Shown here one piece after another: positions 1-64,000 of a stretch of DNA of 64,000 nucleotides. The DNA comes from TPA_inf: Saccharomyces (Eukaryota). Every line of letters starts with the position of its first letter. The first letter of the stretch is position 1. A model generated the notes under the pieces. The model saw nothing but the letters and a program-made list of their open reading frames with translations. It searched no databases and had not been told where the DNA came from. Where the stretch lies: NCBI GenBank assembly GCA_000146045.2, contig BK006946.2:96001-160000 (forward strand), read 5' to 3'. The position numbers and the translations under genes are program-made.

Positions 1-8776: not shown

Positions 8777-11700
8777 ATGTCATCGGAAGAATTCAAAGGA
8801 CTTCCGATCAAACGAGATATATCCTCCACTATCTATGCTGATAGACCTCCAGCATTATCTGCTCCTCCGTGCGTTGGTGCTACTGGGAATGATAAAATAC
8901 AAGTACTACCGATCCCCAAGAAATCTAGGACTATCAAAACCGATAAGCCAAGACCTTTCCTATGCCACATCTGTACAAGGGGGTTCGTGAGACAAGAGCA
9001 TTTAAAACGACATCAAAGAGCACATACGAACGAGAAACCCTTTCTCTGTGTCTTTTGCGGAAGGTGTTTTGCAAGAAGGGATCTGGTTTTGCGGCATCAA
9101 CATAAACTACACTCAGCACTGGTTTCTAAAGAATCTATAAACTCTAAGGATAAAACTGAAATAGATGCTATCAATGATAAGAATATAATTCAGATTCAAG
9201 GCAATAAGCAAACAATTTTACCAACGCCTAGCAATCCGCTAGCAAAGACGGCAGTACAGTTGAAAAAAGCCGCCAAAGAGAAAAAAAATGGTAAGCAAGG
9301 CAAATTAGACCTGAGTCCTTCATACGGGGCAAATAATCATAGTACAGACGTTTCACCGTCAGTGGGGAACTCATCAACACCTGCTGTAATCGAAGAGACA
9401 GACTCGTCTTCCCATTTTCCGCTTCCAGATACAAATATTCCGACCAAATCAAAGAGGCATGCATCATTTTCGGCATCTAGCGCATTCACATATAGTTCAG
9501 ATAACTTTCAAAAGCTACATCAACAAGCAAAATCGGATTTTGATGAACTACAGGAAAGTATCCCTCACCAAGTGGGATTTTCTACACCCCAATTAACGGC
9601 ACAACAACTTATAGAAAATGCTATTGAATCTGGTGTTGTGGACTTGGAAACTTTGGATTTACCGCCATTTTTATCGTTAGATGGCTTACCACCCGCGAGC
9701 TCAAGTGCTGCTGTAGCAGCATCCGAGCAGATAGATATCTGTCCCTCCTCTGCGACAGACACTATCTCTGGCGCTAACAGTACTCCAAACCAAGCAGCAA
9801 CAGCTCCTCCTTTTCAATTACCAATAGCAAGGGAAAGCAGTTCCTTGTTTTTGGCAAATACCCCTTATTTATCTGACTTTTTAACAATGGGATCTTCCTA
9901 TGGTGGTTCTGGAGGGTTTGCCAAATCTATCACTGCTGATCCCAGTTTGGACTATTTCAACTACAAAAACCATTCGCATCCAGATTCAAGGCATAACAAC
10001 AGCTCCAGCGGTATCAATTATAGCAATAATAAAAACAACAATGAATCAATTGAAAAATCTCAAAACAACAGTAACGTAATCAATGAAACTATTGACCACA
10101 CTGACATCCATGCCCATCACGCGGATGCTCATGATGACTCCTTCATAGAAAGTGAAGAGTGGCTCTCTAAGTTTATTATGGACTCTCAGATTGATAATGA
10201 TCTTAAACTTAATATAAACCATTTTAACGATATTGGGTTTAACAATTTACACCCTCAAAATCCTACGACCCATTCTGAACCAAGAAATATGCATAATGAA
10301 AACAGAGATATGCACCGATCTGCAAGCAAATTTCAATCTGTATCGGAAAACATCTCTCCAAGGGAACAAATGTCTTTGTTTAAAACTAAACAGAACAAGG
10401 CCATTTCAAAATTTCTGTCTGACGAGAAAATTCCTTCAACTGCGTCACCATCTTCCTCTGCTTCGCCAGTTCAGTTTGATAAAAAAAATGTTGACATCAA
10501 TGAATTTTTACTGGACGAGTCCGTGTCCAACTTATTCACGACTAGGCAAATTGATTTATTCAAGAAAAATGTGAACTTATATTCACCACTATTTCAAAAT
10601 CAAAAAGACGCAGTCTCATCTACAAGCCTGACGCCATCGTTGACTACACAAACTGCAACGACACAATCGGGGCCAGGGTGGACAGATTCCTCCCAAAAGC
10701 TGACTTTCTTTACAGAACAGTTGAGAAATTTAATTATTAAAGAAAACAATCTAAAGTCTAATCTCTTTCCCACTGTTGATGAACTGAATCATTATGTCGA
10801 TTTATATCAAGTGGAATTTCATAAATATTTCCCCTTTATTCATTTATACTCAATTATACCATCCAGTGAAAACTATCCTTTAGTAATATCCATCAGTATG
10901 ATTGGTGCTCTTTACGGATTTCATTCCACACATGCACTACTATTGTCGAAAATAGCAAGGACGAGAGTTAGAATGTTCCTAGAAAATACTCGAAGCAATC
11001 ATGATAAGACACCAATTTGGCTAATGCAATCTTTAGTCTTATTAACGTTTACCAGCATTTTCTCCAATGATATGAATGCCTTTAGAACCGTGAATACCCA
11101 GATAATGATTTTGGTTCAGTTGATTAAAATTTCAAAGTTGAATTACCCATTAGAAAACTTCATTAAGCCACCGATCGAAAGTGACCATGTTTTAGAATAT
11201 CAAGATAACCCCGCTGTTTTGAACCAGTTCAAGGCTCAATACAATACCCGTGAACAAATAAACAGAAATTTCAAATATTTTATCTTAGCACAATCAAGAA
11301 TAAGAATATGCCACATAGTCCTGCTGATTTCTAACCTCTTTAAATCCTTAGTGGATTTCGATTGTTGTTTTCATTCCATAGATTTGAAGTGTGGTGTTCC
11401 TTGTTACAACGAGGTACTGTTCTTTTGCGAAAATTCAAGAACTTGGAATGAGAACTTGACGAGATTCAATATCGTTTTGGATTCCAAGTTTTCCCTAATT
11501 GAAGTATCTAATGGTGAATCAAACTACGAGAAGTGCTTGATGTATTTGTCAAACGGTAATCCTTATCTTTATAAAAACGCTAAAATCTCATTCAAGACTT
11601 TGCTATCTTTACTGATCTCTATTCATGAAAAGATAAACATCGAAAGAGATGCGTTGAAAGATAGTTACGAAAGCGATTTCCATGCGAAGAATGTTCAGTG

Positions 11701-12532
11701 GCGGATGCATTCAAGACCCTTGGTCGCCACAATGCTAAAACATTGGGAACTACTTTACATCAAAAATGGTGGGATATTGGCTCTCAGTGACGAAAACCTG
11801 CCAATAATAAATACTAATCCGTCGTTTAGATTGATAATTCCCTTGTACTTCTTTGCAAAGCTAAGGAAGTGCCTTGATATTGCTCCAACACTAAGATGCA
11901 TTTGGAACCAAGACTGGAACTCAATGAATAGCTCTTTAGAAAAAGTGTGCTACGAGCGGGAATCACTACGAGAGGCCACAGAGTACGCTGTATCCGTTAT
12001 CACTTTCTGGATTGATACTGTCTCTGTAATGAAGGGTAAATCGACACAGACTCCAATCTTCACCATTACTTGTATTTTTGTTTCGATATTGGTCATAGCG
12101 GGGTACATGAGGAGATTGGAAGACTTTGCTCAAAACAAAAACAGTGATTGTATGATTGGTAGTTTAAAAAGCACTGACAGGATCTTGTGGTTAAAAGCAT
12201 TCAAAACTTTGAAGAGGATCGAATCACATTTATCTGAAAGAGAGTATAAATTACAAACATTTGCTGAGTTTTTAAGGGTTCCAGATAATGGCAGTCTTGA
12301 TATTGAGAGTTTGGACTCATCCTTAATAGAGAATACTTTGAATTCACATGATGTTACCAATCAAGCGCTGGACATAATCACGAGAACAAGATTGTCATCA
12401 AGAACATTGTATTGCGGTGCTAGAATTCTTGGCGATACACCAGTCTGGCCCGTATCTCTGTTGTTTGCTCATGCCTTACAATCTAGGGCTATTTACAATA
12501 TCAACCACAGGAAATCTGTAAACAGTGTATAG
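8777..12532 (+). CDS. TDA9: C2H2 zinc-finger transcription factor (RSF2 paralog), 1251 aa
   Basis: Two tandem C2H2 fingers (FLCHICTRGFVRQEHLKRHQRAHTNEKPFLCVFCGRCFARRDLVLRHQHKLH) followed by a long low-complexity region. The start is placed at MSSEEFKG to give 1251 aa (YML081W). Confidence 0.8.
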   Translation: MSSEEFKGLPIKRDISSTIYADRPPALSAPPCVGATGNDKIQVLPIPKKSRTIKTDKPRPFLCHICTRGFVRQEHLKRHQRAHTNEKPFLCVFCGRCFARRDLVLRHQHKLHSALVSKESINSKDKTEIDAINDKNIIQIQGNKQTILPTPSNPLAKTAVQLKKAAKEKKNGKQGKLDLSPSYGANNHSTDVSPSVGNSSTPAVIEETDSSSHFPLPDTNIPTKSKRHASFSASSAFTYSSDNFQKLHQQAKSDFDELQESIPHQVGFSTPQLTAQQLIENAIESGVVDLETLDLPPFLSLDGLPPASSSAAVAASEQIDICPSSATDTISGANSTPNQAATAPPFQLPIARESSSLFLANTPYLSDFLTMGSSYGGSGGFAKSITADPSLDYFNYKNHSHPDSRHNNSSSGINYSNNKNNNESIEKSQNNSNVINETIDHTDIHAHHADAHDDSFIESEEWLSKFIMDSQIDNDLKLNINHFNDIGFNNLHPQNPTTHSEPRNMHNENRDMHRSASKFQSVSENISPREQMSLFKTKQNKAISKFLSDEKIPSTASPSSSASPVQFDKKNVDINEFLLDESVSNLFTTRQIDLFKKNVNLYSPLFQNQKDAVSSTSLTPSLTTQTATTQSGPGWTDSSQKLTFFTEQLRNLIIKENNLKSNLFPTVDELNHYVDLYQVEFHKYFPFIHLYSIIPSSENYPLVISISMIGALYGFHSTHALLLSKIARTRVRMFLENTRSNHDKTPIWLMQSLVLLTFTSIFSNDMNAFRTVNTQIMILVQLIKISKLNYPLENFIKPPIESDHVLEYQDNPAVLNQFKAQYNTREQINRNFKYFILAQSRIRICHIVLLISNLFKSLVDFDCCFHSIDLKCGVPCYNEVLFFCENSRTWNENLTRFNIVLDSKFSLIEVSNGESNYEKCLMYLSNGNPYLYKNAKISFKTLLSLLISIHEKINIERDALKDSYESDFHAKNVQWRMHSRPLVATMLKHWELLYIKNGGILALSDENLPIINTNPSFRLIIPLYFFAKLRKCLDIAPTLRCIWNQDWNSMNSSLEKVCYERESLREATEYAVSVITFWIDTVSVMKGKSTQTPIFTITCIFVSILVIAGYMRRLEDFAQNKNSDCMIGSLKSTDRILWLKAFKTLKRIESHLSEREYKLQTFAEFLRVPDNGSLDIESLDSSLIENTLNSHDVTNQALDIITRTRLSSRTLYCGARILGDTPVWPVSLLFAHALQSRAIYNINHRKSVNSV

Positions 12533-12805
12533 ACTTTAGATAGATATTTAGCATATCCGTATGTAACATTATATTAGTTCTTTAGGGCAAATTGAAAAAT
12601 TTAATCATCTTTTCTTATTCTTAAAAGCGTGAAAATCAAAAAAAAAAATCGATGAGTTGAGAACATATGATAAATAAAAACAAGCAAGGTGATCGTCAAA
12701 CTGCACTCACGCACACATAGATTTTTAGCTCCCAAAGTGCTATCGTCTATACTATCCAAGTTTTTACAGGCTCGCAATAAGCTCAATAAACAATATCAAC
12801 TGCAT

Positions 12806-14077
12806 ATGACTGAACCTGCCCTGAGTAGCGCTAATAACGCTCTGATGCAAAAACTAACAGGTCGACAACTTTTTGACAAGATCGGCCGTCCTACTAGGAT
12901 CGTTGCACCAATGGTAGACCAATCCGAATTAGCATGGCGTATTCTATCGAGAAGATACGGTGCAACCTTGGCGTACACTCCCATGTTACATGCAAAATTA
13001 TTTGCTACCTCGAAGAAATATAGAGAAGATAATTGGTCTTCCTTAGACGGCTCTAGCGTAGATAGGCCGTTGGTTGTACAGTTCTGCGCTAATGACCCAG
13101 AGTATCTATTGGCGGCAGCTAAACTGGTGGAAGATAAATGCGATGCGGTAGATTTGAATTTGGGCTGTCCTCAAGGCATAGCTAAGAAAGGTCACTATGG
13201 GTCATTTTTGATGGAAGAATGGGACCTTATACACAATTTAATCAACACCTTGCACAAAAATTTGAAAGTTCCAGTTACAGCAAAAATACGTATATTTGAC
13301 GACTGTGAAAAGAGTTTGAATTACGCCAAGATGGTGCTGGATGCTGGAGCTCAATTTTTAACCGTCCATGGGAGAGTAAGAGAGCAAAAAGGACAAAAAA
13401 CTGGTTTAGCTAACTGGGAAACAATCAAATACCTAAGAGATAATTTACCTAAAGAAACCGTGTTTTTTGCTAACGGGAATATCTTATATCCTGAAGATAT
13501 TTCACGTTGTATGGAACATATCGGTGCTGACGCAGTGATGAGTGCTGAGGGGAACTTATACAATCCTGGTGTTTTCAATGTAGGCCAAACTAAGAACAAG
13601 GAGAAGATATTTCCACGCGTAGATAAGATTATCAGAGAGTATTTCCAGATTGTCAAAGAATGCCAGGAATCTAAAGCCTCCAAGACAGCAATGAAATCAC
13701 ATTTTTTTAAGATTTTAAGGCCTTTCTTGCCGCATCATACTGATATTAGGTCAACACTTGCTACTATGAATGCAAAAGCCACGTGGGAAGAATGGGAGGA
13801 ACAAGTAGTGAAGCCTGTCGAAAAAGTAGTGCAAGAAATATTTGAACAGCCAGATATCGCTATTAAGGATGAAATTACTATCGGCGAAAAGCAATCATGG
13901 GGTGGTTCATATAGAACTGTTCCATACTGGAGATGTCAACCATATTTTAGGCCTGTTAACGGTATCACAGGTGATAAAAGAGTTATGCAAGGCCTCATAG
14001 ATGAAAGCGTGAACAAGAAACGTAAAGCTGACGTGCCATTAGAATCTGCTGATAAAAAGAAGGACGTGAAAGCTTAA
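12806..14077 (+). CDS. DUS1: tRNA dihydrouridine synthase, 423 aa
   Basis: Dus-family TIM-barrel motifs (VAPMVDQSELAWR..., LNLGCPQ..., VTAKIRI...) read in frame. The start is the ATG at 12806 (MTEPALSS...), giving 423 aa (YML080W). Confidence 0.85.
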   Translation: MTEPALSSANNALMQKLTGRQLFDKIGRPTRIVAPMVDQSELAWRILSRRYGATLAYTPMLHAKLFATSKKYREDNWSSLDGSSVDRPLVVQFCANDPEYLLAAAKLVEDKCDAVDLNLGCPQGIAKKGHYGSFLMEEWDLIHNLINTLHKNLKVPVTAKIRIFDDCEKSLNYAKMVLDAGAQFLTVHGRVREQKGQKTGLANWETIKYLRDNLPKETVFFANGNILYPEDISRCMEHIGADAVMSAEGNLYNPGVFNVGQTKNKEKIFPRVDKIIREYFQIVKECQESKASKTAMKSHFFKILRPFLPHHTDIRSTLATMNAKATWEEWEEQVVKPVEKVVQEIFEQPDIAIKDEITIGEKQSWGGSYRTVPYWRCQPYFRPVNGITGDKRVMQGLIDESVNKKRKADVPLESADKKKDVKA

Positions 14078-14246
14078 AACCTGATAAAATCCATGTATAT
14101 TTCTTTGCCTTTTCTATTCTTTTCTCTAAGTATAGTTTTTATGTATGTATATTAATTCAAACAGAAAATGTTCAACTCCGTCTCCATAAGAAAACTTCTT
14201 TCAATTTGAACACTTGTATATTCAATCAGAATTCGCCATAGAGAGC

Positions 14247-14852
14247 ATGTCAGCCAATGTACAAGAAGCTGCAAATGCAGCTATAGAGCCGGCCAGTTTC
14301 GTTAAAGTCCCAATGCCTGAGCCACCAAGTAGTTTGCAACAATTGATCAATGATTGGCAATTAATCAAGCATAGAGAAGGTGGGTATTTTAAGGAAACAG
14401 ATAGGTCTCCCTACACCATGGAAGTAGAAAAACCAGTAAATGGAGGCTCAGGTAATACTGAAATGGTAACAAGAAATCAATCTACGTTGATCTATTATCT
14501 ACTAACCCCCGACAGCCCAATTGGGAAATTTCATAAGAATATTAACAGGATCATACATATCTTACAAAGAGGCAAGGGTCAATACGTTCTAGTATATCCT
14601 GATGGTCAAGTGAAGTCATTTAAAGTTGGTTTTGACTATAAGAATGGAGAAGTCTCGCAATGGGTTGTCCCCGGAGGTGTGTTTAAGGCAAGTTTCCTTC
14701 TGCCAAACGAAGAATTTGACAACGGTTTCTTGATTAGTGAAGTAGTGGTACCAGGTTTTGACTTTGAGGACCATACCTTCTTGAAGGGTGAAGATGAACT
14801 GAAACATCTTGTGGGACCTGAAAAGGCAGCTGAGTTAGCTTTTTTAGCTTGA
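14247..14852 (+). CDS. cupin-like protein of unknown function (YML079W), 201 aa
   Basis: Start at MSANVQEAANAAIE gives 201 aa. Position and length match YML079W. Confidence 0.7.
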   Translation: MSANVQEAANAAIEPASFVKVPMPEPPSSLQQLINDWQLIKHREGGYFKETDRSPYTMEVEKPVNGGSGNTEMVTRNQSTLIYYLLTPDSPIGKFHKNINRIIHILQRGKGQYVLVYPDGQVKSFKVGFDYKNGEVSQWVVPGGVFKASFLLPNEEFDNGFLISEVVVPGFDFEDHTFLKGEDELKHLVGPEKAAELAFLA

Positions 14853-15001
14853 ACTTTTGTACTTAGTTATTATCAAAATAACCAATAAGAATTATTTTAG
14901 TCCTTTCGCACCGCGATTATTAATAAACTCAATATTTTTTTCCTATTTAATTCCATAAAGAAACAAAAAAAAAAGCAAGCAACTACAAAGGTCTACTTAC
15001 C

Positions 15002-15550
15002 ATGTTTAAACGTTCCATCATTCAACAGTCCCGCTTATTCTCCAATTCTGCTTCTAGACTAGGTAAAAAAGTGTTCTTTGATCCTGCGGTCAATGGAACC
15101 AAAATCGGCAGAATAGAATTTGAATTATATGATAATGTGGTTCCTAAAACTGCTGAAAATTTCAGAGCCTTATGTACCGGCGAAAAGGGCTGGGGCTATA
15201 AAGGTGTCCCTTTCCACAGAATCATCCCAGACTTCATGATCCAAGGTGGTGACACTGATTTGACTAACGGTTTTGGGGGCAAATCCATTTACGGTTCCAA
15301 GTTCGCTGACGAAAATTTTGTCAAAAAGCATGACAAGGCAGGTTTGTTATCTATGGCAAATGCTGGACCAAACACTAACGGTTCTCAATTCTTCATTACC
15401 ACTGTGCCTTGTCCATGGTTGGATGGAAAACACGTTGTCTTTGGTGAGGTAACCAAAGGTATGGACATTGTCAAAGCAATCGAATCATACGGTACTGCTT
15501 CTGGTAAACCAAGAGCTGAAATCGTTATCGAAGAAGCTGGTGAGTTATGA
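15002..15550 (+). CDS. CPR3: mitochondrial cyclophilin (peptidyl-prolyl cis-trans isomerase), 182 aa
   Basis: Cyclophilin core ([16 protein letters not shown]..., [18 protein letters not shown]) preceded by an N-terminal presequence-like segment. 182 aa (YML078W). Confidence 0.9.
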
Positions 15551-15864
15551 AGGCTTATATGAAGCTAAGGTCTCTCATATTTCTAGCATATAAGGTATGC
15601 GTTATCTCTATGTCTACGAATTATATCTGTTTATAGTGTTTTATTTTATATAGACTCGCTGGCTCATAAAAAATCAACCAACTTTTATTCTGGTTTGCCT
15701 CAGTCGAAATGTTGTCCTTTACTATTGACTAGTGTTGAAGAATTTCCGGATCTTATATTTTCGACAATTGAGTTCCAACATACATTACAGAAAAAATACA
15801 AAAAAAAAATACAGAACTATCGTAAGATAATCTGCTTTTGATATAAATCATAAATCAGTGGAGC

Positions 15865-16344
15865 ATGGGGATATATTCATTTTGGATCTTTGATAGGCAT
15901 TGTAACTGTATATTTGATAGAGAATGGACATTGGCGTCCAATAGCGCAAGTGGTACAATAAACTCCAAACAGAATGAAGAAGATGCAAAACTTCTGTATG
16001 GTATGATATTTTCGTTACGCTCCATTACACAAAAGCTCTCCAAAGGGTCTGTTAAAAATGACATACGGAGTATATCTACAGGAAAGTATAGAGTCCACAC
16101 ATACTGTACAGCTTCAGGGCTATGGTTTGTTCTATTGTCCGACTTTAAACAGCAGTCTTACACTCAGGTTTTACAGTATATTTACAGCCATATTTATGTC
16201 AAATACGTGAGCAACAACTTATTATCACCGTACGATTTCGCTGAAAACGAAAATGAAATGAGAGGTCAAGGGACAAGAAAGATCACCAATAGAAACTTTA
16301 TATCCGTTCTCGAGTCATTTCTAGCACCAATGGTTAATCAGTGA
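15865..16344 (+). CDS. BET5: TRAPP complex subunit, 159 aa
   Basis: 159-aa ORF (MGIYSFWIFDRHCNCIFDREW...) in the position expected for YML077W. Sybindin-like small TRAPP subunit. Confidence 0.8.
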   Translation: MGIYSFWIFDRHCNCIFDREWTLASNSASGTINSKQNEEDAKLLYGMIFSLRSITQKLSKGSVKNDIRSISTGKYRVHTYCTASGLWFVLLSDFKQQSYTQVLQYIYSHIYVKYVSNNLLSPYDFAENENEMRGQGTRKITNRNFISVLESFLAPMVNQ

Positions 16345-16512
16345 GCACGAACCATGAGCAGAAGAAAAACCTAAAATAAATAGAAGCGATGAATTGAATT
16401 GCATTCATCGTATATATACCTAAGGATAAATTAATTAGTTTTACATATTTTAAACTTTGTTTGTTAATACAAACTCGGATCTGGTTTGGGTCATAATTTT
16501 TGTTGTGGGGGC

Positions 16513-19347
16513 TCAAATATCATTCATGAAAAGGTCTGTCCAAAACTCGTCATTTAATGAATTAACGCCCCATGCTAAGGAGTTTATATCCGTCAAATAA
16601 TCGTTCAAGTTGTCTACCGATGAACTAGGTGATGGTTTTATATTAGTTGAGTCAGCAGAGTTAGTCACATCATTAGAAATAAATGGTGGTGGTAATAGAG
16701 TTGTGCCTGTCATACTCTCTCGGTGTTCATGTGGGGATTCATTCATATATGAAGTACTGTTAATATTCAGGTTCATTGCGGCAGTATCGTCACGAACTCT
16801 TGAGTATACTGGCAGCATTTCATCAGGTACAGCGGTTATGTTTTGGTTTGTATTATTGTCGATAATTGGATCTTCTTCTGTTGGCATCTTTTGTGACTCG
16901 GTTACATATGCATTTATTGGCTTCGTACCATCGTGGCCATTGCTTACTTCGTCTATGACCTGCTTTTCCTTTAGTTTCTCCCTTTCTGCATTGTAGCGAT
17001 CAGCAACATCAATAACTTTGTTTGCGTAGGTTTGACAAAATAACGCAATAACATACCTAAATTTGTAAAGAGAGTTGTTGAAGGGATACAGCTCTGATGT
17101 TTTTTCTAAAAGATTGTTTACCCCTATTACCAAGGCAATAGCATCATCTGTAAGGGGCATTAAATCGTGAAACGAAGGAATAGCGACTACGGAATAGCGC
17201 AGCTTTAATAAGAGCATACCAACGGTATATATGATCCTGGAAGTATGAAATAAAGGTAATGAGGTAATTAAAATTGGCTCCAACTTGGAAAATTCCTCAA
17301 GGGCAGATTTACAGCAATGATAGCATTTAACAAAATCATCCATTATTTCTCTGGGCAATTCGACTTTTTCGTTTATGGTATGCGACATTTCCCCGATGAA
17401 TACTGCAAGTTTATACTGGTATAAATAAGCTTCTACAGAGTAATAAAATGCAATCACTCTTGGCCTGTTTCTGTCAAGTTTAGTGAAAATCTCTTGCAAT
17501 TGCTTGTGGTATTTTTCCATTAGTTTATTAAGATACTTTTTAGTAAAAATAGGATCATCAAACTCGTCATCATTTAGATCTCTCTCATGTAGGTGTGTGT
17601 GAATATTTTCCAAGACGTGGTTCATTTTAGCAAATTGAACCAAGATGGGATCATCAGCTGAATCAAGTAATAGTTTATCGTTGTCATAATGTCGCGATTT
17701 TTTCGTCTCTTTAACTAAATCCTCGCAGGCCTTTTCCGTGACGTGACTCCAACGAGCTTGTATTGATTGACGTAGAAAAATTGAAATATTGAGTGCGGAA
17801 ATGTATACCAATAAAGTTAAACTGGCGCCATTACTGTAAAGTTCCAAAGGTGACTTGAATCTCTTTGGATCCTCGTCACTAAACATACCAAAGGATCGAT
17901 TGACATAGGTAGGCCCCAAATCTCTAGTTAAACAGCAACAGATGTAATTAAATATATGGTATCTCGTTTTACTTGACCATTCAAAAAAATTATACCATAG
18001 ACATAATGTAGACAGTGATTCGATGATTTCGATAGATTTATTATTAGCCTTGAAAATCTGATTTGTAATTAAGTTTAGTACAAAACTATCAAGCTTCATA
18101 ATAGTTCCTCTGGTGGTTTGTTTGGGTGTTAGTACAATTGAAACACATGACATAATGACGGAGAATAAAATAGGTTTCTTCTTTCTTAATTCATCGACAC
18201 TAACATTCTCTTCGACCTTTATGAATGGTAATTTTGACAAATATGAAATCTCGGTTTTATAAAGATGTAAGCGAAGCGTCGCTTCTTCATGAGATATGAT
18301 TCCTACTGATACAGGATCTGCAATGGTTGGCAAAAACATGCTCTTTTCAACAAGGTCATTCCACTGCTTTGACCAAGTGTCAAGCTTCATCGAAATATCT
18401 CTAATTTTACCTTTTTGAGAAATAATCAGTGATTGTAGCTGCTTCCTGAACGACCGTGTCATATGTCTAGAGTATGATTTCTTTTGTCTTTTCACTTTGA
18501 CGTTCTGTGTTTCCTCATCACCCACAATTTTAGGCCTATGTTTGAACAGTGCCTCGCTGTTAATGCTGGTAGGCGCAGATGAAATCGGTACGGGGGAGTT
18601 GTAGGTACTGTATATAACTGGCGCATCACTAATATTAGTATGCTCATCGTTAGATGCTAAAACTGCTGGATTTGTGGGCACACTGCCATTGGATTTTGTA
18701 TGATTATTGGTGGTTATCTCTCCGGTAGATGTGGTTTCGGCCTCTCTTGCTCCATATGAGGGTGGTTGGCTTAAAGTTGACCAAAGATCGGATAAACTTT
18801 GTTGAAGTCCAGGTAAGACTGTCCGAGAGTTTGGAAATTGTTTAGCGTTTGGGTCAGAAGGGAAACTGGCGAGGTAAGATGTACCATCCTTCAAGCTAGA
18901 TTCTTCAGAATCTGTTGGGCCTTTGCTTTTAGTAGAGACATTCACCATCGGCGATTCAAAAGGTGTGGGTGACCTTGATCTAGGCTTTCTCTTCCTTGTC
19001 CTTTTTGAAAGATCAAACTTGCACAGCTTCTTGTGTTTCAGACACCTTCGACAAGGTTTCCTATAAATATCGTTAACATCAGAAGGCTCACATTTTTGCT
19101 TCAAGGAATGGCAGCATACACAAGCAAATGAGTTTCTTTTGGTCTTCCCCTTTTCAGTAGTCTCTAGTTTTGTAGGATACGAAAGCCTAGGGTCATCTTT
19201 GGAGCATCCTTCTATAATAGTTTGTGTGGCCTTATCTATGCATGGGACATCCGCCTTCGGCAAAGAAACTTTTTGGTCGGTCTTTGAATTATCATTATTG
19301 ATTTCTTTCCCGACGGCAACGCCAGTTATTGCAATCTGCGTGTCCAT
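16513..19347 (-). CDS. WAR1: Zn2Cys6 transcription factor for weak-acid stress response, 944 aa
   Basis: Zn2Cys6 motif CVCCHSLKQKCEPSDVNDIYRKPCRRCLKHKKLC. Start at MDTQIAITGV gives 944 aa (YML076C). Confidence 0.85.
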   Translation of the reverse strand: MDTQIAITGVAVGKEINNDNSKTDQKVSLPKADVPCIDKATQTIIEGCSKDDPRLSYPTKLETTEKGKTKRNSFACVCCHSLKQKCEPSDVNDIYRKPCRRCLKHKKLCKFDLSKRTRKRKPRSRSPTPFESPMVNVSTKSKGPTDSEESSLKDGTSYLASFPSDPNAKQFPNSRTVLPGLQQSLSDLWSTLSQPPSYGAREAETTSTGEITTNNHTKSNGSVPTNPAVLASNDEHTNISDAPVIYSTYNSPVPISSAPTSINSEALFKHRPKIVGDEETQNVKVKRQKKSYSRHMTRSFRKQLQSLIISQKGKIRDISMKLDTWSKQWNDLVEKSMFLPTIADPVSVGIISHEEATLRLHLYKTEISYLSKLPFIKVEENVSVDELRKKKPILFSVIMSCVSIVLTPKQTTRGTIMKLDSFVLNLITNQIFKANNKSIEIIESLSTLCLWYNFFEWSSKTRYHIFNYICCCLTRDLGPTYVNRSFGMFSDEDPKRFKSPLELYSNGASLTLLVYISALNISIFLRQSIQARWSHVTEKACEDLVKETKKSRHYDNDKLLLDSADDPILVQFAKMNHVLENIHTHLHERDLNDDEFDDPIFTKKYLNKLMEKYHKQLQEIFTKLDRNRPRVIAFYYSVEAYLYQYKLAVFIGEMSHTINEKVELPREIMDDFVKCYHCCKSALEEFSKLEPILITSLPLFHTSRIIYTVGMLLLKLRYSVVAIPSFHDLMPLTDDAIALVIGVNNLLEKTSELYPFNNSLYKFRYVIALFCQTYANKVIDVADRYNAEREKLKEKQVIDEVSNGHDGTKPINAYVTESQKMPTEEDPIIDNNTNQNITAVPDEMLPVYSRVRDDTAAMNLNINSTSYMNESPHEHRESMTGTTLLPPPFISNDVTNSADSTNIKPSPSSSVDNLNDYLTDINSLAWGVNSLNDEFWTDLFMNDI

Positions 19348-19733
19348 GTTGTAATTCAACCCTGAAGATCTTCCCGATCACAGTCAATACACACTAGATA
19401 TTAATGTATACTGTATGAAAAAATTGACTTTCCGCTTCATTGCTCCTACATTTATCGGATGGCGCACATAGCTAAAAAAGGAAGATTTTCACTCATAAGG
19501 GAAAGGAACCGCATGACTCAAGAGAAGCATGTGGTTTTTGAGTTTTTTTCGTTGAATTTTCAGGTAAAGCTCAATAGTTATGACAATTACAACAACAGAA
19601 TTCTTTCTATATATGCACGAACTTGTAATATGGAAGAAATTATGACGTACAAACTATAAAGTAAATATTTTACGTAACACATGGTGCTGTTGTGCTTCTT
19701 TTTCAAGAGAATACCAATGACGTATGACTAAGT

Positions 19734-22700
19734 TTAGGATTTAATGCAGGTGACGGACCCATCTTTCAAACGATTTATATCAGTGGCGTCCAAATTGTTA
19801 GGTTTTGTTGGTTCAGCAGGTTTCCTGTTGTGGGTCATATGACTTTGAACCAAATGGCCGGCTGCTAGGGCAGCACATAAGGATAATTCACCTGCCAAGA
19901 CGGCACAGGCAACTATTCTTGCTAATTGACGTGCGTTGGTACCAGGAGCGGTAGCATGCGGGCCTCTTACACCTAATAAGTCCAACATGGCACCTTGTGG
20001 TTCTAGAACAGTACCACCACCGATGGTACCTACTTCGATGGATGGCATGGATACGGAAATTCTCAAATCACCGTCCACTTCTTTCATCAATGTTATACAG
20101 TTGGAACTTTCAACATTTTGTGCAGGATCTTGTCCTAATGCCAAGAAAACAGCTGTCACTAAATTAGCTGCATGTGCGTTAAATCCACCAACAGACCCAG
20201 CCATTGCAGATCCAACCAAATTCTTAGCAATGTTCAACTCAACCAATGCGGAAACATCACTTTTTAACACTTTTCTGACAACATCACCAGGAATAGTAGC
20301 TTCTGCGACGACACTCTTACCACGACCTTCGATCCAGTTGATGGCAGCTGGTTTTTTGTCGGTACAGTAGTTACCAGAAACGGAGACAACCTCCATATCT
20401 TCCCAGCCATACTCTTCTACCATTTGCTTTAATGAGTATTCGACACCTTTAGAAATCATATTCATACCCATTGCGTCACCAGTAGTTGTTCTAAATCTCA
20501 TGAAGAGTAAATCTCCTGCTAGACAAGTTTGAATATGTTGCAGACGTGCAAATCTTGATGTAGAGTTAAAAGCTTTTTTAATTGCGTTTTGTCCCTCTTC
20601 TGAGTCTAACCATATCTTACAGGCACCAGATCTTTTCAAAGTTGGGAAACGGACTACTGGGCCTCTTGTCATACCATCCTTAGTTAAAACAGTTGTTGCA
20701 CCACCGCCAGCATTGATTGCCTTACAGCCACGCATGGCAGAAGCTACCAAACAACCCTCTGTAGTTGCCATTGGTATATGATAAGATGTACCATCGATAA
20801 CCAAGGGGCCTATAACACCAACGGGCAAAGGCATGTAACCTATAACATTTTCACAACAAGCGCCAAATACGCGGTCGTAGTCATAATTTTTATATGGTAA
20901 ACGATCAGATGCTAATACAGGAGCTTCTGCCAAAATTGAAAGAGCCTTCCTACGTACCGCAACCGCTCTCGTAGTATCACCTAATTTTTTCTCCAAAGCG
21001 TACAAAGGTAACTTACCGTGAATAACCAAGGCAGCGACCTCTTTGTTCTTCAATTGTTTTGTATTTCCACTACTTAATAATGCTTCTAATTCTTCTAAAG
21101 GACGTATTTTCTTATCCAAGCTTTCAATATCGCGGGAATCATCTTCCTCACTAGATGATGAAGGTCCTGATGAGCTCGATTGCGCAGATGATAAACTTTT
21201 GACTTTCGATCCAGAAATGACTGTTTTATTGGTTAAAACTGGTGTAGAAGCCTTTTGTACAGGAGCAGTAAAAGACTTCTTGGTGACTTCAGTTTTCACC
21301 AATTGGTCTGCAGTATAACTGGTATGAATTCTAGCAGCATTCAATAAATACACATTGATGACAGCACTGCATACTAAGGCGGAAAGAACTAATTTACTGA
21401 CGAACCTATCACGAATGGCAACACTGACATTACGAAGCAATAGAAGAACCATATCCTCAATGCGTTGGTAGGACTTAATGGGTTTGTAATATAATAATGG
21501 GGTGACACTAACAATAGCTTGCTCTTTAAAGTTTTCAGAGGCATTCGAGGTAATAAAATCTGGTAGAGAAACACGTTCCTTATCGAAGTACAATGAATTG
21601 AAGGCATCATTGACCCAATTTGCACCAAAGTTATAAAAGTTGATGAAGACAAACAACAGTATGACAGAGAGTTTCATGATAATGACAACCACACTGAGAT
21701 TTAAGAAAGAAGATACGGATTTCTTTTCTGCTTTAGAAATGATTCTTGCTGTAGATGGAACAACACCGTCTTCTTCTAATGTTTGCTTGATAATAGTAGA
21801 TCTGTGGATAACATTCATTTCCAGTCTAAGCGCTAAGATAGCAGAATAAAATGTAGGAGTTAAAATCAATTCAAAAATTAGGATAAATGCTGATAATATG
21901 CAGAAGTTTGTCAAAGTCTTCAATTGGTGAGCATACATAGAGCATCCGATAAAGGCAAAAATACAAAGCAAATGGTCTTGAATCAAACGACCACCCTCTT
22001 CGCTCACGGATTCAAAAACGATTTCATCGGTAGTAATCCTTTTAGATAAACCGACTCTTTCAAATTTCTCCAGGGCATACTGGGCAATCTTGATTTTGTG
22101 CTTGAAACCAACAACAACTACAATGAAAGGCAAACCTTCAAAAAGAGTTAATGCGGAAACTTCTTTGCCTAGAATACATTGGGTGACATACAATGCTAAG
22201 AAAAGTGATGATGCAGAATTGACCACTGTAGAGGCGCTCAACCAAAAATTTGACCCGGTCTTCCTCATGTCATTGAAGAGGCCGAATATGGTGTAGAACA
22301 TCATTAGGTAGGCAGTAACCATAATAAGGACGTCAAACGGGTCTGCTTGGGTTACATTTTCTGAAAATACATCGTAGAGAGAATATGCTAACGTCTTTAC
22401 GTCGAAAAGACTTTTTCTGTCACTTCTTAACCTCCATTTCGTTCCATCAGTAGAAGAAATTTCTTTGGAAACACTGAGATCTTCTTGCAGAATATATTTT
22501 GTATTATCTTTCTCAAAAACCGTGTTAGCTAGTTCTGGAATGGAGTCAGTTTCATTAGGACTATTGAAGTTCAGGTTTAATAGATAGTAATGGTGTGGGG
22601 CTGGTAACTCACTAGCTTCATGCGCGGTGATTGATACCCAACCATCTAGAGAGGAATCTCTGTAGTAATGGGAACATTCTTGAAATAGAGTGTTGGAGTC

Positions 22701-22898
22701 TTTATTTGGAGCAGTTTCAAAAACACTATTTGAATCTAGTTGCCAACCATTGAAGTAATACTGAATGACGGATAGATAAGCGAATGCGGATATGATTAGA
22801 GAAAAAAGTATTATATGAATTGGTCGTTTCGCCGAAAATCTTGAAACATAGGCAATTGGCTTTGCCATCTGTTTCAGTCCCTTGAATAGCGGCGGCAT
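19734..22898 (-). CDS. HMG1: HMG-CoA reductase isozyme 1, 1054 aa
   Basis: N-terminal multi-pass membrane / sterol-sensing region and a C-terminal class I HMGR catalytic domain (...[36 protein letters not shown]..., DAMGMNM, GTIGGGT). 1054 aa matches HMG1 (YML075C). Confidence 0.95.
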
Positions 22899-24088
22899 GC
22901 TTGTTTTATGTATTTATCTACTTTGTATCAACAATTAGACAATGATACACTATGTTCCAGCCCTTAGTCTTTTCCTGACTAGAATTGGGTAGAAAGAAGA
23001 AAAAAATAAGTTAATAAAAATCAAAAAACCGAAGACGAATATAGCTCTTTCAAGTTGTCTTTTTTAAAGGAATGCCTTTGAAAATTAGATCTTTTAAACT
23101 TTCAAAAATCTTTGCCTGGATTTATCGAACAACAGCTTTTCATAGCCGAAAAGATACAGGAAAAATGAGGAAGAAACCGATGAATTGTTTTATAAGCTAT
23201 CACCTAGCGATAATAATAGGTAAAGTAGAGATCCTATAGCTAGTACGGACCTTTCTTTCGGACGTTCTATAGAGTTTTAAACGAGCGGGCGTAGAGACTC
23301 GCACTACGTTTTCTTCGCACTACGCTGAGGTCTTCCAACTCTTCTCCAGAAGGCTTTTCTTTCCCTTAGTCCACCCGATAAAAATGGGGCCCTTTGAAAT
23401 TCCGTTTTGTAGCTTAGTTTCTCGGACTTAAAGCATGTGCTCACCATACTACCATCACCCGAATGTACAGCCAACGCCACTTTAGTGGATAATAAGTCAT
23501 GATAGTGGACGAACAATCGGGGTAAAAGGGGTTGGAAGAGAACGGCTGGAATCCATCAATCAGCAGCGTTTAACGGTTCTAATTTTCAGTTACAAGGATG
23601 ATCAACGAGAGCCTTATTTCTAATGTTCCCTAATGTATATGTGTTCCGGCTACTGTTTAGCTGAAGAGCTGTGTCTAGCCTTCCTGGCGGTTATCGTTCA
23701 CAGTCAGCTTGCGCTTTATTTCATTAACATCGAACTAAATACTAGAGGCCATAACCGCAATTACAGCTGCGGCGATAATCTAATTTAACGTCAATGTCTG
23801 AATTCTTATTGCTTTGAAGATTTCTTCACCTTTCTTGACGACCATCCAGTAGCACTCAGTGAAATAGGAACAGAAAGAAGATAACGCTTTTTTTGCCGCC
23901 ATATATTTCTTTCTATACAACACAGCTTCTTTATTTGTATCATCCGCGGAGAAAAGTAAAATGAAAAGCTTATAAAGAGCAATAGATACTAAAAAGAAAT
24001 AGAATGTTTTCGGATTTACATACAGAAGGTTACAATATTATGTAAAAAGAATAATATATATAAACATCTATCCGTACGAGCGCGTGTA

Positions 24089-25324
24089 CTAGTTTTTCAT
24101 AGAAACCAATTTAACGTCGAATGTCAGTTCGGAATTGGCAGGAATACCTGGCAGAGCTTGCTTCCCGTAGGCATATGGTGCTGGAATGATGATTCTACGT
24201 TCGCCACCAACAGACATACCGGCAACACCAATGTCCCAGCCTTTGATAACTTCACCACGGCCAAGTTTGAATGCAAATGGTTTACCGCTGGTGTTCTTGT
24301 CGAAAACTTTACCGTTCTTTAACTTACCAATGTACCTCATGCCTACTCTGGCACCTCTCTTAGCCTGTGGGCCATCACCGATAGTACGGTCTTCGATTAC
24401 TATGCCGCCTTCCAAAACCTTACTCTTTGGTTTATGCTTATCTTGTTCCTTTTTGCTTTTGGGTTTTGTTGGACCCTCCTCTAAGTCCTTCTTGAATTCG
24501 ACCTTCTTTACTTTTTTAGCTTTCTTTTCTTCTTCTTTCTCTTCGTGCTTTCTCTTTTTTTCCTTTTTGCTTTTCTTAGGTTCTGGCTTAACTTCTTCTT
24601 TTTGTTCTTCTTCTTCTTCTTCTTCTTGTTCTTCTTCTCCATCATTATCTTCTTCATCTTCTTCTTGGACTTCTTCAATACGAACTTCTTCTTCCTCTTC
24701 GTCATCCAAGTCGTCCATGTCGTCGCCAATAATTTCATCCTCATCTGGGGTCAAGTCGTAGTCTTCACTGTCATAGATGTCAGCGTCTTCATCTTCGTCT
24801 TCACCTTCGACTCCCATTGGAGTATCAAATGGATGCTTAACATAGTTACCGCTCAAGGAGATAGCGTAAGAACCAGTGACAATGAATTGGACTTCTTCTT
24901 CTGGAGTAATGGTCAAGTCCAAAGATTGTTGGTATTGGGCTTCCGGAGATAAAGTCAAAAGGACGGATTCTTGGAACTCATCGTCCTCGTCATCGTCTTC
25001 TTCATCATCCTCACTTTCACTTTCAGCCTTCTTGCCTTTACTCTTCTTTTTCTTTTGGGTTTTTTCCTCTTCTTCTTCCTCAGAGGATTCTTCGTCTATT
25101 TCGTCTTCATCAAAATCACCACCTAAAAAATCATCATCTTCAAAGTCCGGGTTTCTTTTGATAATTCTTAAAGTCGATGGTTTGTTCTCTTCATCGATGG
25201 CTTCCGGGTTCAAAGCAGCCATAGTAATACGAACGGTGATGGGCATCGTGACGTCGATTGCTGGAACCGGGGTATAAGGTTCAACATTCAAACTGTAGGT
25301 AGCTAGTGGTAACAAATCAGACAT
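24089..25324 (-). CDS. FPR3: nucleolar FKBP-type peptidyl-prolyl isomerase with long acidic/basic spacer, 411 aa
   Basis: Nucleoplasmin-like N-terminus, very long D/E- and K-rich low-complexity region, and a C-terminal FKBP domain (...[50 protein letters not shown]...). 411 aa (YML074C). Confidence 0.95.
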
Positions 25325-27226
25325 ATTGGGCTGGTTGGATGCTTGCTTTCAATTATGTATGAACTTTCACACAATTATGTATTATATAGAAACGTGTTAG
25401 TAGGCTCTTTTTTCGAATTTAAAAATTTTACCTTCACTTTTAAATTTTGCCGTCCTTTAGGAATGACGACAGTCCGTAGAGGGCTGAAAATTGAACAGCG
25501 AGCTAATACTAGTGGATTCTAATCAATGGAACATGAAGCATGTATCATAATCTCTGTTCTTGCCGGTTTTGACTATATAGATGTAGATGCAATCCAGATT
25601 TTAGTGAAAGGTAGAGGAAGCAAGCCAGTTGAAAAAGGTAGAAAGTATGCGATGTGTCATATACATTTGGCATATTCTCCCCATAATATCATGAACAGGT
25701 GATAGTAGAATGTTTGGAGCATTGATGACAGATTATTTCCAAAAGAAGTTTGATTGTGCGATCGCTCTCTTTTATGTTCTTTGATGCATTTTTGTACAAT
25801 ATATTAAAGTAACAAATCGGCGAAAGAACGTCAGTAATGTGTCGTTGCCAACCGTAAAGTGCTCGATGATTAATTTCACAATACATTTCAACCAAAGTGT
25901 TTTCATTCAAATACTGGCACAAAGGTTTGTTTTTCTAAGTGCCTATGGTGTGCGATAAAATGTTTTTGATGGAACACAGTTCATTGCTCAGAAAATACGC
26001 CATTTATCTATTTGTGTCGTTCTTCCTTCCAAGAATTACAAGAATTTTATTTTTTATTCAATGCTCAATCGTCTGCTCAAGGACTTCTGGTAAGTTACGT
26101 TAAATAATAGCTATGGCGCTTTTCTCATTTCTATAATGCAGAGTTGGTGGCTATAACCGTATTATCGATGTTATTACCGTTCGAATATATGTAAGCTTAA
26201 CATTGCCGCATTAGTTTTGCTTGAAGATGCTCTGTCCATATTTTGTTAACCCGTCTTAGAATTGATCATTGCTTGCTTTAAATAATGAAGATCTTTTGAC
26301 GAAGCCAATGACTATGCTGTCTTCAACTTTTGGCAGTAAAGCCAATTCTGTGAGAACTCGCGGGGAAACTCCAAAGCACACTTAGAGAATAAAAATACAT
26401 GGAGTCGAAGCATGACTCGGATGATTTCTAACGTCCTGACATTTACTCGAAAGTATTTCACTACCAGTGGGGTAAAGGACAATATCGACGTCCGTTGGCT
26501 ATGTTGGTAACTGAGATGAAGTTGTAACAAATTCCTGCAGGATGCTTTTACACTCACCGGTTGCATTTTCCTCATTTCATAGATAACAAAGTAAACAGAG
26601 CGCATTTTTTGGAGTATTTTATACGTCAATGCGACTTTGATACCTGAAATCCCCTTAATATTGGTAGGAACATTGGGCTCAAGCGATGCATTTTCTCTTG
26701 CATTTTGTTTCTCACTATTTGTCTTTTCTACTTTCAATTTTCTTATCTTTGTTCTATTCCCGTTCCTGTTCTATTCCCGTTTTATTTGCTGTGAGCAGGC
26801 CTTGTTATTGCCAACGTTTAAAACCATTTACTTTTTGTTTAAAAATCTCTCTTCTATTTCCACATCTCACCTAAAACAACGATCATTATATAACATGAGG
26901 TGTATTGTTTTTCCTCACCATACGATCAAATATAACATCACAAAGCTTACAGCAGAGCGACACTTTTTTGCTTAACAATTTGTATTTTGTATGATGCATC
27001 CAAGTCTTGCGCCAAGAAAGTCTACATTATAGGAAAGATCAAAGGAACTTGAAATAATGTATTCCTTTTTCTTTTCACGCCCTTTCTCTGGGTGATTGCC
27101 GCAATGAAGATATAAATATGCGAATAAAAAACCAATGCTCAATACAAATGCACTTATGAAACTGTAGTTAAATTATAATTTTACCTGCATATATATTATT
27201 ATAGAAGTTCGTTAAAATAATTATAT

Positions 27227-28172
<946 letters not shown>

Positions 28173-28495
28173 TTCGTTGGATGGCTATTACTTTGTTGTT
28201 TCGCCTAATGTAAAACTGATATTCAATCTTTAATGAGTAGTACATTTAATCTATTCATGTAACCCTTCCATTCGATAACCTCCATACCAACGAAATTTTG
28301 CAAAAGGAACAAAGCACACTCCAGTGGGAAACTGGACAAATCCGGTGAGTCCTCCCAGACGGGAAACGTGTCTCTCGCTTCTGTTGTCCGCCCAGCGGAG
28401 AAGCCCTCTCCAGAACGCTTTAGCCGCAACCGCAATGGTCTAGGCGGGCCGCTTTTCGAATCTGGTTAAGGAAAAAACTGAAGAAAAATATAACA

Positions 28496-28527
28496 AATCC
28501 ATACATTTTAATAATGTACGGATTTAA
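28496..28527. promoter_or_regulatory. pair of Rap1-like sites in inverted orientation about 325-355 bp upstream of the RPL6A ATG
   Basis: AAATCCATACATTT and, inverted, AAATCCGTACATT (seen as aaatccatacattttaataatgtacggattt). Resembles the Rap1 consensus ACACCCATACATTT typical of RP gene promoters. Confidence 0.45.
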
Positions 28528-28729
28528 TAGCAGTCTTCACATTTCTTTCTTCTCCCTAAGCAGTAACAGGAGAGCGTTGAAATATGTTGTAATATATGTT
28601 GTAATATATTATAGTAAATATAACGTTATATAATAATAGCGCAAAATTATAACAAACACAGAAAAGACACCTGTTAACACACCAAATGTGCCCTTATTGA
28701 GCGTATAAAAGAATAGTTTTCACTGTTTA

Positions 28730-31700
28730 TTACTGCGTGTATTCTTGAGGAACTTCTGGCACGGGAGGTACCTGACCATTCTTGTCTTTACCGTAATTAA
28801 TCTTTACAATCAGATGACCGTCTCCTAATTTTACAGAAATTTGGCCATCTTGTTGAATTTGAGGGTCACCCAAGTTGATTTGAGCAATACCAAGATCTTT
28901 GTCCCTCGATAGTCTTTGATGGGAAATTGCACCCAGTACCAAATTGGCTTCGGGAGAAGCCTTGAACGAGCACTCTTCATCAAATACGGCAACACCATCA
29001 TTATTGGCTTTTTGGCTTTTCGTTTTGTATATGTGTTTTAGTCTACCACCTTGAGTTAAAGAGATCTTAATTTGAACATGCTTGGCAACGTTTTCCGCAG
29101 CAACCACGGTAATAAAACCATTGTAAGTGCCATGAGGAGCTAAAGTACGCGCAAAACTGCTTGCACGAGAATGTCCTCTAGAGTTGCTACTAGGGGTATC
29201 TTTTTTGTTGCTTGAGCTAGAAGTGTTGTCAGTTGGCTTGACTACAGGAGATGCGCTTTGAACGGGCGCGTAACTTGTGTTAGGTACTGATGGATCATAG
29301 TCTAGTGAAGCTCTTGGTGTTACACTAGTGCTATTCAAATTACTTGGGGATCTCCTATCAAAAGATTTTTTCTCTGATGATTTTTTTGCACCGTTGGACT
29401 CATTTCCATTGCTGCTCTTGCTTCTTTTCATTGGATTGCCACCTAGAGATTTTAGAAGGTGACCACCTTTCTTTAAACCACCAGTGGCAACTCCTGTTGC
29501 TGCTCCTATACCAGTACCAGCTATGCCAACAGTTGCATGGGCTGCACCACTGGCTATTTTCATCGGCTTATCAGTGATACCGCCTTTCACGATATCAAAA
29601 CTTGGCTTGATATATTCTGGGTTGAATGAACCTTGTAATTTGATACTTCCTTGTGTGTTTAAATTCAAATTCCAGTTGTAAGTTTTACCAACTTCTAATG
29701 AGGAAACGTCAAGTGAAGCTTGGCCTAAGTCGTCATTATCACCTGCACGATCCCAATCAAGAACATTAAATATGACTTGATTCTTACTTCTTGAAAGGAT
29801 TGGTATTTTAGCATCTTCGTTCCATACGGGATCCAATGTTTTCTTTTTAATGTTCGATTTGAAAACTTTTTTATCATTGACAAAGATGTGAACAAATGGA
29901 TCTGAATAGCCATTCCTATCTGCGGACTTCAGACCGTGTCCGGAAATAAGCTTTATATTCAAATAACCAGTGTCTTCAACACTTTCACTGCTAGGCAGTT
30001 TCACGCTAGTGGGCGTGTACAAAAATCTTACCTTCATTTTAGACCCATTGAAGTTTAACCACATGGGCTCTTCGTAAGCTTGCTTTAGTAGCTTCAATGT
30101 ACTATAGGAAGTTTCGGATATGACATCATCTGAATCTTTGGCAATATGTTTCTTCGATACTCTAAAATGTAGTTTACTGTAATTCAAATCTCTAATGAAA
30201 ATATTTGCCATCTCCGAGTTTAGTTTACCTTGAGATGGTTTCATGCAAATGAATACAGGGTACGAAATGTCATCCGCTAAGATTTCTAGGTAAGCAGAGG
30301 ATGGGCTCAAAGTCCCTTCCAATATTTGCATAGACAAAATACCAGATTTTTGCTTGATCAACTCGTTTAAAGATAACTTGGCCTTCCTGTTTATTTTTTT
30401 TTCATCGCTGTCAAATGGGTCTTCGATCTCGGCAACTTCCCATTCCTTTGGATTTTTTTCCATCTCTTGCTCGTTTTCTTCTTGGGTAGCTTCGAATTTT
30501 TTCTTCTTTTCCTTCAACTCCTTTTCTAGTTTCTCAACATTCACCAACTCCTCAGGGGAATACACCAGATTGATTGGGATAAATGTTGTTGAAACATTGA
30601 CAATGCTTTCGGTAACTTTGTGTTCGTGGTCTTTTAATTTTAGTTTTGAAATTTCTTCTTTGCCATTATTCCCAACATATTTTCCTGATTTAGGATCTTT
30701 TTTGAAAACATTTGATGTAGGAATTTGTACAGAGCCAATGAAACGGTCTTTGCCGATCTTTTGATAATCATGAAATTCGAGAGTCAAAATTTGATTTGGA
30801 GAGAAGATAGGAACGTAGGTGCTGTTGTCAAAAATGGGATGATCCGTATCAGAATGATATATGGACTTGTAAAGAACACGTCTATTCAACGATACGGTGT
30901 AATATGGATCAACATCCCCTACACCGGATAAGTCACCCTTGATAATGGCATCCTTAACGTCTAGCTTAATACAACCAATAGGTTCGCTTACAGAGTTTGC
31001 AGCGGCAAAAGCTCCGGTCATTTCAATTGATTTCCAAGAAACATCCAAATAAATGTCACCTTGTGGTGAGCCTTTAACAAACTCTTGAGCAGTGTCTAAA
31101 GTAGTCATTATATCATCTAAAGAAGATGAATACTCACAGATCAGCGCCTTACCATTCATTCTGTCATCGAATATTTTTAGGACAAACTTAGAGTTAGATT
31201 TTGATGGAACCAAAACTTCGATGGTCTCATTCCAAGATGGCTCATTGATACGTCTCAAAGTTCTATAGCTCTTTACTTTTTGTCCATCAATGAATAATTC
31301 AGCACATGGGCTCAAGCTACCGGTCATAGAACTGGTTGTATCCAGATATTTGACCTTTTGTAAAGTGATCTTGGCAATCCCGACATCAGTTTGAGAACTT
31401 TCTTCATTCTCGTCTTCTTCTTTTTCAGTAGTGTCCTCGTTTTCATCTTCTTTCTTGCCCTTGGCCTTAGCTTCGGCACGCTCAACTGCTTTTTCCTCTG
31501 ATTTATCTTCTTTCACAGGGAACCAGTGTAAGGAATAATGTAAAATACCTTTTGATTTTGTACCGGATCTTAATTCAGCAGTTTGATTATCCAAAACAGG
31601 GTTTTGTAGTAAATCTGCCAAGTCAAGTTGAAGATCACCAATTACGGTATCTTTTCTTACATCATTGAAGTCAAAGCACTTTAAGTTTAACTTTTGCTCT

Positions 31701-33367
31701 AAGGTGTTTAATAATAGATATTTGGTTTCGTTCCAACGTGGATTTTTAACATTTGATTTGATAGATGTACGCACTTCTTCATCTGTACCAGGCACAGCAT
31801 CTTCGGTAGTCATAACAATATAAGGATCGACAGTATTGGTAATGAAATCTGAGCCTTTCAAAGAGTCGGCAGAAGCAATGGTTACGGCAAGGACACCAAT
31901 AGCTTCTTTTGATTGAGCAGCCATAATGTCTTCAACATTAATATCCAAATGGTTCGGAGGGAATAGCATAGGCCCTATATTGGAGTTGATAATGTTTTTA
32001 ACAAAACTCTTCAAACCAGGCAAGAATGACATAACATCAAGACCTAAAGTATCACCACCAATTGGTTTCAGTGCGAAATCAATCAAAGGTGGTTCTAAAA
32101 GTTGTAAAGAAACAATTTTGATATTTGGGAAAGCTTTACCAAATTCAACTTTAATACGCATTTTACCAGCAACGTTAATGTCTTCAACCAAAATAGGCAT
32201 TGTTTTAGAGACAAAACTTTTTCCTAACGTGACACCCAGAGATATTTTTGGATTGATCTTCTCCCTAGCTTCAGTAGCTGTCATATCCGAGACATCGCTT
32301 GGGGTGAATGCAAATGACCAATCCATTTCAACAGTGTTTTTACCAGTCTTGGTGTACGATTTAATACCTTTTATGGTGGGAGCTTTAGAGCCCAGAGTGA
32401 ATTCATCGATAGCTAACGCATCGATACCGTAACCTGGAGCAACACCTGCCAGTTGAGGGTTAACGTTATCTTTGACTTGTTGAGATAAAACTGGCATGTA
32501 AATCACCCAAAATTTTGATAAAAATGAATTCAACCACGTAGTGGATTCAACGCGATCCGACAAGGTTTCTTCGACTGTAACTCTTTTCAAGTCATCTCTG
32601 ATATTTCTGTTGAATCTTGTATATTCTGCGTTGTAAACGGTCGCAGTTCCCAAGAAGATAAATATCATAGACCACCATGAAAACCCAATGTAAGCAAATA
32701 ACCATGAGAAGAAACAAGTTCCAAGAACGGTGGCTATATTACAGTACCAATCGTTATAAAAATTTTCCAGAATGTAAGCTTTTATAACCCTGGACATCTT
32801 TGTATTTGGCGAACCCTTTCCTGAAGCATGGAACTCACCAACATTTTGCCATGGAAATAACTTGTCGTCGGAATCTAGGTGAAATTTTTCCTTAATATCC
32901 TTTTCATCAAGTTTGCCTAAGTCGTCTAAGACGCCAGGCTTAGTAATCGAAGTGTCGAATTTATTTGGCTTCCTAGATGGTGCTGATCTGAATTCCTTCG
33001 GACGTAAACCTTCCAATGGCACGGCTCCTATGCTTCCCTGTGGGTTGGGACCGGGCAATTGATTGGTTTTTTGAGCGCTGGAGGCAACAAATATGTCTTT
33101 TGATGACTGTTTCTTACCTTCCGGGTTGGAGTCAGCAGTTTTCTGACCTTTAGACACATCAGAAACTGAATTTGAGGTCTTTGTGTCATTTGCGTCATGG
33201 TTAATCAGTTGGTGGTATTGATGGTGACCCGATGGAGCGTGATCAGAACCCCTTTCTTGTTGATTTATGACCTTTTGAGGTAAATTGCCTCCTACTTTCT
33301 TCTTCTCCTCCTCATGAAATAGGGTACTATCAGGTGGGGGATGGACTTGAGCTTTGATGCCAGTCAT
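28730..33367 (-). CDS. TCB3: tricalbin (SMP domain plus multiple C2 domains), ER-plasma membrane tether, 1545 aa
   Basis: 1545-aa ORF with an N-terminal membrane hairpin, SMP-like region and several C2-domain-like blocks. Length and position match TCB3 (YML072C). Confidence 0.9.
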   Translation of the reverse strand: MTGIKAQVHPPPDSTLFHEEEKKKVGGNLPQKVINQQERGSDHAPSGHHQYHQLINHDANDTKTSNSVSDVSKGQKTADSNPEGKKQSSKDIFVASSAQKTNQLPGPNPQGSIGAVPLEGLRPKEFRSAPSRKPNKFDTSITKPGVLDDLGKLDEKDIKEKFHLDSDDKLFPWQNVGEFHASGKGSPNTKMSRVIKAYILENFYNDWYCNIATVLGTCFFSWLFAYIGFSWWSMIFIFLGTATVYNAEYTRFNRNIRDDLKRVTVEETLSDRVESTTWLNSFLSKFWVIYMPVLSQQVKDNVNPQLAGVAPGYGIDALAIDEFTLGSKAPTIKGIKSYTKTGKNTVEMDWSFAFTPSDVSDMTATEAREKINPKISLGVTLGKSFVSKTMPILVEDINVAGKMRIKVEFGKAFPNIKIVSLQLLEPPLIDFALKPIGGDTLGLDVMSFLPGLKSFVKNIINSNIGPMLFPPNHLDINVEDIMAAQSKEAIGVLAVTIASADSLKGSDFITNTVDPYIVMTTEDAVPGTDEEVRTSIKSNVKNPRWNETKYLLLNTLEQKLNLKCFDFNDVRKDTVIGDLQLDLADLLQNPVLDNQTAELRSGTKSKGILHYSLHWFPVKEDKSEEKAVERAEAKAKGKKEDENEDTTEKEEDENEESSQTDVGIAKITLQKVKYLDTTSSMTGSLSPCAELFIDGQKVKSYRTLRRINEPSWNETIEVLVPSKSNSKFVLKIFDDRMNGKALICEYSSSLDDIMTTLDTAQEFVKGSPQGDIYLDVSWKSIEMTGAFAAANSVSEPIGCIKLDVKDAIIKGDLSGVGDVDPYYTVSLNRRVLYKSIYHSDTDHPIFDNSTYVPIFSPNQILTLEFHDYQKIGKDRFIGSVQIPTSNVFKKDPKSGKYVGNNGKEEISKLKLKDHEHKVTESIVNVSTTFIPINLVYSPEELVNVEKLEKELKEKKKKFEATQEENEQEMEKNPKEWEVAEIEDPFDSDEKKINRKAKLSLNELIKQKSGILSMQILEGTLSPSSAYLEILADDISYPVFICMKPSQGKLNSEMANIFIRDLNYSKLHFRVSKKHIAKDSDDVISETSYSTLKLLKQAYEEPMWLNFNGSKMKVRFLYTPTSVKLPSSESVEDTGYLNIKLISGHGLKSADRNGYSDPFVHIFVNDKKVFKSNIKKKTLDPVWNEDAKIPILSRSKNQVIFNVLDWDRAGDNDDLGQASLDVSSLEVGKTYNWNLNLNTQGSIKLQGSFNPEYIKPSFDIVKGGITDKPMKIASGAAHATVGIAGTGIGAATGVATGGLKKGGHLLKSLGGNPMKRSKSSNGNESNGAKKSSEKKSFDRRSPSNLNSTSVTPRASLDYDPSVPNTSYAPVQSASPVVKPTDNTSSSSNKKDTPSSNSRGHSRASSFARTLAPHGTYNGFITVVAAENVAKHVQIKISLTQGGRLKHIYKTKSQKANNDGVAVFDEECSFKASPEANLVLGAISHQRLSRDKDLGIAQINLGDPQIQQDGQISVKLGDGHLIVKINYGKDKNGQVPPVPEVPQEYTQ

Positions 33368-33748
33368 TTTTCTTGACTTTCAATGCGTAGCTCTACTTAT
33401 TTTCTTTCTAGCAATATTGCGTATGTCAATAAACAAAGCTAGCTAATGATGCTCTTTATATTGTTAAGAAGAAAACTGATTAAATTAAGTAACGCTAAAA
33501 AGCAAAGTTGTCTATCAAAGTGAAATGTATCGCAATTGGAAAAGGTAAGTGCAATTCTAAAGGATGTAAGGTACAATTATCCCTTTTTCCCTTTCTGACT
33601 GCAGCAGTGTGTTGTAAAGGTATACATACATTCTCGTATTGTTGTTTCTCCCCCTTCTCGCGCTGGCGAAGAAGTGAAAAAAAAAAATAAAAAAATGGAA
33701 ATTTCGGACGATCGTCATTTTGAAAATACATAGTGAGCCAATATTATA

Positions 33749-35572
33749 CTAGGAGTATATATATTTAGAGGCCAGTTCTGCTCTCTTGTCAATTGCCCGG
33801 GCGAGCTGCTCGGTCGTAAACAAGCTAGTGTCATTGATTTTTTTTAGGAAGAGGTGGTGGTAGTTTCGATTCAGGTCGCAAAGACGGAATGAACAGTACA
33901 CCAACTGCAGGCAAACGGAGTCACTCAGCTTGATGCTATTTAACCCACGAGTGAGGTCTTTTAATACGTATGTTATGCACTTATCAACGAATTGCAACAT
34001 GACTGCATTTGTAGGTATTTTGTTTTCCCTTTTTGAAGTCCGAATCTTTTTGCTTGGCTCCTCTGGGGTCACTTCAACCTTATTAATTTCTTCTTCTTCT
34101 TTTTCTGCCTTGTTATCTATGCTTTTGCTTGGCTCTTCTGGGGTCACCTCAACCTTATTAATTTCTTCTTCCTCTTTTTCTGCCTTGTTATCTTTGGTAT
34201 TTACTTCTTCCTCTTTTTCTTTTTCAGCCTTGTCTTCTGTTTTGTTTACTGTTTCATTTTCTATCTCATTTTCTGTTTTCCTTTCTGCTCCATCATCTTC
34301 GCCTTCCACTTTGCCTTGTACTTCCTCTTGTACATCTTCTATCGATTTATTTTCTGTCACATCTTCTTCATTGTTCGCTACGCTATCTTGTTTTTGATAT
34401 TCTTCCTTCTTTGTTTCTTTCTCCTTTTCTTCAATTTCTTTCTCTTCGTTAGTCCCATTTATCCTTAGCACAGTACTTTCTAGTTCCTCTGGGAAAGGAA
34501 TCTCTAAGTCATTTGTATCATACAAGAAGCTTTTCAGAAAGACATTCAAGGACATGTAGACATGTTCCCTGAGGACTTCAATTTTCCTCTTAACCATCAT
34601 TTCAATTAAAGATTCATTAGAAGACTCAACGTCCAAAGGATATGATGCTATTTCATCGGTAATGAATTTGTATCTCATGGCTAAAAACACACTTAATAAT
34701 GATTTATTAGTCTTTCCATCAAATGGTGGAATTGAATTCAAGTACTGTAGTATTTTCTTTAGTGAGTTTACTGATACATTAGTAGACAGTAATTTTACCA
34801 GCCCGGATAACATGGTAGTACTAATTTCGTTTAAAACTTTTTCGCAAACTTCATCCACAATGGTTGAACCAGGGAATCTTGACCTCAGGGAAGTAGTGTG
34901 TGTGTATAGCATGACGGCCTCCTGGTAATGACCTGTTCTGATACATGTGCGGGCCAAAAATGGTAGTTCCATCAAATCCGTAATGCTATCCAAATTTTCT
35001 AGTACAGTGACTAATGTGTCAGATCTAATGTCGTCCTTGTCATCTTCTTTAGTTGAAATTCTGTTTCTTAACCTACTTAATGCCTTGTGAAACTCATCCT
35101 CCTTCTTCTTTCTTGCCAGATTGTTACTCTCAGTCGTCATGATGCGACCTGTGTCGTTGTCTTCTTTATCGTCTTCCAAAAAGTCATCAATAGAAACGCT
35201 TTCATTGTTTATATCGTCATTTGTAACGTTTCGATCGGCTGCCTTATTAATATTAGTATCCAATTCCCATAATTGCTCCAAAGACTTGGCTATATCATCC
35301 AATTGAGCCCTATCATCGTTTTCAAGAATATTTCCGATAATCTGAGACGTATTATCTAGTAGTGTTTTCCTTATCTTTCTATCAAGGGCAGATAATTCAG
35401 CATCAATTTCTGCTATGTCTTCAGTTATGCTACCAGGAACAGCCCTAGATGAAAAATAACTTTCATAGTCTTTCGTGTTAGATTGTAGGATATCCTGTAG
35501 GAAATCAAGACTTAACCGTTTTTGTTCCTCTGTTAAATCATCAGAAATGAGGCTGTTTAGTATCAGCTCCAT
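33749..35572 (-). CDS. COG8: conserved oligomeric Golgi complex subunit 8, 607 aa
   Basis: Start at MELILNSLISDDLTEEQKRL gives 607 aa. Position fits YML071C. Contains an internal in-frame tandem duplication (see repeat feature). Confidence 0.75.
   Translation of the reverse strand: MELILNSLISDDLTEEQKRLSLDFLQDILQSNTKDYESYFSSRAVPGSITEDIAEIDAELSALDRKIRKTLLDNTSQIIGNILENDDRAQLDDIAKSLEQLWELDTNINKAADRNVTNDDINNESVSIDDFLEDDKEDNDTGRIMTTESNNLARKKKEDEFHKALSRLRNRISTKEDDKDDIRSDTLVTVLENLDSITDLMELPFLARTCIRTGHYQEAVMLYTHTTSLRSRFPGSTIVDEVCEKVLNEISTTMLSGLVKLLSTNVSVNSLKKILQYLNSIPPFDGKTNKSLLSVFLAMRYKFITDEIASYPLDVESSNESLIEMMVKRKIEVLREHVYMSLNVFLKSFLYDTNDLEIPFPEELESTVLRINGTNEEKEIEEKEKETKKEEYQKQDSVANNEEDVTENKSIEDVQEEVQGKVEGEDDGAERKTENEIENETVNKTEDKAEKEKEEEVNTKDNKAEKEEEEINKVEVTPEEPSKSIDNKAEKEEEEINKVEVTPEEPSKKIRTSKRENKIPTNAVMLQFVDKCITYVLKDLTRGLNSIKLSDSVCLQLVYCSFRLCDLNRNYHHLFLKKINDTSLFTTEQLARAIDKRAELASKYIYS
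34052..34200 (-). repeat. near-perfect tandem duplication (~74 nt x2, in frame) inside COG8
   Basis: cttggctc(c/t)tctggggtcac(t/c)tcaaccttattaatttcttcttc(t/c)tctttttctgccttgttatct... occurs twice back to back. It encodes the duplicated peptide NKAEKEEEEINKVEVTPEEPSK. Confidence 0.8.
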
Positions 35573-35824
35573 TTTACTCAATGATTATGTTTATTGTTGA
35601 AATATGTTCCCTCAAATGTCCTAACACTTCTATGATTATTTTTTCTGTGCTTCTCTTTTCAGTATGTTACTACGCTATATTTTTAGACATTGAAGCCATG
35701 ATCGCGAGATCGATCTAATGTACGTATAAAAAGAAAATGGACTTCAAGAGTACAACTAACTAAAGGAAAATCCAACTCTTCCTATAAATTTAGAATTAGC
35801 ATATTCAAAAAAGAAGAAACAAAG

Positions 35825-35896
35825 CACTCACGATGGGGGTCGAACCCATAATCTTCTGATTAGAAGTCAGACGCGTTGCCATTACGCCACGCGAGC
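35825..35896 (-). tRNA. tRNA-Arg (anticodon UCU)
   Basis: GCTCGCGTGGCGTAATGGCAACGCGTCTGACTTCTAATCAGAAGATTATGGGTTCGACCCCCATCGTGAGTG. The acceptor stem pairs with G-U wobbles and the anticodon loop CTTCTAA gives UCU. T-loop GGTTCGA, followed by a T-rich Pol III terminator on the minus strand (TTTGTTTCTTCTTTTTT). Confidence 0.9.
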
Positions 35897-35988
35897 TAAA
35901 TTTCTTGAATTGTTGGGTAAACAAATATTACTAATACAAATGTTATTAGAAACCAAAAATGCACTTTTCCGGGGTTAATATATATGAT

Positions 35989-36322
35989 TGAGTGATGGAT
36001 GAAGAATGAGATAATTGTTTAAATTCTATAGTTGTCAAGCGCTGTGATACCAGATACACAAAATGTACTAGAGGTTCTCCTCGAGAATATGAAAATCCAC
36101 AATAGAGAACCGATATTTCTGTGTAGGAATATTATTATTTCTTCTTTCATTTTGTATGTTCTCGTTCATTTTCCTAGCACATTATCAACCCTTTCATTTC
36201 AATTTCCATTAAAATTGGTGACTGTTTCTCAATATTTATTTGACCGTCTTATACCCAATATGGTAATATACCAGTAATATAAATACTAGTCGTTAGATGA
36301 TAGTTGCTTCTTATTCCGAAAA
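35989..36322 (-). mobile_element. solo Ty1/Ty2 delta LTR (~334 bp, diverged) about 90 bp upstream of the tRNA-Arg gene
   Basis: The minus-strand read matches the delta consensus in several blocks: ...AACTATCATCTA..ACTAGTATTTA.ATTACT.GTATATTA.CATAT... near the 5' end; ...GATAATGT...; CCTCGAGGAGAAC.TCTAGTA...; and the 3' end ...AACAATTATCTCA(T)TCTTCATCCATCACTCA. The ~334-bp length is typical for delta. Confidence 0.75.
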
Positions 36323-37474
36323 TGAGTATGGAAGTGTTGCATATGATAGGGCGGCTACAGTGATGGTAAACATAAGATACTTTAGCGGGAAATTAGCAAC
36401 TGGAAGTTAAATTATCTAGACATAAGTGTGGCGGTCACGCTGAACGCAGGAGATCGGATAGATTGATAAGCTGATCAAGAACATTGATCGGTTTGTTGTT
36501 TAAAGAATGGTTTTTGAAAACGTTTGACCAGTTGCTTCTCCCAGACGCTTACCGATATGATGATAAAGATAATATCTTCAATTGAATACCCCGTGGATCA
36601 GCACGAATAACAGAAAAAAAGGGTGAAATTCACCGTAAGCATGATACGCACTACGTTCTTCTTACCTTTGCCAACGTGTTGTCTTTGACGTACGTAATTA
36701 TGGGAGATCGTTGATGATTAGCCCCAGCTCACTTTCTTCTTAATGACTGACCCGCTACTATCAAAATTAAGGTGTCAAATATCATGATGAATGAGGTCTC
36801 TAGGCGACTCAATTATACATCTTTTAGAGATTTTTTTACTACTTGCAGATAATTTCTCAAGGGATTAGATTCAAATCTGGCTTGTCAATTACGCCCTTTT
36901 CAAGCTCATCAAATTGCGTATGTCATTCATGCTTCCATTAGGAACCATAGAAGCATGGCTGAAATGGCAATATACGGCTTCCCAATTTCAACTCTAAAGT
37001 AATGGCGGTCGAATTTAATCTATATTTTACAGTTTTATACGTACTTTAAAAGCAATCAGTAAACACCTCTGGTGCTATTCAAGGGTTTTTTGCCTTTATT
37101 TGTTACTGTCAATTGTCTGGCGCTGTGATAAAAAACAAGGCATAAAGCTCCCCCGTCATGAACATTAAGACTCGCTAGACGAGAGAGTGAAATATAATGC
37201 ATTTCCTGATTTAAATGCGCTACAAACATGGTGTAAATCTGGCCCGGAGTGAGTGCTTGCCAATTTGGCTTCTAAGGGAGAAAGATCAAACCACTCCCAA
37301 TTGCGTCATTTTGAAAGAGTGGCCACCTCGCGAGCGTCTGTCGAACTAACTGATGAATAAATATATAAGGAGAAAATCACTTCAACTTCGCTACAAGTAG
37401 TCACTATTTGTAGCAACTGTAAACGAACACATCAAAGAATAAGATTACATTCTATATCTAAGACTAAATTTTAA

Positions 37475-39229
37475 ATGTCCGCTAAATCGTTTGAAGTCAC
37501 AGATCCAGTCAATTCAAGTCTCAAAGGGTTTGCCCTTGCTAACCCCTCCATTACGCTGGTCCCTGAAGAAAAAATTCTCTTCAGAAAGACCGATTCCGAC
37601 AAGATCGCATTAATTTCTGGTGGTGGTAGTGGACATGAACCTACACACGCCGGTTTCATTGGTAAGGGTATGTTGAGTGGCGCCGTGGTTGGCGAAATTT
37701 TTGCATCCCCTTCAACAAAACAGATTTTAAATGCAATCCGTTTAGTCAATGAAAATGCGTCTGGCGTTTTATTGATTGTGAAGAACTACACAGGTGATGT
37801 TTTGCATTTTGGTCTGTCCGCTGAGAGAGCAAGAGCCTTGGGTATTAACTGCCGCGTTGCTGTCATAGGTGATGATGTTGCAGTTGGCAGAGAAAAGGGT
37901 GGTATGGTTGGTAGAAGAGCATTGGCAGGTACCGTTTTGGTTCATAAGATTGTAGGTGCCTTCGCAGAAGAATATTCTAGTAAGTATGGCTTAGACGGTA
38001 CAGCTAAAGTGGCTAAAATTATCAACGACAATTTGGTGACCATTGGATCTTCTTTAGACCATTGTAAAGTTCCTGGCAGGAAATTCGAAAGTGAATTAAA
38101 CGAAAAACAAATGGAATTGGGTATGGGTATTCATAACGAACCTGGTGTGAAAGTTTTAGACCCTATTCCTTCTACCGAAGACTTGATCTCCAAGTATATG
38201 CTACCAAAACTATTGGATCCAAACGATAAGGATAGAGCTTTTGTAAAGTTTGATGAAGATGATGAAGTTGTCTTGTTAGTTAACAATCTCGGCGGTGTTT
38301 CTAATTTTGTTATTAGTTCTATCACTTCCAAAACTACGGATTTCTTAAAGGAAAATTACAACATAACCCCGGTTCAAACAATTGCTGGCACATTGATGAC
38401 CTCCTTCAATGGTAATGGGTTCAGTATCACATTACTAAACGCCACTAAGGCTACAAAGGCTTTGCAATCTGATTTTGAGGAGATCAAATCAGTACTAGAC
38501 TTGTTGAACGCATTTACGAACGCACCGGGCTGGCCAATTGCAGATTTTGAAAAGACTTCTGCCCCATCTGTTAACGATGACTTGTTACATAATGAAGTAA
38601 CAGCAAAGGCCGTCGGTACCTATGACTTTGACAAGTTTGCTGAGTGGATGAAGAGTGGTGCTGAACAAGTTATCAAGAGCGAACCGCACATTACGGAACT
38701 AGACAATCAAGTTGGTGATGGTGATTGTGGTTACACTTTAGTGGCAGGAGTTAAAGGCATCACCGAAAACCTTGACAAGCTGTCGAAGGACTCATTATCT
38801 CAGGCGGTTGCCCAAATTTCAGATTTCATTGAAGGCTCAATGGGAGGTACTTCTGGTGGTTTATATTCTATTCTTTTGTCGGGTTTTTCACACGGATTAA
38901 TTCAGGTTTGTAAATCAAAGGATGAACCCGTCACTAAGGAAATTGTGGCTAAGTCACTCGGAATTGCATTGGATACTTTATACAAATATACAAAGGCAAG
39001 GAAGGGATCATCCACCATGATTGATGCTTTAGAACCATTCGTTAAAGAATTTACTGCATCTAAGGATTTCAATAAGGCGGTAAAAGCTGCAGAGGAAGGT
39101 GCTAAATCCACTGCTACATTCGAGGCCAAATTTGGCAGAGCTTCGTATGTCGGCGATTCATCTCAAGTAGAAGATCCTGGTGCAGTAGGCCTATGTGAGT
39201 TTTTGAAGGGGGTTCAAAGCGCCTTGTAA
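37475..39229 (+). CDS. DAK1: dihydroxyacetone kinase, 584 aa
   Basis: DhaK and DhaL domains (GGGSGHEP, DGDCG... motifs). 584 aa (YML070W). Confidence 0.95.
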   Translation: MSAKSFEVTDPVNSSLKGFALANPSITLVPEEKILFRKTDSDKIALISGGGSGHEPTHAGFIGKGMLSGAVVGEIFASPSTKQILNAIRLVNENASGVLLIVKNYTGDVLHFGLSAERARALGINCRVAVIGDDVAVGREKGGMVGRRALAGTVLVHKIVGAFAEEYSSKYGLDGTAKVAKIINDNLVTIGSSLDHCKVPGRKFESELNEKQMELGMGIHNEPGVKVLDPIPSTEDLISKYMLPKLLDPNDKDRAFVKFDEDDEVVLLVNNLGGVSNFVISSITSKTTDFLKENYNITPVQTIAGTLMTSFNGNGFSITLLNATKATKALQSDFEEIKSVLDLLNAFTNAPGWPIADFEKTSAPSVNDDLLHNEVTAKAVGTYDFDKFAEWMKSGAEQVIKSEPHITELDNQVGDGDCGYTLVAGVKGITENLDKLSKDSLSQAVAQISDFIEGSMGGTSGGLYSILLSGFSHGLIQVCKSKDEPVTKEIVAKSLGIALDTLYKYTKARKGSSTMIDALEPFVKEFTASKDFNKAVKAAEEGAKSTATFEAKFGRASYVGDSSQVEDPGAVGLCEFLKGVQSAL

Positions 39230-39499
39230 GTACTTGGCTCACGAATACATATCAAGATACTTATGATATATATATATAGAAAAAGCTTACTTTTCTTGGA
39301 GTTATTGTTATTATCATCGCGAAGAACGATTGTATAACCCGGTTCAACGCGAAACGAATCGTTAAACTGGTGAAATGTTAACGCGAGTGTCAGAGATATA
39401 CATAGTATGAGAGTAGCTAGATGTTGAATCGGTGGTAAGAACAAGAAGGAAATACCGTTAACAAGTGAAGGAACAATCTAGTATTGTTGAACAAGAATT

Positions 39500-41158
39500 A
39501 TGAGTACCGACTTTGATAGAATTTACTTGAACCAATCTAAATTTAGCGGTAGATTCCGTATTGCTGATTCTGGGTTAGGGTGGAAAATTAGTACCAGTGG
39601 TGGCTCTGCAGCAAATCAGGCAAGAAAACCATTTTTATTACCAGCCACAGAATTATCTACCGTCCAATGGAGTAGGGGCTGCAGGGGTTACGACTTGAAG
39701 ATAAATACCAAAAATCAAGGTGTTATCCAACTAGATGGATTTTCTCAGGATGACTATAACTTAATCAAGAATGATTTCCATCGCCGTTTTAATATTCAGG
39801 TAGAGCAAAGAGAACATTCCTTACGTGGTTGGAACTGGGGTAAGACAGACCTTGCCAGGAATGAAATGGTTTTTGCTTTAAATGGTAAACCAACTTTTGA
39901 AATTCCTTATGCTAGAATAAATAATACAAATTTGACCTCTAAAAATGAAGTAGGAATAGAATTTAATATTCAAGATGAAGAGTACCAACCAGCCGGTGAC
40001 GAATTGGTAGAGATGAGGTTCTATATTCCTGGTGTTATTCAAACAAACGTCGATGAAAACATGACCAAAAAGGAAGAGTCAAGCAACGAGGTCGTACCAA
40101 AGAAAGAAGATGGTGCTGAAGGAGAAGATGTACAAATGGCAGTAGAGGAAAAGAGTATGGCAGAAGCATTCTATGAAGAACTAAAGGAAAAGGCAGACAT
40201 CGGGGAAGTCGCTGGTGATGCAATAGTTTCCTTCCAAGACGTCTTTTTTACCACGCCAAGAGGTCGTTATGATATCGATATTTACAAGAACTCCATTAGA
40301 CTCAGGGGTAAGACCTATGAATACAAATTGCAACATCGTCAAATACAAAGAATTGTTTCGTTACCAAAGGCAGATGATATCCATCACTTATTGGTTTTGG
40401 CAATTGAACCTCCTTTACGTCAAGGACAGACCACCTACCCCTTTCTTGTCTTACAATTTCAGAAAGATGAGGAAACAGAAGTGCAATTGAATCTAGAAGA
40501 TGAAGATTATGAGGAAAATTATAAGGATAAATTGAAAAAACAATATGATGCTAAAACTCATATAGTTTTAAGTCATGTATTAAAAGGTCTGACTGACCGT
40601 AGAGTCATTGTTCCTGGAGAATATAAATCCAAATATGATCAGTGTGCAGTTTCATGTTCTTTCAAAGCAAACGAAGGTTATTTGTATCCATTAGATAACG
40701 CTTTCTTCTTTTTAACTAAGCCAACTTTGTACATACCATTCAGTGATGTTAGCATGGTAAACATTTCAAGAGCAGGACAAACTTCTACGTCATCGAGGAC
40801 GTTTGATTTGGAAGTGGTACTGCGTTCAAATAGAGGTTCTACCACTTTTGCCAACATCAGTAAGGAAGAGCAGCAATTATTGGAACAATTCCTAAAGTCT
40901 AAAAACCTAAGGGTGAAGAATGAAGATAGAGAGGTACAAGAAAGGTTACAAACCGCTTTAGGTTCAGACAGTGACGAAGAGGATATTAATATGGGTTCCG
41001 CTGGTGAAGATGATGAATCAGTAGATGAGGATTTTCAGGTCAGCTCTGATAATGACGCAGACGAAGTTGCAGAAGAGTTTGATTCAGATGCGGCTTTAAG
41101 TGATGCTGAGGGGGGTAGCGACGAAGAAAGGCCTTCGAAGAAGCCTAAGGTAGAATAG
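39500..41158 (+). CDS. POB3: FACT complex subunit (SSRP1-like, PH-like domains and acidic C-terminal tail), 552 aa
   Basis: MSTDFDRIYLNQSKFSGRFRIADSGLGWK... with an acidic C-terminal tail (DSDEEDINMGSAGEDDESVDED...). 552 aa (YML069W). Confidence 0.9.
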   Translation: MSTDFDRIYLNQSKFSGRFRIADSGLGWKISTSGGSAANQARKPFLLPATELSTVQWSRGCRGYDLKINTKNQGVIQLDGFSQDDYNLIKNDFHRRFNIQVEQREHSLRGWNWGKTDLARNEMVFALNGKPTFEIPYARINNTNLTSKNEVGIEFNIQDEEYQPAGDELVEMRFYIPGVIQTNVDENMTKKEESSNEVVPKKEDGAEGEDVQMAVEEKSMAEAFYEELKEKADIGEVAGDAIVSFQDVFFTTPRGRYDIDIYKNSIRLRGKTYEYKLQHRQIQRIVSLPKADDIHHLLVLAIEPPLRQGQTTYPFLVLQFQKDEETEVQLNLEDEDYEENYKDKLKKQYDAKTHIVLSHVLKGLTDRRVIVPGEYKSKYDQCAVSCSFKANEGYLYPLDNAFFFLTKPTLYIPFSDVSMVNISRAGQTSTSSRTFDLEVVLRSNRGSTTFANISKEEQQLLEQFLKSKNLRVKNEDREVQERLQTALGSDSDEEDINMGSAGEDDESVDEDFQVSSDNDADEVAEEFDSDAALSDAEGGSDEERPSKKPKVE

Positions 41159-41549
41159 TAATAATTTTAGACTGTATAAGTTAAATTTATTGATATTGTG
41201 TAAAAACTAACTAATATATTTTGCCAATTGATATTATCATGACATGGTGAGTGTAAGACACCACCTCTTAATTACTGGTGTTATTCTATACATTTATTTG
41301 AAATTGGTTTTGTTTTGCAAAATATTTATGTTTTGTTAATCTCCTCTACCCTTTCAATGCTTGAAAAATACTTTCAACTTTTCGATTGGGTGATGAAAAA
41401 AAGACAAATAGTGTAAAGGGTTCAAAAATAAATAACAAGCAAGAGAAAGGGACTTTGCTTTTCTCATTTAGTCACCAGTAAGTTATGTCATGGTGTAGAA
41501 TAACGAATTACAGAAAACTAATATAACTGATGAAAGACCAGGGAGTAAA

Positions 41550-42944
41550 ATGGCTTTGACTCAGTTTGAAAATGATTTGGAAATATTAAGAGATATGTAC
41601 CCAGAACTGGAAATGAAATCGGTAAAAGTAGAGGAGGAAGGTGAATTCCCTCAAAGAATTAACGGAAAGTTACTGTTCAAGATATCACTATTGGCCGATG
41701 TAAATATTGAGTTCGGCGAGCAACATATGTTACTTTCAAACTTATCTAATGAATGCGTGGAGTTCACCATATATAGCTGTCATTATCCGGACATTCGACG
41801 GTGTGTTGTTATGGATATCAAATCCTTATGGATATCAACAGATGAAAAGAAGATGTTAATTGACAAAGCGCTGAGACTCGTTGAAGAAACTGTAGATATG
41901 AGTATTGAGTTCGCGGATTCGTTTACCTCCATCCTTATCCTCATCTTTGGGTTTCTTATAGATGATACAGCTATATTACTATTCCCTAATGGAATAAGAA
42001 AGTGCCTGACACAGGATCAGTATGACTTGTTTAAGCAGATAAGTGAGGAAGCCACCCTCCAAAAAGTGAGCAGATCTAACTACCATTGTTGTATTTGTAT
42101 GGAAATGGAAAAGGGTGTTAGAATGATCAAATTGCCATGTGAAAATGCGAATGTAGAACACTATCTTTGCAGAGGATGCGCCAAATCTTATTTCACTGCA
42201 ATGATTCAGGAAAACCGAATATCCAGTGTAAGATGTCCACAATGCGAATACAAAGAATTAAAACTAGAAGATTTCAAGAGCTATAAAAAAATGCTGAAGG
42301 CATTGTTTACACCTTTGATTCCAGTGTCCTTCTTAAAAGAGGTTATCGATACAGAGCTATGTGAAAGATACGAAAAAATGTTCTACAACCAGGCGGCTAC
42401 AAGACTCTCAAAATATTGTCCGTATGCTTGTGTGACTTGTCGAAGATGTGATAGTTGGTGCACAAAAGAAGACCTCGATGATGCGATGATTCAGTGTCAA
42501 AAATGTCATTTTGTATTTTGCTTTGACTGCTTGCATGCCTGGCATGGTTACAACAATAAATGTGGCAAGAAAGTTTCGTTATCGACCGATATTATTGAGG
42601 AATATCTAGATGATACCGTTACTTCATATGAGAGAAAGCGGAAACTGGAGGCAAAATATGGGAGAAGAGTATTAGAACTTGAAGTCAATGATTACCTTGC
42701 TGAAAAAATGTTAGATTTAGCGATTAAAAAAGAGGGTTCGAATTTGCAGCGATGTCCAAAGTGTAAGGTAGTTGTAGAAAGAAGTGAAGGTTGCAATAAA
42801 ATGAAATGCGAAGTATGCGGGACGCTGTTCTGTTTTATATGCGGAGTATTACTTTATCCTGAGGACCCTTATGAACATTTTAGAGAAGCATATTCAGGCT
42901 GTTATGGACGATTGTTTGAAGGTATGCCTGGCACAGAAACTTGA
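41550..42944 (+). CDS. ITT1: RBR-type (RING-IBR-RING) protein, translation termination modulator, 464 aa
   Basis: RWD-like N-terminus followed by Cys-rich RING/IBR/RING blocks (CCICMEMEKG...CRGCAKSYF..., CPKCKVVVERSEGCNKMKCEVCGTLFCFICG). 464 aa (YML068W). Confidence 0.8.
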   Translation: MALTQFENDLEILRDMYPELEMKSVKVEEEGEFPQRINGKLLFKISLLADVNIEFGEQHMLLSNLSNECVEFTIYSCHYPDIRRCVVMDIKSLWISTDEKKMLIDKALRLVEETVDMSIEFADSFTSILILIFGFLIDDTAILLFPNGIRKCLTQDQYDLFKQISEEATLQKVSRSNYHCCICMEMEKGVRMIKLPCENANVEHYLCRGCAKSYFTAMIQENRISSVRCPQCEYKELKLEDFKSYKKMLKALFTPLIPVSFLKEVIDTELCERYEKMFYNQAATRLSKYCPYACVTCRRCDSWCTKEDLDDAMIQCQKCHFVFCFDCLHAWHGYNNKCGKKVSLSTDIIEEYLDDTVTSYERKRKLEAKYGRRVLELEVNDYLAEKMLDLAIKKEGSNLQRCPKCKVVVERSEGCNKMKCEVCGTLFCFICGVLLYPEDPYEHFREAYSGCYGRLFEGMPGTET

Positions 42945-43062
42945 GTGCGATCGCTCTGCCTTCAGTCTCACACTTTTTCTTATAATCTATTGTCATGAAA
43001 TTTATACAGATGAAAATGAAACGTTATCTTGGGTATACTGCATTCTCTTTTCTTTTACATAT

Positions 43063-44214
43063 CTACCTATCTAAAATACCCTTAGTTTTATCATCTGGCT
43101 GATAACGCAAGGACCACTTAGGTCCCATGATGGTGATAAGAGCCATATCCAGTAGTGTGAAAATCCACGAAGCACAGTAGACCAAAAATGAGCAGATTGC
43201 CACTAATCTGACCAAAAACTGTATAAAGCTTAAACGAACATCAGAAACTACTATGGATAATGGTTCGAAATTGTATTTGAAGAAGATGCCCGGCATTTTA
43301 TCACCTTTAGCAGCGACATCTTTGTACAAATAGCGGTAATCGTTAACAGAATATTGATTAGTATCCACTTCTGCCCCCAATTTCTTGAAAAGAGTGGGCA
43401 CAACAGATGTGTAATAGACGTAAGTAGTTAAAGGTTCATCCTGATTAAACTGTGCAGTGTTATCCAATGGGTTATCAATATATGGATAGAAATCACCAAA
43501 AGAGAACTCATTAATAACATGATTAAATTTTAATTCTTCCAGTGGTGCTTTGCGTGAAGCCACGTAACCTAAACTCTTCGCTGTAATCTGCAATTCGCCA
43601 CTAACTCTATTTACCGGAATGGACCCAAATACATGGCACCCATTGAATTCCGGAAGATGTGCCTTGTTAGGATCACTTTCATCAAAAAATGACCTAGTAT
43701 CTAGTTTTTCTCTAAATTCTGCTGGGATAGCTTCCCCTAAGATTTCATCCAATTCCGGCGTAATAATTTCATTGATATCATTGACTTTTGTGTCATAAGG
43801 AATAAAGAATGGCATCTCTTCCAATTGCAATTCCTCTAATACAAGTTTCCGATCCATTGTTTGGTCTCTGACGTTGATTTGCAACCAATCACATTTCGTG
43901 TTGACGTATATATCCATATTAATTTGAACGGTATCTCTAACTTGACTGTCCACTACGTACTGCTGGTCAATATAACCACCGAAGTATTCACCAAACTCGG
44001 TCCATGCTATAAACAACAGAAACAGATATGTCAACAAAGATGTTAAGCCACCCTTGGTGGATTTCTTCTTGTACTGTTCTTCAGTTTTTGCTGTAAAGTT
44101 AAATTTCCATTGTTAGTGAAAAAGCAAAAGCAAAAATAAAATATGCTGAAGCGGGCTACTTCAGAAAAATCCATATAACATACGAAACGCATCAAATGTC
44201 TTCAATCCTGCCAT
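43063..44214 (-). CDS. ERV41: ER-vesicle (COPII) cargo-receptor complex protein, two exons (exon 1 44184..44214, 31 nt; exon 2 43063..44090), 352 aa
   Basis: Exon 1 ATGGCAGGATTGAAGACATTTGATGCGTTTC (MAGLKTFDAF.) is followed by GTATGT. A CACTAAC branch-like element sits at about 44110 and the 3' site is ctttacag|CAAAAACTGAAG (PKTEEQYKKKSTKGG...). 31+1028 nt = 353 codons. Position fits YML067C. Confidence 0.8.
44091..44183 (-). other. ERV41 intron (93 nt)
   Basis: GTATGT at the 5' end and YAG at the 3' end, with a near-consensus CACTAAC branchpoint. Confidence 0.7.
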
Positions 44215-44423
44215 TATATACTCCTGAAGTCTCTGCCTGTACGTTACAGCAAAAGCATTTTGGAGGAACGCTTTTCTCAGTAAGAATAGAACATTGATAA
44301 TATCTTTTCAAAGCCTTGACCGAGCGGGAAAAAAGGACGTTATGCAAAAATACTTAATATACTGAAAGGCTGTGTATATGTTTACATATTTACTGTCATT
44401 TGAAAAAAAAGTTCTGTGGTGAA

Positions 44424-45533
44424 TTACTTCTCCATCAAGTCTGGAGAAGGGGAGTTAGATGTGTCTTCTGTATACTTATCAGACTTTTTGGGCTTAGCTT
44501 TGTAATGATTTGCTGCAAGAAATGCGAGTACCAATAGGACCCACTGGATGGCATACCTGGCGAGCCCCATAATGAACCCACTTCCCACGTTTACTTTTAA
44601 CAGTTCCCAGCCTGTAGTGTGTACAGCAGCGTTGTCAGATCCTACGTCTGTTACCTCTTCAGGTTCTAATGTTTTCAGTGCAATCAAATATACGATGTTA
44701 CATAATATTGTCAATGTAGCAATAACAACTAATATTGAACTTGATGACTTCAAAAGCATAGGAAATAAGCGGTGTCGTTTCCCAACACTAAGTGCTCCCC
44801 CAAAGGCTGACACTACGCAGATACTGAGGAATCCGACTATTATTTCCAACACTGCAAAGTAAAAAACCATGCCGTTGAACATCATCAGTATAAATGCCAG
44901 GTTGACGCCTTTCAGATAGTTTTTTGTTGGTGACACGCCTTTTACATTTGGATCAGGACTGCCAATCAAAGCCTTTGATAGGGCATTTCCTGTGTGCTTG
45001 TCGTGTTTCAAAAAATCACGAATAGATGTCAATGCCAAACGGTAGGTCAATACGAGAGAGTCTCCGAATTTTTTGGTTTCATTCGATCGTGTAGTGGAAA
45101 TGTTACCTAATTGAATCCCGACGTCTCTGACAAGTACTTCAAGTACGTCCATGCCATAATTCTCATTAGAGGTACAATAAACTTTGCTTTTATTACTCCG
45201 TTTACAAAATCCAAAATAATTGAGCTCAAAAACCTTATCAGGCTGAAATGTGTCCACCAAATTTTCATCCTCATACACACTTGGATCAGTGAATTCATTC
45301 GACCAACCCATGTCAATTGTCAGGTACGAAATCAATCGCAGAAATTCTCTTACACTTGCAATAAACTCATTTGCAGTACTGGATCCTCCAATCACAGTTA
45401 TAGTAAACTGTGGAGCGCATAACCTAAGTCCCTTAGAGTTCGTACATGTTGTGGCTGGCAGGTAGAGGACAAATTGTGATAAACTTAAAATCAATAGAAC
45501 ACCCCACACAATCAGACGTTTAGGGAATAACAT
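44424..45533 (-). CDS. SMA2: multi-pass membrane protein for spore (prospore membrane) assembly, 369 aa
   Basis: 369-aa ORF with several hydrophobic segments. Position and length match YML066C. Confidence 0.7.
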   Translation of the reverse strand: MLFPKRLIVWGVLLILSLSQFVLYLPATTCTNSKGLRLCAPQFTITVIGGSSTANEFIASVREFLRLISYLTIDMGWSNEFTDPSVYEDENLVDTFQPDKVFELNYFGFCKRSNKSKVYCTSNENYGMDVLEVLVRDVGIQLGNISTTRSNETKKFGDSLVLTYRLALTSIRDFLKHDKHTGNALSKALIGSPDPNVKGVSPTKNYLKGVNLAFILMMFNGMVFYFAVLEIIVGFLSICVVSAFGGALSVGKRHRLFPMLLKSSSSILVVIATLTILCNIVYLIALKTLEPEEVTDVGSDNAAVHTTGWELLKVNVGSGFIMGLARYAIQWVLLVLAFLAANHYKAKPKKSDKYTEDTSNSPSPDLMEK

Positions 45534-46209
45534 GCTCGCCCTTTTATATTATGACAGAAAGAATATATATATTCATATATAACATGCTTCTATTTATTAG
45601 TTTTATCTTTTAATTGATGGATGTGTCCATAGAATTTAAGTAAGTGCATGGTATGGAGTGTATAATGGTTTATAATTTCCCCTAAGATGACACAAAAAAA
45701 TGTTCTCCCAAAAATTTACCAAGAAAAAAAATTAAGAATACTACACAATTGATGCTTGGGTTATTTTAAATATCCGGTACATTCTATTACAAATATGTTT
45801 GTACAATGTAAGCCCCTTCATAATGGTCAGTATTAAGATAAGGACTGCTATGGGGCATTTTTTGTCTTACTGGGTATCACAGGATAATAACTTGGCGCCA
45901 AATTAGAAAAGATATAAACCTCAAATATTTGAAATTCTTTGGTGACCTGTCTCATCGTTATATCAACAAATATTGCACCAACGAACACCACTACATATGT
46001 AACTACTCTCTTCCTCGACTTATTTTTTATTAACGTTGACACGGCCAGATCGAAAATCATAGAAAAACAACAACATTGAGAAGAGATGAAGTTGCGCAAA
46101 GGGAAAGAAAACTGCATAGGCGGCAAATTCAGCCTAAAAGTTTCCAGAAGCAGGAACTCATTCCCTATTGATTAATACTCATTACAAAAACCACAATAGA
46201 GTAGATAAG

Positions 46210-48954
46210 ATGGCAAAAACGTTGAAGGATTTACAGGGTTGGGAGATAATAACAACTGATGAGCAGGGAAATATAATCGATGGAGGTCAGAAGAGATTAC
46301 GCCGAAGAGGTGCAAAAACTGAACATTACTTAAAGAGAAGTTCTGATGGAATTAAACTAGGTCGTGGTGATAGTGTAGTCATGCACAACGAAGCCGCTGG
46401 GACTTACTCCGTTTATATGATCCAGGAGTTGAGACTTAATACATTAAATAATGTTGTCGAACTCTGGGCTCTCACCTATTTACGATGGTTTGAAGTCAAT
46501 CCTTTAGCTCATTATAGGCAGTTTAATCCTGACGCTAACATTTTGAATCGTCCTTTAAATTATTACAATAAACTGTTTTCTGAAACTGCAAATAAAAATG
46601 AACTGTATCTCACTGCAGAATTAGCCGAATTGCAGCTATTTAACTTTATCAGGGTTGCCAACGTAATGGATGGAAGCAAATGGGAAGTATTGAAAGGAAA
46701 TGTCGATCCAGAAAGAGACTTTACAGTTCGTTATATTTGTGAGCCGACTGGGGAGAAATTTGTGGACATTAATATTGAGGATGTCAAAGCTTACATAAAG
46801 AAAGTGGAGCCAAGGGAAGCCCAGGAATATTTGAAAGATTTAACACTTCCATCAAAGAAGAAAGAGATCAAAAGAGGTCCTCAAAAGAAAGATAAGGCTA
46901 CTCAAACGGCACAAATTTCAGACGCAGAAACAAGAGCTACAGATATAACGGATAATGAGGACGGTAATGAAGATGAATCATCTGATTATGAAAGTCCGTC
47001 AGATATCGACGTTAGCGAGGATATGGACAGCGGTGAAATATCCGCAGATGAGCTTGAGGAAGAAGAAGACGAAGAAGAAGACGAAGACGAAGAAGAGAAA
47101 GAAGCTAGGCATACAAATTCACCAAGGAAAAGAGGCCGTAAGATAAAACTAGGTAAAGATGATATTGACGCTTCTGTACAACCTCCCCCCAAAAAAAGAG
47201 GTCGTAAACCTAAAGATCCTAGTAAACCGCGTCAGATGCTATTGATATCTTCATGCCGTGCAAATAATACTCCTGTGATTAGGAAATTTACAAAAAAGAA
47301 TGTTGCTAGGGCGAAAAAGAAATATACCCCGTTTTCGAAAAGATTTAAATCTATAGCTGCAATACCAGATTTAACTTCATTACCTGAATTTTACGGAAAT
47401 TCTTCGGAATTGATGGCATCAAGGTTTGAAAACAAATTAAAAACAACCCAAAAGCATCAGATTGTAGAAACAATTTTTTCTAAAGTCAAAAAACAGTTGA
47501 ACTCTTCGTATGTCAAAGAAGAAATATTGAAGTCTGCAAATTTCCAAGATTATTTACCGGCTAGGGAGAATGAATTCGCCTCAATTTATTTAAGTGCATA
47601 TAGTGCCATTGAGTCCGACTCCGCTACTACTATATACGTGGCTGGTACGCCTGGTGTAGGGAAAACTTTAACCGTAAGGGAAGTCGTAAAGGAACTACTA
47701 TCGTCTTCTGCACAACGAGAAATACCAGACTTTCTTTATGTGGAAATAAATGGATTGAAAATGGTAAAACCCACAGACTGTTACGAAACTTTATGGAACA
47801 AAGTGTCAGGAGAAAGGTTAACATGGGCAGCTTCAATGGAGTCACTAGAGTTTTACTTTAAAAGAGTTCCAAAAAATAAGAAGAAAACCATTGTAGTCTT
47901 GTTGGACGAACTCGATGCCATGGTAACGAAATCTCAAGATATTATGTACAATTTTTTCAATTGGACTACTTACGAAAATGCCAAACTTATTGTCATTGCA
48001 GTAGCCAATACAATGGACTTACCAGAACGTCAGCTAGGCAATAAGATTACTTCAAGAATTGGGTTTACCAGAATTATGTTCACTGGGTATACGCACGAAG
48101 AGCTAAAAAATATCATTGATTTAAGACTGAAGGGGTTGAACGACTCATTTTTCTATGTTGATACAAAAACTGGCAATGCTATTTTGATTGATGCGGCTGG
48201 AAACGACACTACAGTTAAGCAAACGTTGCCTGAAGACGTGAGGAAAGTTCGCTTAAGAATGAGTGCTGATGCCATTGAAATAGCTTCGAGAAAAGTAGCA
48301 AGTGTTAGTGGTGATGCAAGAAGAGCATTGAAGGTTTGTAAAAGAGCAGCTGAAATTGCTGAAAAACACTATATGGCTAAGCATGGTTATGGATATGATG
48401 GAAAGACGGTTATTGAAGATGAAAATGAGGAGCAAATATACGATGATGAAGACAAGGATCTTATTGAAAGTAACAAAGCCAAAGACGATAATGATGACGA
48501 TGATGACAATGATGGGGTACAAACAGTTCACATCACGCACGTTATGAAAGCCTTAAACGAAACTTTAAATTCTCATGTAATTACGTTTATGACGCGACTT
48601 TCATTTACAGCAAAACTGTTTATTTATGCATTATTAAACTTGATGAAAAAGAACGGATCTCAAGAGCAAGAACTGGGCGATATTGTCGATGAAATCAAGT
48701 TACTTATTGAAGTAAATGGCAGTAATAAGTTTGTCATGGAGATAGCCAAAACATTGTTCCAACAGGGAAGTGATAATATTTCTGAACAATTGAGAATTAT
48801 ATCATGGGATTTCGTTCTCAATCAGTTACTTGACGCGGGAATATTGTTTAAACAAACTATGAAGAACGATAGAATATGTTGTGTCAAGCTAAATATATCA
48901 GTAGAAGAAGCCAAAAGAGCCATGAATGAGGATGAGACATTGAGAAATTTATAG
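46210..48954 (+). CDS. ORC1: origin recognition complex subunit 1 (BAH domain plus AAA+ ATPase), 914 aa
   Basis: True ATG at 46210 (MAKTLKDLQGWEIITTDEQGN...) with an N-terminal BAH domain, an acidic stretch, a Walker A motif (GTPGVGKT) and a Walker B motif (VVLLDELD). 914 aa (YML065W). Confidence 0.95.
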   Translation: MAKTLKDLQGWEIITTDEQGNIIDGGQKRLRRRGAKTEHYLKRSSDGIKLGRGDSVVMHNEAAGTYSVYMIQELRLNTLNNVVELWALTYLRWFEVNPLAHYRQFNPDANILNRPLNYYNKLFSETANKNELYLTAELAELQLFNFIRVANVMDGSKWEVLKGNVDPERDFTVRYICEPTGEKFVDINIEDVKAYIKKVEPREAQEYLKDLTLPSKKKEIKRGPQKKDKATQTAQISDAETRATDITDNEDGNEDESSDYESPSDIDVSEDMDSGEISADELEEEEDEEEDEDEEEKEARHTNSPRKRGRKIKLGKDDIDASVQPPPKKRGRKPKDPSKPRQMLLISSCRANNTPVIRKFTKKNVARAKKKYTPFSKRFKSIAAIPDLTSLPEFYGNSSELMASRFENKLKTTQKHQIVETIFSKVKKQLNSSYVKEEILKSANFQDYLPARENEFASIYLSAYSAIESDSATTIYVAGTPGVGKTLTVREVVKELLSSSAQREIPDFLYVEINGLKMVKPTDCYETLWNKVSGERLTWAASMESLEFYFKRVPKNKKKTIVVLLDELDAMVTKSQDIMYNFFNWTTYENAKLIVIAVANTMDLPERQLGNKITSRIGFTRIMFTGYTHEELKNIIDLRLKGLNDSFFYVDTKTGNAILIDAAGNDTTVKQTLPEDVRKVRLRMSADAIEIASRKVASVSGDARRALKVCKRAAEIAEKHYMAKHGYGYDGKTVIEDENEEQIYDDEDKDLIESNKAKDDNDDDDDNDGVQTVHITHVMKALNETLNSHVITFMTRLSFTAKLFIYALLNLMKKNGSQEQELGDIVDEIKLLIEVNGSNKFVMEIAKTLFQQGSDNISEQLRIISWDFVLNQLLDAGILFKQTMKNDRICCVKLNISVEEAKRAMNEDETLRNL

Positions 48955-49138
48955 ATTCGGTTTTTATTATTCATGACCTAGCATACACATACATATACCT
49001 ACATAGTAGCGCATTTATCCAAAACATACGATATTGTGGATGTACATACCTTCTATATCTCCTTAAAGCTATTGTGTAGCTTGATTTAAAATATGCTAAC
49101 GCCAACTCTCACATGGTAGCAGGCGGGTATAGTTGTTT

Positions 49139-49876
49139 TCATGTATTAACGCCCGGCGATGGTGCCTTAGATGAGGGCGACGAGGAGGGCTTCCTGATAT
49201 TATGGCTCTTTCTATCCTGACTTTTGTTATGATGTCGATGTTGCTGGCCACCTAGGTGCTTATATATCAAAAGAGGATCGCCGATTTCATTGATTTCTGG
49301 GATGGTTAATGTCAAATTAAAGATCTTTGCCAGTGCAATTTTGAAAATTTTTTGAATGTTTATAGATTTGGCAGTAGAGCAGAATATAAGAGGAGCATTC
49401 ATGACCTGTGCATACTTCATACTCGTTCTCGAGATTTGTTCCTGATATTCCGGGTCTAAGTCTATTAGTAAATCGTACTTTGTGCCCACCAAAATAGGAA
49501 TTGCCGAATCATTTAGCCCGTACGCCTGCCTATACCACTCCTTTATTGAACTCAACGTCTCTGGACGTGTCAGGTCAAACAGAAATATGATCACTGAAGA
49601 CCCTACCGTCGCAATTGGGAGCATGTTGATGAATTCTCTTTGTCCGCCTAAATCCATTATAGAAAATATAATATCCGTGGAGCGTATGCTTACTTTTCTT
49701 TTCAAAAAGTTCACTCCCAGCGTCTGTGTGTATTCCTTATCGTATATGTTCTGTACGTACTTCACCATCAGCGATGTTTTCCCTACTTGTGCATCCCCTA
49801 CTAATCCAACCTGAACTTCAACCTGATTTCGTACCGCAGGTATAGAATTGTTTGCTCCCGTGCTTGGTGTAGCCAT
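49139..49876 (-). CDS. TEM1: Ras-family GTPase of the mitotic exit network, 245 aa
   Basis: GTPase G-box motifs: GDAQVGKTS (P-loop), DLGGQ (switch II) and GTKYDL (NKxD-like). 245 aa (YML064C). Confidence 0.9.
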
Positions 49877-50083
49877 CTTAGCTTAACTCAATTTAATTTC
49901 TACAGCAAAATCCAAACGTAATATCTATATTTTTCTCGAAAAACTGAGGACAAGAGCCAATCAATCATCTATAATCCAATTTATATTATTTTTTCCCTTC
50001 TGGGTTCTTTTCTTCCTTTTCTTGTTTACCTTTTTTGCTTTTTCATAAAATAATTTCTCTAGATTTGAAGACAGCATTTTTGT

Positions 50084-50126
50084 ACATCCATACACCATAC
50101 ACCATACACCATAGCACCAGTACACT
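50084..50126 (+). promoter_or_regulatory. telomere-like Rap1 site cluster about 360-400 bp upstream of the RPS1B ATG
   Basis: acatccatacaccatacaccatacaccatagcaccagtacac: tandem CCATACA heptamers matching the Rap1 core ACACCCATACA, typical of RP gene UAS elements. Confidence 0.55.
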
Positions 50127-50481
50127 ATATTTTTATGAATTTTACTAAGAATTATTCCTGCAGGAGCTCCACTGAAAAAAAAAGAGCAGCATGGATGTCC
50201 GGTAGAAGTGCTACTGAGTAAATGGGAAGGACGCGGTAGATCCAGTGTGGAATCAAGGTGGTGCCGGTGTGAAGCCGCCTCGGCCGGCTGGACTCTCCAG
50301 GCCGGAGTGATGATTGCCACGCTGAACGTAACACAGTTTCACAATACCAGTGTCCTCATTAGTGAGTTCCAATGTATAGTTAGTAGTGGTATTTTGATAT
50401 ATGTGAGTGGTAGCAGATTTGAACTTAGTTAGTTGTATTCGCCTTTGAGGAAACCAAGCAAAAAACCGATCTAGACTAATC

Positions 50482-51249
50482 ATGGCTGTTGGTAAGAATA
50501 AGAGACTATCCAGAGGTAAGAAGGGTTTGAAGAAGAAGGTCGTTGACCCATTTACCAGAAAGGAATGGTTCGATATTAAAGCCCCATCCACTTTTGAAAA
50601 CAGAAATGTTGGTAAGACTTTAGTTAACAAGTCCACTGGTTTGAAGAATGCTTCCGATGCTTTGAAGGGTAGAGTTGTCGAAGTTTGTTTGGCTGACTTG
50701 CAAGGTTCTGAAGACCATTCTTTCAGAAAGGTCAAGTTGAGAGTCGATGAAGTTCAAGGTAAGAACTTGTTGACCAACTTCCACGGTATGGACTTCACTA
50801 CCGACAAATTGAGATCAATGGTCAGAAAATGGCAAACTTTGATCGAAGCTAATGTTACCGTTAAGACTTCCGATGATTACGTTTTGAGAATCTTTGCTAT
50901 TGCCTTCACCAGAAAGCAAGCTAACCAAGTTAAGAGACACTCTTACGCTCAATCTTCCCACATCAGAGCTATCAGAAAAGTTATTTCTGAAATCTTGACC
51001 AGAGAAGTTCAAAACTCTACTTTGGCTCAATTGACCTCCAAATTGATTCCAGAAGTTATCAACAAGGAAATCGAAAATGCTACCAAGGACATCTTCCCAC
51101 TACAAAACATCCACGTTAGAAAGGTTAAGTTATTGAAACAACCAAAGTTCGACGTTGGTGCTTTGATGGCTTTGCATGGTGAAGGTTCCGGTGAAGAAAA
51201 GGGTAAGAAGGTTTCTGGTTTCAAGGATGAAGTCTTGGAAACTGTGTAA
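50482..51249 (+). CDS. RPS1B: ribosomal protein S1 (eS1/S3a), 255 aa
   Basis: [38 protein letters not shown]... highly conserved eS1. 255 aa (YML063W). Confidence 0.95.
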
Positions 51250-51504
51250 ACAAAATAAATATAAATTATAAGATTTGACATGTACACAATTTATTAATAT
51301 GTTTTCTCTTTATTATTAATATAATTAATTATTACTAAAAAAAAGAAGGTGACGCACCATACAGAACTTGCTCTTTTGTCCAATACTGTCTTTTTATGGT
51401 TGTTATTTTTTACGTTACCGATTTCGGTTTCTATTGAACTGTAATAACTTGCCTATGTGTCTATATGCCTTTTCTATTTAGTAAGAGCTATGCATTATAC
51501 GTGG

Positions 51505-52683
51505 TCATTTTACTTCTTCAACAGAGGAAGACGCACTAAAATCGCTTGTAGTGCCTCCAAGTTTCCTGCTTGAGTGATCGCTATCTGCCTCCTCTGCGTC
51601 ATTAACCGCATCTGGCTCTTCTATCACTCCAGTTTCTTTGTCTGTTTCCTCATTATTACCCTGGCGACTATTATCTTCTTGTTGACTGCTTTCCCCATCA
51701 ACTTCATTATCCTCTTTTATATCCTCAACGTCTACTTCCATATCATCTTCCTCTTCATTTTCTTCATCCTCCTGATCGTCATATTCATGATCGCTTTCCT
51801 CTTTTTCGTCCACATTTTCTATAGTATTCACTTCCACCATTGATCTCTGCCTTTTAAACCTCTCTTTTCTTTCCTCATCTTCATCCGATTCATAATCTTC
51901 ATCAATGTTATCTCCTTCTGCCTCATTGAGCAGGCCATCTCTCTTCAGAAGTTCTTCTTTGAATATTGATGTGATCTTGCCAAATATTTCTGCATCTCTT
52001 AGCCACTTCTCTTTGTAAGACGATACCTCCTGCCTTACGTTTTCTATATCCGATTTCATTGAGGCGTTGATACTTTCTAACTCTTTTGGGCCCTTAGAGA
52101 AATCGTCATAAATACGATATCTCTCCTCTGAACTATCCTTTTTCAGGCCCGGATCAACTAGTTTGAGATAATTCTTTTCAATTAAAAACTTGACCAGATC
52201 AGTGCCAAGTTCTTTCTCCCATTCCGCACGTGTCACCACAAGGCTGGTACGGCCTTCTGACAAGCCTTCCACCTCTCTGTTAATTACTTGGACAGAATCG
52301 TAAAGACCTTGTAGTTTTCCAATACGTAAAAGCAACTTGCTATGGATGCTCTTTATATCAGGCAATTTATCTTTGAGATTTTCCAGCTTGGCCAATGTCT
52401 CCTGTTGGCATGTTTCCCAATTTTCGTCTGCTACTTTCTTTGTGTCAATTGATGACTGCAGATCCAAAAATCGAAGATGAGCACTTTCTTTTAGTTGGGA
52501 GATATTTTGCTCAGTAAGTTTTTCAATCTTGCTATCATCATTGGATAATGTGCCATTTATAATGCTTCCTGTCAGCTTGGTTACTTTTCCTAAGATGTCT
52601 AAATATTTATTGAATGGAGTATCTACTTCACTGTAGTGCACTTTGGTTCTAACTTGGTCTATTTGTTTTTGTGACAGAGGCAT
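51505..52683 (-). CDS. MFT1: THO complex subunit (transcription elongation / mRNA export), 392 aa
   Basis: 392-aa ORF with a coiled-coil N-terminus and an extremely acidic C-terminal third. Position and length match YML062C. Confidence 0.75.
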   Translation of the reverse strand: MPLSQKQIDQVRTKVHYSEVDTPFNKYLDILGKVTKLTGSIINGTLSNDDSKIEKLTEQNISQLKESAHLRFLDLQSSIDTKKVADENWETCQQETLAKLENLKDKLPDIKSIHSKLLLRIGKLQGLYDSVQVINREVEGLSEGRTSLVVTRAEWEKELGTDLVKFLIEKNYLKLVDPGLKKDSSEERYRIYDDFSKGPKELESINASMKSDIENVRQEVSSYKEKWLRDAEIFGKITSIFKEELLKRDGLLNEAEGDNIDEDYESDEDEERKERFKRQRSMVEVNTIENVDEKEESDHEYDDQEDEENEEEDDMEVDVEDIKEDNEVDGESSQQEDNSRQGNNEETDKETGVIEEPDAVNDAEEADSDHSSRKLGGTTSDFSASSSVEEVK

Positions 52684-52952
52684 TGTGAGTTAGTCTCCTT
52701 TGGCTTTAGTTCTTTGATTCCTTTTTTACAGCCAGTTGTTGTATTTTACTTTAATTTAGATAATGTTTCACTTTTTTCTATCGAAGGAGGTTCACCAAAA
52801 TAATAGAATGAACAAAGCGCAAGAAAGAAAGATAAAAAGGTGTCAAAGAACCAATATCAAAATAAATACAGATAAAACCGCGGAACTATGTATCTCGGCC
52901 TTGATTATTATAGCAGTTTGTATTCTATATAACTATGTGTATTAATATGTAC

Positions 52953-55532
52953 TTATTCTAAGATGTGGTCTTCGGTATCCTGACCACGAGGTTCGTCGGA
53001 AACCAATGAATGAACTTGATTACTATTAGACTCTTTTTTCAACTGAAATCTCTTCCTACTGTGTCTTTGCAACATCGCTGCGATACCATTATTAGATTGT
53101 GTGGTCGCTGATATGGGTGCTGGAGAATTTGACTTTGACTTGGATTTAGCCTTATATTTAGGGCCTGGTGCGTAGTCTAACTTCCTTTTTTTCACTTGCT
53201 CATCTGCCTCAAGTTGCTTATAGGCACTTTCGGCTGAAGATAAAGTAAGATAAAAATCAATTACCTTTTGATGTGCTTTGATCCTAGTTCTGTCAAAATT
53301 TAACACCTGTAGTCCTTCTCTTGAAACAGCTCTAGAAAGGGCAACGTACGCCTGACCCTTTTCGAATACTCTACGTAAATCCACTTTAACTTTTGGAAGT
53401 GTCTGACCCTGAGATTTGTGAATGGATAGTGACCAGGCAAGCATTAGCGGTAATTGAACCCTTGATACCAGTGGCTTTTCATTTTCGTCTTCTATCGCCC
53501 AATCCTCCGGCTCGACAAGCACCATCCTCGTACTCATATCAGAAGCTTTGAATCTCACGAGAGGTAACCTTCGTTTTCCTGCAGAGTTTTGATGTATGGT
53601 CTGCATCAGTTGTTCCTTGCGTTTTATATTTTCCAGCACAACTTCGTCATCTGTCTTGACTCTCTTCATGAAGTCAAAAACTGAGGAATCTAGGGGAGAG
53701 ACCGGCTCACCTATATCACTCTTAGCAAATCCCTCCTTCACTGAAGATTTGCGACTAGCTACCGCACTTTCTTCCCCATCACTTTGCTCCCTCTCCATTG
53801 CAGCTTTTAGTTTTGAAGGGTTTTCTGCCCAAGTCTCGAGTTTTTCTGGAGGCATAGATGGATCGTTTGTTAGCGCCTCATAGCAAAAATATGTTTCTGG
53901 ATCCATGAATTCGATGACTTTACCAAGGGATCCATTAACTAATGTTGCGTCTAGATTTTTTACCATCATAACCTGAGCGCCAACTTTCAAATGTAATTCC
54001 TTTGGAGCTAAAAAATTTTGTAACAGCCTTTCCTTTAACTCTTCGTCTTCCAAAGCACCGCCATCGATTGCATTAAAAATATGCACCTGGCCTGGCAATT
54101 TACTTAGCCTTGAATTATTGGCCCTTTCTACTTCCATTCTGGTACTATAAAGTTCCGCGGGAATAATTTCATCGTCTGGCAATGGTCTAGAAAGCTTCTT
54201 GAACTCTCTTTCTGTTTCATCATCAATATTGCCTAGTCTCATCCGATTCAACATGTCAATGAACTTAACATCGCCTCGCTGTCTAAAAACCTTTTGTAGC
54301 ATAATCGTCATCTTTACACCTTCTTTCCAAGCCTTGGATTCGAAAGCAAACTTAGTTGGTCTATTAGGATCTTTTGATACTGGCGGTAACTGGAAAAAAT
54401 CGCCACAGAAGATGAGTTGAATTCCACCGAAGGGTTGATGATTTTTCCGTATTTTTCTAGCTATGAAATCGAGTTTATCAAGCAGTTCTGCGTCTAACAT
54501 TGATATTTCATCGACAACCAAAGCACCAATATTTTCCCAGCGCCTTAGGTGCTTTCGAGACCTACGAACTTTTTTATAGAGTTTATCCGCATCACCTTTT
54601 CCTAATCCTATACCAGCGAACGAGTGTATGGTTATACCACCGATATTACAAGCAGCTAAACCCGTGGAAGCAGTGACTGCAACATTCTCCCTACCATATA
54701 TGCCTTTTAAAACTTTTATCATTTCACGTAAAAGAATGGATTTACCGGTACCGGCACTCCCTGTATAAAAAATGTTGTGGCCATTTTCTGCCAACTTGAT
54801 GATACTTTCTTGTTCTTTGCTTAAGCAAATCGGTATCTTGACTTTCACACCATTATGGGGATTCAAGTTACTGTCATCTTGGTCATTCTGCAATTCAGTG
54901 AAGCTAGGTCTTTGCGTCAAAACAGCAATCTTTTCTCCAAATTGCATTTTCTTCTTTTCGTTTTCATTTATCATTTCCAAACTTCTCTCTTGAGATATAG
55001 AATTATTTTGAAGTTCATCAAAAGAACTTTCCTTTTTCAACGCTGGTCTTAATGGATTCTTGAATCCTGTCGATCTCGATTTTTTTTGACTGCTCTGGTC
55101 AAATGAGTTTTCAGAAATTAACTGCGGTGGTTGTATTATACTGGGTTTAAACATATCGTTCCAGGATAAAGGACTGTCTTTATTGATAAAATTCATGACA
55201 TTTTTATCCCTCATAGGCTTTTTGTCCACCGGGTCTTCTTTATGTATGTCAGTGATAATTTTCTTTTCTTGCTTCTCAGTTTCTAACTGTATGCAATCAG
55301 GTTCTTCCCAATCATCCGAATCAGAGAGCAAATCTAGGTCTTCTTTTGAAAGTATGGAAGGATGCTTCAATTGTGCTTGAATAAAGTTATTAGACCTGAA
55401 ACCACGACTACTCATAGAAAACGATAGTTTGGCGTGCGATACGTTTTTGAGTAAAAGAAAACTGTTGAAACTACAGATAAATGGCCTTCTTGGTATAATA
55501 TGATTCAATGTTGATCTTATCCACTTTGGCAT
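52953..55532 (-). CDS. PIF1: 5'->3' DNA helicase (Pif1 family, SF1B), 859 aa, with alternative start at Met40
   Basis: Walker A (GSAGTGKS) and Pif1-family helicase motifs. The N-terminal 39 aa ([39 protein letters not shown]) resemble a mitochondrial presequence and end at M40. 859 aa (YML061C). Confidence 0.95.
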
Positions 55533-55870
55533 GTAAAATTGATTGATACAAGTAAGCTAATCGCTCAATGGATAATATTACAAATAAAAATATCGAGGCA
55601 ATACCAGTATTTCAATGTCTGGCCAAATAAATAGTTTAGTACAGCAATTTGATTAACGTTAAAGTTACTCTCCTCTTTGAATAATGTCGTGGTTAAAAAG
55701 TAAAGTATTTGTTTATACATTAAGTGAAGAAAATTAAGACGCGCCTTTCTTAATGTAACGCCAAAAATTTTTAAGAGATGAGCTGAACAGCATCACAAAA
55801 CTACTATTTCCAGCGGAAGAAGGCATTTGAAGCGTCCTGATTCATAATTGCGATTTTATTTATCAACCAG

Positions 55871-57001
55871 ATGTCTTATAAATTCGGCAAACTTGCCATT
55901 AATAAAAGTGAGCTATGTCTAGCAAATGTGCTACAGGCTGGCCAATCCTTTCGATGGATTTGGGATGAAAAGTTAAACCAGTACAGCACTACAATGAAGA
56001 TAGGCCAGCAAGAAAAGTATTCAGTAGTGATTTTGAGGCAAGATGAAGAGAATGAGATCCTGGAATTTGTTGCTGTCGGCGACTGTGGCAATCAGGACGC
56101 CTTAAAAACTCATCTAATGAAATATTTTAGATTGGACGTGTCACTGAAGCACTTATTCGATAATGTTTGGATTCCAAGCGATAAAGCATTTGCGAAACTT
56201 TCTCCACAAGGCATCCGTATCTTGGCCCAGGAACCATGGGAGACATTGATTTCCTTTATTTGCTCGAGTAATAATAACATTTCAAGAATTACGAGAATGT
56301 GCAATAGCCTTTGCTCTAATTTCGGGAACTTAATCACAACAATAGATGGGGTCGCCTACCATTCGTTTCCTACAAGTGAGGAGCTAACTTCTCGAGCCAC
56401 TGAAGCCAAGTTGCGTGAGCTGGGCTTTGGATATAGAGCTAAGTATATTATCGAAACCGCGAGAAAACTGGTGAATGATAAAGCTGAAGCTAATATTACT
56501 TCTGACACCACATACCTTCAAAGTATCTGTAAAGATGCTCAATATGAAGACGTTAGAGAGCACCTCATGTCCTACAATGGTGTAGGCCCCAAAGTTGCTG
56601 ATTGCGTTTGTCTAATGGGACTTCACATGGATGGCATCGTCCCCGTAGATGTCCATGTTAGTAGAATTGCGAAGAGGGACTACCAAATATCTGCGAACAA
56701 GAACCATCTCAAAGAATTGAGGACAAAATACAACGCCTTACCTATCTCAAGAAAAAAAATCAACCTAGAGCTCGACCATATTAGATTAATGCTTTTTAAA
56801 AAATGGGGATCATACGCTGGTTGGGCCCAAGGTGTCCTATTCTCTAAAGAAATCGGAGGGACTAGTGGTAGCACTACAACTGGTACTATAAAGAAGAGAA
56901 AATGGGATATGATAAAGGAAACGGAAGCAATTGTTACGAAACAAATGAAACTGAAAGTTGAATTGTCTGATCTTCACATCAAAGAAGCAAAAATAGATTA
57001 G
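55871..57001 (+). CDS. OGG1: 8-oxoguanine DNA glycosylase / AP lyase (HhH-GPD family), 376 aa
   Basis: HhH-GPD motif region (...LMSYNGVGPKVADCVCLMGL..., DVHV...) containing the catalytic Lys and Asp. 376 aa (YML060W). Confidence 0.9.
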   Translation: MSYKFGKLAINKSELCLANVLQAGQSFRWIWDEKLNQYSTTMKIGQQEKYSVVILRQDEENEILEFVAVGDCGNQDALKTHLMKYFRLDVSLKHLFDNVWIPSDKAFAKLSPQGIRILAQEPWETLISFICSSNNNISRITRMCNSLCSNFGNLITTIDGVAYHSFPTSEELTSRATEAKLRELGFGYRAKYIIETARKLVNDKAEANITSDTTYLQSICKDAQYEDVREHLMSYNGVGPKVADCVCLMGLHMDGIVPVDVHVSRIAKRDYQISANKNHLKELRTKYNALPISRKKINLELDHIRLMLFKKWGSYAGWAQGVLFSKEIGGTSGSTTTGTIKKRKWDMIKETEAIVTKQMKLKVELSDLHIKEAKID

Positions 57002-57218
57002 CTTAAAAAGTCATAGTAAATACCACGATAAAAGCACGCGACCGAAAAGGCGATACATATTCTTTAAAGGAGCTTGAAAGGTAATGATTGAAATATTAGA
57101 GATATTTACAGTATAAAACACAAATATTTAGAACGATAAATAATACAGTAAAAAACAATGCAATACCTAAATCTATCTACAAAAAACGGTCACCAAGGCG
57201 TTGGAAGATAGAAATCTA

Positions 57219-60200
57219 TCAAATACTATTTCTTCTATGTAATAAAAACTCAGGAACTTGAGAATTCAAAGTGGTTTCTTGTGAACCAGGTATATATGGC
57301 ATCTTGTCGTCGTCAATAAGCCCTTGCAAAAAGATACGACCATAGTCTACACCCACATGATAAATTTCTTCGAACTTGCTAAAGTCTAATGTGGCATATT
57401 CTTCAATAGGTGGTCTCACATAAACGACACCTGGTGTATTTTTCGCTTTCTCTAAAGCATTTACTGATGCGACGTAACCCAATCTAACTTGAATCTCTGC
57501 CATATTGGGTATGTTTGGATGAGAAGAAAATGGATTCCATCTATTGAAAATGATCCAAAACCCATTTAGGGAGTCACCATATTCCATAGGCGTTCTATCA
57601 TCTGCAGAACCTACATCTACTGCAAATATAGTTTGGCAACCACGCGCTCTCATCTCAGTTACTGGTAAATTATCAACATAACCACCATCCAGTAACATAG
57701 ACCCGTTCTCTTCCAAAGGAGGTAAAAGACCAGCAAGAGACATCGAAGCTCTGATGTACCTCCACGCATAACCAAAGGAATGTATTTCTTGAACCGAATC
57801 GGTTATATTAGTAGAATTACAATAATACTGGATCCAGAAGTCTTCAATTCTTGTATCCCCGAAAGTTTTCCAAATACCTCTATTAAATTCGTGACCAGTA
57901 GTATAAGAAGTAACCGGCCAGGTTAAATCTGTTAACATTCTCCATATAGAGGAAATTCGACCAGCAAACTTCTTCACGCGGCCGTAAATTGGCACCAAAT
58001 CATAATCCTTCGCGTACAAACCGCCAACAAAGGAACCAATCGATGTTCCTCCAATAACGTCGACCGGAATACCTTGTTCTTCAATAGCTTGAATGACACC
58101 CAAATGACTAATACCTCTCGCACCTCCTCCTCCGAGGACAAGTCCAATAGCTTGTCCAGAAAGAATTCTAGCCAATCTTAGAAAATCATTTTTATGCCTA
58201 TGAACTGGTGTGTAATATTGTCTTTTACTTTTCATGAATCTTGAAGAAAAGTTTTCTACGGTGTTCTTGATAGAATCTGGAAGTAGTTTTGATATATTCT
58301 GTTGAGTTTTTCTACTGAATTCTGTTTGAATCAACTTATCCATTAATGCCAAGGCACCATTATTCAAAACGTGCATTTTGCCTTCGTTCATCAAGGTTGT
58401 TCCTGTCAAACTAAATTGAATGTGATGATGCGAATGAACCCATGGCCTATAGCGTAACCACTTATGGGTTAGTCCTGGTTCCACATACCTTTCAGGGTGT
58501 AGAAGAATTAACTCGGTCCTTGCGGTAGTCTTTGAATTTAGTAATAACTTTTCATATTCTCCTATTTCGGCTGATGGAGATCTAGCATCTGCTAGTAAGA
58601 GAATACAATCACCTTGCGCAATACAGGTTCTTGTCCAATTAGATTTAACTGGTGTATCTGATATATAAACAACAGTCTGGTACATTTCTTCTAGTTCAGC
58701 AAAGTAACCACTTTGTTTTAATTTGGACAATCTGTCAAATGCATGACGACCTAAATGTGTTAGGGTAGTTCTTTGATTTAAACCAATCGTGGTCCTTCCT
58801 ACCTGTTTGAAAGCTTGCACTAACTTCATAGCAAATGCTTCTACAGGTAGTCCACTGGTAATTGGTAAGATAGTGATGGTTCTAAAAGTAATTGTGCCAG
58901 AAGTAATATTTTGGGGTTTATGACTTAAAGAGCTAGAGTAAGACGCTTTCGTTGGAGGTATTAAAGAAGTGAAGTCGTTTTCCTTTATAGATAATGGATC
59001 GCCTGTTAATGCTGGAACAGTTCTATCTCCGACAATTTTTTTAGCAACTAATCTGGAAACTCTAATCATGATAGATGGATGTTCAAGAGCTAATAGTTCG
59101 AATAATGTTCTCGGAATTCTCGCTAATTCAGAATCCCTCACTGCCACTATCGTTGAATATCTATTCATAGCGGTAAGCACTTCAACTTCACCAAAACTCT
59201 CCCCCTGGGCCAGTTCTCCTAGAATAATGTTCTGAGTTTCAACTTCTTCGGAACTTGTATTGGAGTTTGACAATGACTGCTGTTGTAGCTGCCTTAGTCT
59301 ACCATTCAGGACAACATAAATACCGTTAGCCGAGTCACCTTGTGAAAATAGAGTTTCAGAAGCCCTCAAGTGAACCCATTCTAAAGCATGGTCGAGCTTT
59401 AATAACCTTGAAGATAGCAATTTGGTTAATGAATCAGAAATCCGTAAGTAGATTAGGAAATATTTATCAAACAATCTTTCTAAGGTTGCACTAGATAAAA
59501 ATCCAACATAGACATCGCTCTTGGCAACGATATTAACAAATGATTTGTAACCAATTAGAGAGGACAAGTAGCCCACAATACCACCAGATCCTACAGAGTA
59601 TAACAAATGTTGAGTATGATGAGGATTTTCACCCTTGTGTGAACTTTGGGCTGAAACCTGCTCTGGTTTAGACATTGATGATACTACTGACGAGGACGAA
59701 TTTGTTGTCACATTAACTTTCCCGGAAATGATATAGAATAGGCCTTTACCACGAGCGTTCTGCTCAACAATTGTGGTGCCCTTTTTAAAGAACTTCAACT
59801 GAATGCCTTGTGCAAAGTCTTTCTTGACATCTTCGAAATCCAAATTGGGTGTCAACTCCTCTTTGTAAGCTCTAGGTTTTTTTTTGTCCTGGCTTTTACT
59901 TTTATTATGCCTTTTATTGCTGATAGTGTATTCTTTGGGTAGGATTCTTAACATTGTCGGTTGAGTTTGAGGAGAGGCAAATGATGAAGCTACGGAAATG
60001 TCAGATGGTGTACAGTGAGGGGACATCAGAAAACTTGCGTTACTTGGACGGCGGCTATACATTTCATTAAGTTGAGGAGAGTTTAAAGAAGACATATTTG
60101 CTATCGAAGAAGATGAAACGGACATATTGCTTTTGTTTACACCCAAGTATGTTAACATTGCCTCAACTAAAGCCATTCTTAAAGCAGAGTCCTCGGTTTC

Positions 60201-62258
60201 TTCCTGGGCAGCAGAAAAGGATGTTGTGGGCAGTAAATTAGGTCTTGGAGAGACCCGTCCCTTCAAATGAACGGGACTTGGGTGGATATGGTCATGAACA
60301 GAAGTATTATCCAAGGACAAGGGCGATGTACTAAGTTGTGCGTTGCGCAATTCTGGGGACAAAGAAGAAAACTTCTTAGAGTGTACGGAAGCATTGTTAC
60401 TGCTACTCCTAGAAGATCGCTTATGTTGGTTAGAGGTAGAAGTGTTAATACCGTTTGATTTATTGCGGTTGTTATTATGGATTGGGTTGGGTGACAGAAT
60501 ATCCATAGTTCTAGACAGTGGGACATTTGACAGTAAATCACCAGGATTAAATTGGTCTCTTGAACCCAGTACGACATGTCTCGAACTTGGATGGTGGGTG
60601 AATTCTGGTTTCAGTGAAAGGGAATTCGAACTTGTGTTAGCGTTGGCGTTAGCAATCTTAAGCGATTGAATGATACCATCAGATGGCTTCGCTTTGGGCG
60701 GTTTCTTCAATTTAGAGGAAGCATTACTATTTTTGGGTTTCGGTTCTAAATCAGCCGATCCGCTCGACTTATCTACAGTTTTAAACTTACGAATAACGGC
60801 CTCTTTCAAATAATAAGGCAATTCATAAACGATGGATTTATTTAGTAAAACTTCGATATCCATGATCTCCTTTGTTAAACCTAAGTAGTCGTGAGCAGTT
60901 TGGAACGTAACATGGTATAGCTTGGTGAGAACCATCTGTATGATATGGGAAGCAGACCGTGGGTATTTTGCGGTTAATTTGGCAAACGATTGAGGTGGGA
61001 TAATACCAATTGTGCAGTCTGTAGCCGCACGGGCGACAAGTTTAGGCATTGAAGAGGGGAACGTTGGAAAGCTGTTGGTGGAGTTTGTCATGGAATCTGT
61101 GTTGGAGAAGTTCTGCTCTGATGAGCAGAACATATTGTTGACCGACACCGTTGTGTCTATAGGTGACGATAACTCAGAGGGAAAGTTACTGTTGCCATAC
61201 GAGGACATGGAATGCGTGAATAAGTTTAAAATGCTCACGAGGGAGGTCAGCGGGTTTCCTGGCTTGACTGTATTTAGCAGTTGAAAATTTCCCAGTCCAT
61301 TTTTCAGATGAATGTAACCAACGGATTCATCTTCTTCATCGATGAGGTTAGAAGAACAAGATTTGGTGTCGTAGTTATCAATGTCATCATCTTCTTCTTC
61401 GTCTTCTTCATCTCTATCCTGGTCGTCAAGACCATCCGTGTCACTGTGGTCAGTTTCATCGCCATGGTCCTTATCTGAATGATCTACTTCATGATATAAC
61501 TGCAGGGTGCCTTCAACGACGATGGCAAACCCAATAGTACTGTCCAACAGTAAAATCTCACCCTCATCCATTTTTTGAGTTTTCATATTCTTGGTCAGGT
61601 CATGGAAGACTGGTTTTTCCAGATAGCCAAAGATTTTGATGGCGCTGAGAAATTGGTCAAGGTAAGATGAAAGAAAGGTTTCGTTTTCGTTGCCATCTTT
61701 CAATGAATGCTTTTTTGAGTCTATAATCGAGCTTGCACCCGTGGTAGAGGAACCTATGGCGGGTGGCGCGTTGGCTGACTGAGTGGAAGCTGCATTGATA
61801 TTGGCGCTGGAGCCAGATTTACCTGTATTTTCCAGCGGCAAGAACTCCGGGGTCAGCCTCTTGTACTGGGATAGAATTCTCTCCTTCATGATGGTGTAAG
61901 TCACAAAGACTATGACGGCTAGGGCAAACAGGATCAGCCAAAAGGAAAGAGTGAACTGAACATGGTGTAACTTGAAGAAGATCCACTTCGGAATCCTTAA
62001 AAGCGATAAAGTTGCCAGATACCAACCGTACCTGAAGATCATACGAGAGGCACCCATAACAAAGTAGGACACAACCCACGAGAAGTTGAAGAGGGATGAA
62101 AGTGACCACGTCTGCGCCTCAGAAATAATCTGGTCGGTGAGACATGTCTGGAATCTATAAGAAGTATAATTACTGGAATTAAAGCTGGAGCCAAGACTGT
62201 TTTTCGTGTTTTGGCCGGTATTGTTGGTGTTGTTCGTAGTGCAATTCATTGAACGCAT
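57219..62258 (-). CDS. NTE1: ER phosphatidylcholine phospholipase B, neuropathy target esterase homolog (cNMP-binding-like domains plus patatin domain), 1679 aa
   Basis: N-terminal TM segments, cyclic-nucleotide-binding-like regions and a C-terminal patatin domain (GLVLGGGGARG...GTSIGS...DGG). 1679 aa (YML059C). Confidence 0.9.
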   Translation of the reverse strand: MRSMNCTTNNTNNTGQNTKNSLGSSFNSSNYTSYRFQTCLTDQIISEAQTWSLSSLFNFSWVVSYFVMGASRMIFRYGWYLATLSLLRIPKWIFFKLHHVQFTLSFWLILFALAVIVFVTYTIMKERILSQYKRLTPEFLPLENTGKSGSSANINAASTQSANAPPAIGSSTTGASSIIDSKKHSLKDGNENETFLSSYLDQFLSAIKIFGYLEKPVFHDLTKNMKTQKMDEGEILLLDSTIGFAIVVEGTLQLYHEVDHSDKDHGDETDHSDTDGLDDQDRDEEDEEEDDDIDNYDTKSCSSNLIDEEDESVGYIHLKNGLGNFQLLNTVKPGNPLTSLVSILNLFTHSMSSYGNSNFPSELSSPIDTTVSVNNMFCSSEQNFSNTDSMTNSTNSFPTFPSSMPKLVARAATDCTIGIIPPQSFAKLTAKYPRSASHIIQMVLTKLYHVTFQTAHDYLGLTKEIMDIEVLLNKSIVYELPYYLKEAVIRKFKTVDKSSGSADLEPKPKNSNASSKLKKPPKAKPSDGIIQSLKIANANANTSSNSLSLKPEFTHHPSSRHVVLGSRDQFNPGDLLSNVPLSRTMDILSPNPIHNNNRNKSNGINTSTSNQHKRSSRSSSNNASVHSKKFSSLSPELRNAQLSTSPLSLDNTSVHDHIHPSPVHLKGRVSPRPNLLPTTSFSAAQEETEDSALRMALVEAMLTYLGVNKSNMSVSSSSIANMSSLNSPQLNEMYSRRPSNASFLMSPHCTPSDISVASSFASPQTQPTMLRILPKEYTISNKRHNKSKSQDKKKPRAYKEELTPNLDFEDVKKDFAQGIQLKFFKKGTTIVEQNARGKGLFYIISGKVNVTTNSSSSVVSSMSKPEQVSAQSSHKGENPHHTQHLLYSVGSGGIVGYLSSLIGYKSFVNIVAKSDVYVGFLSSATLERLFDKYFLIYLRISDSLTKLLSSRLLKLDHALEWVHLRASETLFSQGDSANGIYVVLNGRLRQLQQQSLSNSNTSSEEVETQNIILGELAQGESFGEVEVLTAMNRYSTIVAVRDSELARIPRTLFELLALEHPSIMIRVSRLVAKKIVGDRTVPALTGDPLSIKENDFTSLIPPTKASYSSSLSHKPQNITSGTITFRTITILPITSGLPVEAFAMKLVQAFKQVGRTTIGLNQRTTLTHLGRHAFDRLSKLKQSGYFAELEEMYQTVVYISDTPVKSNWTRTCIAQGDCILLLADARSPSAEIGEYEKLLLNSKTTARTELILLHPERYVEPGLTHKWLRYRPWVHSHHHIQFSLTGTTLMNEGKMHVLNNGALALMDKLIQTEFSRKTQQNISKLLPDSIKNTVENFSSRFMKSKRQYYTPVHRHKNDFLRLARILSGQAIGLVLGGGGARGISHLGVIQAIEEQGIPVDVIGGTSIGSFVGGLYAKDYDLVPIYGRVKKFAGRISSIWRMLTDLTWPVTSYTTGHEFNRGIWKTFGDTRIEDFWIQYYCNSTNITDSVQEIHSFGYAWRYIRASMSLAGLLPPLEENGSMLLDGGYVDNLPVTEMRARGCQTIFAVDVGSADDRTPMEYGDSLNGFWIIFNRWNPFSSHPNIPNMAEIQVRLGYVASVNALEKAKNTPGVVYVRPPIEEYATLDFSKFEEIYHVGVDYGRIFLQGLIDDDKMPYIPGSQETTLNSQVPEFLLHRRNSI

Positions 62259-62396
62259 GCAAAAACTAGAGCCAAGCCTTTCTATTCTTTTCTTGTTTAT
62301 TTTATATTCGTTAGAGTTTTGTGGTGTTTCTTTAACTTAATAAACTTTCGAGAAAAGTGTCAAGTTTCCCAGATTTTTAAGATCCTTATAACCTGT

Positions 62397-62420
62397 AAAA
62401 AAAAAAAAAAAAAAAAAAAA
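62397..62420 (+). promoter_or_regulatory. 24-nt poly(dA:dT) tract in the NTE1/HUG1 divergent promoter
   Basis: An uninterrupted run of 24 A, likely a nucleosome-excluding promoter element. Confidence 0.5.
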
Positions 62421-62546
62421 GAAGGGTTTAAATAAAAATCGGACTTACTCAAAGGGTTGAAAAGCACTTTAATATAGGTTTTTAGTTTCGGGTAAGAAGA
62501 TGTGTCAAAGGTCTCGAAAAGGAAACATTAGGGCAAATACGTAAAG

Positions 62547-62599
62547 GTTGCCTTCGTATCTCGTTTCCACAGCAACGAGAAACGAGATACGAAGGCAAC
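62547..62599. promoter_or_regulatory. perfect 21-bp inverted repeat with 11-nt spacer, about 160-210 bp upstream of HUG1; the outer ends are RFX-type half-sites (GTTGCC ... GGCAAC)
   Basis: gttgccttcgtatctcgtttc | cacagcaacga | gaaacgagatacgaaggcaac. The arms are exact reverse complements. Confidence 0.5.
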
Positions 62600-62759
62600 T
62601 GATTCCCAGCATATAAAAGGCCATGAATTTTTGGCGTTTCCTATTGTCTTTTCGAAACTATTTCTTTCATTCCTTTCCTTTCTTGTTCTTTTACTTATAA
62701 GAAAAATAATATACGTATATATATAACTACAAACCACATCAGCAATAAAAAAAAACTAT

Positions 62760-62966
62760 ATGACCATGGACCAAGGCCTTAACCCAAAGCAATTCTTCCT
62801 TGACGATGTCGTCCTACAAGACACTTTGTGCTCAATGAGCAACCGTGTCAACAAGAGTGTCAAGACCGGCTACTTATTCCCCAAGGATCACGTTCCTTCT
62901 GCCAACATCATTGCCGTCGAACGTCGCGGCGGTCTTTCTGACATTGGTAAGAATACTTCCAACTAA
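62760..62966 (+). CDS. HUG1: small DNA-damage/replication-stress induced protein, 68 aa
   Basis: MTMDQGLNPKQFFLDDVVLQDTLCSMSNRVNKSVKTGYLFPKDHVPSANIIAVERRGGLSDIGKNTSN (68 aa, YML058W-A). Confidence 0.85.
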   Translation: MTMDQGLNPKQFFLDDVVLQDTLCSMSNRVNKSVKTGYLFPKDHVPSANIIAVERRGGLSDIGKNTSN

Positions 62967-63382
62967 GAGCATGCTTCTCTTTTTTTTTGTAGGCCAATGA
63001 TAGGAAAGAACAATAGATTATAAATACGTCAGAATATAGTAGATATGTTTTTATGTTTAGACCTCGTACATAGGAATAATTGACGTTTTTTTTTGGCCAA
63101 CATTTGAAATTTTTTTTTGTTACCTCGCGCTGAGCCCAAACGGGCTCCACTACCCGCCGCGGTCGCCATTTTGGGAAGTCATCCGTCCCAAAAAGGAAAT
63201 AGCCATAACATATCGTTACTGTTTTGGAACATCGCCCGTTTCGCCCGATTCCGCCTCAGCGGGTATAAAAAGAGATCTTTTTTTTTCCTGGCTGTCCCTT
63301 CCCATTTTTAAATGTCTTATCTGCTCCTTTGTGATCTTACGGTCTCACTAACCTCTCTTCAACTGCTCAATAATTTCCCGCT

Positions 63383-63697
63383 ATGCAAAATTCCCAAGAC
63401 TACTTTTACGCTCAAAATCGCTGCCAACAACAACAAGCCCCTTCCACATTGCGTACCGTGACCATGGCGGAATTTAGAAGGGTGCCTTTGCCACCTATGG
63501 CTGAGGTTCCTATGTTGTCTACTCAAAACTCCATGGGCAGCTCCGCTTCTGCCTCCGCTTCTTCATTAGAAATGTGGGAAAAGGATTTGGAGGAGAGACT
63601 CAACTCTATCGATCATGACATGAACAACAACAAATTTGGTTCTGGCGAACTAAAATCTATGTTCAACCAGGGTAAGGTCGAGGAAATGGACTTCTAA
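63383..63697 (+). CDS. SML1: ribonucleotide reductase (Rnr1) inhibitor, 104 aa
   Basis: MQNSQDYFYAQNRCQQQQAPSTLRTVTMAEFRRVPLPPMAEV...GSGELKSMFNQGKVEEMDF (104 aa, YML058W). Confidence 0.9.
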   Translation: MQNSQDYFYAQNRCQQQQAPSTLRTVTMAEFRRVPLPPMAEVPMLSTQNSMGSSASASASSLEMWEKDLEERLNSIDHDMNNNKFGSGELKSMFNQGKVEEMDF

Positions 63698-63845
63698 AGT
63701 TCCTTTCATACTCTTTTCTTTTCTCTTTCCATTTCCCACTAGTTCTGTTCTTTTCTTCTCTTAGATACCCTTCTTTTCAGGGACTCTCGTCCTACTATTG
63801 TTGTCATTCTCGAAACATTCTCTCCCGTGCATTTTCCTTTCCCTT

Positions 63846-63876
<31 letters not shown>

Positions 63877-64000
63877 GTCTCTTCTACGTATTTTTGTATT
63901 TCTGTGTCTTTATCAAAGATAGTCTATAATACGTTTGATACAGCTAGATATCGCTAGCGCCAACATTGTCCCCCTCTCTTGATCAATGCTTTTTTTCGGC

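Follow-up and report, generated by a model that had tools for sequence, protein, structure and literature searches.

A conserved palindrome in the Saccharomyces HUG1 promoter, a probable repression operator with a candidate Crt1/Rfx1 X-box at its centre

Introduction

Why does the HUG1 promoter of Saccharomyces cerevisiae contain a long perfect inverted repeat, and what part of this element is functional? The repression of HUG1 by Crt1/Rfx1 through X-box elements is already published, in agreement with an earlier note on this DNA: the X-box of the RNR2-4 and HUG1 promoters is bound by Crt1 (PMC3806659) and phosphorylation frees Crt1 from the RNR2-4 and HUG1 promoters (PMC6695201). The earlier note had proposed two readings of the palindrome, an unusual operator split between its two ends or simply a structural element. 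These readings are weighed here against the anatomy of the element, its conservation in the genus Saccharomyces and its resemblance to the promoter of RNR3.

Materials and methods

The window is the whole stretch of DNA that was analysed (64 kb) and all positions are given in its numbering unless a locus is named. Perfect inverted repeats were scanned exhaustively across the window with loops of at most 60 nt. The orthologous loci were recovered via the Hug1 and Sml1 proteins and come from S. paradoxus (L006, L007, L024, L025), S. mikatae (L001), S. kudriavzevii (L011, L012), S. arboricola (L023), S. uvarum (L002-L005) and S. eubayanus (L008-L010), in addition to a sample of ten S. cerevisiae strains (L013-L022). 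The base pairs of the arms were counted on the outer 17 bp of both arms, aligned for eight distinct sequences.

Results

The inverted repeat and its position in the HUG1 promoter

The segment 62547-62599 reads GTTGCCTTCGTATCTCGTTTC-cacagcaacga-GAAACGAGATACGAAGGCAAC, with two arms that are complementary at 21/21 positions and a spacer of 11 nt (Table 1). The exact palindrome described in the earlier note is borne out by this reading, and the hexamers GTTGCC and GGCAAC are present at its ends as it had claimed. With loops of at most 60 nt, this is the sole perfect inverted repeat longer than 14 nt in the window; the runner-up outside simple sequences has arms of 10 nt, and the remaining palindromic hits of the scan correspond to a (TA)n microsatellite located downstream of SML1 (63845-63880). 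The 16-mer of the arms, searched in the whole window with up to three mismatches, has no copy besides the two arms, and the element is therefore not a dispersed repeat or the end of a mobile element. A full-text search of the literature with the sequence strings of the element gave only unrelated primer matches. A scan for promoters and terminators of bacterial type, which is not relevant to yeast, gave no hits.

The palindrome is contained in the NTE1-HUG1 intergenic region, which measures 501 bp. From the position of the HUG1 ORF, it spans -213 to -161 relative to the HUG1 ATG, confirming the place in the HUG1 promoter, about 160-210 bp upstream of the gene, that had been given for it. It is also upstream of NTE1, at a distance of about 290 bp from the ATG. 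The consensus TATA box of HUG1 falls in the run CATATAAAAGGC (62610-62621), which is invariant in the seven-species alignment. The Rox1-like element that follows shows 9-11 matches out of 12 to YYHATTGTTCTC and occupies the same position in 7/8 promoter sequences, the exception being S. arboricola, where it is not found at that position. Its ATTGT core is included in a conserved block, GGCGTTTCCTATTGTCTTT (62633-62651), just 3' of the TATA box.

Other features of the intergenic region were noted in the course of the alignment. The longest invariant run of this region in the seven species is CTTTCGAGAAAAGTGTCAA (19 bp, 62345-62363), which contains a heat-shock-element-like TTCnnGAA and is located about 90-105 bp upstream of the NTE1 ATG. 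The motif TTAGGGC (62528-62534), 13 bp upstream of the palindrome, is near-invariant in the seven species (CTAGGGC in S. eubayanus) and resembles the TTAGGG motifs of Tbf1 or PDS type. A poly(dA) tract of 24 nt (62397-62420), which probably serves to exclude nucleosomes, is found between the divergent NTE1 and HUG1 promoters. The tract has this length in S. cerevisiae only; in the other species the A-rich stretches are shorter and interrupted.

Table 1. Features of the HUG1 locus and of the palindrome, in window positions, with the order of the palindrome modules in each species
Feature	Positions	Strand	Sequence	Remark
NTE1	57219-62258	-		1679 aa, patatin and cNMP-binding protein
Left arm of the perfect inverted repeat	62547-62567		GTTGCCTTCGTATCTCGTTTC	
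Left X-box-like 14-mer	62547-62560	+	GTTGCC-tt-CGTATC (GTTGCCttCGTATC)	perfect outer half-site, degenerate inner half
Mot3-consensus match, left arm	62549-62554	+	TGCCTT	invariant in 8/8 sequences
Central compact X-box	62563-62576	+	GTTTCC-ac-AGCAAC (GTTTCCacAGCAAC)	candidate Crt1/Rfx1 dimer site
Spacer, 11 nt	62568-62578		CACAGCAACGA	includes the right half-site of the compact X-box
Right arm of the perfect inverted repeat	62579-62599		GAAACGAGATACGAAGGCAAC	
Right X-box-like 14-mer	62586-62599	+	GATACG-aa-GGCAAC	mirror of the left 14-mer, two mismatches to the RFX consensus
Mot3-consensus match, right arm	62592-62597	-	AAGGCA (TGCCTT on the minus strand)	retained in 6/8 sequences
Consensus TATA box of HUG1	62612-62619	+	TATAAAAG	12 bp past the right arm
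Rox1-like element	62640-62651	+	CCTATTGTCTTT	HMG core ATTGT, downstream of the TATA box
HUG1 ORF, regulated gene	62760-62966	+		translation is the 68-aa Hug1; database name agrees
SML1 ORF	63383-63697	+		translation is Sml1; database name agrees
Modules, S. cerevisiae, S. paradoxus, S. uvarum, S. eubayanus			TTGCCTTCG / TATCTCG / TTTCCACRGCAA / CGAGAAA / CGAGATA / CGAAGGCAA	
Modules, S. mikatae			TTGCCTTCG / TATCTCG / TATCTCG / TTTCCACGGCAA / CGAGATA / CGAAGGCAA	
Modules, S. kudriavzevii			TTGCCTTCG / TATTTCG / TTGCCGTGGAAA / CGAGATA / CGAGATA / CGAAGGCAA	
Modules, S. arboricola				S. cerevisiae layout with an extra 8-bp unit

A compact X-box at the centre of the palindrome

The X-box consensus of the RFX proteins, which we take to be GTNRCC-N(0-3)-RGYAAC, is composed of two inverted half-sites. 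The earlier note, which saw the half-sites at the outer ends of the palindrome instead of in a compact 13-mer, missed a compact X-box: the last five bases of the left arm and the spacer build the motif GTTTCCacAGCAAC, which differs by one mismatch from GTNRCC-NN-RGYAAC (GTNRCCNNRGYAAC) with a 2-nt spacer. This central X-box is present with at most one mismatch in 8/8 orthologous HUG1 promoters and is the only RFX match kept in all of them. Its half-sites are constant (GTTTCC and RGCAAC) and its spacer is ac, ag (S. arboricola) or gt (S. kudriavzevii). A site that a dimer reads, as the central X-box would be, is expected to keep its half-sites, in either orientation, and to leave its spacer free.

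The HUG1 promoter contains three RFX-like matches, all located within the palindrome, and no other cluster of three such matches is found in the window. Since the promoter has no RFX-like match elsewhere, the palindrome very probably corresponds to the published X-box site of HUG1; the other HUG1 and Crt1 papers that were consulted do not state the coordinates of the site. A single match is not rare on its own, five 1-mismatch matches being found in the window where 3.3 are expected. Matches with no mismatch occur inside long ORFs, at 32429-32443 (GTAACCtggAGCAAC), 49240-49251 (GTGGCCAGCAAC) and 56069-56083 (GTCGCCgacAGCAAC). They were rejected as functional sites and attributed to chance, and their presence within ORFs indicates that the RFX consensus alone is not diagnostic.

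Conservation of the arms in the genus Saccharomyces

The palindrome occupies the same position in all seven Saccharomyces species examined. It is without polymorphism in the ten S. cerevisiae strains, and SNPs are present in the bases immediately flanking it on both sides. In the seven-species alignment, 16 of the 21 positions of each arm are invariant (76%), versus 26% of the positions in the upstream intergenic flank and 19% in the downstream one, and on average the arms are 95% identical to those of S. cerevisiae, versus 62-69% for the flanks. The invariant runs are TGCCTTCGTAT in the left arm (62549-62559) and ACGAGATACGAAG in the right arm (62582-62594). The earlier note had suggested looking for the arms in the other sensu stricto Saccharomyces; both are kept, and the objection that a lack of conservation would have raised falls away. 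This conservation of the arms across species argues for strong purifying selection on the palindrome.

Between the fixed arms, the interior (equivalent to 62556-62590) has been remodelled several times, and rearrangements of the spacer are seen in S. mikatae, S. kudriavzevii, S. arboricola and one S. uvarum strain. The core of the S. mikatae element (L001, 2299-2350) is shifted by 7 bp, with a unit TATCTCG gained on the left and a unit CGAGAAA lost on the right. The 18-bp core of S. kudriavzevii (L012, 2292-2345), TCGTTGCCGTGGAAACGA, corresponds exactly to the reverse complement of the core found in S. uvarum, S. eubayanus and S. mikatae, with a flip at each of the four asymmetric positions. 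An extra unit of 8 bp is found in S. arboricola (L023, 1637-1700) and a 5-bp duplication of GCAAC in one lineage of S. uvarum (L002, 2290-2350). The span of the element exceeds 53 bp in these last two cases and is constant at 53 bp in S. cerevisiae, S. paradoxus, S. mikatae, S. kudriavzevii, S. eubayanus and one S. uvarum strain. The central X-box survives both the inversion of the core in S. kudriavzevii and the 7-bp shift in S. mikatae. The pattern suggests that the interior changed by inversion or template switch mediated by the inverted repeat, with selection retaining the X-box and both arms. The mutational mechanism that we infer is a hairpin-templated inversion or slippage.

Candidate protein sites in the arms

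Each arm contains an X-box-like 14-mer (Table 1). The left 14-mer has two RFX mismatches in S. cerevisiae and more than two in S. mikatae, S. kudriavzevii, S. arboricola, S. uvarum and S. eubayanus. The right 14-mer keeps at most two mismatches only in S. cerevisiae, S. mikatae, S. kudriavzevii and one S. uvarum strain, and both 14-mers exceed two mismatches in S. eubayanus, S. arboricola and one S. uvarum strain.

The consensus sequence of Mot3 is TRCCTD (bioRxiv 10.64898/2026.07.17.739231). Only two matches to TRCCTD are present in the S. cerevisiae HUG1 promoter, one per arm, and the hexamer is retained in 14/16 arms versus 7/16 for the canonical RFX outer half-site. The invariant core of the arm, TGCCTTCGTAT, appears to fit the Mot3 consensus better than the RFX half-site. 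TRCCTD is a short motif that gives about three matches per kb by chance, and its match to the arms was noticed post hoc, so that the Mot3 reading is a possible lead and not a result. No published evidence was found for Mot3 or Rox1 acting on HUG1; HUG1 and Mot3 are mentioned separately, with no link between them, in PMC5217111.

The inner segment of the arm, CGTATCTCG, is also invariant and is not obviously explained by RFX or Mot3. The arms could be bound by a factor different from Crt1 and Mot3 that recognises the invariant TGCCTTCGTATCTCG, for example a zinc-cluster protein on TCGTATC, with Crt1 present at the centre only. We consider this unlikely, even if the invariant part of the arm does reach 9-10 bp inward of the RFX/Mot3 hexamer and GATACGA/TCGTATC has one mismatch (6/7) to the sterol element TATACGA of Upc2/Ecm22 (PMC7397035). 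Matches to TATACGA with one mismatch arise at 2.5 per kb by chance, a literature link between HUG1 and the sterol regulators was not found, and three densely packed repressor dimers could also constrain every base. The sterol-element reading of TCGTATC was set aside as statistically weak.

Sequence rather than structure

Folded as single-stranded DNA, the palindrome has an energy of -23.7 kcal/mol versus -4.6 +/- 1.6 kcal/mol for shuffled sequences (z = -12.3), and a hairpin potential is found in all the species (-15.7 to -24.8 kcal/mol, z = -5.7 to -12.3). If the palindrome were a structural element, a cruciform or hairpin would be extruded under supercoiling induced by transcription or damage and would be read, for example, by HMG-box or junction-binding proteins. 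The hairpin potential is indeed kept even after the rearrangements of the interior, and the core inversion and the moves of 7-bp units are of the kind made by hairpin-mediated template switching. The arm pairs tell otherwise: in the alignment of eight sequences, 12 of the 17 pairs never vary, and each of the other five has changed on a single side. T:G results from three of these changes and the remainder give broken pairs; no pair has changed on both sides (0/17 compensatory changes), most one-sided changes break the pair, and the covariation score equals the shuffled expectation. As the substitutions of the arms are one-sided and none is compensatory, selection seems to act on the sequence of the arms, i.e. 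on protein binding, rather than to maintain a hairpin or cruciform.

Two further points bear on this alternative. The near-invariant sequence of the arms is not required by structure alone, and mirror-image protein sites account equally well for the retained symmetry, the hairpin potential persisting in all species because it follows automatically from the mirrored sites. Loops of 11-19 nt with arms of 16-21 bp are unfavourable for the extrusion of a cruciform. The structural alternative finds no support in these comparisons and is very unlikely.

The outer hexamers

The split operator proposed in the earlier note would consist of one Crt1 dimer or oligomer bound to the outer GTTGCC and GGCAAC, 41 bp apart, with the intervening DNA looped or serving as spacer. 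In S. cerevisiae and S. kudriavzevii, both outer hexamers match the RFX half-site perfectly. They are nevertheless the least conserved part of the arms, in particular in the outermost one or two bases. S. mikatae has A for the first G of GTTGCC, where S. uvarum, S. eubayanus and S. arboricola have T, and GGCAAC is replaced by GGCAGC in S. paradoxus, S. eubayanus and one S. uvarum strain and by GACAAT in S. arboricola. The canonical half-site is retained in 7/16 arms of the eight sequences, and this poor conservation implies that a split operator with a 41-bp gap is not the conserved feature. Conservation is higher in the interior, which holds a complete compact X-box, than at the ends; in S. 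arboricola the interior is longer, the ends are degenerate (TGTGCC and GACAAT) and the centre is intact. We find the split operator highly improbable.

The palindrome was also compared with Rfam, where the best matches, of miRNA-hairpin type, reach 23.2, 22.7 and 14.7 bits versus gathering thresholds of 211, 91 and 160 and were rejected as chance matches far below threshold. An RNA hairpin in an upstream non-coding or divergent transcript has a very low probability: the three T:G changes would be G-U wobbles in RNA and the weak Rfam matches are of hairpin type, but the palindrome lies upstream of the HUG1 TATA box and well upstream of the NTE1 ATG, these matches are at the level of chance, and compensatory covariation is absent.

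Discussion

A probable composite repression operator

The anatomy of the palindrome, its deep conservation, its similarity to the sites of RNR3 and the absence of structure-preserving covariation were established in this analysis. The palindrome is probably a double-stranded repression operator, with a central X-box for Crt1/Rfx1 and two mirror-image auxiliary repressor sites. In this operator, the 53-bp palindrome would act as double-stranded DNA that binds repressor proteins and not as a hairpin. A Crt1/Rfx1 dimer would occupy the central X-box, and the arms (16-21 bp) would be mirror copies of one auxiliary site, TTGCCTTCGTATCTCG. Each arm would represent a weak X-box, composed of a good and a degenerate half-site, overlapped at its good half by the Mot3 hexamer TGCCTT. 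This assignment of proteins to the parts of the palindrome, especially to the arms, is deduced from motifs and alignments.

Crt1, and probably Mot3 and the factor of the Rox1-like site located 3' of the TATA box, would recruit Ssn6-Tup1 at 12 bp from the TATA box and so keep HUG1 silent. Upon DNA damage or replication stress, Mec1-Rad53-Dun1 (and Mck1) would phosphorylate Crt1, which would leave the DNA, with a strong derepression of HUG1 as the outcome. The Crt1 dependence of HUG1, the recruitment of Tup1-Ssn6 and the release by phosphorylation are taken from the published literature. Rox1 and Mot3 also repress RNR2-4, together with Crt1, through Ssn6-Tup1 (PMC3088718), and hypoxia induces both HUG1 and RNR3 (PMC5217111).

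A more elaborate form of this operator is offered as a tentative and rather doubtful proposal. The palindrome would be an unusually compact, dyad-symmetric composite in which the central Crt1 X-box is flanked by mirror sites, each combining a partial RFX half-site and a Mot3 site. At least three Ssn6-Tup1 recruiters would then be assembled as one symmetric complex beside the TATA box, linking the control by DNA damage to the control by hypoxia. The arms may also have promoted the hairpin-templated flips and the 7-bp shifts of the central site during the evolution of Saccharomyces, without loss of function.

HUG1 is widely used as a DNA-damage reporter, in promoter-GFP biosensors and in screens of Hug1 induction. 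A single 53-bp module beside the TATA box carries all the recognisable repressor sites and offers a defined target to engineer or dissect this response. The conserved functional core would consist of the central X-box and the invariant inner arms and not of the outer hexamers, which corrects the earlier reading. The rearrangements of the interior represent a small and clean case where a transcription-factor site appears to have been inverted and shifted within a conserved palindrome.

Comparison with known systems

The closest comparison is with the X-box damage-response elements that Crt1/Rfx1 has in RNR3, its classic target, as well as in RNR2, RNR4 and CRT1. RNR3 and HUG1 share a published regulon and the Ssn6-Tup1 mechanism (PMC3806659, PMC6695201). 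In the same scan, the RNR3 promoter displays three X-box-like sites, GTTGTCacAGCAAC, GTTGTCgcAGCAAC and GTTGCCatGGCGAG, all with a 2-nt spacer and all conserved in S. kudriavzevii and S. eubayanus; these sites were called from the consensus and from conservation, not from the original footprints. There are three conserved sites per promoter in both genes. The central X-box of HUG1, GTTTCCacAGCAAC, resembles GTTGTCacAGCAAC (identical at 12/14 positions) and GTTGTCgcAGCAAC, with the same consensus and the same 2-nt spacer, and the HUG1 arm GTTGCCttCGTATC resembles GTTGCCatGGCGAG, each having one perfect and one degenerate half. The arrangement differs: the RNR3 sites have the same orientation and are 49-61 bp apart, over about 125 bp, whereas the HUG1 sites are packed in 53 bp, the outer two being exact mirrors and the array being located 12 bp from the TATA box.

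Three direct repeats of TTGCCTT were also observed between the RNR3 TATA box and the ATG (S. cerevisiae L026, 1393-1421; also L027 and L028), and they are invariant in three species. The same heptamer is found at the start of each HUG1 arm and agrees with TRCCTD, the Mot3 consensus. TTGCCTT may be a second motif shared by the Crt1 regulon.

The Ssn6-Tup1 operators that combine Rox1, Mot3 and Rfx1 (RNR2-4 and hypoxic genes, for example ANB1/TIF51B) constitute a second comparison. HUG1 likewise has TGCCTT and a Rox1-like ATTGT near an X-box, and RNR3 likewise has conserved TTGCCTT repeats and ATTGT elements. HUG1 differs in that its motifs are short and the Mot3 hexamer overlaps the RFX half-site. 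By analogy only, HUG1 shares with the dyad-symmetric operators of dimeric repressors a mirror symmetry about a central dimer site, and its interior changes (the core flip of S. kudriavzevii, the gains and losses of 7- and 8-bp units) are similar to those of quasipalindromes remodelled by template switching. Next to these systems, the new detail of the HUG1 element consists of its dyad-symmetric architecture, its possible Mot3 sites and the rearrangements of its interior, and it represents a refinement of a known regulon and not a new kind of system.
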